Assembly: GCA_943354605.1 (NCBI GenBank)
Contig: CALRCK010000002.1
Location: 6,280 to 70,279 of the forward strand
DNA: 64,000 nt
Reading direction: 5' to 3'
Source of the DNA: Candidatus Uhrbacteria bacterium
GTDB lineage: Bacteria; Patescibacteriota; Patescibacteriia; UBA9934
Shown: positions 1 to 64,000 of the stretch, in pieces
How the letters are laid out: each line of letters begins with the position of its first letter
How positions within the stretch are numbered: position 1 is the first letter of the stretch
Translations under genes and position numbers: made by a program
Notes under the pieces: generated by a model
The model's input: the letters and a program-made list of their open reading frames with translations, nothing else
Told to the model about the DNA's origin: nothing
Database searches by the model: none

Positions 1-1038
1 GATCCGCCTCAGCCTTCGTCGCAATACTTCTTCCATTGCCGCAACATCATTCGCGCCTTCAAAACCTTTAATCTTGAACTTCCGATACATCACCTTGTTT
101 GGCTGACCGTTTTCGAAAACGACCATAGACGCAACGTTCGACGTGCCGGAGATATTCGCGATGTCGTACGCTTCGATGCGACCCAACACATTGATGAATC
201 CTTCCCCACTTTTTGCTTTTAACTTTTCGCTTTTAACTCCTCCCCCATCCCAATCATCCTCTCTCGTAATCAACGCCACATCGTTCACGTGCTCGAGTGC
301 ATTGATTTTGTTTCGTAGGCCGGCAGCACGTTCGAAATCTTTCGCAAGCGCGGCTCGCTTCATCTCTTTCGTCATCTGTTTCACGATGGATGTTTTCTTT
401 CCTTCAAAGAATTGGATGAGCTGACGAATACTCTTCCGATACTCCTTCTTCGAAATTGCCCCAGTGCACACGCCAGGGCATCGGCCAATCTGCGCATCAA
501 AGCACGGCCGACCGCCCTCCTGATGTTCACATGTACTCCACGGAATGGATCGCCTTACCAATTCAAGCGCAGTTCGAAGTGATCGACTGCTGATGTACGG
601 ACCAAATACGGCGAAAAACTTTTTCTTTGCCGCTCCAGAAAGCACTTTGGTAAACGGCTGCACGCCCATGCGCTCCAAGTCGAGTCCGCGCAGCAACACC
701 GGCCTTGGAAAATCCTCGTTCGTGATACAGAGATACAAGAAACTCTTGTCGTCTCTGCTCAAAATATTGTACGGCGGCTGGTTCTTGCGAATCTGATTTG
801 ATTCTAAGACGAGCGCCTCGATAACCGTTGGTGTTTGAACATAATCAATGCGCGCAATGTTCGCGACGAGATCGGCGATACGGCCGTTGTGCGCTTTAGT
901 AAAATACGATCCGACTCTTTTCTTCAAACTCGTCGCCTTTCCGATATACAACAATCTCCCCGCAACGTCGTAATACAAATACACCCCAGGAGCATCTGGA
1001 AGTTCGCCATGCAAAATGCGGATGGAGGAAGGAATCAT
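1..1038 (-). CDS. uvrC: Excinuclease ABC subunit C, N-terminal part. The gene continues past the window start.
   Basis: Reverse translation from about 1038 begins MIPSSIRILHGELPDAPGVYLYYD...LLYIGKATSLKKRVGSYF, a GIY-YIG nuclease motif, followed by a UvrC-like Cys-rich region. It is absent from the ORF track because there is no stop inside the window. Confidence 0.85.
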   Translation of the reverse strand, partial: MIPSSIRILHGELPDAPGVYLYYDVAGRLLYIGKATSLKKRVGSYFTKAHNGRIADLVANIARIDYVQTPTVIEALVLESNQIRKNQPPYNILSRDDKSFLYLCITNEDFPRPVLLRGLDLERMGVQPFTKVLSGAAKKKFFAVFGPYISSRSLRTALELVRRSIPWSTCEHQEGGRPCFDAQIGRCPGVCTGAISKKEYRKSIRQLIQFFEGKKTSIVKQMTKEMKRAALAKDFERAAGLRNKINALEHVNDVALITREDDWDGGGVKSEKLKAKSGEGFINVLGRIEAYDIANISGTSNVASMVVFENGQPNKVMYRKFKIKGFEGANDVAAMEEVLRRRLRRI

Positions 1039-1166
1039 TGAAAGAGCGTAACAAAAAAAGGTAAAAGTCGCGAGAACGGAACTGACCTTAGAGGAGACTA
1101 GGGCGGGATGACGGCGACAAGACATCAATGCCGAGAGTGGGGGTGCTCGATTTCCGAATCTTTGAG

Positions 1167-1184
1167 TGTAAAGCGGGCTTTACA
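1167..1184. promoter_or_regulatory. Perfect palindrome TGTAAAG-N4-CTTTACA, copy 1 of 2, upstream of uvrC. Putative operator.
   Basis: Read directly as tgtaaagcgggctttaca. A second copy lies 58 bp away. Both sit 130-200 bp upstream of the uvrC start. Confidence 0.4.
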
Positions 1185-1224
1185 TATCAAACAGCACTTT
1201 TATTGGGTTTTTCGATCGGAAACG

Positions 1225-1242
1225 TGTAAAGAGGGCTTTACA
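1225..1242. promoter_or_regulatory. Perfect palindrome TGTAAAG-N4-CTTTACA, copy 2 of 2.
   Basis: Read directly as tgtaaagagggctttaca. The flanking gtg...cat/cac is also shared with copy 1. Confidence 0.4.
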
Positions 1243-1382
1243 CTCGCAAACTGCAGAATCGAAGACCCCACGCTCTCCCCGCCAAACTCAGTTTCCTCGA
1301 GCGCTATATCACCATCCCAATCCATTCAAAGATTCAGATCAGGATTGCCTCCCCTTCACGTCCATCCAAGGTTAGTTCAGTT

Positions 1383-2513
1383 TCACCCAACAACCGTCGT
1401 CACCATCACCGCAACAAACATCACAAAGGTAAAAGCAATCGCCCACTGAGAAATTTGCAGAGAATTTTTTGGAAGATCCGCACTGACTCGAGCACGTTCG
1501 TAGGCGATAAGCATCATGATCGCGGTAAGCGAACTGAGTATGCCGCCCGTAATGGATAATACCGAAGCAATGCGCTGGGCGCCCATAAGAAACAATGCAA
1601 ACGGAAGGCTCGCTGTCGTCATCCACGCAGAAACAAAACGCATGCGTAAGTCGTACAGGAACGTATTTGTTAGCTGTGTTGCAAGATTGGTGTACGCGTT
1701 AAACGTGGTAAGCAGCGCAATGCCGCACGCAAGAAGGACGAGACTCTTTCCAACCGCAGAAAGTCCAAGAATGCCGTTCTCTGTGGTTGCCACTCCCGTT
1801 ACTGCAAGAATGCCAATGCCGAAAACGGTATATACCATCGGAACAATCACCGATGCGCGAATGATTGATTTTGGAAGAAGATCGGAGCGCTTTCCGAGAA
1901 TGTCGCGCATTTCTGGAACCGCAGACAACCCACCAAACGCGAACAGCATCACGCCAAGCGGAATGCTCATGTTGCCAGAGGCTGAGGCGAGAACGTGTAC
2001 AACCGTCATGTGCGGCGCCGCGACGATCATGAGAAGCACGATAAGGCCAATGAATAGTGGAATAAGAAACTTCTGTGCGCGAGCAACAAAGAGCGAACCA
2101 CCAATCGTAAAGAAGGATGCGACGACAAAAAAGACAACGCTCGCCGTCGTTATCGTCATCGGAAAAATCGGAAACGTCACCACGCGTAAAAACTGTCCGC
2201 CGAAAATGATAAAGGCGAGCAGCGCGCCAAATGTTGCGCCAATGTAGGCAAATGCCGCGATGCCGGTGCCGAGGTGGCCAAGTTCGCGACCGATTACTTG
2301 AATGAACCGTGCTTTCCCGCCACGAATCATCACCAAATCGCCGTACAAGCGCAGAACAAGAAAGCTGATGAGTGCCGCAAGAAGGAGCTCAAGAATTCCG
2401 ATGCCGATGCCAACCTGGAGGATCGCATACGGCAACCCCAAAATTCCCACGCCAATCATAGTGCCGATGAGTGGCCGTGCCGCGCTCCAAATACGAGACG
2501 AATCTGATTCCAT
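1383..2513 (-). CDS. Amino acid permease-like polytopic membrane transporter.
   Basis: A 390-aa ORF with about 11 hydrophobic helices and GxG-rich transporter-like segments. The N-terminus is chosen at MESDSS (ATG). The longer track ORF begins at a GTG inside a GGAGGGG stretch. Confidence 0.6.
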   Translation of the reverse strand: MESDSSRIWSAARPLIGTMIGVGILGLPYAILQVGIGIGILELLLAALISFLVLRLYGDLVMIRGGKARFIQVIGRELGHLGTGIAAFAYIGATFGALLAFIIFGGQFLRVVTFPIFPMTITTASVVFFVVASFFTIGGSLFVARAQKFLIPLFIGLIVLLMIVAAPHMTVVHVLASASGNMSIPLGVMLFAFGGLSAVPEMRDILGKRSDLLPKSIIRASVIVPMVYTVFGIGILAVTGVATTENGILGLSAVGKSLVLLACGIALLTTFNAYTNLATQLTNTFLYDLRMRFVSAWMTTASLPFALFLMGAQRIASVLSITGGILSSLTAIMMLIAYERARVSADLPKNSLQISQWAIAFTFVMFVAVMVTTVVG

Positions 2514-2627
2514 AGCGCCATCATTGTACCATTTTCGTTTATCCCCTCCCCGCACACAGCTTCTTCACACGTTACGCACGTTTTTCGCTTTCGATGCCCC
2601 GCGGAGTCGGTTACCATACCCCTACAT

Positions 2628-4106
2628 ATGTCCGATGTCGGTCGCATCCCTCCACACAATCTTGAAGCCGAGCGCTCGCTGCTTGGCGCGTTGTTGCTTG
2701 ACCAAGAAGTGCTCCTCAAAATCGGCGACACATTGCGGTCAGAGGACTTCTACAAAGATTCTCACCGAATCTTGTACGAAATCATGCTCGAGCTCGTTGA
2801 CCGCCATGAACCGATCGATGTGCTCACCCTCGGCAATCGTCTTGAAGAAAAAGGTGTGCTCAAGCAAATTGGCGGACGAACCGCGCTCGTCGAACTCACG
2901 AACGTGACGACGACTGCCGCACACGTTGCACACCACGCGGAAATTATTGCAAAAAAAGCAGCGCTTCGTCGTTTGCTCTCTGCCGCAAGCGAAATTACGG
3001 AACTTGGGTTCGACGAATCCCAAGACGTGGACGTGCTGCTCGACGAAGCCGAGCGCCGGCTGTTTAACGTTTCACAAAATTTCATTAAGCAATCGTTCAC
3101 GCCGCTCCACACGCTGCTGACTGAGGCGTTCGATCGTATCGACGAGCTTCACAAAGAAAAGGGAAAGCTTCGCGGTGTTGCGACAGGATTCTTTGGCATC
3201 GACAACTTGCTCGCCGGGTTGCAAAACTCGGACCTCATCATTCTCGCCGCCCGACCATCCGTGGGAAAAACATCCTTCGCCATGGACATCATTCGCAACG
3301 TCGCGCTGCGTACCGGCAAACCCGTGGGATTCTTCAGTCTCGAAATGAGCAAGGAACAGTTGGTTGACCGCATGATCTCCGCCGAAGCGAATGTGGACCT
3401 CTGGAAACTTCGTACGGGCCGGCTTTCCGAAAGCGCCGACGACTTCCCTCGCATCGGCGAAGCACTCGGCAAATTGTCGGAAGCGCCAATCTTCATCGAC
3501 GATTCTCCAATCGCGACAATCATGAGTATCCGTACGAAAGCGCGCCGGTTGCAAAGCGAACACGGGCTTTCCATGATCGTCATCGACTACTTGCAGCTCA
3601 TGGAAGCGCGAAAGAAAACGGACAATCGCGTGCAAGAAGTGGCAGAAATTTCTCGAGGATTGAAACAAATCGCTCGTGAACTCAACGTTCCAGTGCTCGC
3701 ACTCGCACAGCTCTCCCGTGCGGTGGAAATGACCAAGCCTGCTATTCCAAAACTCGCCCACCTCCGCGACTCGGGAAGCATCGAGCAGGATGCCGACGTC
3801 GTCATGTTCCTCTACCGTAAAGCCGCAGACCGAAACTATCAGCCAGAGGAACTGACGCCAGAAGAAAAAACCAAAGCCGAAGTGCACATCGCTAAACATC
3901 GTAACGGACCAACCGGCATGGTGCCGCTCTTCTGGGACGCAACGCATGCGAGTTTCAAAAACTTGGACACGCGGACGTCTGGGTTCTCTCCACCCAACAC
4001 CTCACACACTACACCCTCCGATGCTTCCACCGAACCAAAACCCAGCAACGTCGGTCTCCCGCCAGGCGTTCCGCCAAAAGGCTACGGTCTTCCACCGAAA
4101 CAGTAA
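2628..4106 (+). CDS. dnaB: Replicative DNA helicase DnaB.
   Basis: The N-terminus has NLEAERSLLGALLLD. There is a Walker A motif (ARPSVGKTSF), a DnaB C-terminal RecA-like domain (IVIDYLQLM, SGSIEQDADVV) and a 45-aa Pro/Ser/Thr-rich C-terminal tail. Confidence 0.95.
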   Translation: MSDVGRIPPHNLEAERSLLGALLLDQEVLLKIGDTLRSEDFYKDSHRILYEIMLELVDRHEPIDVLTLGNRLEEKGVLKQIGGRTALVELTNVTTTAAHVAHHAEIIAKKAALRRLLSAASEITELGFDESQDVDVLLDEAERRLFNVSQNFIKQSFTPLHTLLTEAFDRIDELHKEKGKLRGVATGFFGIDNLLAGLQNSDLIILAARPSVGKTSFAMDIIRNVALRTGKPVGFFSLEMSKEQLVDRMISAEANVDLWKLRTGRLSESADDFPRIGEALGKLSEAPIFIDDSPIATIMSIRTKARRLQSEHGLSMIVIDYLQLMEARKKTDNRVQEVAEISRGLKQIARELNVPVLALAQLSRAVEMTKPAIPKLAHLRDSGSIEQDADVVMFLYRKAADRNYQPEELTPEEKTKAEVHIAKHRNGPTGMVPLFWDATHASFKNLDTRTSGFSPPNTSHTTPSDASTEPKPSNVGLPPGVPPKGYGLPPKQ

Positions 4107-4158
4107 GATTGGTACCATTCGGAGCGTACGAACGGATAAAGATAAGAATTAATCTCAC

Positions 4159-4284
4159 CTGAACGTTCATATTTGCGACGAGTTTGGGTGCGCGTCGAGG
4201 AAAGCTCGCGAGACGTACTTCATGTGTACGTTGAGCGAGTTTCCGATGACGCAAGCCCAAAATCGGCCAAATAGGGACGTTCAG
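4159..4284 (+). ncRNA. Conserved structured intergenic element, copy 1. The family has seven copies in this window.
   Basis: The shared core is AGTTTCGGTGCGCG..GAGGAAAGC..GCGAGACGTACTTCA..GTACGTTGAGCGAGTTTCC..ACGCAA.CCGAAAAT.GGCCAA. The copy-specific closing stem is ctgaacgt / acgttcag. It ends 7 nt before the ybaB ATG. Confidence 0.5.
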
Positions 4285-4291
4285 AAAACCT

Positions 4292-4585
4292 ATGTTCAAT
4301 AAGATTAAGCAGATCAAAGACATGCGCGACCAGAGCAAGATGATGAAGGCGATGCTCGACGAAGTGGTGATTGTGGGAATAGGCGCTCGCGGAAAAGTGA
4401 TGATCACGGTGAACGGAAGCCACGAAACACTTGGAGTAAAGGTGGATGAGACACTCAACCATTCAGAAATCGAAACCGGCGTGAAGGAAGCGCTCAACGA
4501 CGTGAACAGCAAGCTTCAGGTTGAGCTCATGAAAAAGATGAAAGAGATGGGCGGATTGGATGCGTTTAAGAATCTCGGACTGTAG
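4292..4585 (+). CDS. ybaB: YbaB/EbfC family nucleoid-associated protein.
   Basis: A 97-aa protein MFNKIKQIKDMRDQSKMMKAM...GGLDAFKNLGL. It shows the classic ybaB-recR adjacency. Confidence 0.8.
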   Translation: MFNKIKQIKDMRDQSKMMKAMLDEVVIVGIGARGKVMITVNGSHETLGVKVDETLNHSEIETGVKEALNDVNSKLQVELMKKMKEMGGLDAFKNLGL

Positions 4586-4626
4586 ACCTCCCCTAACCCC
4601 TCCTTCGTAAGGAGGGGGACCGCTCT

Positions 4627-5226
4627 ATGCGCAGGTTCCCCACTCCCATTCATAATGCCGCGGCCGCATTGGGTCGCCTTCCGGGAGTGGGGCCAAAAAC
4701 CGCACTTCGTTACGCGTTCGCGCTTCTCCATTTCAGCAAACTTGAACTCGCGAGCATTGGTCGTGCGATTGTCGACCTCGGTAATATCACACTGTGCCAA
4801 ACCTGCTTCACGTTTGCTGAAAAAGACTTGTGCGAAATTTGTGCAGATCCAAACCGCGACGCAACAAAGCTCTGTATCGTTGCTGAGGCGCGCGATATTT
4901 CCACCATCGAGGCCACAAGCGTGTACAAAGGGCGCTACTTCGTCCTCGGTGGCACACTCAACCCTATCGACGGCCGCACACCAGAAACGCTCAACGTGAA
5001 AGCCTTGCTCGATCTTGTGAAAAACTCGCCTTCAATCACCGAGTGTATTCTTGCGTTCTCTCCAGATGTTCACGGCGAAACCACTATCATGTATCTGCAA
5101 CGCCAGCTTTCGACATTTGGAAAATCGATGACGCGACTCGCTCGCGGTCTCCCCATGGGTGCCGATATTGAGTATGCGGACGAAGTCACGCTCGCAAGCG
5201 CAATGACCGGGAGATCAAAAGCGTAG
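4627..5226 (+). CDS. recR: Recombination protein RecR.
   Basis: It has a helix-hairpin-helix (LPGVGPKTALR), a C4 zinc finger (CQTCFTF...CEIC) and a Toprim segment. Confidence 0.95.
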   Translation: MRRFPTPIHNAAAALGRLPGVGPKTALRYAFALLHFSKLELASIGRAIVDLGNITLCQTCFTFAEKDLCEICADPNRDATKLCIVAEARDISTIEATSVYKGRYFVLGGTLNPIDGRTPETLNVKALLDLVKNSPSITECILAFSPDVHGETTIMYLQRQLSTFGKSMTRLARGLPMGADIEYADEVTLASAMTGRSKA

Positions 5227-5228
5227 AG

Positions 5229-5258
5229 ACGACCCCGCCGGGTCGTCCCTCTTATTTC
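5229..5258. terminator. GC hairpin between convergent recR and the LCP gene. Possibly a bidirectional terminator.
   Basis: The sequence gacgacccCGCCgggtcgtc is flanked by T/A runs. Confidence 0.35.
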
Positions 5259-6484
5259 ACCAAGAGCGCCTCAAGAAGTGTTCGACCCTTTGTTTCCCAC
5301 ACTAACGATCCGAGCGTCTGTTGTTCGAGAATGTAATCCGCAACGAACTGGACCGCGCCGTCGTGGTCGGTAGCATTCAGCGACGTTGCATACGCCTCAG
5401 TAAACCGATATTCCAGAGACTCGCGCGCACCTTCGTCCTCAACTTGCAGCCACAACTGTTGATCGACAACGTCACCAACATGACCAGATTTCCCCGCAAG
5501 CACCGACTCTAAGTACGTCACCAAGTCGTTCTGCACATCTTCCACGGTCCGATTCGCTAAATCGAATCGCGACAATCTCCCTTCCAGCTTCGCGAGAAGA
5601 TCATCAATCTGCTTGCTCGCGTTCGCGGGATCGAAGTGAAGTTCTTTCACGTCGTAATGCGGCTTCATGGTCAGTGCAATGTCGTCTGGGCGATTCGCGA
5701 TGCCGTGAAGCAACAGACCGTCGTACAACGCCTTCGCGGTGCTTTCACTCATGTCGGTGTCCACAAACGAGTACAGTAAATGGAACATCACATCCGGCAC
5801 ACCGTCGCCATCAAGAAGTTTTAGCGCAACATCTTTCAAAAACACCGCTTGATTTTGACTACGCTGCGGATCCCCAATTTTATAACTCTGCCGTGCGCGC
5901 AACCACTGTAGGCCCTCAGTGGTCGGCAATTCCAGCGTGCGCAAAATACCAAGGACCTGAGAAAATCCCGCCGTCACGACGTAGTCTGCCTTCACGCCAA
6001 CGATGTGCTCAATTTGTTCCACACCGTAATCAAGGCCAGCAAACGCACACGCGTTCGCGAGATAATATTCATTGTCGGCATACGTTCCCGGTGGAATGTA
6101 CGCATAGGTTCCGCGCGGAACACTCGTCACGAGCACCGACCAGGTTTTCGTGTTCACGGACACCATGTGAATAGAATCACAATGCTGTTCGATCCCCTCT
6201 TTTCGCGAATCCAAACCAAGCACCAACACATTGATGGTTTGATCATCGCCAAACGGAACATCGTCATACGATAGCGTCGTAGCCTTTCGCGCAGAAAGCA
6301 CCGCATCCACGGCACTATTCACTCGCGGCGTTACCGCGGAAACCGAAAGGGGAACTGTACGAAACCACAAAAAAGTCGTCACCATTGCTGTACAACTTAC
6401 TGCAACCACAAGCAAAGTGACCCTCCGTTTTTCACGCCTCCAAAAGTTCAAAAAGGACATACAACAAATTCTTATCTCCTTCAT
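5252..6484 (-). CDS. LytR/CpsA/Psr (LCP) family cell-envelope polymer transferase.
   Basis: It has an N-terminal TM helix followed by INVLVLGLDSR...DSIHMVSVN, an LCP signature. The start is chosen at MKEIRI. The track ORF is longer because it uses a TTG start. Confidence 0.75.
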   Translation of the reverse strand: MKEIRICCMSFLNFWRREKRRVTLLVVAVSCTAMVTTFLWFRTVPLSVSAVTPRVNSAVDAVLSARKATTLSYDDVPFGDDQTINVLVLGLDSRKEGIEQHCDSIHMVSVNTKTWSVLVTSVPRGTYAYIPPGTYADNEYYLANACAFAGLDYGVEQIEHIVGVKADYVVTAGFSQVLGILRTLELPTTEGLQWLRARQSYKIGDPQRSQNQAVFLKDVALKLLDGDGVPDVMFHLLYSFVDTDMSESTAKALYDGLLLHGIANRPDDIALTMKPHYDVKELHFDPANASKQIDDLLAKLEGRLSRFDLANRTVEDVQNDLVTYLESVLAGKSGHVGDVVDQQLWLQVEDEGARESLEYRFTEAYATSLNATDHDGAVQFVADYILEQQTLGSLVWETKGRTLLEALLVK

Positions 6485-6592
6485 AATCGAAACTGAGCAA
6501 TCGCGCAATACAGATACCCCTGTGAATAACCTTCTTTCGTGCAATTGCAAAGATTGCTAAGCTTTCCGACGTAATTCATCTTTTTCTAATTC

Positions 6593-6712
6593 GGGGTTTC
6601 TTAGTTGCGACAAGTTTCGGTGCGCGTTGAGGAAAGCTTGCGAGACGTACTTCACGGTACGTTGAGCGAGTTTCCAATAACGCAAACCGAAAATTGGCCA
6701 ACTGAGGAAGCC
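6593..6712 (+). ncRNA. Conserved structured intergenic element, copy 2.
   Basis: It has the same core as copy 1. The closing stem is gggtttcttag / ctgaggaagccc. It ends 10 nt before the HU gene ATG. Confidence 0.5.
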
Positions 6713-6722
6713 CGCCAATCGT

Positions 6723-7010
6723 ATGGCAGCAAAGCGCCTCACAAAGTCCCAGATCATGGCAGAGCTCTCAGAGCGCTGGGGAGTTTCCAAGAAACAGGCT
6801 GGAGAAATGTACGACAGCTTCGTTGCAATGATCTACGGAGAAATCAAGCGCGCTGGCGAAGTTGCATTCCCAGGCCTTGGAAAGATGGTAAAGAAGCAGC
6901 GCGCAGCACGCATGGGCCGCAACCCAGCAACTGGAGCAACCATCAAGATCCCAGCACGCACCGTCCTCAAGTTCGGCGTGAGCAAGGCAGCAAAGGAAGC
7001 ATTGCTCTAA
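6723..7010 (+). CDS. hup: HU/IHF family DNA-binding protein.
   Basis: A 95-aa protein MAAKRLTKSQIMAELSE...GFGKM..RNPATGATIKIPARTVLKF, showing the HU arm motif. Confidence 0.9.
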   Translation: MAAKRLTKSQIMAELSERWGVSKKQAGEMYDSFVAMIYGEIKRAGEVAFPGLGKMVKKQRAARMGRNPATGATIKIPARTVLKFGVSKAAKEALL

Positions 7011-7029
7011 GCATTGGATCGTTTAAAAA

Positions 7030-7057
7030 ATCCCGCGAACAATCGCGGGATTTTTTA
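7030..7057 (+). terminator. Rho-independent terminator after the HU gene.
   Basis: The hairpin atcccgcga-acaa-tcgcgggat is followed by tttttt. Confidence 0.7.
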
Positions 7058-7098
7058 TTGTATGAAATACTTGATACACAATTTTCCTAACGAAATGT

Positions 7099-7524
7099 AT
7101 GAACAACGATTTCTACACCCACCGTTTTGAAGAAATACTCACAAAGATATCGATGACATCTTCCCTTCAGTCCGAACTCGATAGCGTTCGGGGTCCTAAC
7201 GATCCCGCAATGAGCACGGACGAATTTCGACGCGAACTTCTTGCACAGTTCTCGGTACTGCTCGAACGAGAGCGACTCAGCGATCCGAACGTAGAATTCA
7301 ATACTATCGCAGCAATGACCGTCAGCGCTTTTGCAAAGCAGTTCTCCCCAGCGCCCGACGCAAACGAAGATTCCGTCCTCAGTGAAGACGCGCAACGCCA
7401 ACTCCGCGAAATCTTCGATGACATAATGGTTCGCGTGCTCAACGCCCGATTCAAAGATCCAAATGCGTCAGAAATGCATGAGTCCTCGAATGTCATCGCT
7501 CTCAACACAAAAAGAAGGCGATAA
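7099..7524 (+). CDS. Hypothetical acidic protein.
   Basis: A 141-aa ORF with no recognisable motif. It is bracketed by two terminators. Confidence 0.4.
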   Translation: MNNDFYTHRFEEILTKISMTSSLQSELDSVRGPNDPAMSTDEFRRELLAQFSVLLERERLSDPNVEFNTIAAMTVSAFAKQFSPAPDANEDSVLSEDAQRQLREIFDDIMVRVLNARFKDPNASEMHESSNVIALNTKRRR

Positions 7525-7527
7525 TAC

Positions 7528-7558
7528 AAACCCGCGAGTGATCGCGGGTTTGTATTTG
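7528..7558. terminator. Bidirectional terminator hairpin.
   Basis: The hairpin aaacccgcga-gtga-tcgcgggttt is followed by gtatttg. It lies between convergent genes. Confidence 0.65.
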
Positions 7559-7562
7559 CTCG

Positions 7563-8453
7563 CTACGGCTGTAACGATTCCGCCGGAGAACGGCCTTCGG
7601 TGCTAATAATCACCGATGTCACCGTTGGGAACTGTTTCAGTGTTGATTCAATCTGCGAACGAATCGATGTCACGCGGCAAGAACCACCGGTTTCGAGCGA
7701 TTTGGAGAATTCCACTTTCGCAACACCGTCATTAATCGTGAGGCTCTTGATAGAAACGAACGGTGGGATGCTTGTGGAAAGCTGTGCCGACGATTCTGGC
7801 GTATTTGGACCAGCGAGCAACTCCGTAAGCGCCGTGTAGCCCACGGCCGCAGACTTCGCGACACGGCGCTCTGTTGCCGTCACCGAACTACATAGTCCGC
7901 TGGTTTCTGTATTGGTCCAATACGTTTTCACGACCATCGATTCAAGAGACGGAAACTTCACCGGAAATGCCACGAGGTCGATAACTGCACCATCTTTTGC
8001 GCTGTAATCGAACACTTCAAGCGATCCCACGCTGCCAGTTGGCGCATCGTAACTTGTGGTGACGGTGAAATTGCCGAACTCGCCAACATCTGGCGCGTTG
8101 CTCATCGCATTGCCTTCTGCAAGAACAGAGCCATTCGCGTCAAGCAATCGGTAATTGAATGTACTTTCAAAGACACGCGCCTTGCCCTTTATCACGAGCG
8201 GCAAGCCAATAATCTCGTCCGCGGTCGGACTCACGACGGTGATATTTCCCGATGTCGATGTTGCGCCAACCGAAACATCGGAACCGTCGTCAGAAATTCC
8301 GCCACCATCACCAACATCTGCAGTATCGTCCGTATCTCTCCAATCCGGAGGAATAATCGCACTATTCATCGAACGGAAGATGAGCAGCCCCACGAATGCA
8401 ACACCGATCGCTGCGAGAATCGCGAGTAACGCAAAGGAGAATGGATGTTTCAT
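7563..8453 (-). CDS. Membrane-anchored GerMN / Gmad2-like domain protein.
   Basis: It has an N-terminal TM helix and an acidic linker. The sequence composition resembles GerM-type spore/germination or lipoprotein domains. This call rests on weak motif-level support. Confidence 0.45.
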   Translation of the reverse strand: MKHPFSFALLAILAAIGVAFVGLLIFRSMNSAIIPPDWRDTDDTADVGDGGGISDDGSDVSVGATSTSGNITVVSPTADEIIGLPLVIKGKARVFESTFNYRLLDANGSVLAEGNAMSNAPDVGEFGNFTVTTSYDAPTGSVGSLEVFDYSAKDGAVIDLVAFPVKFPSLESMVVKTYWTNTETSGLCSSVTATERRVAKSAAVGYTALTELLAGPNTPESSAQLSTSIPPFVSIKSLTINDGVAKVEFSKSLETGGSCRVTSIRSQIESTLKQFPTVTSVIISTEGRSPAESLQP

Positions 8454-8486
8454 ATACAGAGAGCATACGCCATTCTCCCGAAACTA

Positions 8487-9728
8487 CTAGTCGGACTTTG
8501 GCCGCTCCACGAGCGTTGCGGTAACCGTCTTTTCATCGCCATCATGCAATATCTTCAACGTGACCGTATCGCCAACTGCTTTTTGACGGAGCTCCGTGGC
8601 GAGTTGATGCGTGCTATCAAGTTTTACCCCATCAACCTCGGTAATAATGTCGTTCTCCTCAATGCCCGCCTTGTCTGCCGGCGAACCCGGAACCACTGCA
8701 AGCGTTTTGCCGTCGTTTCCACGAATCACCAGCGCGCCATCTGTGACCGGAAGATCGTTCGCTTTCGCGTAATCCGCGTCAATCACAACATATCGCACAC
8801 CAAGATACGGCTGAACAATCCGACCATTCTGACGAATAGAATCCACCGTTGCTTTTACCGTATTACTCGGAAGGGAGAATGATATGTTTTCTCCCCCACT
8901 ACTTGTTGCGACGTTTACACCAATCACATGACCGGAAAGATCGAGTAATGGACCACCAGAGTTCCCCGGATTGATTGCCGCATCGGTCTGCAATACATCA
9001 GAAAGTAATTCCGAACCGCCGTTGCTTCCTGCGGTAATGGACCGCGACAAACCGGAAATAACGCCAACGGAAACCGTGTTCCGGAATTGTCCGAGTGCAT
9101 TGCCGATTGCCACCACAGACTGGCCAACCTTTACCGTGTCCGAATCACCAAATTCCAAATAGGACAAGTTGGACGCATCAATTTTCAAGACCGCAATATC
9201 CAACGTGCTGTCTGCCGCAACCACTGTCGCATCATGCTTGCTCTCGTCGTTTAGCAACACGGTGTACTTTGCGTCCTTATCGCTCACCACGTGTGCGTTC
9301 GTGACGATGTATCCATCATCCGACACAATAAATCCGCTTCCTCCACCAATCTCTTTTTCCTCGGTTCCATTTTGCCGATACTGCGGCATGGAGAACCCAA
9401 AAATCCCAAATGGATTATTCTGCCCGTCTTGATTGAGAATTTGTTCCATCTTTGGCACGTCTTTTGTAATAACGATGGACACCACCGCCGGATCTACAGC
9501 ATCGACCACGTCAACGACATCTGAATGATTCCCCGCGGAATCCGTGAGATTCTTTTCTGTCACCGCATGGTCGACAATCGATTGCAACCGATCCCGAAGC
9601 GAATCCTTGAGCGGTGAGTACAACACCAAACTCAAACCAACCGCAACAAGGACCACCTGACACAGCACCGCACCAATAAACCCAACGAACAGCGACGGAA
9701 GGTGTTGCCTGAGTATCTGTTTGTCCAT
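8487..9728 (-). CDS. HtrA/DegP-type serine protease (S1C) with a PDZ domain.
   Basis: It has catalytic-triad context (TNAHVV, D, GNSGGPLLD), a C-terminal PDZ domain and an N-terminal TM helix. The start is chosen at MDKQIL (ATG). Confidence 0.9.
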   Translation of the reverse strand: MDKQILRQHLPSLFVGFIGAVLCQVVLVAVGLSLVLYSPLKDSLRDRLQSIVDHAVTEKNLTDSAGNHSDVVDVVDAVDPAVVSIVITKDVPKMEQILNQDGQNNPFGIFGFSMPQYRQNGTEEKEIGGGSGFIVSDDGYIVTNAHVVSDKDAKYTVLLNDESKHDATVVAADSTLDIAVLKIDASNLSYLEFGDSDTVKVGQSVVAIGNALGQFRNTVSVGVISGLSRSITAGSNGGSELLSDVLQTDAAINPGNSGGPLLDLSGHVIGVNVATSSGGENISFSLPSNTVKATVDSIRQNGRIVQPYLGVRYVVIDADYAKANDLPVTDGALVIRGNDGKTLAVVPGSPADKAGIEENDIITEVDGVKLDSTHQLATELRQKAVGDTVTLKILHDGDEKTVTATLVERPKSD

Positions 9729-9844
9729 ACAGATCAATAATCGATAAGAATATCTTTGAACCACCCGAGAGTATAGATCGAGCGCAAAACAGATTCCAGT
9801 TCCCGCTTCATCGATGATTCATGATTCCGGTATACTGCGGGCGT

Positions 9845-10759
9845 ATGAGCACCCAGGTCGTTATTCTCGGCTACGGAGAGTTTGGGAAAGCCATTCATCA
9901 CCTCCTCCTTCCGCAAACGGACGTGACGGTGACGTGTTGGGATAAGAACAGCGACATCATTCCCGAGCAACATCCGTTACAAACCATTATCCCAACGTGC
10001 GATGTGCTGTTTGTGTGCGTGCCAACATGGACGACACGGTCTGCACTCCAAAGCATCCATCCATTCCTCAATCCAAAAACCATTGTCGTCAGCCCGTCCA
10101 AAGGATTTGAAAAAGAAACCTGTCGTCGCGTCGATACGTTGTTTCCGCAAAATCTCCCAAACCACAACCCGTTCGTTTTTCTTGGCGGGCCAATGATTGC
10201 GGAAGAAATACTTGCAGGTCTTCCGGCAATCGGCGTTGCTGCAAGTACGTCGGTGGACGCGCGATCTGTTGTTGCAACACTTTTTGACCGCACGCCGCTC
10301 GTCGTGTGCCAAACGGACGATCTTGCTGGAGCAGTTCTCGCGGCGGCACTCAAAAATATTTACGCCCTCGGCCTTGGCATTTGCGACGGCCTCCAGATGG
10401 GCAGCAACATTCATGGCGCTCTGGTTGCGCAAGCGACACGAGAAATGATGCACATGATCGAAACGATCGGTGGCAATCCGCAGACGGCATTCGGCCCCGC
10501 AGGACTCGGCGACCTTGTGGCTACCGCACAAAGCGCGAACTCCACGAACTACACCACCGGCACTCGATTTGCGCAAAACCTCAAACCCGTCCGCGGAAGC
10601 GAAGCACTCAACACCATCCCCTGCATCGTGAACATTCCAGGGGTCGTGCTTGCAGACATTCCGTTCCTCAGATCAATTTACGGCGTTGTTGTTGAAAAAA
10701 GCCCGGCCAGAGAAGCGTTTCTCACAGCGCTTCTTGCGCTTTGCCCAAAAACGGTCTAA
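9845..10759 (+). CDS. gpsA: NAD(P)H-dependent glycerol-3-phosphate dehydrogenase.
   Basis: It has a Rossmann N-terminus (VVILGYGEFGKAI) and the GpsA C-terminal motifs KNIYALGLGICDGL, GSN and GLGDL. The start is chosen at MSTQVV. Confidence 0.75.
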   Translation: MSTQVVILGYGEFGKAIHHLLLPQTDVTVTCWDKNSDIIPEQHPLQTIIPTCDVLFVCVPTWTTRSALQSIHPFLNPKTIVVSPSKGFEKETCRRVDTLFPQNLPNHNPFVFLGGPMIAEEILAGLPAIGVAASTSVDARSVVATLFDRTPLVVCQTDDLAGAVLAAALKNIYALGLGICDGLQMGSNIHGALVAQATREMMHMIETIGGNPQTAFGPAGLGDLVATAQSANSTNYTTGTRFAQNLKPVRGSEALNTIPCIVNIPGVVLADIPFLRSIYGVVVEKSPAREAFLTALLALCPKTV

Positions 10760-10786
10760 CACTATTCCATACTCTTTACCCATACT

Positions 10787-11530
10787 ATGCCTCTCTTTCT
10801 TCTGTTCATCGCGGTCGTTGTGATTCTCGTGTCGCTCCGCCAGATTAACCAGTACGAACGTGGTGTGAAGTTCACCATGGGCCGATATTCAAACATGGTG
10901 GATCCGGGTTGGCGTATCGTGTTCCCTATCTTCCAGTCGATGACCAAGGTGGATCTTCGGTTGAAGGCGGTGGAGGTTCCACCACAAGACGCCATTACGA
11001 AGGACAACGTATCTGCAAAAATCACCGCAGTCATCTATTACAAAATTGTTGACGCGATGAAGTCGGTCATTGAAGTAGAGCACGTCCACTGGGCCGTGTC
11101 TCAGCTTGCACAGACGACGATGCGCAACGTGATCGGCGAAGTGACATTGGACGAGCTCCTTTCACAACGACAGCAGATTTCCGATCGCATTGAGCAACTG
11201 GTGGAAGCAGCAACGACCGGCTGGGGCGTGGAAGTAACGGCGGTCGAACTAAAGGACATCAACCTGCCACCGGAAATGGTGCGCACCATTGCAAAGCAGG
11301 CCGAAGCCGAGCGCGAGCGCCGCGCCGTCATCATCAGCTCCGAAGGCGAAGTGGCTGCCGCAGAAAATCTTGCAAAAGCCGCATCGGTTCTGGCCGTCGC
11401 TCCAGGCGCTTTGCACCTCCGCACACTGAACTCCATCAACGACATTTCGTCCGATCAATCCAACACCGTGGTGTTCGCAGTTCCACTGGAAGTACTGAAA
11501 GCGATCGAAGGATTCAAGAAAGGAATGTAA
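10787..11530 (+). CDS. SPFH/band-7 (stomatin/prohibitin-like) membrane protein.
   Basis: It has an N-terminal TM helix followed by INQYERGV.F..GR and a Glu/Ala-rich coiled coil (QAEAERERRAVI). Confidence 0.9.
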   Translation: MPLFLLFIAVVVILVSLRQINQYERGVKFTMGRYSNMVDPGWRIVFPIFQSMTKVDLRLKAVEVPPQDAITKDNVSAKITAVIYYKIVDAMKSVIEVEHVHWAVSQLAQTTMRNVIGEVTLDELLSQRQQISDRIEQLVEAATTGWGVEVTAVELKDINLPPEMVRTIAKQAEAERERRAVIISSEGEVAAAENLAKAASVLAVAPGALHLRTLNSINDISSDQSNTVVFAVPLEVLKAIEGFKKGM

Positions 11531-11551
11531 GAAATCCTCAACCTCCAAACC

Positions 11552-11590
11552 AATACCGAGCCCGCAAGGCTCGGTATTGAATTTTCCTGT
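11552..11590 (+). terminator. Terminator hairpin after the SPFH gene.
   Basis: The hairpin aataccgagc-ccgcaagg-ctcggtatt is followed by a T-rich stretch. Confidence 0.55.
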
Positions 11591-11624
11591 AAAATCGGCT
11601 AACGTAAGCCACGGAGACTTGCCA

Positions 11625-12083
11625 ATGGATCAACGTACAGTCAATACGGACAAACTCACCTTCGCCCTCATCATCATCGGCGTACTGACCATCGTCGGCG
11701 CCCTCATGTACAGCCGTCCGGCACACAGCGCCACACGAATCGATGTCACGAAGGCCATCGCCAAGACAAAGGCCGCCGGTACCCACTCGATGGCGACAGT
11801 GCCACTCGACAAGGGCGGCGTCTTCGTCCTCGACGTCTGGGAATTCCGCCCGAACGGATGCGAGAAGAACGTCGGAGTGAACATCACCATCCCCATGGAC
11901 TCGCCCACGGCCGTGACCCTCATCGCGTTCAAGCCGATGGTCGTGGACAGCAAGACGGCGGCCGTGGCCTTCATCGACATGAACGGTGACGGCATCGTAG
12001 ACGACGTGGCCAACACCACGATGACCGTCCAAGCCGCTCAGCCGATGTACGACGCCATCGTGGAGTGCGTCGCGCGGCAGTGA
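11625..12083 (+). CDS. Hypothetical membrane-anchored protein in high-GC island 1.
   Basis: The 11577-12160 segment is about 62% GC with GC3-biased codons, against about 50% for the flanks. It has an N-terminal TM helix and then a soluble domain. The start is chosen at MDQRTV. Confidence 0.45.
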   Translation: MDQRTVNTDKLTFALIIIGVLTIVGALMYSRPAHSATRIDVTKAIAKTKAAGTHSMATVPLDKGGVFVLDVWEFRPNGCEKNVGVNITIPMDSPTAVTLIAFKPMVVDSKTAAVAFIDMNGDGIVDDVANTTMTVQAAQPMYDAIVECVARQ

Positions 12084-12163
12084 CGCTTCCGTCACGCACA
12101 GCAACCAAACGCGACGACGCAGTGGCCCGGACTTCCGCAAGGAGGCCCGGGCCGTGCACGTTT

Positions 12164-12652
12164 TTACCGCTTGTTCACAATTTCCATCACCACATCCAGC
12201 GCACCAGAAGGGATCTTTTTTCTCCACTCGTCCACCTTGCCGCTCACGATTGCCGCACGAATCGCGGCGCCGTCGATGCCAGGAACCGGAACAATCTTTT
12301 TTGTTGGAATTTTTTTCTCGTCGAACATCGCCCGAATCTCGTCTCGCCCACTCCAAACGAGTGGCTCCGCTGGCCTGCCAGCAGCATCAAGTATGGCGTC
12401 AACCCACTGTTCGTCTGTCGGCTTATCGACGACGTCGACAATCGTCGCTTCAGTAATATCCCCCGCAAGCAATGCCGCGCTAATCATTTCGTGACGCTGC
12501 GCCACCGTAAACGGCGTGTCGGCACCATGCTCTGACTTGCCTTCACAGATCGCGATGGTGGCATTGCCATGAATTTTCATCATGCCTTGCACCACAAGCA
12601 AGTGGCCTTCGTGGAATGGCTGAAACCGACCAGGAAAAATACAGGTGGACAT
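12164..12652 (-). CDS. Cytidylyltransferase-like nucleotidyltransferase, probably an NMN adenylyltransferase.
   Basis: A 162-aa protein with GRFQPFHEGH (an (H/T)xGH motif) near the N-terminus and a C-terminal SGxxxR-like region. Confidence 0.7.
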   Translation of the reverse strand: MSTCIFPGRFQPFHEGHLLVVQGMMKIHGNATIAICEGKSEHGADTPFTVAQRHEMISAALLAGDITEATIVDVVDKPTDEQWVDAILDAAGRPAEPLVWSGRDEIRAMFDEKKIPTKKIVPVPGIDGAAIRAAIVSGKVDEWRKKIPSGALDVVMEIVNKR

Positions 12653-12696
12653 AGGAAATGACGGAATAAAATCCGCAAGGAATTGATAGGATTATT

Positions 12697-13389
12697 TTAC
12701 CGTGAAATCAATCCGAGTGGAATATCAATCTTCGAAAGCGCACAAACCCCTAATCCTCGTCGCGATAATGCGGAAAGATAGCCGACAGACTCTGGATCGA
12801 CTCCGGCTCTGTGCACCGCAACAGTATCGACCGCAACCGAATCGAAGCTCGCAAGCACAATGCCGGCAGTGGCGGTGCCGTCGATGATTGCGAGATCGAT
12901 CGGTCTCTGTGCGTACAAATCGGCGAGGACAATATCGCGCAAATCCCCTTCTAACCACGGCTCGTGACTGCGAACAAATCCGTGCGCCGTTCTCCGTTCT
13001 GGCACGTACCATGTTGCAAAAAGGAACTGTTCTATGGTGAATGCGGTTCGCCGATTGCGATCCGCGAGCATTGGCGCGATGGAAATCACGACATCGGCGT
13101 CGATGATGGATCGAGGTCGGCGAACGGGCATACGGACATCGTCCCCTCGAGGGATCGACGATTCAACACCATCGATCTCATCGTCCGCATTCAACACATG
13201 AATCGGCACGCGACTGTGAAAATGGATCGCGTCAACGACGGCCTGAGTTGATTCGTCCGATGCTGTCGAAACGATACAAATCGACTTTGCCGATTTTACG
13301 AAATCAACAAACACCAAACCAAGGTCCTCAATCACCTCCCGAATCGCGACCAGCGAATCATTCCCCTGCGCCACAGCAACTTTTGGCAT
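12697..13389 (-). CDS. DUF362-like protein.
   Basis: An N-terminal MPKVAVAQGND... resembles the DUF362 family start. Support is weak. Confidence 0.35.
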   Translation of the reverse strand: MPKVAVAQGNDSLVAIREVIEDLGLVFVDFVKSAKSICIVSTASDESTQAVVDAIHFHSRVPIHVLNADDEIDGVESSIPRGDDVRMPVRRPRSIIDADVVISIAPMLADRNRRTAFTIEQFLFATWYVPERRTAHGFVRSHEPWLEGDLRDIVLADLYAQRPIDLAIIDGTATAGIVLASFDSVAVDTVAVHRAGVDPESVGYLSALSRRGLGVCALSKIDIPLGLISR

Positions 13390-13408
13390 AATGCTTCATT
13401 CCCTTCCG

Positions 13409-13475
13409 GTCATCCCCGCGAAGGCGGGGATCTAGAGTGTTCGAATTGATGGATCCCCGCCTTCGCGGGGATGAC
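13409..13475. repeat. Perfect 24-bp inverted repeat: GTCATCCCCGCGAAGGCGGGGATC, a 19-nt spacer, then GATCCCCGCCTTCGCGGGGATGAC.
   Basis: Read directly. Related copies are at 20927-20952 and, degenerate, at 51666-51790. It sits at the boundary of high-GC island 2. Confidence 0.7.
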
Positions 13476-13591
13476 AGAGTAAATAATTCAGCTACTCCGA
13501 TTGTACCGTATAAAAACGAACTGCGGGCCGGGAGACTTTCGTCTTCCGGCCCGCCGTCGTGAGTCACCGTGATGTCACCGGTCACCCAACC

Positions 13592-14851
13592 TCAGGTCTG
13601 CTCGCACCAGGCCACGAAGGTCTGGATACGTTCGATCGCCTTGCTGTCCTCGACCACCCGACCCTCGAACTTGATCTTCGCGCCGCGAACGGCGTTCAAC
13701 ATCCGCTCGATGGTGGGCCAGGTGTGGGGCACCGGCCGTTCCGCGTGGAGCCGTGCAACCGTCGCCGGGCTGAGGGCCTGGATCCGATCAGCAAGGCTCC
13801 TATTGGAGTCGCTGATGAAGATCGGACCGGTCCCCTTCGACTTCTTCTCGCCGTTGATCGTCCGTTCGAGCTCGGCCAGCGCCGCCTTCGAGGGGCGGGG
13901 ACTGGAGGGCACGGTGGACGAGCGGTTGGCGCGGAGGTGGTCGAAGATGTTGAACGGCTTCTTCGGCGCGTTCGCTTCGGCGGCCTTGCGAGCCTCCTCC
14001 GCGATGCGGGCGGCTTCGGCCTTGGCCTTCGCCGCCTCAGCCGCACGGTAGCGGACGACCGCGGCCTCAAGGCCGCGACTGACGGAGCTGAGCCAAGCCA
14101 GGTCTGCGCATCGGCCGTTCTCCAGGAACCAGCCGCGGGTGAGGGCACCGTTCCAGGCGTAGGCGAACGCGCCGTCGTCCATGCTCTGAACGAACGTCGC
14201 GAACTCCGTGTACGCGGTAGCGAGGTCCCATTCCGCATCGAGGCGAGCACGCTCCGCAGCGGCCTGGCGCTCGGCCTCGGCGGCCTCCTTCTGCCGATAG
14301 TCGCCCATCGCGGAGTCGAACACGGCTTGGGTCTTGCCGACCCAGTCCATGTCGCCATGCGAGATGTTCTCTTCGAACCAGCTCCGGGGGTACTTGCCGC
14401 CCCAGGTCTGGACGAAGAAGGCATCGGGCGCCTGGCGGACGACGGAGAGGAACGAATCGCGAGCGTTCTGCAGCTCCCGCCACTTCTGCTCCGCGGCTTC
14501 GGCGGCCTTGCGGGCTTCGGCGGCCTTACGGGCCTCCTCGGCGCGGGCGGCTTCGGCCTTGGCCTCGGCTTCCGCGGCGGCCTTGCGCTCGGCCGCGAGT
14601 CGGGCGAGGCGGGCCTCCTCGAGCTTCGCCTGGTGCGCGGCCTCGTCGAGGGCCTTCTGCGCGAGATCAGTCGCCATGCTGCGGTTCCGCCGCTTCACCC
14701 CGGCGGGGTTCATGCGGAGGATGGGGATGACGACGTCGTCGCGGCCGTAGTCGGGGCCCCAGGCACGACCCATGTTGCGGTCGGCACGGAAGGCAAAGGC
14801 GTCTTCGACACGGGAGGCACGGGAGGCGAAGTGTGCGGCGTTGCTGGACAT
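13592..14851 (-). CDS. Hypothetical Ala/Glu-rich coiled-coil protein with internal Trp-rich repeats, in high-GC island 2.
   Basis: The 13490-14900 segment is about 65% GC. It has AEAARKAAE repeats and two related modules (FFVQTWGGKYPRSWFEENISHGDMDWVG and FAYAWNGALTRGWFLENGRCADLAWL). The antisense 431-aa ORF is an artifact. Confidence 0.5.
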   Translation of the reverse strand: MSSNAAHFASRASRVEDAFAFRADRNMGRAWGPDYGRDDVVIPILRMNPAGVKRRNRSMATDLAQKALDEAAHQAKLEEARLARLAAERKAAAEAEAKAEAARAEEARKAAEARKAAEAAEQKWRELQNARDSFLSVVRQAPDAFFVQTWGGKYPRSWFEENISHGDMDWVGKTQAVFDSAMGDYRQKEAAEAERQAAAERARLDAEWDLATAYTEFATFVQSMDDGAFAYAWNGALTRGWFLENGRCADLAWLSSVSRGLEAAVVRYRAAEAAKAKAEAARIAEEARKAAEANAPKKPFNIFDHLRANRSSTVPSSPRPSKAALAELERTINGEKKSKGTGPIFISDSNRSLADRIQALSPATVARLHAERPVPHTWPTIERMLNAVRGAKIKFEGRVVEDSKAIERIQTFVAWCEQT

Positions 14852-15112
14852 TGAAGGTTCTCCGGGTGGGATCAGTGGGGTAACGGGACAGGAAGGATGT
14901 GGGGGAGAATTCCCTCCACGAAAGCCCGCTGAATAGCCTATTCAACAGATTTTCGCAGAAAGAATGCACATCTCATAACCCTATACTATAGCAGAAAAAG
15001 GCGTTTTTGTCAATAAAAATGGCTAATATGAGCGAAAAAAGAAGCCTTTCTAGGGTATTCCACTTTGATGATTCTCTTGTGTTGCGATACACTTCGCTTC
15101 GATCGAACAGAT

Positions 15113-15239
15113 CAGGATTTTCTTATTTCAGACCAGTTTCGGTGCGCGACAAAAGCATAAGCACCAAGCCGTACTTCTCAGTACGCCCTCGATCATGCCG
15201 AGGAAGTAAGCCGAAAATTGGCAAATAAGGATATCCTGC
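15113..15239 (+). ncRNA. Conserved structured intergenic element, copy 4.
   Basis: Its core is AGTTTCGGTGCGCG...CCGTACTTCTCAGTACGCC...GCCGAAAATTGGCAA. The closing stem is caggat / atcctg. It ends 1 nt before the tRNA-Gln 5' end. Confidence 0.5.
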
Positions 15240-15240
15240 A

Positions 15241-15314
15241 TTCCGGGATCGTCTAACGGCAGGACAGCGGCCTTTGAAGCCGTGAACCGTGGTTCGAATC
15301 CACGTCCCGGAACC
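15241..15314 (+). tRNA. tRNA-Gln (anticodon TTG). CCA is encoded.
   Basis: The acceptor stem is tccggga/tcccgga. The T-arm is cgtgg-TTCGAAT-ccacg. The anticodon loop is cTTTGAAg. Confidence 0.8.
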
Positions 15315-15417
15315 ATCACGACCTGTTCCTACAGACCGGAACAGGGGGTGACCAAGAAAACCCGCCTCCAGTAATGGAAGCGGGTTTTCGATTGAGATAT
15401 GCTAATATGATCTGCAT

Positions 15418-15708
15418 ATGAGCAAACAAATGCGAAATCGTATCTTGATCAGCGTAATTGTTGGATTCATTCTGACGTTTGCATCGTTCGGCATACGAGA
15501 AAAGAATTCTCCCCTTGGGTATCCGAAAGTTAGTGCGGGTTATCCAAGAGCTTACTTGAGGGACGCTGGCGGTGTCAGTGTCGAAGGGTCACTTGGTCCA
15601 GAGGATTATTTTTCTCTGGGAGATTTTTTTATTGACGTGCTCGCATTCACCCTTGCAGCAAATGCTGTAGTTGAGCTGGGACAACAAGTAAAACGAGAAA
15701 AGAGTTGA
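15418..15708 (+). CDS. Small two-TM membrane protein directly upstream of the MazF-like gene.
   Basis: A 96-aa protein with hydrophobic helices at both ends. It lies in an AT-rich (about 40% GC) islet 3' of tRNA-Gln. There is a 7-nt gap to the next gene. Confidence 0.4.
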   Translation: MSKQMRNRILISVIVGFILTFASFGIREKNSPLGYPKVSAGYPRAYLRDAGGVSVEGSLGPEDYFSLGDFFIDVLAFTLAANAVVELGQQVKREKS

Positions 15709-15715
15709 GGATCTT

Positions 15716-16144
15716 ATGACTGCTCGTGGCATACTTAACTCAGTACAGCGATTCATCGCTTGGACGAACAGAAAAATCACTATCCATTTCGAAGATCGCT
15801 CAGAGTTCTATTTTTATGAGCGAGAAGTTTGGTGGGCGAGCTTGGGTGAAAATGTTGGATCGGAAACGAACGGTAAGAATTTTCATTTTGAACGTCCCAT
15901 CGTGATTGTGAAAAAATTCAGCAAAGATATGCTTTTCGTGATACCCACAACGACGAAAACTAAAGTTGGAACATGGTATCAGCCAATTGAATACGGTGAC
16001 ATAAAAACTCAGGCAATTTTAGCTCAAGCAAGGACCATTAGCGCAAAACGACTCATTCGAAAAATTGGCAATCTTTCACCAGAACAATTTCAACCACTCA
16101 TTGAAGGATTCGTTGCGCTTATAAAAACGAATTCCTCGACGTGA
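15716..16144 (+). CDS. PemK/MazF-family endoribonuclease toxin-like protein with a roughly 35-aa N-terminal extension.
   Basis: EVWWASLGENVGSETNGK...RPIVIV aligns to MazF/Kid GDIWxVDLDPTxGSEQxGxRPxVV. FVIPTTTKTK and the C-terminal ARTIS...L..I also match the fold. Confidence 0.55.
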   Translation: MTARGILNSVQRFIAWTNRKITIHFEDRSEFYFYEREVWWASLGENVGSETNGKNFHFERPIVIVKKFSKDMLFVIPTTTKTKVGTWYQPIEYGDIKTQAILAQARTISAKRLIRKIGNLSPEQFQPLIEGFVALIKTNSST

Positions 16145-16156
16145 GTCGAGGAATTC
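16129..16156 (+). terminator. Perfect 12-bp hairpin overlapping the MazF-like stop codon.
   Basis: The sequence is gaattcctcgac-gtga-gtcgaggaattc. Confidence 0.4.
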
Positions 16157-16308
16157 TCGGAGCTTCTTACGAAGCCAATGTAATTATAGAATACCACACC
16201 GCGTCATTTCGTCAATCAGTTTCTATTGAATTCTATCCGACCGGGACAGGGTCGGCGGACATATAGGAGGAAGCTCCAAAGTCACCGATAGGTTACAATA
16301 CACACACT

Positions 16309-17280
16309 ATGCCTCTTCTCGATTCCCTTGGGCGCGCAGCGAAATCCGTCGTCGTCCCCACAACGCTCGCCATCAGCGGCTGCGGAGCCCTCCCGGATGG
16401 AGCGAACACACCAAACGATGAACAGTACGACAGAATTGGGTATCTCGTTGATGTTGCCGACGACGCAAGACCCATCGTTAGAGAAATCGTACACTCAATG
16501 GATGGTGGGTGGGTGGACGCGCACGGCACCGTCGATAATCCCGAAGCAATGATCGATGCCGTCGACAAGGCACAAGAAACGCTCGACTACTACTGGGCGA
16601 ACGGAAATTTCTATGTTGGACCAACGTCGGTGATGGCTAGGGTCGATGGCAACGCCGTTGGATTTCACTCCCCCGCCGACAGCACGCCAACCGATCGTTC
16701 GGACAATTATATCGTCCTCAACTCCGACAAGGAAGACGAGTGGAAATCTGAGCTTGTGGTGCACGAATCCACCCATTTTTTTATGTCGCACGATGCCACC
16801 ATTGAAAGCGACCTCCTTGCAACAGAAGACGCAAGCTACACAAATCCCGAGATTGCAAAAATTATCCGGCGGCACAACGACCTCGCATACATGCACACCG
16901 GTTTGTACGCCGGTCCAAGTAATCTCCTTATTTCACTCGACCTATACCGTCGCGACAGACTTGCCGAAGCGCGCGCCGCTATTGCTGCCGGCAACACACG
17001 AGAGGCAATGCAGCAACTCAAAATGGATTTGGACATGGGCAATACGGACGAATGGATTTTAGACAAAGCCCAGTGGATTACCGAGCGATCCGTGTTCTAC
17101 GCCGAATTTGGCATCACCACAGAAATCCTTGCTGATGACCTTTCGGAAGCGGGATTGTACGAGTCAGAAATGGAAAAACGGACTAAAATTATTGACGAAC
17201 TCACCAAAGAAATCAGCGAACATCACAAGGAAGCGATTCGCGAAATTCAACTTCCGCCTATCGAATGGAACGTAAACTGA
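16309..17280 (+). CDS. Putative lipoprotein with an HExxH motif.
   Basis: It has a signal/lipobox-like TLAISGCGA and an HESTH metal-binding motif. There is no further family assignment. Confidence 0.4.
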   Translation: MPLLDSLGRAAKSVVVPTTLAISGCGALPDGANTPNDEQYDRIGYLVDVADDARPIVREIVHSMDGGWVDAHGTVDNPEAMIDAVDKAQETLDYYWANGNFYVGPTSVMARVDGNAVGFHSPADSTPTDRSDNYIVLNSDKEDEWKSELVVHESTHFFMSHDATIESDLLATEDASYTNPEIAKIIRRHNDLAYMHTGLYAGPSNLLISLDLYRRDRLAEARAAIAAGNTREAMQQLKMDLDMGNTDEWILDKAQWITERSVFYAEFGITTEILADDLSEAGLYESEMEKRTKIIDELTKEISEHHKEAIREIQLPPIEWNVN

Positions 17281-17349
17281 AAGAACGTTCTCATTTGAGA
17301 CCAGTTTCCGATGATCTGAGTCGAAAATGGGCCAAAGGAGAACGTTCTC
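17281..17349 (+). ncRNA. Truncated mini-copy of the conserved element, with both ends and closing stem but no central core.
   Basis: The sequence aagaacgttctc-atttgagaccagtttc...gtcgaaaatgggccaaagga-gagaacgttctc retains the 5' motif, the 3' CGAAAAT.GGCCAAAGGAG motif and a GAACGTTC-containing stem. Confidence 0.4.
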
Positions 17350-17433
17350 ATAAACGCCGAACGTCCCCCTTCCCTCCGTGCTTCCGCATGAAGTTCCAGG
17401 GGACGTCGCGTGCCGTACGTTGTGTGCGCCTCA

Positions 17434-18053
17434 TCACGCCGCGTAAACGAGCCCGCGAATCGTCGCCATGAAGCGCGCGCACTTGTCGTCGAAGTCGTCG
17501 CCGCCGGGGATGTCGTGGAGCGTGTCGCCCGGCACGAAGCCGAGATCGATGTACGCCTGCCGTGCCTTCACGCCGAGCTCCACAGCTTCCGGGTAGGTCT
17601 CGAAGCGATACGCGTTCGTCTCGTAGAACCGTTCAGGGGGCGGCCCAGGAACGATGACGTGATCGACACCCTCCACGATCTGCTCCCGGCTATAGCCGAT
17701 GAGCCCGACGAGCTGGTTGATTCCGTTGGGCAGATACGCCGCGCCGCTCGGGATGGAACGGTTGAGAACCACAACGCAGCAACCGGTCTGGCGCGCACGC
17801 TCGAACGCGAGGGCGATGGCGAACACCGTGTACTCGGCGATGATCTTCTGGAACCGCACCCACATGTGGGGCGGCCAGCGCGACTTCTCCTCGCGTTCGA
17901 TCCCGAACCCGAGGTGCACCGCCATCGCCGCTTCATTGACGACAACGGCGTTTCGGGAGAACCAGTGATCTGCGGCCAGTCGCCGCAGCATCTCGTCCTT
18001 GCCTCCCCCGGGGGTTCCATCAACCACGATCAATTGAATTCCTTCCTTCATGA
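17434..18053 (-). CDS. P-loop NTPase, kinase-like, in high-GC island 3.
   Basis: It has a Walker A motif (IVVDGTPGGGKD) near the N-terminus. The 17360-18060 segment is about 62% GC. The start is trimmed to MKEGIQ because the long track ORF overlaps the next gene. Confidence 0.45.
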
Positions 18054-18128
18054 CCACTCCTGCCGTTATAGGCCGAAGGAATGTATCAAAAAACCACGAA
18101 TCTGCAAAACGTTCCGCGTTGTAAAATA

Positions 18129-19121
18129 TTACTTTACCTTCCCGTTCGAGGTGTACACCATGATGTAGGTTCCGTTGTCGGCCTTGATGACTGCCGGATC
18201 TCCGCCACGAATTCCGGTAAATACCGCCGAGGACCACGCTTCTCCGTCCGCAGAGGTGGCGTACCACACACCAGATCCAGTGTCCGTACCAAAGAAATAG
18301 ATGGAACCATTGTCGACGAGATAGTTTCCGGTCCAATTGTTCGAGGCGTTGGAAGAATTGACCCCCGTGTACGTGAAGGTTATGCCGTCTGTTGAAGTCC
18401 CATGATGCGTTCCAAAATTCGGTGCATACGGCGTGGACATCAGCCAGGTTTCTCCCACAGGCACCACCGCAGAATCGTATAACCGCGCACCAGTTTTCGT
18501 CATTGCTGTTCCGGTAAAGGTGTAATGCACGCCGTCGGAAGATGTCGCACTTGCGATGTATGTGTCTTGGGATCCTCTTTCACTCGTCGTGAAGTACATG
18601 CGCAACGTGTCGTCCGGAAGCACAACCAATGTGGGATCAAACGCCCTCTGGAGCGTGGACGGCATGTCGGCGATAGCAACCGTTTCAGGATCGGTCCACG
18701 TCACGCCATTGTCGTGAGAAATCGATGTTGCAACTTTGTCGAATGACGCGTCGACGTCTGGAAACCACTGAAACGATGCATACAGCGTTCCGTCGCTCGT
18801 CTTTGCAAGCGTTGGCACACCGGCGGATTCAACAAATCGCTCCGACGACGACGCAAACCCCGTAATAGACGAACTCGTCGTTATAATCAGATCGTTGTTC
18901 CACGGCCCGTTCTGAGATGTTTTCCGCGAAATGACCGCATTTATGTTCGCGGGCGTTCCGCTTGGCACAGCGTCCTGATTTTGCGCGACAGACGGCGAAG
19001 AAGAACCGGAATCCTCGTCGCTTGTAGAATTCATCTTCCATAACACATATCCATTCACGCCAAGCAGCCCCGCAAGCCCGAGCGTCACAACAGTGATCAG
19101 TGCAATTTTTGATGTGGTCAT
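18129..19121 (-). CDS. BNR/Asp-box repeat (sialidase-fold) secreted protein with an N-terminal anchor.
   Basis: It has an Asp-box (SISHDNGVTW), several S/T-x-D-G motifs and an N-terminal TM/signal sequence. Confidence 0.55.
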   Translation of the reverse strand: MTTSKIALITVVTLGLAGLLGVNGYVLWKMNSTSDEDSGSSSPSVAQNQDAVPSGTPANINAVISRKTSQNGPWNNDLIITTSSSITGFASSSERFVESAGVPTLAKTSDGTLYASFQWFPDVDASFDKVATSISHDNGVTWTDPETVAIADMPSTLQRAFDPTLVVLPDDTLRMYFTTSERGSQDTYIASATSSDGVHYTFTGTAMTKTGARLYDSAVVPVGETWLMSTPYAPNFGTHHGTSTDGITFTYTGVNSSNASNNWTGNYLVDNGSIYFFGTDTGSGVWYATSADGEAWSSAVFTGIRGGDPAVIKADNGTYIMVYTSNGKVK

Positions 19122-19127
19122 ATGTTC

Positions 19128-20039
19128 TTATACTCGTAAATATCTTCGCATGGCAAACGCTGTAGTGCCAAGACCGAGGAATGCGAGAATACCGAACTGG
19201 GCACCGAAGAGTGGGGCGGCGTTGGTGGTGTAATAGGCGACGAGATCGACATCGACGCCCTGGAAGAACGCAACGATGTACGGATTTGCAAAGGAAAGTG
19301 TTGAAGCGATAATCGCGGCCATGATTGCGGTGGCAATGAGGGCGTAGAAGATGGACTCAAGGAGGAACGGGCCGCGCACAAACCAGTCGTTCGCGCCCAC
19401 AAGTTTCATGATGCCGATTTCTTCACGATGGACGTAAATCGCAACGCGAATGGTGTTAAAGACAATGAGAATCGCAATAAAGCCGAAGAACAAGGCAAGG
19501 ATCAAGAATCCGAGACGGACCTTCTCAGAGAAATCGCTGAGCACCTTGAGTGCGGATTCGTAGTTGTCGTAATTCTTTTCTTTGATGAACGGTTTGTACT
19601 CCGGTGTTTCGAGCGCTTCGAGGATGAACGGAAAATCGCTCGCATTGTACGCGCGGATTTTCAAGGCCTGGCCAAGTGGGTTGCCATCAACCTCATCAAG
19701 CGCCGCAAGAATCACCGGATCGTTCTGATGGTTGAGTTTAAAATTCGCGAGAGCTTCTTCTGCTGTCACGTACGACACCTCTTTCACCTGCGACAAGCCG
19801 AGCAAATACCCCTGTACGCTCTTCACCGTGTCTTCCGATGAATCCGATGTGAAATACACCGTCACTTGCACGCGGCCCTCAACGCTCTTCACCGACGCAT
19901 TTGCGAGCACGTTTAAGATGATGACGGAGTTAATCGTGATCAGCGTGAGCACAAACACGGACACCGTCACAAACGACAACCAAAAATTCCGCATCATGCT
20001 TTGCAGCGCGAACCGAATGATGCGAAAGAATGAGCGCAT
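19128..20039 (-). CDS. ftsX: Cell division permease FtsX.
   Basis: It has four TM helices and a large periplasmic loop. It is directly downstream of ftsE. Confidence 0.85.
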   Translation of the reverse strand: MRSFFRIIRFALQSMMRNFWLSFVTVSVFVLTLITINSVIILNVLANASVKSVEGRVQVTVYFTSDSSEDTVKSVQGYLLGLSQVKEVSYVTAEEALANFKLNHQNDPVILAALDEVDGNPLGQALKIRAYNASDFPFILEALETPEYKPFIKEKNYDNYESALKVLSDFSEKVRLGFLILALFFGFIAILIVFNTIRVAIYVHREEIGIMKLVGANDWFVRGPFLLESIFYALIATAIMAAIIASTLSFANPYIVAFFQGVDVDLVAYYTTNAAPLFGAQFGILAFLGLGTTAFAMRRYLRV

Positions 20040-20042
20040 ACG

Positions 20043-20726
20043 CTAAGCAAGAAGATATTTACCCTTTTCCGCATCGGAAGCCACTTTTCCCTCTCGCAAG
20101 GTGATAACCCGACGATGCAAACCATTCACAATGTCACGATCATGGGTGACGAGCACGATGGTGGTACCAAAGTCGTTGATGCGTGTAAACAGCTCAATGA
20201 TTTCTCGGGCCGTAATGGCATCGAGGTTTCCCGTTGGCTCGTCGGCAACAATAATCTTTGGCCGATGGACAAGGGCGCGGGCAATAGAAACGCGCTGCTG
20301 TTCACCGCCGGAAAGCTGACGAGGATACCGCCCACCCTTCTCCCCAAGCCCCACAATCTTCAGCACATGTGGAACAACGTCCCGAATGCGCTTGCTCGAT
20401 TCCCCCGCAACTTCCAACGCAAATGCAACATTCTCGAACGCGGTCTTTTTTGGAAGCAGTTTAAAATCTTGAAACACCACACCAATCTGCCGACGAAGAA
20501 TCGGGATATCCGAATGTCGAATGTTGGAAATATCCCAATCCCCAATGTGAATGTGGCCACTCGTCGGCTTCTCTTCTGCAAAAATCAACTTCGCCACCGT
20601 GGACTTTCCCGAACCGCTCTGACCAGTAATAGAAACAAACTCCCCCGCCTCAATACGAAAACTCACCCCAGCAAGCGCGTGTGTTTTTGGCGGATATTCT
20701 TTTGTCACGTTTTTGAACGTGATCAT
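20043..20726 (-). CDS. ftsE: Cell division ABC ATPase FtsE.
   Basis: It has Walker A (GQSGSGKST), an ABC signature (LSGGEQQRV) and Walker B (IIVADEPTGNLD). The start is chosen at MITFKNV. Confidence 0.9.
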   Translation of the reverse strand: MITFKNVTKEYPPKTHALAGVSFRIEAGEFVSITGQSGSGKSTVAKLIFAEEKPTSGHIHIGDWDISNIRHSDIPILRRQIGVVFQDFKLLPKKTAFENVAFALEVAGESSKRIRDVVPHVLKIVGLGEKGGRYPRQLSGGEQQRVSIARALVHRPKIIVADEPTGNLDAITAREIIELFTRINDFGTTIVLVTHDRDIVNGLHRRVITLREGKVASDAEKGKYLLA

Positions 20727-20926
20727 GATGGGATTATACCATGCAGCATCGAACCAACCGAGCGGAGCGAGTGATTCAACGGGTGGCGCCGAGGGAGGTC
20801 CCCGTACGGAGCGCAACGAGCGCCGCATGCATTCGATGCTTAGGCAAAACATTCATGCGCGAGCTGAGCACCGTAACGGGGTCCGAGGCGACAGGACCCG
20901 TTGATGAGTGAGAGGAGCGGCAGTCT

Positions 20927-20952
20927 GGATCCGCGCCTACGCGGGGATGACC
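20927..20952. repeat. Single-arm copy of the GATCC(C/G)CGCCT(T/A)CGCGGGGATGAC repeat.
   Basis: The sequence ggatccgcgcctacgcggggatgacc matches one arm of the 13409-13475 palindrome with 2 mismatches. Confidence 0.55.
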
Positions 20953-20966
20953 GAACGTTTCATGCA

Positions 20967-21779
20967 CTATTCCGCATCCTTCACCAAATCGAACTCAAAT
21001 GTAGTTTCCCCAACATCGGCGATAACGTGGACGGTGTCGTCGGCGAGTTCGGACGATGTGTATACTCGCTCGAATCCTGCGCCTTCCACCCAGCCGGTCG
21101 TGGATCCGGTACTCGGCAGTGCACGAAGGCCGATGCTCACACGATAGGTGTCGTCAGTATCTGACCCGTGGACTTCTGGGGCCTGGTAGAGGGCGTAAAT
21201 ATCTGGAGCGTTCAAAGATGATGCGCAAGAATCATACAGCGTTGCTCTTCCGGAATCACGATCTGTCAGCATTCGAGTAAATCCTGAACACGACAGCTGA
21301 TCACATTCCACGGAATCGAGAAAATTGGACTCTCCAATGTCTTTGATGTGTGCCGTAAACATGCTGCCACTATCTGGCAACGTAAACTCAATGTCCTTGC
21401 CGTCGAGTACATCGAGCCCGAACGTTTGTGTGGGAAGATTTGTTTGATATCCGTCGATCAACTCGTAGCCGCCAAACACAATCTGATCCTCGCGACCATT
21501 CGCATTCGCCCACAACATCGCCTCTGCACACGTTGGATCCTTTACACCGTCGTAATATTGCACGTCAGGCTGCTGATCGCTCACGAGCATGACGTTATCG
21601 CACTGTCCAGAACATTTCGCGTTCTCCACGTGTCGGCCTGCTGCCATGGAAAGCGGATGTGCGGTTTCCGCCCGATGCGTCTCTGCCGCACGAACCGCAG
21701 CAATTCCCGCCAAGAGAACCGCAGGCACAAGAATCGCGAGCCGGCGAGAAAAGGAGAGTTTTTTTGATGATTTTTTCAT
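20967..21779 (-). CDS. Secreted hypothetical protein.
   Basis: The signal peptide MKKSSKKLSFSRRLAILVPAVLLAGIAA follows a Cys-containing region. The start is trimmed so that it does not overlap tRNA-Thr. Confidence 0.45.
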   Translation of the reverse strand: MKKSSKKLSFSRRLAILVPAVLLAGIAAVRAAETHRAETAHPLSMAAGRHVENAKCSGQCDNVMLVSDQQPDVQYYDGVKDPTCAEAMLWANANGREDQIVFGGYELIDGYQTNLPTQTFGLDVLDGKDIEFTLPDSGSMFTAHIKDIGESNFLDSVECDQLSCSGFTRMLTDRDSGRATLYDSCASSLNAPDIYALYQAPEVHGSDTDDTYRVSIGLRALPSTGSTTGWVEGAGFERVYTSSELADDTVHVIADVGETTFEFDLVKDAE

Positions 21780-21833
21780 ACTGCGTTCATTGTACTCGAA
21801 ACAAAAAACCCCCGATAGGATCGAGGGATTTTT

Positions 21834-21909
21834 TGGAGCCATTTCCGGGAATCGAACCCGGGACCTCTGCTTTACGAAAGCATTGCTCTACCAGCTGAGC
21901 TAAAATGGC
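21834..21909 (-). tRNA. tRNA-Thr (anticodon CGT). CCA is encoded.
   Basis: Reverse-complement reading gives GCCATTTTAGCTCAGCTGGTAGAGCAATGCTTTCGTAAAGCAGAGGTCCCGGGTTCGATTCCCGGAAATGGCTCCA. Confidence 0.8.
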
Positions 21910-21912
21910 AGG

Positions 21913-22036
21913 TGAAACGCCCACATTTGGCCTCTTTTCGACTCACTGCGTCGCAAATTCGCTCAACGTACCGTGACGTACGCCTCGCGAACTTTGCTCC
22001 TCGTTCATCGAAAATAGTCTCAAATGTGAACGTTTC
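21913..22036 (-). ncRNA. Conserved structured intergenic element, minus-strand copy, between tRNA-Gly and tRNA-Thr.
   Basis: The reverse complement carries the ATTTGAGAC...GCGAGGCGTACGTCACGGTACGTTGAGCGAATTTGCGACGCAG...GTCGAAAAGAGGCCAAA core. It has a 15-bp closing stem (gaaacgttcacattt / aaatgtgggcgtttc, 2 G-U pairs). Its 3' end is 3 nt from the tRNA-Thr 5' end. Confidence 0.5.
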
Positions 22037-22049
22037 AATCGCATTCTCT

Positions 22050-22124
22050 TGGAGCAGGAGACGGGGATCGAACCCGCGACCTTCTGCTTGGGAAGCAGAC
22101 GTTCTACCACTGAACTACTCCTGC
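22050..22124 (-). tRNA. tRNA-Gly (anticodon CCC). CCA is encoded.
   Basis: Reverse-complement reading gives GCAGGAGTAGTTCAGTGGTAGAACGTCTGCTTCCCAAGCAGAAGGTCGCGGGTTCGATCCCCGTCTCCTGCTCCA. Confidence 0.8.
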
Positions 22125-22179
22125 ACGCGGGCAGTTTTATATCACGAACCCCTTCAGGCGTAAAGCAAAGAATGCACCC

Positions 22180-23073
22180 CTACCTCACCCAAAGTCTTGG
22201 AGCAATTTCCGATGTTCGTTCATCCAAAATATCGGCGAGTGTCCCCTTTTTTACCGCGATTCCTCGAAGCAAGTATCGTGTGCCGCTGTCATCCGTAATC
22301 GAATCTTCAATGCGGAGGATCCAATATGCATCGGTAGTTGCAATCACGTCCGACGACGTATTTAGCGCTAAAGAAAATACGGGCAAAAATGCCGCATCAA
22401 CTTCGGACGGCAACACGTAGCCAAAACTTCCCTTAATCTGGGCGGTTGCGGGATCCTCCGAATATTCCTTTGCAACGTCCTCGAACGCGATACCGAGCGT
22501 GAGCTTTGCCTGCAACTCCGCCATCCTGTCATGCGCTTTGTTTTGATACGCCTCGTCTGCAAGCACCGCGCTTTGCACCGCGTTCGACAACACGAACGAT
22601 CGCTGAATGTAATCGAGATATTCGCCGTCGCTCCATCCGGCCAACGTCTCAAACGATCGAATGTCGTCCGTCCATTCAACAGCTGCAGAGACATCGGCGT
22701 TCGAAACATTCACATGCTCTTCCGATGCAATATCCTCCAACGCGTGCCGGCGAACCATCGCATCGATGGCCTGCGCATAGTCGGCCTCAGAAACTACAGA
22801 ACGATTGTCTGCGGCAGCAATACCGCGCGCAAGTCGGGCAACACTCGGAAACCACAACACGTGGCCGTCCTCAAATCCAATGGGAATACACAATGTTCGC
22901 TCAACGATTGGTGGCAGCGCTCCGCTGCGCCATCCTTTCCAAAAAAACCACCCACCCCCCGCAACAACACTCAACACAAGCACCGCGCCAAGCACCCACC
23001 AAACGATCCGGAAACGTTCCGGTGCAACATGACGCTCATGAACGTGATGTTCGTGATGCCATACCACGGTCAT
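22180..23073 (-). CDS. Membrane-anchored PpiC/parvulin-type peptidyl-prolyl isomerase (SurA/PrsA-like).
   Basis: It has an N-terminal TM helix. A parvulin-like segment (AQIKGSFGYV...FSLALNTSSDVIATTDAYWILRIED) matches PpiC. Confidence 0.55.
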   Translation of the reverse strand: MTVVWHHEHHVHERHVAPERFRIVWWVLGAVLVLSVVAGGGWFFWKGWRSGALPPIVERTLCIPIGFEDGHVLWFPSVARLARGIAAADNRSVVSEADYAQAIDAMVRRHALEDIASEEHVNVSNADVSAAVEWTDDIRSFETLAGWSDGEYLDYIQRSFVLSNAVQSAVLADEAYQNKAHDRMAELQAKLTLGIAFEDVAKEYSEDPATAQIKGSFGYVLPSEVDAAFLPVFSLALNTSSDVIATTDAYWILRIEDSITDDSGTRYLLRGIAVKKGTLADILDERTSEIAPRLWVR

Positions 23074-23477
23074 ACGTTCTGCAACGCAATAAACGCATCG
23101 TGGTCAAAAAAATAATCAAACCAACGCAGTGGATTAGGAATATCATCGTGGGAAACTACCGGAACCGCCGCATCAGCATTCCCCGATCCGTCCTGAACAA
23201 TAATCAATTGCTCGCCGTCTTTTCCCATACCGCTCTGACGGGCCTCGCTTTCCACGTAATACGAACTCGACAACGTATCAATGAGCTTCAACGACGCCAG
23301 TCGGTCCGCATCAAGCTTTGCATTTTCCGCCTGCATTTGAGCGATCTGGTCTTCAATTTCCCTGTTGCGTAAATACTCCTCGCCAAAACCAAACCCCACA
23401 AGCAACAACAAAATAACGGGAAGAATCACCGCAATGCGAAACGTCGATCTGTGCCGAACCGGACGATCACTAGTCAT
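23070..23477 (-). CDS. FtsB/DivIC-like septum formation initiator.
   Basis: A 135-aa protein with one N-terminal TM helix followed by a coiled coil (EIEDQIAQMQAENAKLDADRLASL). Confidence 0.5.
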   Translation of the reverse strand: MTSDRPVRHRSTFRIAVILPVILLLLVGFGFGEEYLRNREIEDQIAQMQAENAKLDADRLASLKLIDTLSSSYYVESEARQSGMGKDGEQLIIVQDGSGNADAAVPVVSHDDIPNPLRWFDYFFDHDAFIALQNV

Positions 23478-23489
23478 ACGCGAATTCTT

Positions 23490-23612
23490 GGAGATTTCTC
23501 ATTTGCGACGAGTTTCGGTGCGCAAGGAGCACAGTTCGCGAGGCGTACTTCTTGGTACGTTGAGCGAATGTGCGACGCAGCAAGCCGAAAATCGGCCAAA
23601 GGAGGAATCTCC
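23490..23612 (+). ncRNA. Conserved structured intergenic element, copy 3, antisense to the surrounding minus-strand operon.
   Basis: Its core is ATTTGCGACGAGTTTCGGTGCGC..GCGAGGCGTACTTCTTGGTACGTTGAGCGAATGTGCGACGCAGCAAGCCGAAAATCGGCCAAAGGAGG. The closing stem is ggagatttc / gaatctcc. There is no co-oriented gene downstream. Confidence 0.45.
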
Positions 23613-23614
23613 AC

Positions 23615-24094
23615 CTATTGTACCTTAGGGAGTGCGCTCACCACAGCATCAGGCTTCCACACCGGGCCGACAATCAACGAAAATCCATCCTCGTCGGCGC
23701 CGCGAATACAGACGTGGCCGTAGCCAATCATGGACGAAAGACCTTTGCGCATCGCCACGATCTTCTCAACGACACTCCAGGAAAGCTCGGTAACGTGGAA
23801 CGACTTTCGTTTTGAATGAACATCAATGGCGCGACGAGACGTAATGTACATGCCGTTCTCAAGATACGATCGGCGCGTATCGCGGAGCTGAGTTGTCCCA
23901 ATCATGAACGAAAGCGCACCAAGAAAGCCGCCAAAAAAAACGCCAAGGTAGAGCAACGACGACCAAAAAACGAATGGAAACACAATCAACACGAGCGCCG
24001 CAAGAATCCGCGGTGTGAGCGACCATAAACTCGGGCGAATGACGCCAAGAAATTCTTCGTCTGGTTCGAGCGTAAAAAACTTTCGCTGAATCAT
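23615..24094 (-). CDS. Membrane protein with a bacterial PH-like (YdbS/YdbT-like) domain.
   Basis: It has two TM helices and then YITSRRAIDVH..., which is bPH_2-like. Its ATG overlaps the murE stop (ATGA). Confidence 0.35.
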   Translation of the reverse strand: MIQRKFFTLEPDEEFLGVIRPSLWSLTPRILAALVLIVFPFVFWSSLLYLGVFFGGFLGALSFMIGTTQLRDTRRSYLENGMYITSRRAIDVHSKRKSFHVTELSWSVVEKIVAMRKGLSSMIGYGHVCIRGADEDGFSLIVGPVWKPDAVVSALPKVQ

Positions 24095-25419
24095 AGGGCA
24101 GAATATCCGGCATTCGCTAAGGCATTCCGAACTTCTTCTCGGTCGTCCCACGGAATCTTTCCTCCGGCAACGGCCATCACTGGTTCTGATCCTTTGCCGG
24201 TGACGAGTACCACGTCGCCCGCCTTTGCGAGATGGATCGCTTTTGCAATCGCTTCTCGACGATCATCGATAGCGAACAGCGTTTGACCGTCAACCTTTCC
24301 ATGCGCTCGAGCTCCAGCGGCAACGGCGTCAATAATCGCGCGCGGATCCTCGTCGTACGGATCTTCGTTCGTCACAAGAACGATATCTTCATTCTGGGCG
24401 GCAACCCGTCCAATTTCTGTTCGACGGGCAACGTCGCGACCTCCGCCCGCGGAACCGTGAATACCGATCACGCGACCGGATTTCATTGGGGCAAGTGATC
24501 GATACAGTGCGAGGAGCGCAAACGGTTCATACGCGTAGTCCACAACAACCATAAACGGCTGACCACAGTCGATCATCTCGAATCGACCAGGAACAGAATG
24601 GAGCGTTCCTGCTGCGCGCATCGCATCCTTCAAGGAAGCGCCGATGGCTACCGCACCAGCAATAGCGGCGAGCGCGTTCTTGTGTTCAAAATCCGCCACA
24701 AGCGCAAGCGATGTTTCGACTCCGTTCACCGAAAGCGTCACACCGCGCTGGCGGTCGTGGCGCTCCACATACGCAACAAGCCGATCCGCACTTGGCGTTC
24801 CGTTCATACCAAACGCAATATGCCGATCCGCGCGGAACGATCCATAATATGCCGCGTGTTCGTCGTCGGCATTCACCACATTTACTTTTGGAATCACCTT
24901 TCCCCCGATTGTTTTCTTTGGTCGTGCTGTGAGATGTTTGAATAAAATCCCCTTCGCTTTTTTATAGTTTTCAAAACCACCGTGCGCCTCAATATGTTCC
25001 GGCGTGAGATTCGTCAACATCGCCACGTCGTAATTCACTCCAACGTGACGATGCTGAATAAGCCCCTGCGACGACGTTTCCACAATCGCCACCGTGCAAC
25101 CCGCATTCACCATCGATCGGAGTAATCGCTGCAACGTAAAACGCCCAGGCATCGTCATCTTCATCGCGTTCACCACGTCCTTCCCGGCAATGTTGAACCC
25201 CGCCGTTGATGTGTACCCAACCGTGTAGCCAAGCGTGGTAAGAATCTGCGCCAAAAAATTCACCGTAGACGATTTTCCGTTTGTTCCCGTTACACCAATC
25301 ACGATCATCTCGCTTGACGGATGACGATACACAACCTCGGCGATTCCAGCGAGTGCATGATGATACCGCGCAACCATCGGCGCAGGGACAAGAGATTTGA
25401 GACTGCGGAGGAGAGACAT
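24091..25419 (-). CDS. murE: UDP-N-acetylmuramoyl-tripeptide synthetase (Mur ligase, MurE-type).
   Basis: It has a Mur ligase P-loop (GVTGTNGKSST), a central domain (DYAYEP..) and a C-terminal domain. The start is chosen at MSLLRSL (ATG). Confidence 0.85.
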   Translation of the reverse strand: MSLLRSLKSLVPAPMVARYHHALAGIAEVVYRHPSSEMIVIGVTGTNGKSSTVNFLAQILTTLGYTVGYTSTAGFNIAGKDVVNAMKMTMPGRFTLQRLLRSMVNAGCTVAIVETSSQGLIQHRHVGVNYDVAMLTNLTPEHIEAHGGFENYKKAKGILFKHLTARPKKTIGGKVIPKVNVVNADDEHAAYYGSFRADRHIAFGMNGTPSADRLVAYVERHDRQRGVTLSVNGVETSLALVADFEHKNALAAIAGAVAIGASLKDAMRAAGTLHSVPGRFEMIDCGQPFMVVVDYAYEPFALLALYRSLAPMKSGRVIGIHGSAGGGRDVARRTEIGRVAAQNEDIVLVTNEDPYDEDPRAIIDAVAAGARAHGKVDGQTLFAIDDRREAIAKAIHLAKAGDVVLVTGKGSEPVMAVAGGKIPWDDREEVRNALANAGYSAL

Positions 25420-25559
25420 AGAGATGCGTAGTGAGCGATGAGGGACACTTTGCGCAGCGAGAGCGTTGATGCACAGCCGCAGTTGAGCGAAGCGAAACGT
25501 CGCGGCGTAGCGTGATCGGTCGCAGCGGAGCAAAGTCGTCCCGAGTCGCCACGGAGCGA

Positions 25560-27035
25560 TTACAGGTTTCTCACTTCCTCCCTAAACTGTTCGCCGCGCT
25601 CGAATTCGTTACGGAACAGATTGAAACTTGCGGCGCCCGGAGAGAGCAATACTGTGTCGCCGCGAACGGCGGCGGAACGCGCACCCTGTACCGCTTCTTT
25701 CATACTTTTTACCGTCGTTACTGGAACACGGCCCTTGATCGCCGCATTCAACAGATCCGACGCATCACCAGGAAACAGAAACACCGCCTTACACACCTTT
25801 ACAATCTCCTCCCCCAAGCCATCATATGCAAGCTTTTTATTCACACCTCCGGCAATGAGCACGATATCCTTCTTTTCTGTGCCAAAACGGCGCAACGCCG
25901 CAATCACCGCGTCTGGGCCAGTGGCCGCCGTGTCGTTAATGTATGTAATCTCATCAACCTCGCGCACCATTTCTTGTCGGTCCACGACGCCCTCAAAATG
26001 CCGAAGCACGTCGGCAATGTCGCCAACAGAAACATCGGAGAGCATTGCCGCGCACGTTGCCGACAAGATGTTCTCAACGTTGTGATCACCCTTCAGCGCA
26101 ACCTCGGCGACTGGAATCACGACGGTATCTGCGCCGTTGTTCCGGAACACCACGTTGCCACCCTTCATGTAACACCCATGTTCTTCGCGAGCGTCTTTCG
26201 AAAACCAAAACAATTTTCCTTTCACGAGCGGCGCCATACCTTTCACCAAGTCGTGATCCGCATTCAACAGCGTGTACTGATCTGGCGTTTGATGCTCAAA
26301 AATAATGCGCTTGCTCGCGGTATACGCCTCGAACGACGGATAACGATCCAAATGATCCGGATACACGTTGGTGAGAATCGCAATCGCTGGCCCGCGTTTG
26401 ATATCGGCGAATGCTTGCGGCAACGATTCCAACATCCACGACGACAGCTCGAGCACCACCGGAATGGCATTTGGTTCTTCAATAAGCTCATCAAGATGCT
26501 CGAGCGGCGACACTTTGATGTTCCCCGCCACAACAGCTTTCTCGTCTTTACGCTTCATCATCTCGGCGAGGAGCAACGTCGTGGTCGTTTTTCCTTTTGT
26601 TCCCGTCACCGCAATAATCGGCTGCGGATAAAAACGGAAAAACAAACTCACGTCGGATTCAATCGGAACCTTTTGTTCCTTTGCGGCAACGATGTATTCC
26701 GACTCACTTGGCACACCCGGATTCTGCACCACGCAGTCCACATTGAGAAAATCGTCTTTCCGATGCTCGCCTAACACAAACACCGGCTGATAGAGCGTGC
26801 GGTCGGGATACAGCTCCCGATACCGCCGATACCAGTCCATGATAATCGTGACGGATTCCTTCAGCTCTTCGGCGTTCTTGAGGTCCGTAATGACCGTTTG
26901 CGCGCCGTGGCGCACCAGCCATTTTGTTGCGCCCATGCCGCTCCCCCGTTTGTATCGGCCCAAACCCATCACCGTCACCACCGCGTCTTGAAAATTGTGG
27001 ATGCTGGACAAGTCCATAAAATCGATACTTTTCAC
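25560..27035 (-). CDS. murD: UDP-N-acetylmuramoylalanine--D-glutamate ligase.
   Basis: It has an N-terminal Rossmann-like domain (VVTVMGLGRYKRGSGMGATKWL), a Mur ligase P-loop (GTKGKTTTT) and a C-terminal domain. The first codon is GTG. An ATG alternative lies at about 27017. Confidence 0.9.
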   Translation of the reverse strand: MKSIDFMDLSSIHNFQDAVVTVMGLGRYKRGSGMGATKWLVRHGAQTVITDLKNAEELKESVTIIMDWYRRYRELYPDRTLYQPVFVLGEHRKDDFLNVDCVVQNPGVPSESEYIVAAKEQKVPIESDVSLFFRFYPQPIIAVTGTKGKTTTTLLLAEMMKRKDEKAVVAGNIKVSPLEHLDELIEEPNAIPVVLELSSWMLESLPQAFADIKRGPAIAILTNVYPDHLDRYPSFEAYTASKRIIFEHQTPDQYTLLNADHDLVKGMAPLVKGKLFWFSKDAREEHGCYMKGGNVVFRNNGADTVVIPVAEVALKGDHNVENILSATCAAMLSDVSVGDIADVLRHFEGVVDRQEMVREVDEITYINDTAATGPDAVIAALRRFGTEKKDIVLIAGGVNKKLAYDGLGEEIVKVCKAVFLFPGDASDLLNAAIKGRVPVTTVKSMKEAVQGARSAAVRGDTVLLSPGAASFNLFRNEFERGEQFREEVRNL

Positions 27036-27135
27036 CTGTAGTCACCCTGAGCGAAGCGAAGGGTCTCCGCAGGGAGTCCCGACGGAGATTCTTCGCTTCG
27101 CTCAGAATGACGAGACGCAGCCGTCCTTAATGAGT

Positions 27136-29676
27136 CTATGATACCAAACTCGACGGCGTCGCACGATGAACCAGTTTGCGTTTTGCAATATCGAGCGGCA
27201 GAAGCACAAGGATGACTGCGCTAATCACGACGCCGATCATTGGCAACGGAAGATCGACGAGACCAAAGAACGCTCGAAGGGAGGGCACGGTAAGCGGCAA
27301 CACGAGAAATGCAGCGCTGATCATTGCCCCAGTCCACAGCGGCGTTTTCGCAAAAACGTTTGTCACGATAGATGTTCGAAGGGATCGCGTCACAAAGATA
27401 AAACACAAACCCAGGGCGCCGATGAACGCGTAACTCATCGTGAGCGCCGTCGCTGAGTTCACGCCGGATGATCGAAGGAACGCCAGGAATCCGGAAAGAA
27501 CGAACAAAAGGATCGCCGAAGAAAAATAAAGGAAGGTGCGAACATCGGGCGACACCAAGCCATCCTTTGGTGATCGAGGATTCTCGAGCATTGCCCGGCG
27601 ATCGGCGCCCTCGAACGCGAAAAAGATCGCAGGGATTCCATCGGTCACCACATTGAGCCATAAAATGAGAAGCGGTGTGAGGAACGGTGGCATGGAAAAG
27701 AGAAACGCCACAAGCACGCCGAATGTTTCGCCTAGCCCAAGTGCCAACAGAAAGATCGTCACGTTTCTCGCGTTCGTAAATACGGTTCGCCCCTCGGCGA
27801 TTGCGGCGATGATGTTTCCGAAATCTCCGTCAAGGAGCACAAGGTCCGATGATTCCTTTGCAACTTCCGTGGCATGACCAACAGCAATCCCAACATCAGC
27901 CGCCTTCAACGCCGGCGCGTCGTTCACGCCATCACCGGTCATCGCAACCCGCATACCGTTCGCGTGGAGCGCCTCAACAACAAGGAGCTTGTGTTCTGGA
28001 AGCATACGTGCAAACACTGTGGTCTGCATTACTGCCCGCAATCGATCAGGCTCCGGCATGGCCGCAAAATCAACGCCGATTGTCACGGAGACGTCGCGTG
28101 TACCAAACGCTTGCGCCGCAATATTTCGCGCAGTCTCTGGATGGTCCCCCGTCATCATCACCGTGCGAATCCCGGCACGAGTGGCGCTTGCAATTGCCGC
28201 AGGAACGCTTTCTCGAAGCGGGTCCTCGATGCCGAGCAGTCCAAGAATTGTTCCGTCGCGAAACGCATCAATAGCGAATGTTCGATTCCCGAGCGTTGAT
28301 GTTGCAACGGCAATCACGCGTAGCCCCCGTGCCGCCATCTCGTCGATCGTTTTCAAAAGCTGCGTACGTTCAGCATCACGTATGTCACAACGTGCTAACA
28401 CCACATCTGGAGCGCCCATCACATACGCTGTTCGATCAGCACCATGTGAAAGACATGCGCTCATGCGATACGCTGGATCGAACGGAATTGTTGCAAGAGA
28501 CGACGTCTTCTTTGCCCATCCAGTATCCCGAACATACCGCATCACCGCATCAGCAGTTGCGGCGCCCGCGAACGCGCCGTCCCCAGTTTCCGCATGAATC
28601 GTCGCAAAACAGCTGAGTGCAGAAAAAAGATCAGGTTTTTGAAATTGCGTTTCAACAATCGACATCACGCCGGTGGTGAGTGTTCCCGTCTTATCCACGC
28701 AGAGCACGTTCACGCAGCCAAGCGATTCCGTCGCGTTCAAATGCCGAACCAACACCCCGCGATGAAACATACGGCGCATTGCTGCAGAAAGCAGGACGGT
28801 GAGGGTCATCGGTAAACCCTCAGGGATTGCCGCAATCGCAAGCGCCGCCGAAAGCGATATCGCAAAAATCAACTGATCCCCACGAAGAAGTGCGGCAATA
28901 AAAACAACAGATGCGAGAGCCAACACCATCACCGTCAACAGTTGCGAGACGCGATTCATTTCACCCTCAAGCGGAGTCTCGCGATCGACGACCCCCATCG
29001 TCATGACGCCGATTTTTCCAAACTCCGTTTGCGAGCCGAGCGCAGTCACGAGCACGGTTGCCTGGCCGGTCAGCATCGACGTTCCAGCATACACCATGTT
29101 TGTGCGAGCAAAAATTCCAACCGTTGCCACGCAGCTCGGTGTATTCTTTTCAACAGCGGCAGATTCTCCAGAAAGCGCAGCCTCGTTCACCGAGCAGTTC
29201 GTCGCCTCCAGAATGCGACCATCGCAGACAATATTCTGCCCAGCACGAAACAACGCAATGTCTCCAGGCACAAGCTCCTCCGCGGGAATCGTTAGATTCG
29301 CGCCATCACGTCGTACCGTTACGCGCCTTGGCAAGTACTGTTGCAGCGCAAAAAATTCCCGATCGGCATGAAATTCCTGAAAAAAACCCAGCCCGATATT
29401 CACAACAACAATCGCGAGCGTTACTGCGGCATCGAGGAGCTGTCCCGTCCACCAAGAGATGCCAATCGCAATAGCAAGAAGAACGACGAACGGGCCGCGG
29501 CATTGCTTCCAAAGCAACCGAAAAATACTTTGCGGCTTTGGCGGAGCAACGTTCCACGAATCCGCCCGACGCAATCGCTTCCGCGCCTCGTCCGTAGATA
29601 GGCCAGATAGCGACGATTGGAGAGAAAGAAGCGCATCGTGGGCTTCAATTGCATGAAAAGGCAAAAGCGGGGACAT
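27136..29676 (-). CDS. P-type cation-transporting ATPase (P2-type, Ca2+/Mg2+-like).
   Basis: It has the phosphorylation motif CVDKTGTLT, TGDHPETA, the hinge motif TGDGVNDAPALKAADVGIA and about 10 TM helices. Confidence 0.9.
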   Translation of the reverse strand: MSPLLPFHAIEAHDALLSLQSSLSGLSTDEARKRLRRADSWNVAPPKPQSIFRLLWKQCRGPFVVLLAIAIGISWWTGQLLDAAVTLAIVVVNIGLGFFQEFHADREFFALQQYLPRRVTVRRDGANLTIPAEELVPGDIALFRAGQNIVCDGRILEATNCSVNEAALSGESAAVEKNTPSCVATVGIFARTNMVYAGTSMLTGQATVLVTALGSQTEFGKIGVMTMGVVDRETPLEGEMNRVSQLLTVMVLALASVVFIAALLRGDQLIFAISLSAALAIAAIPEGLPMTLTVLLSAAMRRMFHRGVLVRHLNATESLGCVNVLCVDKTGTLTTGVMSIVETQFQKPDLFSALSCFATIHAETGDGAFAGAATADAVMRYVRDTGWAKKTSSLATIPFDPAYRMSACLSHGADRTAYVMGAPDVVLARCDIRDAERTQLLKTIDEMAARGLRVIAVATSTLGNRTFAIDAFRDGTILGLLGIEDPLRESVPAAIASATRAGIRTVMMTGDHPETARNIAAQAFGTRDVSVTIGVDFAAMPEPDRLRAVMQTTVFARMLPEHKLLVVEALHANGMRVAMTGDGVNDAPALKAADVGIAVGHATEVAKESSDLVLLDGDFGNIIAAIAEGRTVFTNARNVTIFLLALGLGETFGVLVAFLFSMPPFLTPLLILWLNVVTDGIPAIFFAFEGADRRAMLENPRSPKDGLVSPDVRTFLYFSSAILLFVLSGFLAFLRSSGVNSATALTMSYAFIGALGLCFIFVTRSLRTSIVTNVFAKTPLWTGAMISAAFLVLPLTVPSLRAFFGLVDLPLPMIGVVISAVILVLLPLDIAKRKLVHRATPSSLVS

Positions 29677-29730
29677 AAAGGAAGTATAGCGTACAAAAGA
29701 AAAGACTGACGAAATTTCGTCAGTCTTTTC

Positions 29731-29805
29731 TGGTGCGCCGAGCGGGGATCGAACCCGCGACCACGAGCTTAAAAGGCTCTTGCTCTACCACTGAGCTACC
29801 AGCGC
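29731..29805 (-). tRNA. tRNA-Lys (anticodon TTT). CCA is encoded.
   Basis: Reverse-complement reading gives GCGCTGGTAGCTCAGTGGTAGAGCAAGAGCCTTTTAAGCTCGTGGTCGCGGGTTCGATCCCCGCTCGGCGCACCA. The acceptor stem has 2 G-U pairs. Confidence 0.75.
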
Positions 29806-29807
29806 AG

Positions 29808-29933
29808 GGAGAACGCCCCCGGTTGGTCTATTTTCGGCTTGCGGCTTCGAAAACTTTTTCAACGTACCGAGAAGTACGTCTCAAAAGCTTTTCTCGCCAC
29901 GCACCGAAACTAGCCACAACCGGGAACGTTCTC
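29808..29933 (-). ncRNA. Conserved structured intergenic element, minus-strand copy, immediately 5' of tRNA-Lys.
   Basis: The reverse complement carries AGTTTCGGTGCGTGGCGAGAAAAGC..GAGACGTACTTCTCGGTACGTTGA...GCCGAAAATAGACCAA. The closing stem is gagaacgttcccgg / ccgggggcgttctc. Its 3' end is 2-3 nt from the tRNA-Lys 5' end. Confidence 0.5.
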
Positions 29934-30050
29934 TTCAATTCTCATTCAAATTACGTCCGGAGGATATCAGATCTTGAGGGTTTTGAAAAGCAGAAGACCC
30001 CGGCGCATGGCGGACCGAGGTCCTGCCACGCAGCCGAGGCCGCGTTCGCG

Positions 30051-30416
30051 CTACACCGCCATCGACGGCCGCATGAGGCACACGGGGAGCCGCGTCTCAC
30101 CGAAGGGTCCGAACCGGCCAATCTCCAGGAGCCGTTCGTGCAAGAGCGTCGAAACGCCGTCGATGGGTCCGGGACGAAGGATTTGGAGCGCGTCGCACTC
30201 CATACAGTGCCCGTGAACTGCACGAGAAGAACACGTTGCCGCGTGCTTGGCGTCCTTCGCCTCCCAGAAGTCGATGAACGCGGGGTCGAGGTCGCCGATG
30301 TGGTCGAGGTAGACCTCCGAATCGTTGGGGTTGTGGCTAGCGGGGATTTGGGTTGCGAGGAATTCCGCGATGAGCGCACGAGCCGCTCGTCGAGCGAGTT
30401 GACGTGACGTGGACAT
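30051..30416 (-). CDS. Small Cys/His-rich hypothetical protein in high-GC island 4.
   Basis: The 29990-30440 segment is about 60% GC. It contains CSSRAVHGHCMEC (possible metal binding). The start is chosen at MSTSRQL. Confidence 0.35.
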   Translation of the reverse strand: MSTSRQLARRAARALIAEFLATQIPASHNPNDSEVYLDHIGDLDPAFIDFWEAKDAKHAATCSSRAVHGHCMECDALQILRPGPIDGVSTLLHERLLEIGRFGPFGETRLPVCLMRPSMAV

Positions 30417-30575
30417 GTACACCTCCAACAAAGAGCGTAACGGAATATCACAGAAGGGACAACTGACCTGACCTTGGATGAAAAGGGGCGGAAAACTCGG
30501 TGTGTCATCGGCGACGCTCGACGAGCCTGAGTTGGGCGAGGAGAGTGTAGGAGTACTCGATTTCCTGTTTTGCGG

Positions 30576-30595
30576 ATGTCGTGTCAACACAACAT
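30576..30595. promoter_or_regulatory. A 20-bp near-palindrome ATGTCGTGTC/AACACAACAT. Operator-like, site 1.
   Basis: Read directly. 8 of 10 positions are symmetric. Confidence 0.3.
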
Positions 30596-30631
30596 CTGAT
30601 TATCAAAATCATTGGCATTTTTGTATCTAAA

Positions 30632-30651
30632 ATGTCGTGTGGACACGACAT
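30632..30651. promoter_or_regulatory. A 20-bp palindrome ATGTCGTGTG/GACACGACAT. Operator-like, site 2.
   Basis: Read directly. 9 of 10 positions are symmetric. It lies 56 bp from site 1, between the murG 3' end and the island-4 gene start. Confidence 0.35.
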
Positions 30652-30723
30652 ACAAATTTTGCAAAACGCACACCACGCCGACCAATGTCCGCCGTCATTC
30701 ACGCCCGTCCCAAGCCAGTCTCA

Positions 30724-31839
30724 TCACCCCTTCAAAGAATCAGGCCGGTCCCTCTTCACTTCCCCCTCCCCCAAAATCCGTAACGCCTCGTGCACAATGC
30801 GCTCATCACCGTTCGTCGGGAAAACAGTTCGAACCTTCGCCGAAAGCGCCTCACGACGTTCTGGGCTCTCGACCAAACGCAAAATGGATTGCAACAACGT
30901 CTGTGGCGTGACGTGTTTCAGTACTTCTGCGGCGCCACGATCTTCGAGCGCCTTCGCATTTTCCTCCTGCTGCCCCTCGAGCGGCAAAATAATCGCTGGT
31001 TTTCCAAGTGCAACCACCTCCGCCAACGTCCCCATTCCGGCGCGACACACCACCACGTCGGCGAGCGCCAAAATATCGGCCATGCCTTCGCCAATAAATT
31101 CTCGCGTCACGTACCCGTCGCCGATCGTTTCGAGTGCACTCAACATTTTTCCTCGACCAGTGATATGAATCACGTTTGCATGGCGGACGAGTTCTGGCCC
31201 AATCACCGAGAATCGCTCGTTCATCCGTGCAGATCCTGTACCACCACCAATCACCAATACCGTCGGCTTCGTTGCGGATAGTCCGAACAGCTCACGCGCC
31301 ATTTGTGCATCGCCTAATCGTAAAAACGGACGAATCATCGCGCCAACAACACATGTTTTTTGTGCACCAAAACTCGCAACGTTCTCCTCCCACGTCACAC
31401 TGACACGTTTCGCAAAAGGCGCCATCAATCGATTCGCAAGTCCAACAACAATATCAAACTGATGTACCCACGATGGAATGCGCATCACCGCAGCAGCAAA
31501 CGCAACAGGAACACTGACGTATGCCCCGGCAGTCATCACCATTGTGGGCTCAAGACTTGCGAGCATTCGCCCCGCGCGAATCATGCTGACGACGAGCTGA
31601 ATTGGCGCAATGATCCACGTCCACGGCCGAGTGCGATCAAACTTTGGCGCAGCAAGTGCAATGAAGGGAATCTTTGCAGACTCCACCACCAATCGCTCGG
31701 GGCCATCCGGTGTGCCAATCCACGTAAACTTCACCTGCGGATCACGCTTTCGCCATTCTGCAGCAACCGCAAGTAACGGTGTTACTGGACCCAGCGTTCC
31801 CCCGCCGGTAAACACAATGTGATGTTCTGGAGGATTCAT
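30724..31839 (-). CDS. murG: Undecaprenyl-PP-MurNAc-pentapeptide-UDP-GlcNAc transferase.
   Basis: A GT28 two-domain layout with an N-terminal G-rich loop (VFTGGGTLGPVTP) and a C-terminal motif (GAGMGTLAEVVALGKPAIILP). Confidence 0.9.
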   Translation of the reverse strand: MNPPEHHIVFTGGGTLGPVTPLLAVAAEWRKRDPQVKFTWIGTPDGPERLVVESAKIPFIALAAPKFDRTRPWTWIIAPIQLVVSMIRAGRMLASLEPTMVMTAGAYVSVPVAFAAAVMRIPSWVHQFDIVVGLANRLMAPFAKRVSVTWEENVASFGAQKTCVVGAMIRPFLRLGDAQMARELFGLSATKPTVLVIGGGTGSARMNERFSVIGPELVRHANVIHITGRGKMLSALETIGDGYVTREFIGEGMADILALADVVVCRAGMGTLAEVVALGKPAIILPLEGQQEENAKALEDRGAAEVLKHVTPQTLLQSILRLVESPERREALSAKVRTVFPTNGDERIVHEALRILGEGEVKRDRPDSLKG

Positions 31840-31848
31840 ACAAATACA

Positions 31849-32967
31849 TTACACATTCTTCGAGTGCGACGAGACGTTGACGACAACACCGAGAGCGGTA
31901 AGCGTGACGGCGAGCGCGGTTCCACCGTAGCTTACCAAAGGAAGCGGAACGCCGGTAATTGGCAGCACCCCAACCATGGCGGCAATGTTAAAAAATGCCT
32001 GCGCACCAATCCACGACATCACCCCAACCGCGAGATACCGGCCAAACGCATCGCGCGCCAGAGAAGCAACCTTCAATCCGCGCTGCAAAAATGCGACGTA
32101 CAGCACAAGGAACGCCGTCGTGAGCACAAAACCGAGCTCTTCAGCGACCACGGCAAAAATGGAATCTCCGGCGACTTCCGGAAGATACTGAAATTTTTGC
32201 AACGAATGACCGTATCCTCGGCCAAAGAACCCCCCACTTCCCACTGCAAGCAACGCTTGATTAATGTGATACCCCGTATGAAGCGGATCGAGTTCCGGAT
32301 GTAAAAACGTAATAAAACGATCCCGTCGATATGGCGAGAATGCCAAAAGCAATCCCAACAACACGCCACCGCCTGTCCCAAAAAGTGCAAAGTACCGAAA
32401 CGGCGCTCCGGCGGAGAAATACACGCCAAGTGCCATGATAACGATAACGCCGAGCGTTCCCGTGTCGTGCTCAAGTAACAACAATCCCATCACCACCGAA
32501 AGAACGATCGCGAACGGGATCAGTCCGCTGTGCAAGTCTCGAATCTCATGTTCTGATCGTTTCTCCATCCATGCCGCGATGTAAAAAAGGAACGTAAGTT
32601 TTACGAGTTCGGACGGCTGGAGCGTCAGAGGACCGATATGAATCCATTGTCGTGCAAACGTTCCGAGATCGGTACCGAGGCCAGGAATAAACACCGAAAG
32701 CAAAAGAACAATGGAAATGAACAACATCACCCCAGCAAACCGGCGATAGGTTGTGTACGGCACTCGGCTTGCGAGAAAGAATCCAATTGCGCCAGGAACC
32801 AGGCCGAAGATGATTTGATGTTTCAAGAAATAATACGTGTCGTTGAATTTTACAAAACCTGTTGGGCCGGACGCAGACGCAAGCAATACAAAACCGAGCA
32901 ACAGCAGGCCGCCGAGCAAAGCAAGAAACGTTCGGTCTGCATGTCGAATTCCTCCAAAGAGCGCCAT
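31849..32967 (-). CDS. ftsW: SEDS-family peptidoglycan polymerase FtsW/RodA.
   Basis: It has 10 TM helices with conserved SEDS motifs (QPSELVK, PEVAGDSIFAVVAEELG). Confidence 0.9.
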   Translation of the reverse strand: MALFGGIRHADRTFLALLGGLLLLGFVLLASASGPTGFVKFNDTYYFLKHQIIFGLVPGAIGFFLASRVPYTTYRRFAGVMLFISIVLLLSVFIPGLGTDLGTFARQWIHIGPLTLQPSELVKLTFLFYIAAWMEKRSEHEIRDLHSGLIPFAIVLSVVMGLLLLEHDTGTLGVIVIMALGVYFSAGAPFRYFALFGTGGGVLLGLLLAFSPYRRDRFITFLHPELDPLHTGYHINQALLAVGSGGFFGRGYGHSLQKFQYLPEVAGDSIFAVVAEELGFVLTTAFLVLYVAFLQRGLKVASLARDAFGRYLAVGVMSWIGAQAFFNIAAMVGVLPITGVPLPLVSYGGTALAVTLTALGVVVNVSSHSKNV

Positions 32968-32970
32968 ACA

Positions 32971-34036
32971 CTATGCTGAGGCATGCGTTGCGACGTCGAG
33001 AAGCGCAAGGAGCACGCCAAGTACAGCTGTAATCCACGAAATCACCCAAAACCGCATCACGACTTTTGGTTCGGGCCATCCGAGCGCCTCAAAATGATGA
33101 TGAATAGGCGCAATGAGGAAGATTTTCTTTCCGAACAATTTCTTGGATCCTATTTGAAGAATCGTCGTCACCATTTCAAGCACAAAAATAAATCCAATCA
33201 AGGGGAGAAGCAGTGGCTGGTTGGTAATCATCGCCACAACGCCGAGCGTGACGCCAAGCGACATCGCTCCGGTGTCGCCCATAATGAATCGGGCGGGATA
33301 AATGTTAAACCACAAAAACGCGAACAGTGCGCCCATCACCACCGCACAAAACGCCGCAAGATCGTAACGCCCCTGCATCACCGCAATCAGCGAATACGCA
33401 CCGAACGCACTTGCAAGCGTTCCACCGGCCAAGCCGTCCAGCCCGTCGGTTTGATTCACAGAGAACGACGTTGCAACAATCACGCCAATAAAAAATATCG
33501 CGTACGGCACTACCCCAACCACCACGTCGCCAACAAACGGAACATGCAACGAATCAAATCCAAGCTTTGCGGTAAACCACCACGCACCAACCGCCGCAAC
33601 CGCCGCGTACAACACAAGTCGATGACGAATATGCAAACCGCCACCGTGCGAACCGATTTTGAAGACGTTCATGAAGTCGTCCGCTAATCCAACAACTCCT
33701 GCAGCAACAAGCGCGGCAACCGGAAGCCATGTTTGCCCACGCGAAAGAAAATTGAGTTCTGCAAGCGCGCTGTTCGGATAGAGCAAATGACACGCGGAAA
33801 AAAACGCCGCCATCCCAGCAACGGTGAGCCAAATGAGCACGCCGCCCATAGTGGGAACGCCAGCTTTCTTCGCGTGGAGCTTGGCGAACATTGGCGCAGT
33901 CACTGCGCTCCGAATCGATTTCCCTAATCGGAACCGATACAGCACGTGTGTTAAGAGCGGCGTCCAACAAATCGCCACCACGAAGCTTGCGGTGCCAAGC
34001 AAGAGAATTTTGGTAATCGCAAAAGCGTCAACCATA
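32971..34036 (-). CDS. mraY: Phospho-N-acetylmuramoyl-pentapeptide transferase.
   Basis: It has MraY motifs (GTPTMGGVLI, NQTDGLDGLAGG and DDF..V.K). Confidence 0.9.
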
Positions 34037-34420
34037 CACAATATTCATGAGGACAACGAAAATCGTAGAAAGAAAGAGGAATCCGGTCAGCACCACCGTT
34101 GATACCAATACCACGCGGGCAAGCATCGGTTCGCGCTTCGCGAGCAACAACGCCACAACGGCGTTTACGACGCACAGTAACGCGCCAGCGGCGGGATACA
34201 CAAAAATCTGCCACCACACTCCCGTCCAGTCCACGCCGTAGTGGATATTGTAATGCAATGGAATAACCTCCTTCCCATACATGTCAGGAAAGAGCCTCCA
34301 TAAGAGCAGCCCCACCGACACCACAACAAAACCAAAGGAGAGGCCAACGCACAACTTGAAGTACTGTACGCCAAAAAGCGATACAATCCGCCCCCTTCGC
34401 TCAACGGCAATGTTAGACAT
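34028..34420 (-). CDS. Hypothetical small four-TM membrane protein.
   Basis: A hydrophobic ORF directly upstream of mraY. The start is chosen at MSNIAV. No motif was recognised. Confidence 0.35.
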   Translation of the reverse strand: MSNIAVERRGRIVSLFGVQYFKLCVGLSFGFVVVSVGLLLWRLFPDMYGKEVIPLHYNIHYGVDWTGVWWQIFVYPAAGALLCVVNAVVALLLAKREPMLARVVLVSTVVLTGFLFLSTIFVVLMNIVYG

Positions 34421-34649
34421 GAGAATCGGCGGTAAGGATTTTTCGAATGCCAGGCACCCGCTCGCAGAGCACAACTTCTATTCCCTTTTTCATCGTGACA
34501 TCGGAAAGCGCACACCCAGCACAAGCACCAGTAAAACGAAGCGTAACGGTCCCCGTAACCTCATCGAGGCTCACCAGATCGATTCCGCCTCTATGGAGCC
34601 GTAAACTGCCCCGAATATCCTCCAAAGCCGCAAGAATGGCATTTCGCAT
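34413..34649 (-). CDS. NifU-like (Nfu) Fe-S cluster scaffold domain protein.
   Basis: A 78-aa protein with LRLHRGGIDLVSLDE..GTVTLRFTGACAGCALS and a CxxC motif typical of the NifU C-terminal domain. Confidence 0.65.
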   Translation of the reverse strand: MRNAILAALEDIRGSLRLHRGGIDLVSLDEVTGTVTLRFTGACAGCALSDVTMKKGIEVVLCERVPGIRKILTADSHV

Positions 34650-34745
34650 AGCTTTCCACAGTATACCCCATTTTCCAGCCCAGGATAGCCCCAGTTTCTG
34701 CTTGACGCTCCCCAGGAATTAGGCTAATCTACCCACCGTTAGCCG

Positions 34746-34766
34746 CACCGATCACTGTGATCGGTG
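34746..34766. promoter_or_regulatory. Perfect 10-bp-arm palindrome in the rpmA leader.
   Basis: The sequence caccgatcac-tg-tgatcggtg lies 20 nt upstream of the rpmA ATG. Confidence 0.3.
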
Positions 34767-34785
34767 TCCGGCACTTACCCCATGT

Positions 34786-35064
34786 ATGGCTCATAAATTA
34801 GCTCAAGGCTCCACACGAAACGGCCGCGATTCCCAGGCAAAACGCCTTGGAGTGAAGCGTTCCGACGGTACGCAGGTCCAGATTGGCGAAATCATCATTC
34901 GTCAGCGCGGAACCCAAGTCCATCCAGGAAAGAACGTTCGCGCCGGCAAGGACTTCACCCTCTACGCTCTTGCCGACGGCGTGGTTTCCTTCATGAAGAA
35001 GCGCGTTCCAGACTTCACGGGAAAGCTCAAGCTCCGCACCTTCGTTTCCATCAAAACCGCGTAA
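34786..35064 (+). CDS. rpmA: 50S ribosomal protein L27.
   Basis: The sequence [47 protein letters not shown] matches L27. No rplU precedes it. Confidence 0.9.
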
Positions 35065-35075
35065 TCGCAAACCAA

Positions 35076-35104
35076 ACCCCAGTCGCAAGGCTGGGGTTTT
35101 GTGT
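35076..35104 (+). terminator. Rho-independent terminator after rpmA.
   Basis: The hairpin ccccag-tcgcaagg-ctgggg is followed by ttttgtgttt. Confidence 0.7.
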
Positions 35105-35121
35105 TTCAACGATCTTTCGCC

Positions 35122-35156
35122 GGACTAACTTAGTTTGTCACTAACGTAGTTAGTCC
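35122..35156. repeat. Solo REP-like palindrome of the GACTAACTTAG...TAGTTAGTC family. It overlaps the last 9 codons of pyrG.
   Basis: The sequence ggactaacttagtttgtcactaacgtagttagtcc matches the inverted ends of the transposase unit at 62669-62701 and 63374-63406. Confidence 0.55.
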
Positions 35157-36785
35157 TTCATGTTTGTCCGCAGAGGCTTGAACAAATTTCACGAATAAAG
35201 GGTGAGGTCGCAGCGGACGCGATTGAAATTCTGGATGGAACTGTACGCCGACGAAAAACGGGTGCTCAGCGACCTCGATAATTTCGACGAGACGATCGTC
35301 CGGCGACGTGCCGGCAATGATCAGCCCGGCATCGATGAGCTGCTGACGATACTCGTTATTGAATTCGTAGCGGTGACGGTGACGTTCATTGGTCGAATTG
35401 GACCCATAGGACCTATACGAAAGTGAGTTTTCTGCGAGAACACACGGATAGCTCCCCAGCCGCAACGTTCCGCCAATTCCGGTTCCCTTGAGTTTCTTCG
35501 CCTGATCATTCATCAGGTGAATAACCGGATTCTTCGTCTTCGGCGCGATCTCCGTGGTATGCGCATCAGCAAGCCCAAGCACCGATCGCGCAAACTCAAT
35601 CACCGCGCACTGCATACCGTAGCAGATGCCAAAGTACGGGATCTTGTGTTCGCGAACATACTTGATCGCCGCCATCTTTCCTTCAATTCCTCGCGAACCA
35701 AATCCGCCAGGCACCAACACGCCGTCGTACTGTGCGAGTTCCTGAAGCTTTGACGGATCCTGTTCGTACGCTTCGCTATTGAGCCATTCAATCACCGGTT
35801 TCCGACCAATACTCCACGCGGCATGCTTAATCGCCTCGAGCACCGAGAGGTATGCGTCGGACAACACGAAGTCTCCGGTAGAAAAGTATTTGCCGATGAC
35901 GCCGATACGAACCGGACGATCAACAGTCTCGATCGTATCGGCAAGCGAGTCCCAAGCCGAAAGGTTCGGTGCCGATCGCGCCTTCATCCGAAACGACTTC
36001 AACACCGAGTCGGCGAACCCTTGCTCATCGAACAGCCGAGGCACCTCATAAATCGACCTGGCGTTCGGTGCGGTGATGATGTGCGACGGATGCACGCCGC
36101 AGAATCGGCTCAACTTCTCTCGCCGTGGCATATCGAGCGCAACCTCAGATCGACAAATCAAGAACTCTGGATTGATACCGATCCGATTCACCTCGCGAAC
36201 CGCGTGCTGCGTTGGTTTCGTCTTCATCTCGCCAATCGACGGTGGAACCGGAAGATAACTGACAAGTACCGTCCGAACATCGTCAGGATTCTTCAGCTTC
36301 ATCATGCGAATCGCTTCAAGAAAAAGAATGTTCTCGTACTCACCAACCGTTCCGCCAATCTCAACGAGCACGAAATCCGCCTTCGCCTTCTTTGCCGCCT
36401 TCTCAAGACGATCGATCACTTCCTCCGGAACTCTCGGAACGACCTCAACGCACTTCCCATGATAATCTCCACGGCGCTCACGCTCGATCACAGACTGATA
36501 CACCCGACCGGTCGTCATGTAATTCACCGACGTGATGTTCTCATCAAGGAAGCGCTCATAGTTCCCAATGTCCTGGTCGGTCTCGTCGCCATCGATCGTC
36601 ACAAATACTTCGCCGTGTTCCACTGGGTTCATCGTCCCCGCGTCCACATTCACATACGGATCAATTTTCACGGCCGTTACTCGAAACCCTCGAGCTTTAA
36701 GAGTCAATCCAAGCGCTGCGCTACTCGTCCCCTTTCCCACGCCGCTCATGACTCCACCCACAACAAAGATATATCGATGATGCAT
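35130..36785 (-). CDS. pyrG: CTP synthase.
   Basis: It has an N-terminal synthetase domain (YIFVVGGVMSGVGKG, a P-loop) and a C-terminal class-I glutamine amidotransferase domain (GICYGMQ, HPEF). Confidence 0.95.
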   Translation of the reverse strand: MHHRYIFVVGGVMSGVGKGTSSAALGLTLKARGFRVTAVKIDPYVNVDAGTMNPVEHGEVFVTIDGDETDQDIGNYERFLDENITSVNYMTTGRVYQSVIERERRGDYHGKCVEVVPRVPEEVIDRLEKAAKKAKADFVLVEIGGTVGEYENILFLEAIRMMKLKNPDDVRTVLVSYLPVPPSIGEMKTKPTQHAVREVNRIGINPEFLICRSEVALDMPRREKLSRFCGVHPSHIITAPNARSIYEVPRLFDEQGFADSVLKSFRMKARSAPNLSAWDSLADTIETVDRPVRIGVIGKYFSTGDFVLSDAYLSVLEAIKHAAWSIGRKPVIEWLNSEAYEQDPSKLQELAQYDGVLVPGGFGSRGIEGKMAAIKYVREHKIPYFGICYGMQCAVIEFARSVLGLADAHTTEIAPKTKNPVIHLMNDQAKKLKGTGIGGTLRLGSYPCVLAENSLSYRSYGSNSTNERHRHRYEFNNEYRQQLIDAGLIIAGTSPDDRLVEIIEVAEHPFFVGVQFHPEFQSRPLRPHPLFVKFVQASADKHEGLTTLVTN

Positions 36786-36820
36786 AGAAACGAAACGCTC
36801 CGCCGGGGCGGAGCGCTGTA

Positions 36821-37144
36821 TTAGGCCATTTGGAGGCGAACCTTGATGTGATCAACGTCTGTCCGCAGATCCGAAATCTGGGGAAGAATCCCTTCATCGA
36901 TGATCTCGGTGATTCCATCGATGATCTCCTCTTTGATTTCGTCCATTCGCTTCATCATCCGCTGTTCCGACGCAGAAACCGCGCCATTCACCACCGAATA
37001 CATCTCATCACGAATATTCTGTTTCAAGTCATCTATTTTCTGATCGAACCGAGCCTCAATCCGAACCTCCTGTTCTTTCAATGCGCTCGCGAGTACTTCA
37101 ACGAGAACATCCCGCGTGACCGCAACATCCTTTTTGCTTGCCAT
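36821..37144 (-). CDS. Hypothetical small coiled-coil protein, paralog A.
   Basis: A 107-aa protein. Its C-terminus (IIDGITEIIDEGILPQISDLRTDVDHIKVRL) is paralogous to the 39513-39773 protein. Confidence 0.4.
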   Translation of the reverse strand: MASKKDVAVTRDVLVEVLASALKEQEVRIEARFDQKIDDLKQNIRDEMYSVVNGAVSASEQRMMKRMDEIKEEIIDGITEIIDEGILPQISDLRTDVDHIKVRLQMA

Positions 37145-37325
37145 ACATACAAAAATAAAGAATAAGCGTCTCGTGGGGATAAGACTTCATCATGGTATCA
37201 AATACACGAACGCTGAACCAGTGGAAAACTCTCCGCTCTTTTTACAACAGATCTTCGGAGACGAAATCCTGAGCAATGCTGCAATATACCAAGATACGAC
37301 GAGAGATTCTTCTCATTGATTCGCC

Positions 37326-37772
37326 TCAGCATCCTTCGTTTCGTTCGCGTTCGATAATGACAGAAAGTTGAGACTCAAATCCGGATGGAAACATGACGGG
37401 AACTTCGACGGTGCCGAAATCCTTGATTGCATTCATCTTGAGATATTCGCGAGGAATCTTGAATCCAAGTTCCTTTAATCCCTTTCGCACGTCGTCCGCA
37501 GTGACCGGCTGTGCCGGAAGATTCTTCTCGACCTTCACTGGAATCACCACTTCCAGACCATCAACCTCGCCAGCAAGCTCGCGCTCCTCGCGTTCCGCCT
37601 TGGATTCCTTTGGGCGATCGTCGAGCGCCTTGTCGGCAGCCACCACGTCCTTCGTCGCTAAAACCGCAAGGTGTTCAGGGAAGAGGAAGCTTCGGGCGTA
37701 GCCTTCGGGGACGTCGACGATGGCGCCTTTGGGGCCGAGGGCGCGGACATCGTTGAGGAGGGAGACGAGCAT
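37326..37772 (-). CDS. rplI: 50S ribosomal protein L9.
   Basis: The N-terminal domain is MLVSLLNDVRALGPKGAIVDVPEGYARSFLFPEHLAVLAT. The C-terminal domain carries a Glu/Lys-rich linker. Confidence 0.85.
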   Translation of the reverse strand: MLVSLLNDVRALGPKGAIVDVPEGYARSFLFPEHLAVLATKDVVAADKALDDRPKESKAEREERELAGEVDGLEVVIPVKVEKNLPAQPVTADDVRKGLKELGFKIPREYLKMNAIKDFGTVEVPVMFPSGFESQLSVIIERERNEGC

Positions 37773-38287
37773 AGACGTAACGCTTTCTTAATGATGTGGA
37801 TCATGTCGCGATAACTCGAACGACGGAGCAGGTCTCTTGCCGGAACCCAGCCCACCGCGCGAATGGTCTCGCCTTGGTCTTGCGGCGTTGGCCGACGCAC
37901 CGCAGCATCTGCATCGGCTTCAAACAAGAAATAGTGAATGTATTTGTGCACCAACTTTCCTTTGTGCACAAAACGATCACGGAACCAAATATCAATCGTG
38001 TCCAGTCGACAGACCATGCGCAAACCGGTTAATCCCATTTCCTCGCGAATTTCGCGTGTTGCGCCGTCGCGATAGGATTCTCCCTGCCGAACATGACCTT
38101 TGGGAAACGCCCACTTCCCGTACGAGTCTTTCACCATGGCAAAGTATACCAGCCCGTTGACGCGCTTAAACACGAGGCCTCCAGCAGAGACCTCTGTGCG
38201 ATGACGTTCTTCTTCCCCTTTATTCCTTCGCGAGGAAATCGAGCGCCGCGTCGAATTGGGTGTCGTGGTTTGCATGAACGTCGTCAA
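37658..38287 (-). CDS. NUDIX hydrolase.
   Basis: It has the Nudix box GHVRQGESYRDGATREIREEMGL. The low-complexity C-terminal tail overlaps the rplI start by about 115 nt in another frame. The N-terminus overlaps the S41 protease stop, so the true start is probably internal. Confidence 0.65.
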   Translation of the reverse strand: MTTFMQTTTPNSTRRSISSRRNKGEEERHRTEVSAGGLVFKRVNGLVYFAMVKDSYGKWAFPKGHVRQGESYRDGATREIREEMGLTGLRMVCRLDTIDIWFRDRFVHKGKLVHKYIHYFLFEADADAAVRRPTPQDQGETIRAVGWVPARDLLRRSSYRDMIHIIKKALRLCSSPSSTMSAPSAPKAPSSTSPKATPEASSSLNTLRF

Positions 38288-39470
38288 TCGTCAGTGGGAC
38301 AACATCGTCTGGAGCAATCCCTTGTTTATCAATCGAACGCCCAAGCGGCGTGAGCCACCGAGCAACCGTCACTTTTACCGCGCCACCGTCCGGAAGATCG
38401 TGGTATTCCTGCACCGATCCTTTCCCGAACGTCTGTTCGCCGATCACTGTCGCTTCGTGGGTGTCCTGCAATGCCCCTGCAAGAATTTCTGCAGCAGACG
38501 CCGATCCTCCGTTCACAAGAACAACGGTTGGAATATCCTTCAAGCTTCCAGAGCCCGACGTTGGATATTCAGTTTTCTCCCCACGAACGTCTTCAATAAC
38601 CGCGGTACCGCCCTTCGGAATCCAGTATCCCGCTAAGTCGATTGCGGAGTCGAGCAATCCGCCTGGATTGTTACGCAAGTCGAGCACAATGCTCGTTGCG
38701 CCGTCTTTGACTGCATTCTCTGCAGCCTTCGCAAAAAGCGAAGAAGTGTCTTCATTAAACATCGAAATCGCAATCACTGCAACGTGGTCGTCCTTCATGG
38801 CGTACGTTACGCTGTCCACGGTAATTTCATCGCGAACAATCGAAATGTCCTGCGTTTCCGTTGCGCCGTCACGAAGAACGCTCAATACCACGGCAGTTCC
38901 CTTTTCTCCGCGAATATGGCTTACGGCTTCGTCGATGCTCATGCCATCAGTCGTAGTTCCATCAATCGCTGCGATAACGTCATTCGTTCGCAAACCGGTG
39001 CGATCTGCTGGCGTTCCAGGCAAGGGAGCGACAACGACAATCTGGTCGTCCTTCATGTCGAGCTGCGCACCAATCCCAAAGAAACTTCCCGCAAGTTGCT
39101 CGTCAAACGCTTTCGCGTCTTCTGGCGTGAAGTACGTCGAATACGGGTCGTTCAGACTCGCAACCATGCCGCCAATGGATCCGTAATAGAGGTTCTTCTC
39201 CGACACTGGCTGATCAACGTACGCTGAACGAACCAAGCGCCACACATCCCAGAATGTCGCAAAATCTGCGTCGGCACTCACGTCTGGCGGAATAAATCCC
39301 TGATTGGTGACGTGGCCTTCGCCAGCCGGAACAACAGCCTGTGCAGACTGATGCGAACCAAGCGTGTATCCAAGAGCGACACAAACCACCGCGACCAAAA
39401 CCGCACCGAACGCTTGCAACGGCGCCGCTAACGGAGAACGAGAAAAACGCATATGGGAGAATGGTAACAC
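38220..39470 (-). CDS. C-terminal processing peptidase (S41, CtpA-like) with a PDZ domain.
   Basis: It has an N-terminal TM helix, a PDZ domain and an S41 catalytic region (LVNGGSASAAEILAGALQD) with Ser/Lys dyad context. Confidence 0.85.
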   Translation of the reverse strand: MLPFSHMRFSRSPLAAPLQAFGAVLVAVVCVALGYTLGSHQSAQAVVPAGEGHVTNQGFIPPDVSADADFATFWDVWRLVRSAYVDQPVSEKNLYYGSIGGMVASLNDPYSTYFTPEDAKAFDEQLAGSFFGIGAQLDMKDDQIVVVAPLPGTPADRTGLRTNDVIAAIDGTTTDGMSIDEAVSHIRGEKGTAVVLSVLRDGATETQDISIVRDEITVDSVTYAMKDDHVAVIAISMFNEDTSSLFAKAAENAVKDGATSIVLDLRNNPGGLLDSAIDLAGYWIPKGGTAVIEDVRGEKTEYPTSGSGSLKDIPTVVLVNGGSASAAEILAGALQDTHEATVIGEQTFGKGSVQEYHDLPDGGAVKVTVARWLTPLGRSIDKQGIAPDDVVPLTIDDVHANHDTQFDAALDFLAKE

Positions 39471-39512
39471 AAGACCAACTGCTTCCGAAATCGAACGGAA
39501 TTCGGAACAATC

Positions 39513-39773
39513 CTACGCAACGCGTTGCTCTAAACGAAAAACTCGTCCCTCAAGATCGTCAATCTGTGGAACGATATCCCCTCCAATGAATTCAGTGATC
39601 TCAGAAATAATTTTGTGCTCAGTGGCACGAAGAAGACCACGGACTTCGTCACGAATCTCACATTTCTGAATCACAAGAAGCGACCGCATCTCCTCACGAA
39701 GAATGGCGTTGTTCTCGACAAACTTCCGATCGAGGACTTTCTCTATCATCTGAAGATCTTTTGCACTCAGCAT
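39513..39773 (-). CDS. Hypothetical small coiled-coil protein, paralog B.
   Basis: The C-terminus IISEITEFIGGDIVPQIDDLEGRVFRLEQRV aligns with paralog A. The start is chosen at MLSAKDL. Confidence 0.4.
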   Translation of the reverse strand: MLSAKDLQMIEKVLDRKFVENNAILREEMRSLLVIQKCEIRDEVRGLLRATEHKIISEITEFIGGDIVPQIDDLEGRVFRLEQRVA

Positions 39774-39916
39774 ACAAATATATGCTACGCAGTCCACCTG
39801 GGCGATCCCTTCCTCGCCTCAAGGCCACGAGTATAAATATCATGCACATGGGATTGCGAATATCGTATCATGCGACGACCCTCGAATCAACGTATTGATT
39901 CTGTTATACTTTCTTC

Positions 39917-41110
39917 ATGCACCGGCGAGTACGTAATGGAATCTTCTTCGTTTTTGTAACGATTTTCGTGATTGGGGCACCAATCATCGTTTTGTATACC
40001 GCGGGATATCGGCTCAATATTTCAACGTGGCGCGTTCAGCGCACCGGAGTTATCGCCATTTCCACACTCCCCCGCGGTGCAAGCGTCACCATGAACAACG
40101 CATTGATCGCCGACAAAACGCCGTACGTTGCGCAGCGCCTTACCCCGGGCGACTACGACGTGTTGCTCCAAAAATCCGGATATCGATCATGGAACCAACA
40201 TGTGAGCGTCGGAAGTGGGTCAACCACATACATCACCGCGCTCCTGTTCTCCGACACCAAACCCGAACTCCTTCTTGAAGAGAACGCGCTTTCGGTGGTT
40301 GGCGACAAGAGTGGACGATTCGTTTATCTCCTGGTTGCAAACGGCGACACGCACGAGGTGTGGCGGTACGACACCGTTACCCGGCTTCAGCGCCTGGTCA
40401 ACGACAGTGTTGGCAACACCACGTCGTCTATCGCACTCAATGCCGATGAATCCGCTCTCATCATCCAGCAAGACAGCCAGCGCGCGCCAACGTCGGAAAT
40501 CGGCATTTCCGCAGACACCGGAACGCCCCTCAGCGCCACAGAACTCGCAAACGCGACGAATGCGCTTCCGGAATATTCGTTCTTCGATAACGGCTCGAAC
40601 GTGGAGATGCGTCTTGCGGGCACCGATACGCTCGTTACACTTCTTCCTCCAAGCACATACACTGTCGCGTTCCGAAACTCGTCGATCGCGATACTCAAAG
40701 ATACTCGTAATCGAGCATATCTCGTCGATTTCAAAACAGATACTGTTACGCAAGTTGATCTTCCCACTCCATTGCTTTCCGAAAGCTCAACCGAAAGTCT
40801 CGTTGCAGCTTCCGACGGCAACGAAATCGACGTCTACGACCCGCAAACCGGAGAACGTACGTTCGTTGCACGACAAAGCGACCCCATTCTTGCACTCGCA
40901 TGGCATTCAAGCGATCGCGCGCTGCTTTTTGCCACCGGATCAAAAATTGTCGCTATCGAACGCGATAAATACGAAACTCGAGAAACAACGACACTCGTCG
41001 ACAATGCGTCAATCGTGAATATGTGGCCCGACACCACAGGAAAAAGCCTCACATTCTTCGGAACCGTGAACGGCATCACCGGAATTTGGAAAGTGGCACT
41101 CACGCAATAA
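39917..41110 (+). CDS. PEGA-domain protein with a C-terminal beta-propeller-like (TolB-like) region.
   Basis: It has an N-terminal TM helix. The PEGA-like segment is PRGASVTMNNALIADKTPYVAQRLTPGDYDVLLQKSGYRSW. Repeated strand motifs follow. Confidence 0.5.
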   Translation: MHRRVRNGIFFVFVTIFVIGAPIIVLYTAGYRLNISTWRVQRTGVIAISTLPRGASVTMNNALIADKTPYVAQRLTPGDYDVLLQKSGYRSWNQHVSVGSGSTTYITALLFSDTKPELLLEENALSVVGDKSGRFVYLLVANGDTHEVWRYDTVTRLQRLVNDSVGNTTSSIALNADESALIIQQDSQRAPTSEIGISADTGTPLSATELANATNALPEYSFFDNGSNVEMRLAGTDTLVTLLPPSTYTVAFRNSSIAILKDTRNRAYLVDFKTDTVTQVDLPTPLLSESSTESLVAASDGNEIDVYDPQTGERTFVARQSDPILALAWHSSDRALLFATGSKIVAIERDKYETRETTTLVDNASIVNMWPDTTGKSLTFFGTVNGITGIWKVALTQ

Positions 41111-41629
41111 CTATTCCGTCTTCAGCGCAAATGTTGCAAACATAATTGCGATCGTCTCGTCGTCAATCTCGTCGGATGCCACAATCACGACGCCGTCGTG
41201 ATACGAGATAACGTATTCCGTGTGATTGTTCCCAATAACATATTTTGCCGCAGGATAATTCGAGATTGTCACGTCTGTTGGTGCGCGATATCCGTCCGCA
41301 TCGCGAGCAATGGTGAACGCATCGAGCGATAGTGCTTCCTGCGTTACAAGAAAATACGTTTTCTTGTCGTCAGCACCGCTTGGGAGAAACCACACCGCAC
41401 CGTCGTCTCGCGTGTGCACCTCAAAATCTTTTGGATACCCAACGCTCCACGCATCAGCACGATACGTCTGCCAATCCGGCGGAAGCAATGCGGAGTGCTG
41501 TTCAATATTCCCGCTTCCTTTTGTTGAAAGAAAAAACTGTGCAAAATATCCAAACCACGTAAATACCGCGACGGCAGCAATAGCGGAACACGACGCGAGA
41601 ACCCAGAGCATTTTTGGCGGGCGCTTCAT
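41111..41629 (-). CDS. Hypothetical membrane-anchored protein.
   Basis: A 172-aa protein with one N-terminal TM helix. No motif was recognised. Confidence 0.4.
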   Translation of the reverse strand: MKRPPKMLWVLASCSAIAAVAVFTWFGYFAQFFLSTKGSGNIEQHSALLPPDWQTYRADAWSVGYPKDFEVHTRDDGAVWFLPSGADDKKTYFLVTQEALSLDAFTIARDADGYRAPTDVTISNYPAAKYVIGNNHTEYVISYHDGVVIVASDEIDDETIAIMFATFALKTE

Positions 41630-41641
41630 GAACTCATTGTA

Positions 41642-42748
41642 CTACCAGCGAACAATGCTCTTCAACAGCAAAAAATAAACCGAAAGAATCGGATTCACCA
41701 CACGAGTCATTATCTTGCTCTCAACCTCCTGAGACACCACAACACCGACCATGTTTTGCAGCATCTCACGATCGGATCGAGTCCGGATCGACCGGACGAA
41801 TCGGCGCCGATCATAAATATATTTCCAGGTCGATCGCTTCCAAAAGAAACCCCATGATCGCAGCTTTTCTTTCCACCAACCAGACCGAAAAGCAAAAAAC
41901 AACGTTCCAAGCTCCATCACAATCATCGGCGGAGCAATGAAGACGAGCGTTCCGGTTCTGTAGTTACAAAAATTCGTCAGGTGCCGATTCCGTTCCATCC
42001 AAAAAAACTTTTTCATGCTTCGTGAAAAATCGTATCGATGATAGACGACGGAATTATCGGCGTACCCAACATCGGATCCGGCAAGCCGTGCCCGCCAACA
42101 TACGTCGAGGTCCTCGTGATACATGAAATACGACGACACAAACATATCGCCGATCATGTTGAACACACCCGTCCGAATCATCGCCCCGGCTCCAGACGCG
42201 TAAAACATCGGTAACCCACCTCGCTGCTGCTCAATCGTGAGCGTCGAGTTTCGAACGTCGCCGTTGGCAAGGGAGAATCCAAAGCCCAAAAAGTGCATCG
42301 CATTCCCAGCGGAGTTATACCGATCCGGCGTTTGCGCACGCATAATGCGGGACTGCACTGTCGCCATATTCGGATTCGATTCCGCGTATTGCACGATCGA
42401 CCTCAAAAAATCTGCATCAACATACGCGTCCTGGTTCAACAAATATACGAACTCTGGATTCCGATCACGGATCGCCTCGTACAACTTCATGTGCCCGCCA
42501 GCAAAGCCAAGATTCTCGTCGTTGAAAACGCAAACGACTTCGGGTAACTCCATTCCACTCCGAGGCTTCACTTTTGATTCAAGGTATTCTCGAAGATTTC
42601 CAAGTGCCGACGGTTGATCAATCACCGCAAGAACCCACCCACCTTCTGGCGCACGGGTCTTTGCAAGGCTGTCAAAAAGCTCATCGAGTTCAGCCTCAAT
42701 GCCTTCTGTTCGATACGTGATAATCTGCACGATGACCTTTACGGACAT
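41642..42748 (-). CDS. Family 2 glycosyltransferase with a C-terminal membrane region.
   Basis: It has the GT-A fold with a DxD motif (YHEDLDV) followed by hydrophobic C-terminal helices. Confidence 0.7.
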   Translation of the reverse strand: MSVKVIVQIITYRTEGIEAELDELFDSLAKTRAPEGGWVLAVIDQPSALGNLREYLESKVKPRSGMELPEVVCVFNDENLGFAGGHMKLYEAIRDRNPEFVYLLNQDAYVDADFLRSIVQYAESNPNMATVQSRIMRAQTPDRYNSAGNAMHFLGFGFSLANGDVRNSTLTIEQQRGGLPMFYASGAGAMIRTGVFNMIGDMFVSSYFMYHEDLDVCWRARLAGSDVGYADNSVVYHRYDFSRSMKKFFWMERNRHLTNFCNYRTGTLVFIAPPMIVMELGTLFFAFRSGWWKEKLRSWGFFWKRSTWKYIYDRRRFVRSIRTRSDREMLQNMVGVVVSQEVESKIMTRVVNPILSVYFLLLKSIVRW

Positions 42749-42751
42749 AGG

Positions 42752-43585
42752 CTACGATTTTGTCGCGATTGCTTTCCCAGAAAACGGACGCCATTTCCAC
42801 TGATACCGAAGCCAACTCATGATATGTGCGCGAAGTGGACGATTGGTGAAAAGATTTTTGATGTATCCGCCCGGCGTCGCCGAAGCCTTCCCGTACGCAT
42901 GGTGCAACACCACGTCTGGATAATAATACACTGGACGATGATGCTCCCACGCCCTGCGGCACAAATCGATATCCTCAAAGTACATCCAAAATTGGTCATC
43001 GAATCCGCCGAGCTCCTTGTACAGAGACGAAGAAATAAACATTGCTGAACCCTGAACCCAATCAACAAGCCGGCGATCTCGAAGAACACGCTCGCGCATT
43101 AAAAAATGATCAGCGTATTTCCGTCCAAACGCGGTATTCGCTAACAGTGTTCGCTGCACAATCGGCATGTACCAGTTTGGGAACCGACGATGCGTTTCCT
43201 GAAGCTCCCCCGTGAGATGATGAATGCGAGGAGCAACAATTCCCGTCCACGGCCTCTCGCGCATAAACGTGTGCAAACGATCAAAAATTGTCTCGTCCAC
43301 CAACACCGTGTCCGGATTCAACAAAAAGAAAAACTCTGCATCAACTTCTTGAATCCCACGATTACATGAGTTCCCGAATCCATAATTTTTGTCGCGGAGA
43401 ATAATCGTCGCGTTCGGCAAATGCGCTTTGACGAGTTCGTGTGCGCGAAGATTTGGCGATCCGTTATCGACGAGAACAAACGCAATATTCAGCGACGATG
43501 CTGCCATCGCGCGCACGATCGACGGTAGGCAGTCGTCGACGATCTTGTTGTACGACACCATGACAATCGCAATATCGTACCTCAT
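42752..43585 (-). CDS. Family 2 glycosyltransferase.
   Basis: It has the N-terminus DIAIVMVSYN, the motifs DNGSPN and YFEDIDLC, and a stop/start overlap with the downstream gene. Confidence 0.8.
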   Translation of the reverse strand: MRYDIAIVMVSYNKIVDDCLPSIVRAMAASSLNIAFVLVDNGSPNLRAHELVKAHLPNATIILRDKNYGFGNSCNRGIQEVDAEFFFLLNPDTVLVDETIFDRLHTFMRERPWTGIVAPRIHHLTGELQETHRRFPNWYMPIVQRTLLANTAFGRKYADHFLMRERVLRDRRLVDWVQGSAMFISSSLYKELGGFDDQFWMYFEDIDLCRRAWEHHRPVYYYPDVVLHHAYGKASATPGGYIKNLFTNRPLRAHIMSWLRYQWKWRPFSGKAIATKS

Positions 43586-44484
43586 ACGTGTTTTGCAAAA
43601 AAATATCGGAGTGTTCGCCAAAGAATCATTGGCTTTGTGAAGAGAAAAAATCCAATCTTCGCAGCCTCAAACGGAAGAATGGCCCAGCCATCACGCAACC
43701 AATCGCGCCACGATAAATGCCGGGTTAAGTTTTTCCAATGGTTTCGATACGACAATTCTTGAAATCGCGAGCTGACGCCCTTGTGAAATATCGAGAATTG
43801 AAATGTCCGAAAATGATAGGCGACAACACCAGGAACTCGCGCCGCCTTCATACCAATCTTTTGCATCCGATACGCGACATCCACGTCCTCCTTGTACATG
43901 ACAAACGCCGGATTAAAAAGCATTATTCCGAGCGCAGAACGGCGATACATCGGAAGACAACCGGAAATCCCAAAAACCGGGACGCTGTACGCCGTGCAGT
44001 CCTCAAGCGCCACGCCAGAGGCAATGTCATACACCTTATGCGATCGGGCCTTTGCGAGGCCTAAGGAATCGATAACATTCGTAAATTGCGGTTGATGCTT
44101 CGTATCCCACGTCCATCGAAGAATCGTTCCAGCCGCAGCCGCAACATCGGCGTGGTTTTCCATGAATGCTCGGACGTTCGCGATGTATGCCGGAGTAAAA
44201 AGAACATCCTGGTTCACTAACAACACAAGCTCTTCGTCGTGCCGCTCGTACATTTCTTGATGCGAGACTGCAAAACCGATATTCACGCCAGAAACAAAAT
44301 CTACGCGACGATGTGTGGCAAATTCAGCCACAAGAGTTCGCGTCTTCGTCAATTCATCCGCCGTTGATCCGTCGTCGCGAACCCGAAGAATCCAATCCTG
44401 ATCCGTCTGCGCCGCGAGCGACGCAAAAAGGCCCGGTAAGAATTCGGAACCATTGTACGTGGAAAGGTGAAGGGCGAGGCGCAT
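43582..44484 (-). CDS. Family 2 glycosyltransferase.
   Basis: It has LHLSTYNGSEF, DDGSTD and a DxD-like YKEDVDV motif. Confidence 0.8.
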   Translation of the reverse strand: MRLALHLSTYNGSEFLPGLFASLAAQTDQDWILRVRDDGSTADELTKTRTLVAEFATHRRVDFVSGVNIGFAVSHQEMYERHDEELVLLVNQDVLFTPAYIANVRAFMENHADVAAAAGTILRWTWDTKHQPQFTNVIDSLGLAKARSHKVYDIASGVALEDCTAYSVPVFGISGCLPMYRRSALGIMLFNPAFVMYKEDVDVAYRMQKIGMKAARVPGVVAYHFRTFQFSIFHKGVSSRFQELSYRNHWKNLTRHLSWRDWLRDGWAILPFEAAKIGFFLFTKPMILWRTLRYFFAKHV

Positions 44485-44487
44485 AGA

Positions 44488-45267
44488 TTACGCAGTGTGG
44501 AATCCCCACTTTCGGAAATACTTCCACGCACTCGTGAAAAACATTCGCTGCTTCTTCCACACGGAAACCTGAGCAAAACTCTTCCCCACAAAGTCACGAC
44601 ACACTGCTTCGGCGCAATATCGGATACGCAATCCGTTACCGCGAACGCGACGACAAAAATCAACTTCTTCAAACCAAATGAAGAACCGTTCGTCGAGCAT
44701 ACCGACGTACTGCAGAATCTCGCGCCGGAATGCAAAGTACGATCCGCGAATTTGCTCGACGTCTTGTGACGTCGCGTAATCAAAATCCGTCGCAAGATAT
44801 CGGTCGTTCACGTGCGGAAAAAGATGTGGGAGTTTCAACAGTACTGCGAGCTGGTCTCGCCATGTTGGATTCCGCCGAACGGATCGAACCACGTCGCCCT
44901 TGTCGTCAAGGAGCCTCACCCCAAGAACGCCAATATCGCGATATTCCATGAGTTGACGGTGGGTGAGCTCCAATGTTCCCGTCTCTACTCGCGTGTCGGG
45001 ATTCAAGAGAAGCACAACATCGCCCTTCGCCATCCGAATCGCTTGGTTACACGCCTTTGCAAAACCCGCATTGTAATCATTTTGCATCAAATGGACCCAA
45101 GGAAATTCATCACGAACCATGTGTGCAGAACCGTCTTTCGATCCATTGTCCACCACAAACACCTCAACCGAAAAATCCTCGCGCCGCAATACAAAAAGTT
45201 GCGCAAGATTCTGTTTGAGCAAATCACGAACGTTCCAGCTTACAATGACAACAGAAATTTTTGGCAC
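44488..45267 (-). CDS. Family 2 glycosyltransferase.
   Basis: It has ISVVIVSWN, DNGSKDGS and FEEVDFC. The start is chosen at an internal GTG (MPKISVV) to avoid a 32-nt overlap with rfbA. Confidence 0.75.
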   Translation of the reverse strand: MPKISVVIVSWNVRDLLKQNLAQLFVLRREDFSVEVFVVDNGSKDGSAHMVRDEFPWVHLMQNDYNAGFAKACNQAIRMAKGDVVLLLNPDTRVETGTLELTHRQLMEYRDIGVLGVRLLDDKGDVVRSVRRNPTWRDQLAVLLKLPHLFPHVNDRYLATDFDYATSQDVEQIRGSYFAFRREILQYVGMLDERFFIWFEEVDFCRRVRGNGLRIRYCAEAVCRDFVGKSFAQVSVWKKQRMFFTSAWKYFRKWGFHTA

Positions 45268-45271
45268 AACG

Positions 45272-46345
45272 CTAAAGTTCGATGGAGGAATTATCGCCGG
45301 CAATCAACCGATGGCCACGTGGCGGATAGCTCGCTGCTTTCGTAATGGTCGCATTCTGACCAAGGAGACTGTCGACAACATGACAATCCTTCACCGTTAC
45401 GCCCGAAAACACGATCGTATTTTCAATCGTCGCTCCGTGGATTTTTGCATCATTTCCGATCGATGAATACGGTCCGATGTAGCAATCTTCAAGAACGACA
45501 TTCTCTCCAATCACCGCAGGACCACGAACAATCACATTCCGTCCAACAACCGTTCCCTTCCCCACTGAAACGTCTCCACGAATCACCGCAGTCGAATCAA
45601 CGGTGCCCTCATTGCGAATTTGCCATGTTTGACGATCGTTCAACAATAACGCATTACCTTCAAGAAGATCTTTTGGCGTCCCCGTATCCTTCCACCAACC
45701 CGTAATCTCTTCAAACCCGATATTCGCACCGTGATCGATCATCCAGGTATGTGCATCAGAAATCTCGAACTCACCGCGCGGGCCAGCAACGATAGACTCG
45801 ACTGCATCAAAAATCTTGCTGTTGTACAAATAAATTCCCGTCACAGCGAAATCGGAAACGTACTCCTTCGGCTTCTCGATCACTTTCGTAATGCGTCCGT
45901 TTTCAATCACTGGCACGCCAAAACGCTGCGGGTCCGGAACGCGAGAAAGTGCGAGTAAGCCATCAAGATCGCCTTTTTCAAATCGCTCAATGAATCGTCG
46001 GAGACTCCCAAGAATAATATTGTCGCCAAGATAAAAGACAAACGAATCTGTTCCAAGGAACGACTTCGCGTTCTTGACGATATGTGCCAAACCGAGTGGC
46101 CCACCCTGCTGCTCAAGGTAGGTAATTTTTGCGCCGTACGCAGCGCCGTTGCCAAACACCGCAGAAATTTCCGTATCACCCGGGTTAATATTGATGCCGA
46201 TTTCGGTGATTCCCGCATCCACAAGCTTCTCAACAGCATTCGCCAGCATTGGCTTGTTCGCAAGCGGGATCAGATGCTTATTTCGCGTCCAGGTAATTGG
46301 ACGCAATCGCGTTGCCCGTCCCCCAGCAGCAATAAGAGCCTTCAT
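45272..46345 (-). CDS. rfbA: Glucose-1-phosphate thymidylyltransferase, long form with a C-terminal left-handed beta-helix.
   Basis: The N-terminus is MKALIAAGGRATRLRPIT, the nucleotidyltransferase G-x-G-T-R motif. Hexapeptide repeats follow at the C-terminus. Confidence 0.85.
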   Translation of the reverse strand: MKALIAAGGRATRLRPITWTRNKHLIPLANKPMLANAVEKLVDAGITEIGININPGDTEISAVFGNGAAYGAKITYLEQQGGPLGLAHIVKNAKSFLGTDSFVFYLGDNIILGSLRRFIERFEKGDLDGLLALSRVPDPQRFGVPVIENGRITKVIEKPKEYVSDFAVTGIYLYNSKIFDAVESIVAGPRGEFEISDAHTWMIDHGANIGFEEITGWWKDTGTPKDLLEGNALLLNDRQTWQIRNEGTVDSTAVIRGDVSVGKGTVVGRNVIVRGPAVIGENVVLEDCYIGPYSSIGNDAKIHGATIENTIVFSGVTVKDCHVVDSLLGQNATITKAASYPPRGHRLIAGDNSSIEL

Positions 46346-46363
46346 ATACGTGCAGGTTATCAA

Positions 46364-47797
46364 TTACAGCGCATCTGTAAATGGCGTGTGCAGTTCCGAG
46401 AAAACCGGCCAAGAAGCATCGCGAGCATTAGCGGAAAAAGGCACTCCAACGTCTGGCCACGCAATGTCGAGCGCGGGATCGTTATATTGCAGACCACCTT
46501 CCGCAGACTTTTCCCACGACGCGCCAAACACGTGGTATCGGATCCGCGAACCGTCCTCAAGCGACACCCAACCGTGCGCAAAGCCCTCTGGAACGTACAG
46601 CGCTTTGCCGTTTGCAGCACTTAATTCGATCGAGAAATGTTTTCCGTATGTTGGTGAGCTCATTCGAATATCAACTGTGACATCACGAATCGATCCCGCC
46701 GTGCACGATACAATCTTAGCCTGACCAAACGGTGGAGCTTGAAAATGTAATCCGCGAAGAATCCCCTTCGTCGATTGCCCCTCATTAATCTGCGCAAGAT
46801 CCGTACGAAGTCCGAGATTACGGAGCGCAACCAGACTTAACACCTCAGAAAACCATCCCCGTTCGTCACCGAATCTCGTTGGAGTAAATGCGAAGAGACC
46901 AGGGATTCCCGTTTGTTCAATTTTCATCCCGCCCTTAAGCGGCCCGAGGAGAAATCGCGTAAGCGCATCGCGGCGAGATGGCAGTTTTGGACCGCGTGTG
47001 TTGCGCATCATCGTAGACAGTGCGCGTTTTGCTGGCCGTTTGAATGTCGCACCATCGACAGTTGATCGCATCGGATCGATTCCGAGAACAGAAAAGATTT
47101 CTTCCGCAAATCCGTTCCACGTGACGCCGTCGTCTTCGTTCACCAAATGATACGTGCCCGCCGGATACGATTCGTCGAATAATGCGCGAACCGCAACGGC
47201 AAGGTCGGCGGTGTACGTTGGACACGCAAACTCCTCGTCGACAAGCGTAATCGCCGGCTTCGTCAAAGCACGCTGAACAATCAGCGTCACGAAACTCGGC
47301 TTACAATCAGGCGACGCACCCTGCTGCCCAAACAATCGAGACGTACGGACGATGTACGTCGAATCATGTTCAGTGCGAACCGCAACCTCCCCTGCGAGCT
47401 TGCTTTCGCCGTACACGTTTGCTGGTGCAGGAACCGCATCTTCGTTGCTCATCGATGTTGCATCACCGGAAAAAACGTAATCCGATGAAAAGTGAAGAAA
47501 CTTCGCGCCGATCGTTTTTGCTTCGCGAGCCAAAATTCCTGGAGCCTCACCATTCAACTTCGTCGCAACTGATCGCGCCGGTTCAGATTCTGCAAGATCG
47601 ACGGCGTTATACGCCGCTGCGTTTATCACGATGTCCGCAGGATGTTCCGCAAGAAATGTCTGGACGGCTTTCGCGATCGTCACGTCACAGTCGTCACGCG
47701 TCGCCGAAACGACCGAATCGCCGGCTCGTGTAAATTCTTTTACAAGATCCGACCCAAGATTCCCATTTCCTCCAAAAATAACGATGCGGCGATTCAT
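46364..47797 (-). CDS. Fused dTDP-4-dehydrorhamnose reductase (RfbD-like, N-terminal) and dTDP-4-dehydrorhamnose 3,5-epimerase (RfbC-like, C-terminal).
   Basis: The N-terminal half has an SDR Rossmann fold (IVIFGGNGNLGSDL) and YxxxK context. The C-terminal half has a cupin with GIPGLFAF...RGLHFQ and the typical RmlC motifs. The start is chosen at MNRRIV. Confidence 0.8.
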   Translation of the reverse strand: MNRRIVIFGGNGNLGSDLVKEFTRAGDSVVSATRDDCDVTIAKAVQTFLAEHPADIVINAAAYNAVDLAESEPARSVATKLNGEAPGILAREAKTIGAKFLHFSSDYVFSGDATSMSNEDAVPAPANVYGESKLAGEVAVRTEHDSTYIVRTSRLFGQQGASPDCKPSFVTLIVQRALTKPAITLVDEEFACPTYTADLAVAVRALFDESYPAGTYHLVNEDDGVTWNGFAEEIFSVLGIDPMRSTVDGATFKRPAKRALSTMMRNTRGPKLPSRRDALTRFLLGPLKGGMKIEQTGIPGLFAFTPTRFGDERGWFSEVLSLVALRNLGLRTDLAQINEGQSTKGILRGLHFQAPPFGQAKIVSCTAGSIRDVTVDIRMSSPTYGKHFSIELSAANGKALYVPEGFAHGWVSLEDGSRIRYHVFGASWEKSAEGGLQYNDPALDIAWPDVGVPFSANARDASWPVFSELHTPFTDAL

Positions 47798-47801
47798 AAA
47801 A

Positions 47802-48824
47802 TTACAACTTCCCGAGCCTATCTTTGTAATACATATCGTAATACTCCTGATACGCGCCGCTCTTACAGCGCATCCACCATTCTGGATTGTCGCGGTACCA
47901 GAGAATTGTTTCTTTAATGCCCTGTTCAAAAGGAATCTCCGCCTTCCAGCCGAGTTCACGTTCGATTTTCGCAGGATCGAGGAGGTAACGCTTGTCGTGC
48001 TGTAAACGATCAGGAACGTACGTCTTCAAACTCTGTGGCTTTCCTAACGTCTCAAGAACGAGATCCGCGATCTCTTCAACAGACTTCTCTACGCGTGTTC
48101 CAACGTTGTACGCCTCGCCGACCTTGCCTTTGTGAATAATCAGATCGATTGCGCGAGCATGATCGTCTACATGAATCCACTCGCGGCGATTCTGGCTCGT
48201 CTTGAATAATGGAAGCGACGTATCCTCGAGCGCATTCGTGGTAAATACCGGAATCACTTTTTCTGGAAATTGATACGGGCCGTAATTGTTCGCGCAATGA
48301 CTGATCGTGATTGGCATCTTGAATGTATGAAAATACGACATGACGACGTGATTCGCGGCCGCCTTCGATGCGTTGTACGGCGTCTTTGGTTGATATGCAT
48401 CGTCCTCTTGAAACATCCGATCCTCATCGAGCTCGAGCTCGCCGAACACCTCGCACGTTGAAATATGATGGAAGCGAGAAACATTCGCATTCTTTGCGGC
48501 TGCGAGAAAAATCTGCGTTCCCAAAACATTGGTACGAAGAAAAATTCCCGGATCGAGGATTCCACGATCGTTGTGCGACTCCGCAGCAAAATTCACAACA
48601 ACATCCACACCTTCAAGTGCAGCACGAGCCACGGCGTAGTCGCCAATATCGCCTTTCACGAATCGATATCGTGGATTCTTTTCCACGTCGCGAAGATTTT
48701 CCAAATTGCCAGCGTACGTTAACGCATCGTACGCAATCACCGAATCTTCCGGATGTGTCTTCAGCCAATACCGCACGAAATTCGACCCAATAAATCCTGC
48801 GCCTCCCGTGACGAGAATGTTCAT
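47802..48824 (-). CDS. rfbB: dTDP-glucose 4,6-dehydratase.
   Basis: It has MNILVTGGAGFIGSNFVRY, the catalytic YxxxK (YNASKAA) and the typical RmlB length. Confidence 0.9.
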   Translation of the reverse strand: MNILVTGGAGFIGSNFVRYWLKTHPEDSVIAYDALTYAGNLENLRDVEKNPRYRFVKGDIGDYAVARAALEGVDVVVNFAAESHNDRGILDPGIFLRTNVLGTQIFLAAAKNANVSRFHHISTCEVFGELELDEDRMFQEDDAYQPKTPYNASKAAANHVVMSYFHTFKMPITISHCANNYGPYQFPEKVIPVFTTNALEDTSLPLFKTSQNRREWIHVDDHARAIDLIIHKGKVGEAYNVGTRVEKSVEEIADLVLETLGKPQSLKTYVPDRLQHDKRYLLDPAKIERELGWKAEIPFEQGIKETILWYRDNPEWWMRCKSGAYQEYYDMYYKDRLGKL

Positions 48825-48877
48825 ATTAGGCTCAATTCTAGGGCTTTTTGGTGGTCATGGCAATCTTTTTACTAAGA

Positions 48878-49291
48878 TTAGCCAACTTTCTGAAGCTCGG
48901 CCCGAATCGCCTCGGCGGTGGCGGCGAGTTCTTCCTTCGACGGATGCGTTTTGGTGAAGGTTCGGGGAATGCCATTGGTGCGGGGCATGATGTGCAAATG
49001 GGTGTGCATCACGTCTTGGCCGGCGCATTCGCCATGGTTCATACCAAGGTTGTACCCATCGGCTCCGACAGCCTTCAGAATCGATGGGGCGATCGTGTAA
49101 ATGGCCGACATCAATCTCTCGGCATCTGCCAGTGATCCTGTTTCGAGATTTTCTGCGTGAGCTTTTGGAAGGACGAGTGTATGACCAGTGCTCACCGGAC
49201 CGATGTCGAGAAATGCGATGACGAATTCGCTCTCGTAAATCTTGTGGCATGGAATTTCGCCGGCGATAATCGAACAAAAAATACAGGACAT
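48878..49291 (-). CDS. HIT-family (histidine triad) nucleotide hydrolase.
   Basis: It has HTHLHIM, the histidine triad. The N-terminus CIFC is HINT-like. Confidence 0.85.
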   Translation of the reverse strand: MSCIFCSIIAGEIPCHKIYESEFVIAFLDIGPVSTGHTLVLPKAHAENLETGSLADAERLMSAIYTIAPSILKAVGADGYNLGMNHGECAGQDVMHTHLHIMPRTNGIPRTFTKTHPSKEELAATAEAIRAELQKVG

Positions 49292-49301
49292 AGAAGAATT
49301 A

Positions 49302-49329
49302 TTGACAAAATCGTATTTTATGCTATAGT
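49302..49329 (+). promoter_or_regulatory. Near-consensus sigma70-like promoter: TTGACA, a 16-nt spacer, then TGcTATAGT (extended -10).
   Basis: Read directly. It is divergent from the HIT start 10 bp away. CPR/unknown-lineage promoter rules may differ from the sigma70 model. Confidence 0.4.
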
Positions 49330-49335
49330 ATCATT

Positions 49336-49394
49336 ATCACTACAAAAGAGACCCCTGTACGGTTCCGTCCGTATCGGGGGCTTTTTTATTTCTT
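49336..49394 (+). ncRNA. Candidate roughly 55-nt small RNA ending in an intrinsic terminator.
   Basis: The sequence gacccc-tgTACGGttccgtCCGTAtc-ggggg has nested stems and is followed by cttttttatttctttt. It may alternatively be only a bidirectional terminator for the convergent NYN gene. Confidence 0.3.
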
Positions 49395-49453
49395 TTGAAG
49401 ATGGGGTCGAAGACGCTCATTCCCGAGGTATGTTATTGGTGCATTGGTCTTCT

Positions 49454-49822
49454 TCAATAAAATCGAACAAGACTCGCGTAGTCACCGTCACTCGTTACCA
49501 ATAGCGCTTTCTCGAATTTCTTTTCAAAAAATCCCCTCACAACCTGAAGAACGAGGTCTGCATCACAATTCCCTTTTGCCTTTCCAGAACTATCGTAGAC
49601 GACCTCCTTGAAAACAAGAATATATCCGTCTTCTTGCAGTCTTCGATAAAGATCAGAAAACTTTGCAATCAAACCAAGAAAAATATACGCGTCTTGAACA
49701 CCGTGTTTTTCTCGAAGCCAAATACGAAACCGACGATAATCCAAAACCCAACCCTGGGACTCGATACCTTTATGAAGATTTGCACCGTCGATATATGCGA
49801 CAACGTGACCATCTTTCTGCAT
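49454..49822 (-). CDS. NYN/LabA-like domain protein, short.
   Basis: The sequence VAYIDGANL...KGNCDADLVLQ...LLVTSDGDYASLV shows NYN/PIN-like acidic residues. It is shorter than typical LabA proteins. Confidence 0.45.
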   Translation of the reverse strand: MQKDGHVVAYIDGANLHKGIESQGWVLDYRRFRIWLREKHGVQDAYIFLGLIAKFSDLYRRLQEDGYILVFKEVVYDSSGKAKGNCDADLVLQVVRGFFEKKFEKALLVTSDGDYASLVRFY

Positions 49823-49830
49823 AATTATTC

Positions 49831-50163
49831 TTATGAACCCTTCAAAAGGATACAGGGCAGAATACCAACGGCGAGCGCAAAGAACAACCGCATGTCGCCA
49901 AAGAATGCGCCGAGATGCCAGACGATAAGCGCAAGGAGAATACCGACAATCGCTGGCCAAAAGAACGCCAACCGCGATTTCCTTTCTTCGCTCGTCGATC
50001 GTGATTCAACAGCAAGGTCGTACGCACCAAATCCAATAATCGCAATCCACAGCACATGCACGTTCATTGCGTTCGACACAAACCCAGGCCGAAGATACTC
50101 AGCAAAGAGAAAACTGAGATACACGACAAGAGAAACGGTGAGACCAAATCGAGAAATCGACAT
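49831..50163 (-). CDS. Hypothetical small membrane protein.
   Basis: It has three predicted TM helices. The start is chosen at MSISRF, adjacent to the upstream gene stop. Confidence 0.35.
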   Translation of the reverse strand: MSISRFGLTVSLVVYLSFLFAEYLRPGFVSNAMNVHVLWIAIIGFGAYDLAVESRSTSEERKSRLAFFWPAIVGILLALIVWHLGAFFGDMRLFFALAVGILPCILLKGS

Positions 50164-50164
50164 A

Positions 50165-51655
50165 TTAGAAGAGCCGATCATACACCGCACCGCGCCAACG
50201 ACGAAGTTCAAGTTTTATTGCCGCGAACAACGAAATGGGGTCTTTACGGAAGGTGATGGTGAAGCGATGCACATCAACCGATTGCGCGTCGGTGGCAAGA
50301 CCAGGAAGCGAAAGCGCAAATTTGTACGCACCGGTCTCTTTCGCGAGATCGGCGAGATGAAATGTTGTGTCCGCAACCCTCCAGCCATCCGCATTCATGG
50401 TCGACTTCGGAAGATTCGCATACACGTACCGAGTTGTTGGATCATCAAGATTCGTTTGCGTCGTTAACGGCCGAGGATCGGGATCGAAAAACGCCTGTGC
50501 CGAAGGTGCGAACTTCCCCTCCCCCGTCATTTTAATGTCGCCCGCATCAGTAAGCCCGGCCACCGTTCCATTGTCGGGAATCGTTGCTCTCGTCAGAACA
50601 TGGCTCTGCGGAATATCAACCGTCGACGCCCCGAGAGTAACGTGATGCGCGGAGTCGGCATGAAATGTTTCGAACGCAATCGATTTGCTGTTCGTGACAA
50701 ACGACGTTTTCCGATCAACGCTCAAATACCCAACGTCATCACCAACGTAGAGTCGATTCTTAAATGCCATATATCGCTGGCTCGTCGTAAACTGCCGCCA
50801 CACGATGTCCGACGTTCCCGAAAGCTCCACGCGATACACGCCTTCTGGCCAATTTTTTCCATCGAGCACCACATCGTGAGAAGAATATGTTTGATCCTCG
50901 GAAATATCCCCGTCATCAACGATTGCCTTCTCGAGCATCACCGTTCCGTTCTCGTCGTAGACCCGAACGTAGCCTTCGTCCGCGCCAAACGTGCGATTAA
51001 TATCTTGATATCGAAGCGCGAGGTGGAATGCCTCGTTCTTGATGTACGTCACATACTCATGGCTTCCTCGGAGCGAAATGGAAAATGTTTGTTCGTACCC
51101 AAGCGGCGTATACGACGACTCGCGATACGTCCCCGGCAACGTTGCGCGATACGTCACCACCGATGTTCGCGCCGGCTGATGTAATGCGAAGTCTTGAACT
51201 GCGGCCTTCACGTCGTCCTTTACAAAGACTATGAGTGTTGATTCGGAATCTGTGTTCGGCAGCACATTCCACCCAAGATTCTCCAGCCGCGTGTTCGATA
51301 GTGCGCGGAAATCGAATGCGTATGCCGCAAGATTCGTCATGCCACCAAGCTCCACCGCAAACGCATCATGAGGATCGAACTCCAGAGTAACCTCCGCACT
51401 CGTAAAGTCGTCTGACGGTGGGAAAACGGAAAAATATACAGGCTCATTTTCGATCGTAATGTATGTCCCGCGATCGGAATCATGCACTTCAGAAACACGC
51501 TCCGCAGGCAACGGCGCTTGCACAAACGGCGATAACGATCCCGGAGTCCACGATACCGTTCGCTCGCCGCTCGGCGACGCCGACAACCACGACAGCCAAA
51601 CAACGGGCACAACAGCCGCGATGACGATGAAGGATTTTACAAAAAGTTTTTTCAT
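50165..51655 (-). CDS. Large secreted or membrane-anchored hypothetical protein.
   Basis: The N-terminal signal anchor is MKKLFVKSFIVIAAVVPVVWLSW. The roughly 470-aa ectodomain has no recognised motif. It is co-oriented with the GT-C gene. Confidence 0.45.
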   Translation of the reverse strand: MKKLFVKSFIVIAAVVPVVWLSWLSASPSGERTVSWTPGSLSPFVQAPLPAERVSEVHDSDRGTYITIENEPVYFSVFPPSDDFTSAEVTLEFDPHDAFAVELGGMTNLAAYAFDFRALSNTRLENLGWNVLPNTDSESTLIVFVKDDVKAAVQDFALHQPARTSVVTYRATLPGTYRESSYTPLGYEQTFSISLRGSHEYVTYIKNEAFHLALRYQDINRTFGADEGYVRVYDENGTVMLEKAIVDDGDISEDQTYSSHDVVLDGKNWPEGVYRVELSGTSDIVWRQFTTSQRYMAFKNRLYVGDDVGYLSVDRKTSFVTNSKSIAFETFHADSAHHVTLGASTVDIPQSHVLTRATIPDNGTVAGLTDAGDIKMTGEGKFAPSAQAFFDPDPRPLTTQTNLDDPTTRYVYANLPKSTMNADGWRVADTTFHLADLAKETGAYKFALSLPGLATDAQSVDVHRFTITFRKDPISLFAAIKLELRRWRGAVYDRLF

Positions 51656-51665
51656 ATCATTTCTT

Positions 51666-51790
51666 TCCGTCATTCCCGCGACCTGTTCCCCAGAGGGGAA
51701 GGCGAGGATGGAGCGATCATCGCTCGCTGGTGGCTCGGATCCCTTCTTCTGCACTCCGCGCGAATCCCCTACGCTGCGACGATTCGCTTT
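51666..51790. repeat. Degenerate, expanded copy of the GTCATCCCCGCGAAGG.../GGATCCC... palindromic repeat family in a GC-rich intergenic spacer.
   Basis: The sequence gtcattcccgcgacc...ggcgaggatggagcgatc...ggatcccttcttctgc...cccctacgctgcg has piecewise similarity to the arms at 13409-13475 and 20927-20952. Confidence 0.3.
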
Positions 51791-51891
51791 CGCTCACCTG
51801 CAGCTGTGGGGCGCGTGCTCGTTGGAAGAATGGACCTCGCCACTCGTGCTCGCCATGTCCTCGGCGCCACCCGTTGAATCGCTCGTTCCGT

Positions 51892-53487
51892 TCATTTCAA
51901 GTTCGTTACCTCGATACGATACAACGTCTCATCTTGAATCGTTACAACGGACGTGATCGATAATCCCATGGCGCCAAGTTTTTCGTTGTTCAGATAGTCG
52001 AGATCAGATTGCGGGAACGTAATGCCAAAATAATACAGTGGAACGATCGGAGCGAGCGCCGGCACCGCAGCGTACGTTGCGTCCGATCGTAATGGAACAA
52101 TAACTCGACGGTACGGAAAAAGATATTTATCTGCGCGATCGACGATAACGACGGCGTTATATTCGGTATTCGCGATAACCACAGCGCGCTTCTCAATAGA
52201 TGTCACCGCCGCTGCACGAGCAGCAATAAGTCCGTCTGAACCCAGAAATACCGTTTGTACACTCAACGTTGCAACAATCACCACAAGCACGATCGTCCCG
52301 ACGGTGGATCGAAAACCGTGCATCATTTTCTCTCGAACACGAAGCAACGCCAGTCCAACCAAAACACTCGAGGCAAAAAAGAGTGGCAGCCAATATCGCA
52401 CATGTGAATTCCCAATGGTGACGGCTTTCGGATCCGGATTATCCGCAACAGACCAACTTCCGTACACCACTGCCATCCACAGCGCAGCAACACCAAGGCA
52501 CAGCACAAACGTTCGCCACGCTTTTCGATGCTCTTTCGCCGTCCATGCAAACCAAGCGCCGATGACAGCGAGTGTTGACGATACCGGATACAACCACCAA
52601 CCATAACGAAACGCATTCGCAAGAATCGTACGAAGATGAAATCCGAATGGAAGAAGCAAGTGTCCGATCGTTGTAAGCGGCGAGATCGACGCCGCAGCAT
52701 CCGCCGCCGATCGTGCGTCGGGCAATGTGTACCCCGTCGTGAGCGCCGATCCGTACAGCGCAGAATTCGCAAGAAGATACGTGCCGAAAACGATCGATCC
52801 ACCAATCGCCGCTGCACACACAATTTTCCATGGGAATGATTTTCGATACGCGATGAGAACGATTGCGATGACGATCATTGCGATCGGGGCCTCAACCAGC
52901 CGCATCGTCAAACCGATCGCGAAGATCAACCCCGCGATAAAGCCGATCGCACTCGATCGCCTCGAACATGCGGAAATAAAGACCGCAACGCCAATCGCGA
53001 GCAACGAAACACATGCAACGTTCGGCATCATGACTCGCGTGCCGTAGTACCAAAATGCCGGATGGATTAACGCGAAGAACGCCGAGCAATCCGCGAGAAG
53101 CTCATCGCCGCTCAACCTGCGAACCATCCACCACAACGCCGCAATGCCGAACGCGGCAGCAATTGGCGTAAAGAAATATTGAATGAATTCTCCAAGAACA
53201 TATCGAAGAGCCCCGGAGACAAACGGGAATCCCAAAAAGCTTGTTGGAAGGATTGCCGTGCCCGGGGCAATCATCGATCGTGGGTGAATGACGCCTTGCG
53301 CAATAGCATTCAGCGGTTCCGTTGTCATCATCGATCCCGTCTCTGCAAACGTTCGAGCAAAAAACGCGTTCGCACTCTCGTCTGGCGACGCAAAAACCCC
53401 CTGGGTTCCCACCGTCAGCCACGCCATCGTCACAACAACGATTCCAAGCACCGCAATGCGCAATGCCCATCGAAAACGGGTATTCAT
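51892..53487 (-). CDS. GT-C family polytopic membrane glycosyltransferase (ArnT/PMT-like).
   Basis: A 531-aa protein with about 12 TM helices. Its architecture is typical of polyprenyl-phosphate-sugar-dependent GT-C enzymes. The call is motif-level only. Confidence 0.45.
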   Translation of the reverse strand: MNTRFRWALRIAVLGIVVVTMAWLTVGTQGVFASPDESANAFFARTFAETGSMMTTEPLNAIAQGVIHPRSMIAPGTAILPTSFLGFPFVSGALRYVLGEFIQYFFTPIAAAFGIAALWWMVRRLSGDELLADCSAFFALIHPAFWYYGTRVMMPNVACVSLLAIGVAVFISACSRRSSAIGFIAGLIFAIGLTMRLVEAPIAMIVIAIVLIAYRKSFPWKIVCAAAIGGSIVFGTYLLANSALYGSALTTGYTLPDARSAADAAASISPLTTIGHLLLPFGFHLRTILANAFRYGWWLYPVSSTLAVIGAWFAWTAKEHRKAWRTFVLCLGVAALWMAVVYGSWSVADNPDPKAVTIGNSHVRYWLPLFFASSVLVGLALLRVREKMMHGFRSTVGTIVLVVIVATLSVQTVFLGSDGLIAARAAAVTSIEKRAVVIANTEYNAVVIVDRADKYLFPYRRVIVPLRSDATYAAVPALAPIVPLYYFGITFPQSDLDYLNNEKLGAMGLSITSVVTIQDETLYRIEVTNLK

Positions 53488-53490
53488 ACC

Positions 53491-54072
53491 CTACAATGAA
53501 TACGTGACCGCGGCGATAAGCGCAAATCCCAACGAAATTCCCAAAATCGCTTCACCGACAGTTATCAGTGCCGTTGACCCGGCAAATATTCCAAAAAGCA
53601 ATGCCGTCAGCGCAAAAAATTGCAACACCATTTTTACCTTTCCCCACACATTTGCTTTCATCATATCGCCGCCAGGATTCTTTCTTGACAGAAAGACGAG
53701 CGCCGGCAACAAGTCGAGCGCAATGGCGACGAACACAAGAACGGGATGGAAGTACTTCAACGCAACCGTCAATGCAACTCCCCCAACCAACATCTTGTCT
53801 GCAACGGGATCGAAAAAAATTCCCCACGGAGTAATTTGGTGGCGCAGTCGGGCAACAGAACCGTCGAGCATGTCGGTAAACGCAGCAAGCACAAACAGTG
53901 GAATGCCCAACGCGTAGTCCCCAAGAAACAAAATCCACACGACGAATGGCGTGAGTGCCATGCGGAACAAGGTGATGTGATTTGGGGTAATCCAGCGCGG
54001 AACCAACGGAACAAACGTGTACCGCATGACGTAGTCGTGCGGATAGAGTTTCGCAAAGCCTCTCTGTGCCAT
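53491..54072 (-). CDS. CDP-alcohol phosphatidyltransferase family protein.
   Basis: It has D-x2-D-G-x2-A-R...G...D-x3-D (DMLDGSVARLRHQITPWGIFFDPVADK) and 5-6 TM helices. Confidence 0.85.
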   Translation of the reverse strand: MAQRGFAKLYPHDYVMRYTFVPLVPRWITPNHITLFRMALTPFVVWILFLGDYALGIPLFVLAAFTDMLDGSVARLRHQITPWGIFFDPVADKMLVGGVALTVALKYFHPVLVFVAIALDLLPALVFLSRKNPGGDMMKANVWGKVKMVLQFFALTALLFGIFAGSTALITVGEAILGISLGFALIAAVTYSL

Positions 54073-54101
54073 AGATCAATTCGCGTGTACCATGAGGATA
54101 A

Positions 54102-56102
54102 TTGAATACAGTATACGCTATGGCTGTCATTTTCTTGAGTTTCGCCCTCATCCTTGGTCTTTTGACGATTCTTGGTCGCAGAATCGGCACAATGCTCTTC
54201 CCCGCCGAAACCCGCGAACTCTCAACCGCGATTGGAGCGCTCCTCGCCGTCGCATGCTTCTCCATTTCCGGCACCGCGGTGTATTACCTCACATCAGTGA
54301 ATACTTTCACACTCGGTACTACTGCAATCGCTACCATCGGCGGAATTCTCTTCGCGACACGATCGAGATCGATTTCAAAAACCGCCCAACGGGCCGTCTC
54401 TACAACACCAATCTCTCACACTCTTTCGCTCCTTTTCATCGCGATTATTTCTCTCGCAGCCTGGTGGCAAGCAATCCTCTCCACACCAATCACCGATGCC
54501 GTACGCTCACCCTGGCTCGTCCTTTCGCCAATCAGCATCATCGCCCCAGCAGTCGCGTTCGTCGCAAGCTTCGCAATGCTTCACCGTGGCGCCAAACTCC
54601 TCGGCTCCCTTGCGCTTTTCGCGACGCTTTTCTCCATCTTCGCGTCAGCAACCGTACTCTTCCCTCTCGGATATGGATTCGATCCATTCCTTCACCGGGC
54701 GACGATTGCGCACATCGCCGAGCACGGAACCATCACACCAAAACCGCTGTACTACATTGGTGAATACGCCATCGAACTCTTTGGGAATATTCTTGGCGGA
54801 ATTCCGATCGCGGTCATCGACGCGTTCCTCGTTCCCCTCATTGCAGCACTAACGCTCACCGTTACTGCGCGGCGTCTCCCAACGGGAATCGCTATTCTCC
54901 TCATCGCACTCAGCAACTTCACCACAACAACTCCACAATCGTTAGCATATCTTTTTACCATCCTCACCATCATCTCCGTCCCGAAATTCATCCAGCGATA
55001 TCGCGATCTTCTCGCGCCGCTGATCTTCGCAGCCGCCGCGCTCATCACTCACCCCATTGCCGGGGTTCCGGCATGTTTCTTTGTGGCATTCTGCGCAACG
55101 CGTCTGTGGGACGTGTCACTGATGAAGACGATTGCGCGATCGCTTCTCGCAATTGGCGCAGCGCTTGCGCTCCCAATAATGTTTGCCACACAAGCGATCA
55201 TCAGTCACGCGCCAATCTCATTCTCGTTCGACAATCTCTGGAAACTCAACGAACTCCCGCTCACCGGATTTCTGTTGTCCCACGGCAACACATGGCTTGA
55301 TGCGCTCTATCTCGTCGTCGGAAATCTTTCGACCATCATTCTCATTCTTGCAATCATCGGAATAATCCTTCTCCGAAAAGCCGGAACGCCATCACCGAAC
55401 GATAACGGAATACTCATGATTGCTCTTCTCATCTCCTTCGCGATCGTTTCGCTCGGAATCGACTTCTCGTATCTCATCGACTACGAACGTCAAGATTTTG
55501 CGCTTCGTCTTTTGCTCCTCGCAACACTCTTTGCCCTCCCGATCGCGGATGAGACGCTTCGAGTAATCATCGATCGCGCTGGTTGTTCTTCGCGGTCTCG
55601 ATCCGCCGTCGCATTCGTCGCGCTTTTCATGGTGAGCGCCGCAGCAGTCTACGGACTGTATCCACGCCACGATGGTTATGTACGCTCAGCGGCGTTCAAT
55701 GTGAGCCAAGCAGACTTTGACACGGTATACGCAATTCATCAGCGTGAAGCGGAAGATGCGGACTACATCGTGCTTTCGAATCAGGCAACCGCTGCAGCCG
55801 CGTTGCAAGAGTTTGGCTTTCGAAAGTATTATCACACCGACATCTTTTACTACCCTATTCCAACGGGAGGCACGCTCTATCAGTCGTATCTTTCCATGGT
55901 GGACACTGCGCCAACAAAAGAAACTGTTCTTGCAGCCATGAACCTTGCCGGAGTTTCGAAGGCATATTTCGTCGTCAGTGACTACTGGTGGAAAAGCGAT
56001 GCGATTATTGAAAACGCAAAACAGCAAACCGACGACTGGTTTGCTGTTGATGGCGGGAAAACAACGGTGTGTATTTTTACGAACGAAGCGAACGCGCGAT
56101 AG
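54102..56102 (+). CDS. Large polytopic membrane protein, possibly a GT-C-like glycosyltransferase or polymerase, with a C-terminal soluble domain.
   Basis: A 666-aa protein with about 14 TM helices and a roughly 190-aa C-terminal extracytoplasmic-like domain. No definitive motif was found. Confidence 0.4.
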   Translation: MNTVYAMAVIFLSFALILGLLTILGRRIGTMLFPAETRELSTAIGALLAVACFSISGTAVYYLTSVNTFTLGTTAIATIGGILFATRSRSISKTAQRAVSTTPISHTLSLLFIAIISLAAWWQAILSTPITDAVRSPWLVLSPISIIAPAVAFVASFAMLHRGAKLLGSLALFATLFSIFASATVLFPLGYGFDPFLHRATIAHIAEHGTITPKPLYYIGEYAIELFGNILGGIPIAVIDAFLVPLIAALTLTVTARRLPTGIAILLIALSNFTTTTPQSLAYLFTILTIISVPKFIQRYRDLLAPLIFAAAALITHPIAGVPACFFVAFCATRLWDVSLMKTIARSLLAIGAALALPIMFATQAIISHAPISFSFDNLWKLNELPLTGFLLSHGNTWLDALYLVVGNLSTIILILAIIGIILLRKAGTPSPNDNGILMIALLISFAIVSLGIDFSYLIDYERQDFALRLLLLATLFALPIADETLRVIIDRAGCSSRSRSAVAFVALFMVSAAAVYGLYPRHDGYVRSAAFNVSQADFDTVYAIHQREAEDADYIVLSNQATAAAALQEFGFRKYYHTDIFYYPIPTGGTLYQSYLSMVDTAPTKETVLAAMNLAGVSKAYFVVSDYWWKSDAIIENAKQQTDDWFAVDGGKTTVCIFTNEANAR

Positions 56103-57291
56103 CTTCTGTAAAGAATTCAATAAGGCGTTCCGCGTACTTCGTAAGAACGTATGGCGCAACACTTTCGCGCATTGCCTCACCACGAGTAGCGTATACATCT
56201 TTCTCGGCATCCATAATTCGGATTGCGCGCAAAAAATCTGTCTCGTCCCCCGGCGTGAACAACAATCCCGTTTTGCCATCCTGAATCAATTCACCAACGC
56301 CACCAATTCGTGAAGCGATCAATGGAATGCCTGCCGACAATGCTTCGTAAATCACCGTTGGAGAATTCTCGTAGCACAAGCTTGGAACCACGACGGCATC
56401 CACCGCTGCGATGCACTTCATCACCTCCTCCTGCGGCGTGTATCCCAAATACACAATACGTTTGTCGTGCTGCGCGCGCTCTTCAACCATCGACCGCAAC
56501 GGACCGCCGCCAACGATCTGCAACTGCGCATCACCCTCGTATTTTGAAAATGCATCCAAAAGAAATCCAAGACCCTTGTGATATCCGAGCTGCCCAATAA
56601 ACAATAATCGCAACGGACCAGAACGATGTGGATCACGAAGGACATCCGATGGCTTTGGCGATGGGTTTGGAACAAAGCGAACGTCGGTATCCTTAAAATA
56701 TCCAACCTTCTTATACTCATCGATGAGGAATTGCGACGGAGAAAGCACGAGCGATGGCTTGCCCAACCGCGCACGGCAAATTGCACGGTACACGATGTAT
56801 CCAGGCTTGGCGTACCACGGCTCTTTTTCCTGGCCGAACATACGAAGACCCGAAGGAATAACCAACTGCAAGTCGTGCATGATGTGCACATGCGGAATGT
56901 TCATCGCTTGAATAGCGCCGGGAATGCGCAAGCCAATGCCCTTCAAATTATGTGTAACCACAACATCGGGTTTTTCGTCGGCAAGAATTTGAGACACCGC
57001 AGAGCGACCGCTAAACGAAAATGCATCGATGATGTGCCACAATAAACGCACCGGCCACGAGTGTTTGTAATCGTCGAGCGTGAAATACACGTTTTGGGGA
57101 AAGAATCGATACACGCGTTCAACACTCAACCTCCCCAGCGAAATTCCGACGCCCTTATCCTTTGGTTGCCCAGTGATAATAAAAATATCATGTCCCATGG
57201 CCAACAACTGCTCAACAGTACGAACGATGACGTTTTCCGCACCACCACGCGTGTGTGGCGGATAGAGATTCGTGATGATTCCAATTTTCAT
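56077..57291 (-). CDS. Family 4 glycosyltransferase (GT-B, group 1).
   Basis: The N-terminus is MKIGIITNLYPPHTRGGAE. The C-terminal domain has an E-x7-E-type motif (VVPSLCYENSPTVIYEALSAGIP). Confidence 0.8.
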   Translation of the reverse strand: MKIGIITNLYPPHTRGGAENVIVRTVEQLLAMGHDIFIITGQPKDKGVGISLGRLSVERVYRFFPQNVYFTLDDYKHSWPVRLLWHIIDAFSFSGRSAVSQILADEKPDVVVTHNLKGIGLRIPGAIQAMNIPHVHIMHDLQLVIPSGLRMFGQEKEPWYAKPGYIVYRAICRARLGKPSLVLSPSQFLIDEYKKVGYFKDTDVRFVPNPSPKPSDVLRDPHRSGPLRLLFIGQLGYHKGLGFLLDAFSKYEGDAQLQIVGGGPLRSMVEERAQHDKRIVYLGYTPQEEVMKCIAAVDAVVVPSLCYENSPTVIYEALSAGIPLIASRIGGVGELIQDGKTGLLFTPGDETDFLRAIRIMDAEKDVYATRGEAMRESVAPYVLTKYAERLIEFFTEAIARSLRS

Positions 57292-57303
57292 AAGCAACGA
57301 TCG

Positions 57304-58419
57304 TTACAAGTTGTTGTACACCTGGAGCAAACGCCTCGCAAGGATTCGTTCATCGTACAGTGCACAAGCCCGAACCCTTGCCCGTTCTCCGCAATGCTTC
57401 GCAAAGTTTTCATCGCCACAGAATCGATTCAACGCCGCCGTCAACGACGCAACGTCGTTTGGAACCACAAGACTTCCCGTTTCATTTGGAACAATCAACG
57501 ATCGCACACCCGGCAAATCCGAGACGATGCTTGGAACGCCGCTCGCCATTGCCTCGAGCGTCACAAGACCAAATGCCTCAGAACGATCGATAGACGGGAG
57601 AACGTGGATATTCGCGGCCTGATATGCAAGCGGCAAATCTTCAAAAGGAATCGATCCCGCGAAGTGGACCCGATCACTCACTCCAAGATCGGCTGCGAGT
57701 GATTCGAATGTTTTTCGATTATTTCCATCGCCAACAATCAAGAGCTGCCACGGTGTCGTCATCGCAGCGCACGCAGAAAGCAACACATCGACACCTTTAA
57801 AATAATGCGCACGATCGAGTCCGCCAACGAACAGAATCGTTGGAACATTCTCGCAAAGACCAAATATGTTACGAGCCGTCGCGCGGTCACCCGGAACAAA
57901 TCTCTCTGTATCAATCCCGAATGGCAACGCTTCGATATTTCGATGCCGCACATGATGTTCTTGAGCGTATTCCTTCGAGCTCACGACAAGCACTTTCGCC
58001 GTCTGAAAAATGAATCGTTCAAGCGCCAATCGATACGCGCGAAACGTCAGTCCAAGAATGCCCGACGCCTTTGGCCGCATATGGTACGTCACGACAAGCG
58101 GAATGTTCCAAAGCTTTGCCGCAAATGCTACGAGAATATCGCTCCCAAAAAATGGATAGTGCAAATGCACCACGTCGTATCCTCGGAGCTTCTTCACGAG
58201 ATCAAGTAATACCGCGCCATTCCCCCATGCATAAAACGGTTGAAGGCGGGTGGTTCCCGTCTCAATGCCTGTAGGAATCTTGTGCGTTGGTGTAAAAACA
58301 TCGACCGTTTGGCCGAGCGCGCGAAGGCATCGCGCGTCATGAGCGGCAGCTGTCCCAATACCACCGCGGTATGGCGGATAGACCGGAGTGACGATTGCGA
58401 TCCGACGAAAAGTACTCAC
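57304..58419 (-). CDS. Family 4 glycosyltransferase (GT-B, group 1).
   Basis: It has RRIAIVTPVYPPYRGGIGT and a C-terminal SIDRSEAFGLVTLEAMASGVP. The start is chosen at GTG (MSTFRRIAIV). Confidence 0.8.
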   Translation of the reverse strand: MSTFRRIAIVTPVYPPYRGGIGTAAAHDARCLRALGQTVDVFTPTHKIPTGIETGTTRLQPFYAWGNGAVLLDLVKKLRGYDVVHLHYPFFGSDILVAFAAKLWNIPLVVTYHMRPKASGILGLTFRAYRLALERFIFQTAKVLVVSSKEYAQEHHVRHRNIEALPFGIDTERFVPGDRATARNIFGLCENVPTILFVGGLDRAHYFKGVDVLLSACAAMTTPWQLLIVGDGNNRKTFESLAADLGVSDRVHFAGSIPFEDLPLAYQAANIHVLPSIDRSEAFGLVTLEAMASGVPSIVSDLPGVRSLIVPNETGSLVVPNDVASLTAALNRFCGDENFAKHCGERARVRACALYDERILARRLLQVYNNL

Positions 58420-58420
58420 A

Positions 58421-58759
58421 TTATGAACGGTGGTGATGCTTTGGATGATCGATAGCAATCGAACGGACGAGCTCGGTAATTTCCTCGCTCATTTTTTGCT
58501 GGCGTACCATGATACGCAATACCGCATACAGCAAAAACGTCACAGCAAGATACACGAGCAAATCCGCACCACGACCGATTCCAGCAAGAGCAGCAATGCG
58601 ATCCGTTGCCTGGGGCATGAGCGCAACGCCGATCACCGTCGTCCAAAGCACTGACCACACGACAACCCAATACCTTGAAACCTGTTTTCGTGAATACTGC
58701 TTTACCGAACGAAGAATCGCATACAATGAGAACGCAACAAGGAAAAGTTGAAACATCAT
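58421..58759 (-). CDS. DUF2304-like small membrane protein, the usual partner of GtrB/DPM1-like GT2 genes.
   Basis: A 112-aa protein with three TM helices, immediately downstream of the polyprenyl-phosphate glycosyltransferase. Confidence 0.4.
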   Translation of the reverse strand: MMFQLFLVAFSLYAILRSVKQYSRKQVSRYWVVVWSVLWTTVIGVALMPQATDRIAALAGIGRGADLLVYLAVTFLLYAVLRIMVRQQKMSEEITELVRSIAIDHPKHHHRS

Positions 58760-58761
58760 AA

Positions 58762-59442
58762 TTATCCAACAATTTTTTTCTTCAGAATATCTTTTGCCGT
58801 GAGTAGTGCCTTCAGCGTTGACTGACCTTTTTGCAGCGTTTCCACGGAATAGGAAATGCGAACCGGTCGTTCAGTGTATCGTAAACGCTTCGCCTGAATG
58901 AGGTCGAGAATTTCTGATGCATGCGCCATTCGATCAATCGAGATCCGCATCACCCCGGCAGCATGACGAGAGAGCGCACGAAACCCGTTGTGTGTATCAG
59001 TGACCCGAATCCCAGAAAGCGCAACAGTGAACAGCGTCCCAAGACGAATGAGAATCTTTCGTATGATTGGCATGTCCTTCGCGGAAACCCCAAGGAATCG
59101 AGACCCAAGAACAACGTCCGCTTCACCACCAACAATCGGTTTCACCATCATGGGAATTTCGTCTCCGCGCATCTGACCGTCGGCATCAAAATGTACAAGA
59201 ATATCCGCACCAAGCTCCTGAAGCGCAAAATCTGTTCCCGTTTGAATTGCCGCACCCTGTCCACGATTCAGAATATGACGAAGCACGGTAATGCAATCTC
59301 GAGAAGGAATATCCACGGTGTCGTCGGTTGATCCGTCGTCCACCATCACGACGTGGTCAACGAAGCGCACAGCATCGAGAATCGCAGATTCTGTGAGTGC
59401 TTTTCCCTTGTTATACGCTGGAATAATCGCAACAACACGCAT
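58762..59442 (-). CDS. Polyprenyl-phosphate glycosyltransferase (GT2, GtrB/ArnC/DPM1-like).
   Basis: It has VAIIPAYN, DDGSTDDT and DADGQ (a DxD-type motif). At 226 aa it is a typical soluble DPM1-like size. Confidence 0.8.
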   Translation of the reverse strand: MRVVAIIPAYNKGKALTESAILDAVRFVDHVVMVDDGSTDDTVDIPSRDCITVLRHILNRGQGAAIQTGTDFALQELGADILVHFDADGQMRGDEIPMMVKPIVGGEADVVLGSRFLGVSAKDMPIIRKILIRLGTLFTVALSGIRVTDTHNGFRALSRHAAGVMRISIDRMAHASEILDLIQAKRLRYTERPVRISYSVETLQKGQSTLKALLTAKDILKKKIVG

Positions 59443-59462
59443 ATATCTTCCAGTGTGGCGAT

Positions 59463-60473
59463 CTACGTACCATTGGTCAAGAGGAGCTTGTTTGCGCGAA
59501 CGTAGTCAATAGTTTTCGCGAATCCGTCCTCCAAACGCACTAACGGAATCCAATTCAGCTGATTTCGAGCCTTCGTAAGATCTGGTAGGCCCATTTGCGT
59601 CAGAAATGGCTGTGCAGGTTCGTATACAATCTCCGACGTGCTTTCCGCGAGTTTGATGATATTCGCCGCAACGTCGCGCATCGGCAACTCAACATCACTC
59701 CCAATATTCACCGGACCAACACTTGGTTCTGCGCGCATCAGACGAATCAACGCATCGACAACGTCGGAAACATAAATCAACGCCGTTGTCGTGGATTCAT
59801 CACCAGAGATGGCGAGCGGTTTGTTGTCGAGCGCCGCAAGAACGAAGTCTGGAATTTGGTGCCCCTGAAACAGCGGCATGCGCGGCCCGAACGTTCGGAA
59901 AATTCGCGCAATCTTTGCATCGAGGTGATGAACGCTTGCGTAGGTGGTGACCATCGTTTCCGCAAAACGCTTCCCCTCGTTGTACGGAGCGCGTGGCGTG
60001 AGGTGATTCACAACGCCAAGATGCTCTTCATTAAAAAGCTTCACGTCAGGAGTTCGATTCCCGTAAATCACCGCACTCGACGCAAGCAAAAACTTCGCCT
60101 TGTATTTCACGGCAATATCGAGCATGTTTCGCGTTCCGATGCTATTTGCGAGAAGCGTTGGAATACGAAACTCCTCAAATCCTTTCGAAATTGTTGGCAT
60201 CGCAAGGTGGTACACCTCGTGTACGCCAATAAATTTCACTTTGAACGGTTCAAGCTCGGCAAACGACGCAAGGTCGAACGCGTCGTTCACGTCAATGCGC
60301 AAAAACTGAAAATCAGGATTCCGCAAAAGTCCTTCAATGTTTCGCACGTGACCCGTCGAAAAGTTATCAATACAGATCACGCGATTCCCTTCTCGCAATA
60401 ACGCTTCACACAAAAACGACCCAATGAATCCCGCCCCTCCCGTGACCACTGACGTTTTTTGTTCTAATGACAT
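59463..60473 (-). CDS. NAD-dependent SDR epimerase/dehydratase, UDP-glucuronate decarboxylase (UXS)-like.
   Basis: It has VVTGGAGFIGSFLCEAL, a catalytic YxxxK (YNEGKRF) and a UXS/ArnA-decarboxylase-like length and motifs. The start is chosen at MSLEQKT. Confidence 0.7.
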   Translation of the reverse strand: MSLEQKTSVVTGGAGFIGSFLCEALLREGNRVICIDNFSTGHVRNIEGLLRNPDFQFLRIDVNDAFDLASFAELEPFKVKFIGVHEVYHLAMPTISKGFEEFRIPTLLANSIGTRNMLDIAVKYKAKFLLASSAVIYGNRTPDVKLFNEEHLGVVNHLTPRAPYNEGKRFAETMVTTYASVHHLDAKIARIFRTFGPRMPLFQGHQIPDFVLAALDNKPLAISGDESTTTALIYVSDVVDALIRLMRAEPSVGPVNIGSDVELPMRDVAANIIKLAESTSEIVYEPAQPFLTQMGLPDLTKARNQLNWIPLVRLEDGFAKTIDYVRANKLLLTNGT

Positions 60474-60514
60474 ATTTTGTAGAGACGGCCCGCTGAGCCG
60501 TTGTGATGAAACAT

Positions 60515-62602
60515 TTACCACCCAGCAAAAAATGCGCCGGTGGTAGAGCCAAAGGTTGGCGCATGCCACGATCCAAGAACGGTTTTTCCGTCAGACACCG
60601 TCAGTGTGACTAAACCAGCATCCACGTTTTCCATCGTCATCATATCATCCCAGCCATCAAGATCGAGATCCGTACCAACCGTCGCTGTTCCGGAAGACGC
60701 CTGATCCTGAAGAACAAACACTCCAACGAGTGAGCCGATGGTCCGAACAACATTCACTGTGTTCCCCGAAGACAAGTTGCTCACGAAAATGTCGTCAATA
60801 AGATCCCCGTCGCGGTCGCCAGCCGAAACGCTCACCGCGGTCGCGCTTGGGAATGGAACAAAGTCCACGAGATATTTCCCATCGTTGTCGTACACCGCAA
60901 CATGGATCGCACCATCAATAACGCCGCTGACCACAACTTCGTCCGCAGAGTCTTGATCAATGTCTGCAGTAGAGACGGAGAGCGCCGAACTTGATGGGAA
61001 CACCGACGCTGGGAAACGGAAAATTTCTTCCCCGCTCTCGCTCCATGCAACAACGTCTTGGCTAACGCCCTCGCCAACCGCGGTAACAATATCGTCCTCG
61101 CCGTCGCCGTTGATATCACCAACAGCAACAGAAACGCCGTGGCTCGACGCGTTGTCGTATGCAAAAAACTCGTGGTCGACCGCACCGAAGGCTTTAAACA
61201 CTCGAACGTGCGGGCCACCGGATTCACCAGCACCGGTCACAATTTCCGGAATGCCATCGTGATCATTATTGATGGTTGCCACACGAACGCCACCGTGAAA
61301 GTTGCTCGAATACGCCATAAACCTTGCGTATTCCGATCCATCCGCCCGCCGAACATCAACTGCTGGCGCAACACCAGACGGTGCACCAAAAACGGCAAAC
61401 GAATATCTGAGAACATCCTCAGATCCTGTCGCAACGTCGGACTTCGTCGATTCCGAATCTGTGGCGGACGATGCTGACGCAGCGGGAATGGATGTCTCAA
61501 CATCCACTGCCGGAGCGTATGAAGACGCCATCGAAAGCGCCCGGTCAATATTCAATCGACCCGCCCCAAGCTGACCAGACGTAAAACCAGTGATCGTGAC
61601 TGGATCCACCGAAAGCTTCAGAATATTTCTCACGTCCGCTGCAGAAAGACTAGGAAATCGGGAAAAAAGAAGCGCCGCAGCACCAGCAACAAGCGGTGAT
61701 GCCATAGACGTTCCGCTCCATCCGCCCTGATAAAGGTCTGGATACCCGGCACGAGTGTTTTGATACGCCAATCCATACACATCGGTCCCCGGCGCAGCAA
61801 CGTCGGCACAAATCGTTCCAAAATTCGTAAAAGGAGCCCCATGGTCCGTTTCGTCAATGGCCGTTACGCCAATCACCCAATCGTCGTCTGTTGTTCGTAG
61901 GCATGCGGGATACACCGGATTCGCATTCGTATCGCGGGCATCGTTTCCCATTGCTGCAACAACCACAACGCCATGTGCGTATGCATCTTTGACCGCATTT
62001 TGCAGTGCCGTGTGTGCCTCGTTCCCCGCAAAACTCAAATTAATGACTTTCGCACCATTCCGTACCGCGTATCGAATAGCATTCGCAGCATCGTATTCTG
62101 TTCCGCTGCCCTGATCATCGAGCATGCGCACCGGCATAATTTTTACCGACCAATTGACGCCAGAAATACCAACATGATTATCGCCAACCGCACCAATTTC
62201 CCCGGCAATAAGTGTTCCGTGCAAAATCGCTTCTTCCGACGAATCGTTCTTCGGGCTTGGTGAAGGATCGTTGTCGCCACCAATAAAATCCCAGCCATGC
62301 ACGTCGTCCACAAAGCCATTCGCGTCGTCGTCTTCCCCATTCCCCGGAATTTCTTTTGTGTTCACCCAAAGGTTATCTACGATATCCTCATGCGTGAGAT
62401 CGAGGCCCGTATCGAGCACTGCAACAGTTACCGAGGACGAACCCGTGGTAACGTCCCACGCCGCTGGAGCATGGATTGCGTCCAAATACCACTGCTGTTC
62501 AGCGTATCGAGGATCGTTAGGCGTTTGGGCAAGAACAAGCGATGGGATAAGCGCGGCGGAGGCTGCAGCAGCAATCACACGCGAAAAAAAGCGATATCGC
62601 AT
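60515..62602 (-). CDS. Secreted S8 subtilisin-like serine peptidase with C-terminal FG-GAP/VCBS-like repeats.
   Basis: It has a signal peptide and the catalytic Asp (VAVLDTGL), His (HGTLIAG) and Ser (GTSMASPLVAGAAAL). C-terminal repeats contain DxDGDG motifs. Confidence 0.85.
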   Translation of the reverse strand: MRYRFFSRVIAAAASAALIPSLVLAQTPNDPRYAEQQWYLDAIHAPAAWDVTTGSSSVTVAVLDTGLDLTHEDIVDNLWVNTKEIPGNGEDDDANGFVDDVHGWDFIGGDNDPSPSPKNDSSEEAILHGTLIAGEIGAVGDNHVGISGVNWSVKIMPVRMLDDQGSGTEYDAANAIRYAVRNGAKVINLSFAGNEAHTALQNAVKDAYAHGVVVVAAMGNDARDTNANPVYPACLRTTDDDWVIGVTAIDETDHGAPFTNFGTICADVAAPGTDVYGLAYQNTRAGYPDLYQGGWSGTSMASPLVAGAAALLFSRFPSLSAADVRNILKLSVDPVTITGFTSGQLGAGRLNIDRALSMASSYAPAVDVETSIPAASASSATDSESTKSDVATGSEDVLRYSFAVFGAPSGVAPAVDVRRADGSEYARFMAYSSNFHGGVRVATINNDHDGIPEIVTGAGESGGPHVRVFKAFGAVDHEFFAYDNASSHGVSVAVGDINGDGEDDIVTAVGEGVSQDVVAWSESGEEIFRFPASVFPSSSALSVSTADIDQDSADEVVVSGVIDGAIHVAVYDNDGKYLVDFVPFPSATAVSVSAGDRDGDLIDDIFVSNLSSGNTVNVVRTIGSLVGVFVLQDQASSGTATVGTDLDLDGWDDMMTMENVDAGLVTLTVSDGKTVLGSWHAPTFGSTTGAFFAGW

Positions 62603-62795
62603 AGAATGTTTTAATTATCCCACGCGGAGCAACGAAACAAAAGAACGGTACCCACAGGCACTGTCCTCGACTAACTTAGTTAGTCACAAACTAAGTTAGT
62701 CACAGGCCTCATTGACGAAGGAAAGAAAGTGAGAAAAAATAGACTCAATCCCCACGCCCGAAAGGCCTGGGTTTTTATTTGGCCGCAAATGATTT

Positions 62796-63374
62796 ATGCG
62801 GAATATTATTTTCGGAACTGGCGAGTTTTATCATATTTACAATCGCGGTGTGGACAAGCGAACAACTTTTCTCGAAAGCCAACACTACAAACATTTCATG
62901 TTTCTCGCCGGAAGAAGCAAACACGAAATAGGGACAGGAAAACACCTTGTAAATCTGCATGCCTACGCCCTGATGCCAAATCACTTTCATTTTCTCCTTG
63001 AGCAAATGTGCGACGATGGCATAGCGCAGTTTATGCAACGTCTGAGCACTAGCTATACTCGGTGGTTCAATCATCAAAACAACCGAACAGGCAGCCTCTT
63101 TGAAACAACCTACAAAGCCAAACATATCGATACAAACGCCTACCTCGCGGTCGTTGCCGCCTATATTCATCGAAACCCGCTCGATATCATCGGAACCGAT
63201 TCAGTAGAAAATCTTGATACGTACGAATGGTCAAGCTATCCGCACTATCGAGGAATTGTAAAAAATCCCATAGTAGACGATGCGATGCTTTTCGATTTCT
63301 TTGGTGGGAAGGATTGTATTCAAAACTTTCACCAAAAATCCTTTACTCTTGGCATTGATGGCTTCGCGGAATAA
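62796..63374 (+). CDS. HUH-family Y1 tyrosine transposase (REP-associated tyrosine transposase / IS200-like TnpA).
   Basis: It has the HUH motif (NHFHFLL) and a catalytic Tyr region (TSYTRWFNHQNNRTGSLFETTYKAKHI). The roughly 190-aa size fits the family. Confidence 0.7.
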   Translation: MRNIIFGTGEFYHIYNRGVDKRTTFLESQHYKHFMFLAGRSKHEIGTGKHLVNLHAYALMPNHFHFLLEQMCDDGIAQFMQRLSTSYTRWFNHQNNRTGSLFETTYKAKHIDTNAYLAVVAAYIHRNPLDIIGTDSVENLDTYEWSSYPHYRGIVKNPIVDDAMLFDFFGGKDCIQNFHQKSFTLGIDGFAE

Positions 63375-63413
63375 CAAACTAAGTTTGAGACTAACTAAGT
63401 TAGTCAGCTTGTG

Positions 63414-63453
63414 AAACAAAAGAACGGTGCCCACAGGCACCGTTCTTTTGTTT
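63414..63453. terminator. Perfect 17-bp-stem hairpin with a T-run. It acts as a bidirectional terminator at the element's right end.
   Basis: The hairpin aacaaaagaacggtgcc-cacag-gcaccgttcttttgtt is followed by tttatc. Confidence 0.6.
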
Positions 63454-64000
63454 TTATCGAGGAGCTTCGCAAGTTGCGAGCTTGTCTTGTTGTTCTTGTT
63501 TTAAGACTGCCGCGTCGTCTGGCGATAGAGATATCGCAACATCATAATGTGCTTTACCCTGATCACAATCTCCAGTCTCAAAGAACCAATCGCCAAGCGC
63601 GGTCATGGTCCATGGGGTCTGCAGAAGATTCTTATACGCATCGTCCAACACCGCCTTCACATCATTACGACGATCCGGATAGTGGAGTTTTAAGAATTCA
63701 ACGTAGTCACGATAATATTCCTCGGTTTTTAAAAGGTCGAGCGATTTTTTGTATCCCGCTTCTGCATTTGGATAATCCGTCATCAGTTCCAAAAGGGCAG
63801 CGTACGAATTCCACGCAACGTACGACGTTGGCATGAGGGCCAAATATTTCTCATAGGTTTTACGGGACGCAACCAAATCACCAAGCATCTTTTCGTTTTC
63901 GGCAATAACAAGGTAGAGCTGATTATCAACCTCGGCGCCGGAAGAAACCTGCGACGCCAACGATGCTTGCGCGGTTGCAAGGCGCTGTTGCAGTAATACC
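63454..64000 (-). CDS. Tetratricopeptide-repeat protein. The 5' end lies beyond the window.
   Basis: It has TPR-like repeats (YEKYLALMPTSYVAWNSYAALLE...). The ORF continues in frame past 64000. Confidence 0.6.
   Translation of the reverse strand, partial: VLLQQRLATAQASLASQVSSGAEVDNQLYLVIAENEKMLGDLVASRKTYEKYLALMPTSYVAWNSYAALLELMTDYPNAEAGYKKSLDLLKTEEYYRDYVEFLKLHYPDRRNDVKAVLDDAYKNLLQTPWTMTALGDWFFETGDCDQGKAHYDVAISLSPDDAAVLKQEQQDKLATCEAPR

Follow-up and report, generated by a model that had tools for sequence, protein, structure and literature searches.

An atypical REP/RAYT-type locus in a Patescibacteria genome and a REP-like repeat at the 3' end of pyrG

Introduction

The best example of replicators that persist within genomes for long times and by vertical inheritance is provided by REP/RAYT systems. 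Almost all work on them concerns Proteobacteria and Cyanobacteria, whose repeat families are large. Does a tyrosine transposase gene bracketed by inverted palindromes in a small Patescibacteria (CPR) genome belong to such a system, or is it a mobile insertion sequence, and has one of the palindromes rewritten the end of pyrG? The DNA analysed, 64,000 nucleotides of a Candidatus Uhrbacteria genome (contig CALRCK010000002.1, positions 6,280 to 70,279, forward strand), is referred to throughout as the window. An earlier note, made from its sequence alone, had described a compact REP/RAYT system in what looked like a reduced genome. We compared the locus with those of related lineages (L numbers) and with known systems.

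The transposase gene and its neighbourhood

The transposase gene lies between two genes that served as synteny anchors, and its leader contains a promoter-like site and a hairpin.

60515..62602, minus strand: S8 peptidase gene, left neighbour, synteny anchor
62712..62740, plus strand: promoter-like site for RAYT (TTGACG, 17 nt, AAAAAT), from a consensus scan, 10 nt downstream of the left doublet
62751..62781, plus strand: RAYT leader hairpin, G+C-rich and with a T-run, ~15 nt before the ATG, resembling a terminator or attenuator
62796..63374, plus strand: RAYT-like HUH/Y1 tyrosine transposase gene, 192 aa, intact
nt 62982-62990, plus strand: HUH motif of the RAYT (H63/H65)
nt 63162-63164, plus strand: catalytic tyrosine of the RAYT (Y123)
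63454..63960, minus strand: TPR-protein gene, right neighbour, synteny anchor

The protein matched the Pfam family Y1_Tnp (PF01797) with 41.3 bits (E=2e-10, gathering threshold 23), which places it in this superfamily, and carries the HUH motif N62-H63-F64-H65 and the tyrosine motif Y123-IHRNP. Residues Y12, H13, R17, G18, R22, N62, H63, H65, N92, R97, G99, L101, Y123 and N127 were invariant across 40 homologues. The AlphaFold (AF2) model was of high confidence (pLDDT 91.8), and its best fold match in the PDB by Foldseek was 4ER8 (E = 1e-7, TM 0.70 over 172 columns), the E. coli TnpA_REP bound to a REP hairpin. The TnpA proteins of IS608, ISDra2 and IS200 were poorer matches (E values of at least 3e-5), and all 30 of the top 30 PDB matches were Y1 transposases, in agreement with a Y1 fold. 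Comparing folds was needed for a structural assignment because searches against PDB sequences were too weak: phmmer gave nothing useful, and a sequence profile reached E ~0.3 at best, to ISDra2 TnpA and 4ER8. Collectively, the Pfam match, the invariant residues and the AF2 model support the assignment of this ORF to the Y1/RAYT enzymes, as the earlier note had proposed from the letters alone.

The protein scored 42.9 bits against the NCBIfam equivalog NF047646 (REP_Tyr_transpos), below the cutoff of 80. No second Pfam domain was found in it at E <= 0.01 and no HTH domain was detected; its C-terminal ~60 residues form short helices in the AF2 model. The family consensus reads NHFH, LFQ, YIHLNP and WSSY, from which the window protein differs with LFE and YIHRNP. 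The window contains one copy of the gene, and none of its ORFs is a tnpB. The protein cluster is a singleton in the database, and the identical protein is found on one contig only. Both counts agree with the single-copy state that the earlier note had suggested checking.

The TTGAC of the promoter-like site is conserved in the window, L005 and L026, and the site is a candidate promoter for the RAYT gene. Seven lineages keep the outer stem of the leader hairpin (CCCCA/TGGGG) together with its T-run; the inner stem varies in complementary fashion, being GCC/GGC or ACCAC/GTGGT. This hairpin may act as a terminator or attenuator. An Rfam search of the window returned tRNAs only.

Palindromic doublets and direct repeats

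Two doublets of palindromes flank the coding sequence, and a solo copy overlaps the end of pyrG.

62669..62701, no strand assigned: left REP-like doublet, two ~16-nt palindromic units, GACTAACTTAGTTAGTC and ACAAACTAAGTTAGTC
63374..63405, no strand assigned: right REP-like doublet, in inverted orientation to its left counterpart; its first base is also the final base of the RAYT stop
35123..35155, no strand assigned: solo REP-like doublet, which on the minus strand encodes the last 8 pyrG codons (GLTTLVTN) and the TAA stop
35130..36785, minus strand: pyrG (CTP synthase), 551 aa, with a putatively REP-derived C-terminal tail

The doublet is 33 nt long and made of two 16-nt palindromic units with the core AACTWAGTT. 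The inverted arms (62669-62700 and 63374-63405, 32 nt) are 91% complementary; these are the inverted flanks that the earlier note had recognised, and such flanks are a feature of REPtrons. Searching the 64-kb window for the 17-mer GACTAACTTAGTTAGTC with up to three mismatches returned three sites only, against 0.03 expected. The pattern AACTWAGTT-N7-AACTWAGTT with up to two mismatches gave 3 sites against 0.00 expected, and at 4 mismatches these 3 sites were still the only ones (shuffle mean 0.38). The window thus holds three doublets in 64 kb, one of them solo. The inverted doublets of both flanks can fold into hairpins as single-stranded DNA. The left doublet gives a 13-bp hairpin (z = -7.6), and its position and 16-nt period are conserved in six relatives. 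The units read GACTAAC-TWA-GTTAGTC and the GT[AG]G foot of a canonical REP is absent; they are atypical REPs, tandem 16-nt palindromes without this foot.

Outside the doublets, the locus contains a directly repeated sequence.

62634..62667, plus strand: left copy of a duplicated host terminator hairpin, left arm and loop conserved, right arm decayed
63413..63453, no strand assigned: right hairpin copy, perfect 18-bp stem between an A-tract and a T-tract

The direct repeats (62634-62667 and 63413-63446) are 34 nt long and 91% identical. The right copy forms a perfect 18-bp stem (63414-63431 / 63436-63453, -21.8 kcal/mol, z = -8.7) and is a putative terminator that would serve RAYT and the convergent TPR gene in both directions. 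For the left copy no folding was seen (z = -0.08); 27 nt of it are identical to L005 despite the saturation of synonymous sites described below. It lies 32 nt ahead of the start codon of the S8 peptidase gene, and may therefore be part of the S8 promoter or leader.

An empty site was found in the closest relative, L162 (S8 peptidase 90.5% identical), where TPR is followed directly by S8 with exactly one hairpin, and neither RAYT nor doublets were present at this S8/TPR site. Because the empty site keeps one full hairpin, the hairpin is host sequence, and the 34-nt direct repeats are, on this sequence comparison, a duplicated host terminator hairpin outside the element. The earlier note was right about the repeats and the perfect right-hand hairpin, but these do not belong to the element that it took them to bracket. 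Direct-repeat hairpins as the ends of an IS200/IS605 element were rejected in view of the L162 site, and the left copy also does not fold.

The locus in related lineages

The order S8 peptidase, RAYT, TPR is common to L005, L026, L033, L030, L158 and L157. Compared with the window, these six syntenic relatives have S8 identities of 62-89% and RAYT identities of 51-80%, and RAYT divergence tracks host divergence across the syntenic lineages. Between the window RAYT and its L005 orthologue, pN was 0.10 and pS 0.82; synonymous sites are saturated, so that dS is not estimable for this gene. With pN far below pS, the sequences indicate that the RAYT gene is under purifying selection.

In all seven lineages, both flanks keep the 16-nt period and the AAC...GTT frame. 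The centre of the doublet is AACTWAGTT in five lineages, AACTSAGTT in L157 and AACCTAGTT / AACTAGGTT in L158. Because the L158 core is non-palindromic, the flanks can be read as inverted without ambiguity. As judged from these flanks, the doublet core co-varies with lineage. In L071, an in-frame palindrome lies inside a RAYT ORF.

The gene resembles the enzyme of a REPtron in being single-copy, vertically inherited and housekeeping-like (window count, singleton cluster, synteny, pN << pS). The same slot in six relatives, purifying selection and co-variation of the core together indicate that it behaves as a vertically inherited, domesticated RAYT and not as an active insertion sequence.

The pyrG tail and solo doublets

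Of its 33 positions, the pyrG doublet has 3-4 that do not match the flanking doublets. Thirty PyrG orthologues (64-94% identity) end 2-9 residues past the conserved FVxAA, and their tails are unrelated and shorter. At the DNA level, the doublet motif was absent from the pyrG 3' ends of L022 and L023. Since it is absent in the closest sampled relatives (PyrG 92-94% identical), the pyrG doublet is not ancient. These comparisons support the view that the doublet supplied the end of pyrG: the last eight codons and the stop appear to have been rewritten, replacing a non-conserved tail only. The earlier note had held that a REP remodelled this 3' end, a claim to be given up if relatives lacking the motif kept the same C-terminus; the unrelated tails of the 30 orthologues, and L022 and L023 without the motif, uphold it. 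The overlap of the third REP copy with the gene end and its stop codon also stands, with the minor correction that it covers eight codons and not nine.

The sister lineage L159 carries a different palindromic doublet, AACCCTWAGGGTT, at the same pyrG position, frame and geometry. A search of the window and of all the other loci found AACCCTWAGGGTT nowhere except in L159 pyrG.

No solo doublets were found in ~150 kb of relatives' loci. Together with one solo copy per 64 kb of the window, this indicates that the repeat family may be very small. A metagenome scan returned at least 120 matching stretches, mostly AT-rich chance matches or tandem repeats, with ~10 that were credible. These ~10 solo doublets, among the matches listed, were on contigs with a GC of 0.44-0.54 and had no RAYT nearby. 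All metagenome solo doublets among the matches listed were intergenic or overlapped gene ends, and in 5 of them the stop codon of the upstream gene lay inside the doublet. The solo doublets of L068, L090 and L116 have a 25-mer in common with the L005 left flank; that of L038 matches the L026 right-flank doublet beyond the search pattern, both being from the same groundwater sample. A blastn comparison of the metagenome contigs carrying solo doublets with the window showed no synteny. The assignment of the metagenome solo doublets to RAYT-carrying genomes is uncertain. A GACTAACTWAGTTAGTC scan of a collection of genome contigs, which does not include the source genome, gave 16 isolated matches in unrelated phyla, and a scan of viral contigs gave 4 isolated chance matches only.

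Discussion

Based on its anatomy, fold, conservation, co-variation, empty site and pyrG comparison, the locus is probably a unit of the REPtron/TIRtron type, in which inverted cognate doublets of 16-nt palindromes bracket the gene of a RAYT-class HUH/Y1 enzyme that is single-copy and vertically inherited (domesticated). Y1 transposition is not known to make target duplications and does not account for the 34-nt repeats, which counts against this explanation. So do the scarcity of solo doublets (one in the window and none in ~150 kb of relatives' loci) and a motif signature matching subclass 2.1, for which no REPs were reported. The REP/RAYT system of the earlier note is real and probably of this type, but its repeats are atypical and its enzyme scores below the NCBIfam equivalog cutoff.

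The same data were weighed against other explanations. An active IS200/IS605-type insertion between the S8 and TPR genes, with the two direct-repeat hairpins as its ends, would account for a Y1 transposase gene, for two similar hairpin-like sequences in direct orientation as at IS200/IS605 ends, and for the leader hairpin, which is comparable to the terminator-like hairpin in the leader of IS200. We consider this very improbable. The window holds one copy only, with the identical protein on a single contig; the slot is occupied down to an S8 identity of 62%, with RAYT divergence following that of the host; the full hairpin kept at the L162 empty site is host sequence and the left copy does not fold; there is no tnpB; and NHFH and YIHRNP are class 2 motifs, not the DH[VI]H and Y[IV]ENQ of IS200 TnpA, which belong to class 1 (Quentin 2018, PMC6006769).

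A regulatory explanation, in which the doublets are operators bound by the RAYT-like protein or by an unrelated transcription factor, have RAYT/S8 and further genes under their control, and form a dispersed regulon without transposition, is somewhat less far-fetched but still improbable. The 9-bp palindromic cores at a fixed 16-nt spacing do resemble tandem operators, and the left-flank doublets are promoter-proximal and conserved in seven lineages. Against operators speak the equally conserved inverted copies downstream of the RAYT stop codon, the solo copies, which occur not at promoters but at gene 3' ends or within them and contain stop codons, and a protein with a TnpA_REP fold and no detected HTH domain. 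The least implausible rival, which we nevertheless regard as unlikely, is a fossil system: the RAYT-like gene would be kept for another host function (e.g. ssDNA processing), the doublets would be immobile relics or autoregulatory sites, and the pyrG copy an old insertion. The very low doublet copy number in the window, the 3-4 differences in 33 positions of the pyrG copy and the left doublet lying 10 nt from the RAYT -35 box would all fit, as would reports of few or no repeats associated with group 1 and subclass 2.1 enzymes. However, the absence of the pyrG doublet from close relatives indicates that it is not ancient, one metagenome has several contigs whose solo doublets share a 25-mer, and the catalytic residues of the RAYT are invariant.

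The REPtron/TIRtron-type unit can be placed among known systems. It shares with the REPtrons and REPIN-RAYT systems, E. coli TnpA_REP/YafM with REP/BIME and the Pseudomonas REPINs (Nunvar 2010; Bertels & Rainey 2011; Ton-Hoang 2012; Messing 2012, PDB 4ER8), a single-copy Y1 gene between inverted palindromic repeats, further repeat copies at gene ends, vertical and housekeeping-like inheritance, a repeat that co-varies with the enzyme, and 4ER8 as best structural match. Unlike canonical REPs, which are imperfect hairpins of 20-40 nt with a 5' GT[AG]G foot, the repeat of this locus lacks the foot and is a tandem doublet or triplet of 16-nt self-palindromes. Its family is apparently tiny (one solo copy in 64 kb) as opposed to tens to hundreds, the protein is below the RAYT equivalog cutoff, and the host belongs to the Patescibacteria/CPR.

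The TnpA_Y1 subclass 2.1 has the signature NH[YF]H, FQ, Y[IV]HLNP and a proximal SS (Quentin 2018, Table 1, PMC6006769), which the family consensus matches at the level of a signature comparison. No REP-like sequences were reported for subclass 2.1 (Quentin 2018, PMC6006769), and group 1 RAYTs show a low abundance of flanking 16-mers (Bertels 2017); here, in contrast, seven lineages have kept the cognate palindromes, and there are solo copies. The inverted repeats of TIRtrons are non-canonical REPs, 'double palindromic' types included, that may overlap a gene end and are at most moderately abundant (Di Nocera 2013, PMC3733652). The terminal inverted repeats of the locus are likewise not canonical REPs. 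In contrast to TIRYTs, the locus lacks the GGGGWSAS motif and its RAYT shows no detectable C-terminal HTH-like domain (Bac_DnaA_C / HTH_23 / HTH_28-like); at 192 aa the protein is also shorter than the TIRYT / subclass 2.1 median of 238. With IS200, IS608 and ISDra2 the locus shares the HUH/Y1 fold, the catalytic residues and hairpin DNA near the gene. It differs from these IS200/IS605 elements in that the gene is not multi-copy (1 in 64 kb) and stays in a syntenic slot even between deeply diverged lineages, the direct-repeat hairpins belong to the host, the motifs are of class 2 and tnpB is missing. Intragenic REP insertions (Di Nocera 2013), including REPs inside tnpA_REP of subclass 2.4 (Quentin 2018), are likewise palindromic repeats that lie within coding sequence and do not destroy the protein, comparable to those in the pyrG tail and the L071 RAYT ORF. 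The pyrG repeat is different in that it does not sit in an internal loop but replaces a C-terminal tail and supplies the stop codon.

By analogy with E. coli TnpA_REP and IS608 TnpA, doublets on transiently single-stranded DNA would fold into hairpins that the enzyme would bind, cutting and rejoining DNA through Y123 and an HUH-held metal. Occasionally, a doublet copy would reach a new place, usually a gene end, and one may have landed in the last pyrG codons. The palindromic unit has stop codons in 2 of 3 frames on both strands, so that the pyrG frame would have run on for 8 codons only, to the TAA in the second unit. The right hairpin copy would still terminate the TPR and RAYT transcripts, and the left would have lost all but the half next to the S8 peptidase start. 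The whole cassette could be removed by recombination between the two copies, as may have happened in L162. A broader scheme is conceivable but unlikely: a Patescibacteria-wide, subclass-2.1-like Y1 clade whose co-evolving 16-nt doublets serve as exchangeable 'gene-end modules', which would insert into or next to the last codons of genes and supply their stop codons, with the cassette gained and lost cleanly via the duplicated terminator hairpin. AACTWAGTT in the window as against AACCCTWAGGGTT in L159 at the same pyrG site would then imply site-directed replacement or re-targeting of doublets.

Collectively, the data describe a REP/RAYT-type system that is real and fairly ordinary but has an unusual host, with a small Patescibacteria (CPR) genome; they overturn no current view. 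New relative to the first reading are the vertical, domesticated inheritance, the direct repeats as a host hairpin and the different doublet at L159 pyrG. Atypical low-copy palindromes escape GTAG-based searches, which suggests that TnpA_Y1 subclass 2.1 owes its 'REP-less' label in part to an artefact of detection. The locus has the same architecture as other REP/RAYT systems, here with a minimal repeat family and in a CPR genome that is ultra-small. Its occupied sites over wide divergence, precise empty site, lineage-specific cores and repeat-rewritten C-terminus form a natural comparative series. With this series, enzyme-repeat co-evolution, the loss of such cassettes and the question whether repeat insertion is costly or neutral in a compact genome become testable.

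A RAYT-like gene sits between inverted palindromic doublets and direct repeats

62634-62667, left direct repeat, 34 nt, outside the left arm
62669-62701, left arm (REP-L doublet), inverted relative to the right arm
62712-62740, plus strand, promoter-like site TTGACG-17 nt-AAAAAT, 10 nt after the left doublet
62751-62781, plus strand, conserved G+C-rich hairpin with T-run, ~15 nt upstream of the RAYT ATG
62796-63374, plus strand, RAYT-like gene, ORF of 192 aa
63374-63405, right arm (REP-R doublet), inverted relative to the left arm
63413-63446, right direct repeat, 34 nt, outside the right arm
35123-35155, third (solo) doublet, overlapping the pyrG 3' end
35130-36785, minus strand, pyrG, 551 aa

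Profile searches placed the RAYT protein above the threshold of Pfam Y1_Tnp (41.3 bits, threshold 23) and below the equivalog cutoff of NCBIfam REP_Tyr_transpos (42.9 bits, threshold 80). An alignment of 40 homologues contained, among other invariant positions, N62-H63-x-H65 (HUH), R97/G99/L101 and Y123-xxx-N127, and yielded a confident AlphaFold model (pLDDT 91.8, pTM 0.89). The best match of this model among solved structures was 4ER8, the E. coli TnpA_REP with a bound REP hairpin (E = 1e-7, TM 0.70, 172 columns); the IS608, ISDra2 and IS200 transposases ranked behind it (E >= 3e-5). Every test applied to an IS200/IS605 identity of the unit came out against it. The RAYT-like family is widespread in Patescibacteria (811 hits, for the most part single-member clusters), and for the neighbouring genes, homologues carry the annotation Patescibacteria or Candidatus Uhrbacteria.

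Each of the arms (32-33 nt, 91% complementary) holds the ~16-nt self-palindromic unit GACTAAC-TWA-GTTAGTC twice, at a 16-nt period, and so forms a doublet. Within the window, a 17-mer search with up to three mismatches matched only at the three doublet places (0.03 expected), as did AACTWAGTT-N7-AACTWAGTT with up to two (0.00 expected); relaxing the doublet pattern to four mismatches still gave three sites, against a shuffle average of 0.38. As single-stranded DNA, the doublets are predicted to form 13-bp hairpins or paired small hairpins (z -3.6 to -7.6). The direct repeats share 91% identity; the right copy folds into a perfect 18-bp hairpin (-21.8 kcal/mol, z = -8.7), and the same folding test found no fold for the left copy. 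The earlier note had thus correctly described a Y1 transposase gene flanked by inverted REP-like copies and by direct repeats with a right-hand hairpin, the repeats having been put at ~27 bp.

The 9-bp cores at 16-nt period were the most conserved non-coding features of both RAYT flanks in 7/7 lineages, and since silent sites are saturated, their conservation implies constraint. The window and four relatives' loci (L005, L026, L030 and L033) have the core AACTWAGTT, L157 has AACTSAGTT, and L158 has AACCTAGTT on the left flank and AACTAGGTT on the right; being non-palindromic, the L158 core makes the inverted orientation of the flanks explicit. Lineage differences that keep the palindrome are what co-evolution of enzyme and repeat predicts.

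A distant RAYT homologue (31% identical; L071, metagenome contig Ga0172379_10018688, 64-540) holds within its own ORF a perfect palindrome, CCAACTTAGTTACCGGGTAACTAAGTTGG, which is translated in frame as QLSYPVTKLE and falls between the N-terminal motif and HUH; YPVTKL recurs close to the C-terminus. Comparable insertions of a REP into tnpA_REP are described for subclass 2.4 (Quentin et al. 2018, PMC6006769).

The RAYT cassette is probably a long-term resident

Six relatives carry a RAYT orthologue in the same slot, between an S8 peptidase gene (minus), RAYT being on the plus strand, and a TPR gene (minus).

Identity (%) of S8 and RAYT proteins to those of the window in slot relatives
Locus, S8, RAYT
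L005, 89, 80
L026, 64, 63
L033, 69, 63
L030, 63, 57
L158, 62, 57
L157, 72, 51

RAYT is single-copy in the 64-kb window, and the identical protein is a singleton cluster from one contig. Between the window and L005, pS was 0.82 (synonymous sites saturated) and pN 0.10, indicating strong purifying selection. These data argue that RAYT is a long-term resident and not an active IS. In L033, a PIN/MazE-type toxin-antitoxin pair (3855-4489) lies directly past the TPR gene; the other lineages are without it.

The closest relative found (L162; S8 90.5% identical, Hainich groundwater, 236,793-bp contig) has S8 directly after TPR, with neither RAYT nor doublets. Its 72-bp spacer contains exactly one hairpin copy, GAAACAAAAGAACGGTACCCACAGACACCGTTCTTTCC, with flanks collinear with the left flank of the left repeat and the right flank of the right repeat. 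The cassette can therefore be delimited as REP-L to REP-R, including RAYT, plus 7 nt; it measures ~745 bp, and a copy of a host terminator lies on either side of it. These two copies are the 34-nt direct repeats, a duplication that Y1 transposition would not account for, since it creates no duplication of its target. As RAYT bearers are spread over all depths (S8 identity 62-89%) and L162 and L005 are equally near to the window, the parsimonious reading is that L162 would have lost the cassette secondarily, by recombination between the direct repeats.

The right copy would still work as a bidirectional terminator. The left retains only the arm, loop and T-tract adjoining the S8 start. Over these 27 nt the window and L005 do not differ, as would fit a function in the S8 promoter or leader. 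Each copy in L026 is more similar to the other than to its window orthologue, which suggests gene conversion or independent duplication.

The inner stem of the RAYT leader hairpin shows complementary differences between lineages. The hairpin calls to mind the IS200 leader, whose structures repress synthesis of the transposase, and we infer that RAYT expression is low and insulated. GC skew was negative in 31/32 2-kb bins of the window (14001-16000 was slightly positive) and the genes examined (pyrG, S8 peptidase, TPR) all lie on the minus strand, so the plus strand, which carries RAYT, is probably the lagging strand.

A doublet forms the 3' end of pyrG

Window PyrG ends in ...FVQASADKHE-GLTTLVTN*, and its last 8 codons plus TAA correspond to the doublet read in reverse complement. 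Thirty PyrG orthologues stop 2-9 residues past the conserved FVxAA; their tails are unrelated and in most cases basic. Reading the DNA of two relatives, L022 (PyrG 93%) and L023 (87-88% identical), we found no doublet motif at the pyrG 3' end; in L023 the stop is directly followed by the terminator common to rpmA. The PyrG of the closest relative (P0241, contig of L162) has 543 aa and the tail SNRTM. To judge by these sequences, the pyrG doublet is a lineage-specific insertion that replaced a non-conserved tail only. Because the unit has stops in 2/3 frames on both strands, read-through is short. The earlier proposal that a REP copy remodelled this gene end is borne out, as is the overlap with the stop; the overlap spans 8 codons, not 9.

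L022 has an additional 241-aa ORF (9535-10260) between pyrG and rpmA, at the place of the window's solo doublet, where L023 has nothing; it gave no Pfam hit.

A sister lineage (L159; PyrG 93% identical, 551 aa) carries another doublet, TCAACCCTTAGGGTTGA|TCAACCCTAAGGGTTGA, at the same nucleotide position (L159 4516-4549) and in the same frame, supplying 8 codons (STLRVDQP) and a TAA in mid-unit 2. A search for its palindrome in the window and in all loci turned up no other site. Replacement, independent hot-spot insertion or conversion from an unseen family may each account for the two doublets. Two Logan contigs (L160, L161) end exactly inside an L159-type doublet (TCAACCCTTAGGGTTGA twice), which may reflect a repeat-induced assembly break.

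Solo doublets and a second repeated hairpin

No solo doublets were found in ~150 kb of relatives' loci. Chance matches predominate among the metagenome matches listed, which include ~10 credible solo doublets on contigs of GC 0.44-0.54, with no RAYT nearby. Three from one sample (L068, L090, L116) have a 25-mer in common with the L005 left flank, and L038 extends its match to the L026 right-flank doublet past the search pattern (CCCAC...TCTT), L038 and L026 sharing a sample and similar coverage. All credible copies among the matches listed are intergenic or overlap gene ends, and in five (L090, L116, L128, L139, L105) the doublet contains the stop codon of the upstream ORF. These copies would support dispersal, not abundance.

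An imperfect ~120-nt hairpin occurs in at least six copies in the window, ~1 per 10 kb:

4160-4285, minus strand
6595-6712, minus strand
15115-15230, minus strand
21909-22034, plus strand
23491-23617, minus strand
29806-29933, plus strand

Further copies lie in L158 (4821-4917), L028 (8136-8248), L116 (2192-2319) and L105, and in the RAYT-less relative, L162 (1121-1240 and 3637-3754). RNAalifold of four copies gave 46 pairs, 18 with compensatory double changes. tRNA genes adjoin three copies (Gln; between Thr and Gly; Lys), and no Rfam entry was found for it. Far commoner than AACTWAGTT doublets and not adjacent to RAYT, it may be either a structured RNA specific to the clade or a palindromic repeat of the REPIN/MITE type.

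Relation to known REP/RAYT systems

By analogy, the unit would work like the REPtrons of E. coli (TnpA_REP/REP) and Pseudomonas (REPIN-RAYT). The doublets fall outside the canonical REP definition. The sequence signature places the unit nearest to the TIRYT/TIRtron group, subclass 2.1: the motif set NHFH / LF(Q/E) / YIH(L/R)NP / WSSY fits, on signature comparison only, the second signature for this TnpA_Y1 subclass, which equals Bertels group 1 ('TIRYT') and in which the authors find no REP-like sequences (Quentin et al. 2018, PMC6006769). We file the unit as of the REPtron/TIRtron kind, in Patescibacteria. Our literature search found no account of REP/RAYT in CPR. Such a unit is unsurprising in principle; the comparison of occupied sites with one empty site, of co-varying cores and of two palindromes at the same pyrG site makes a useful natural experiment.
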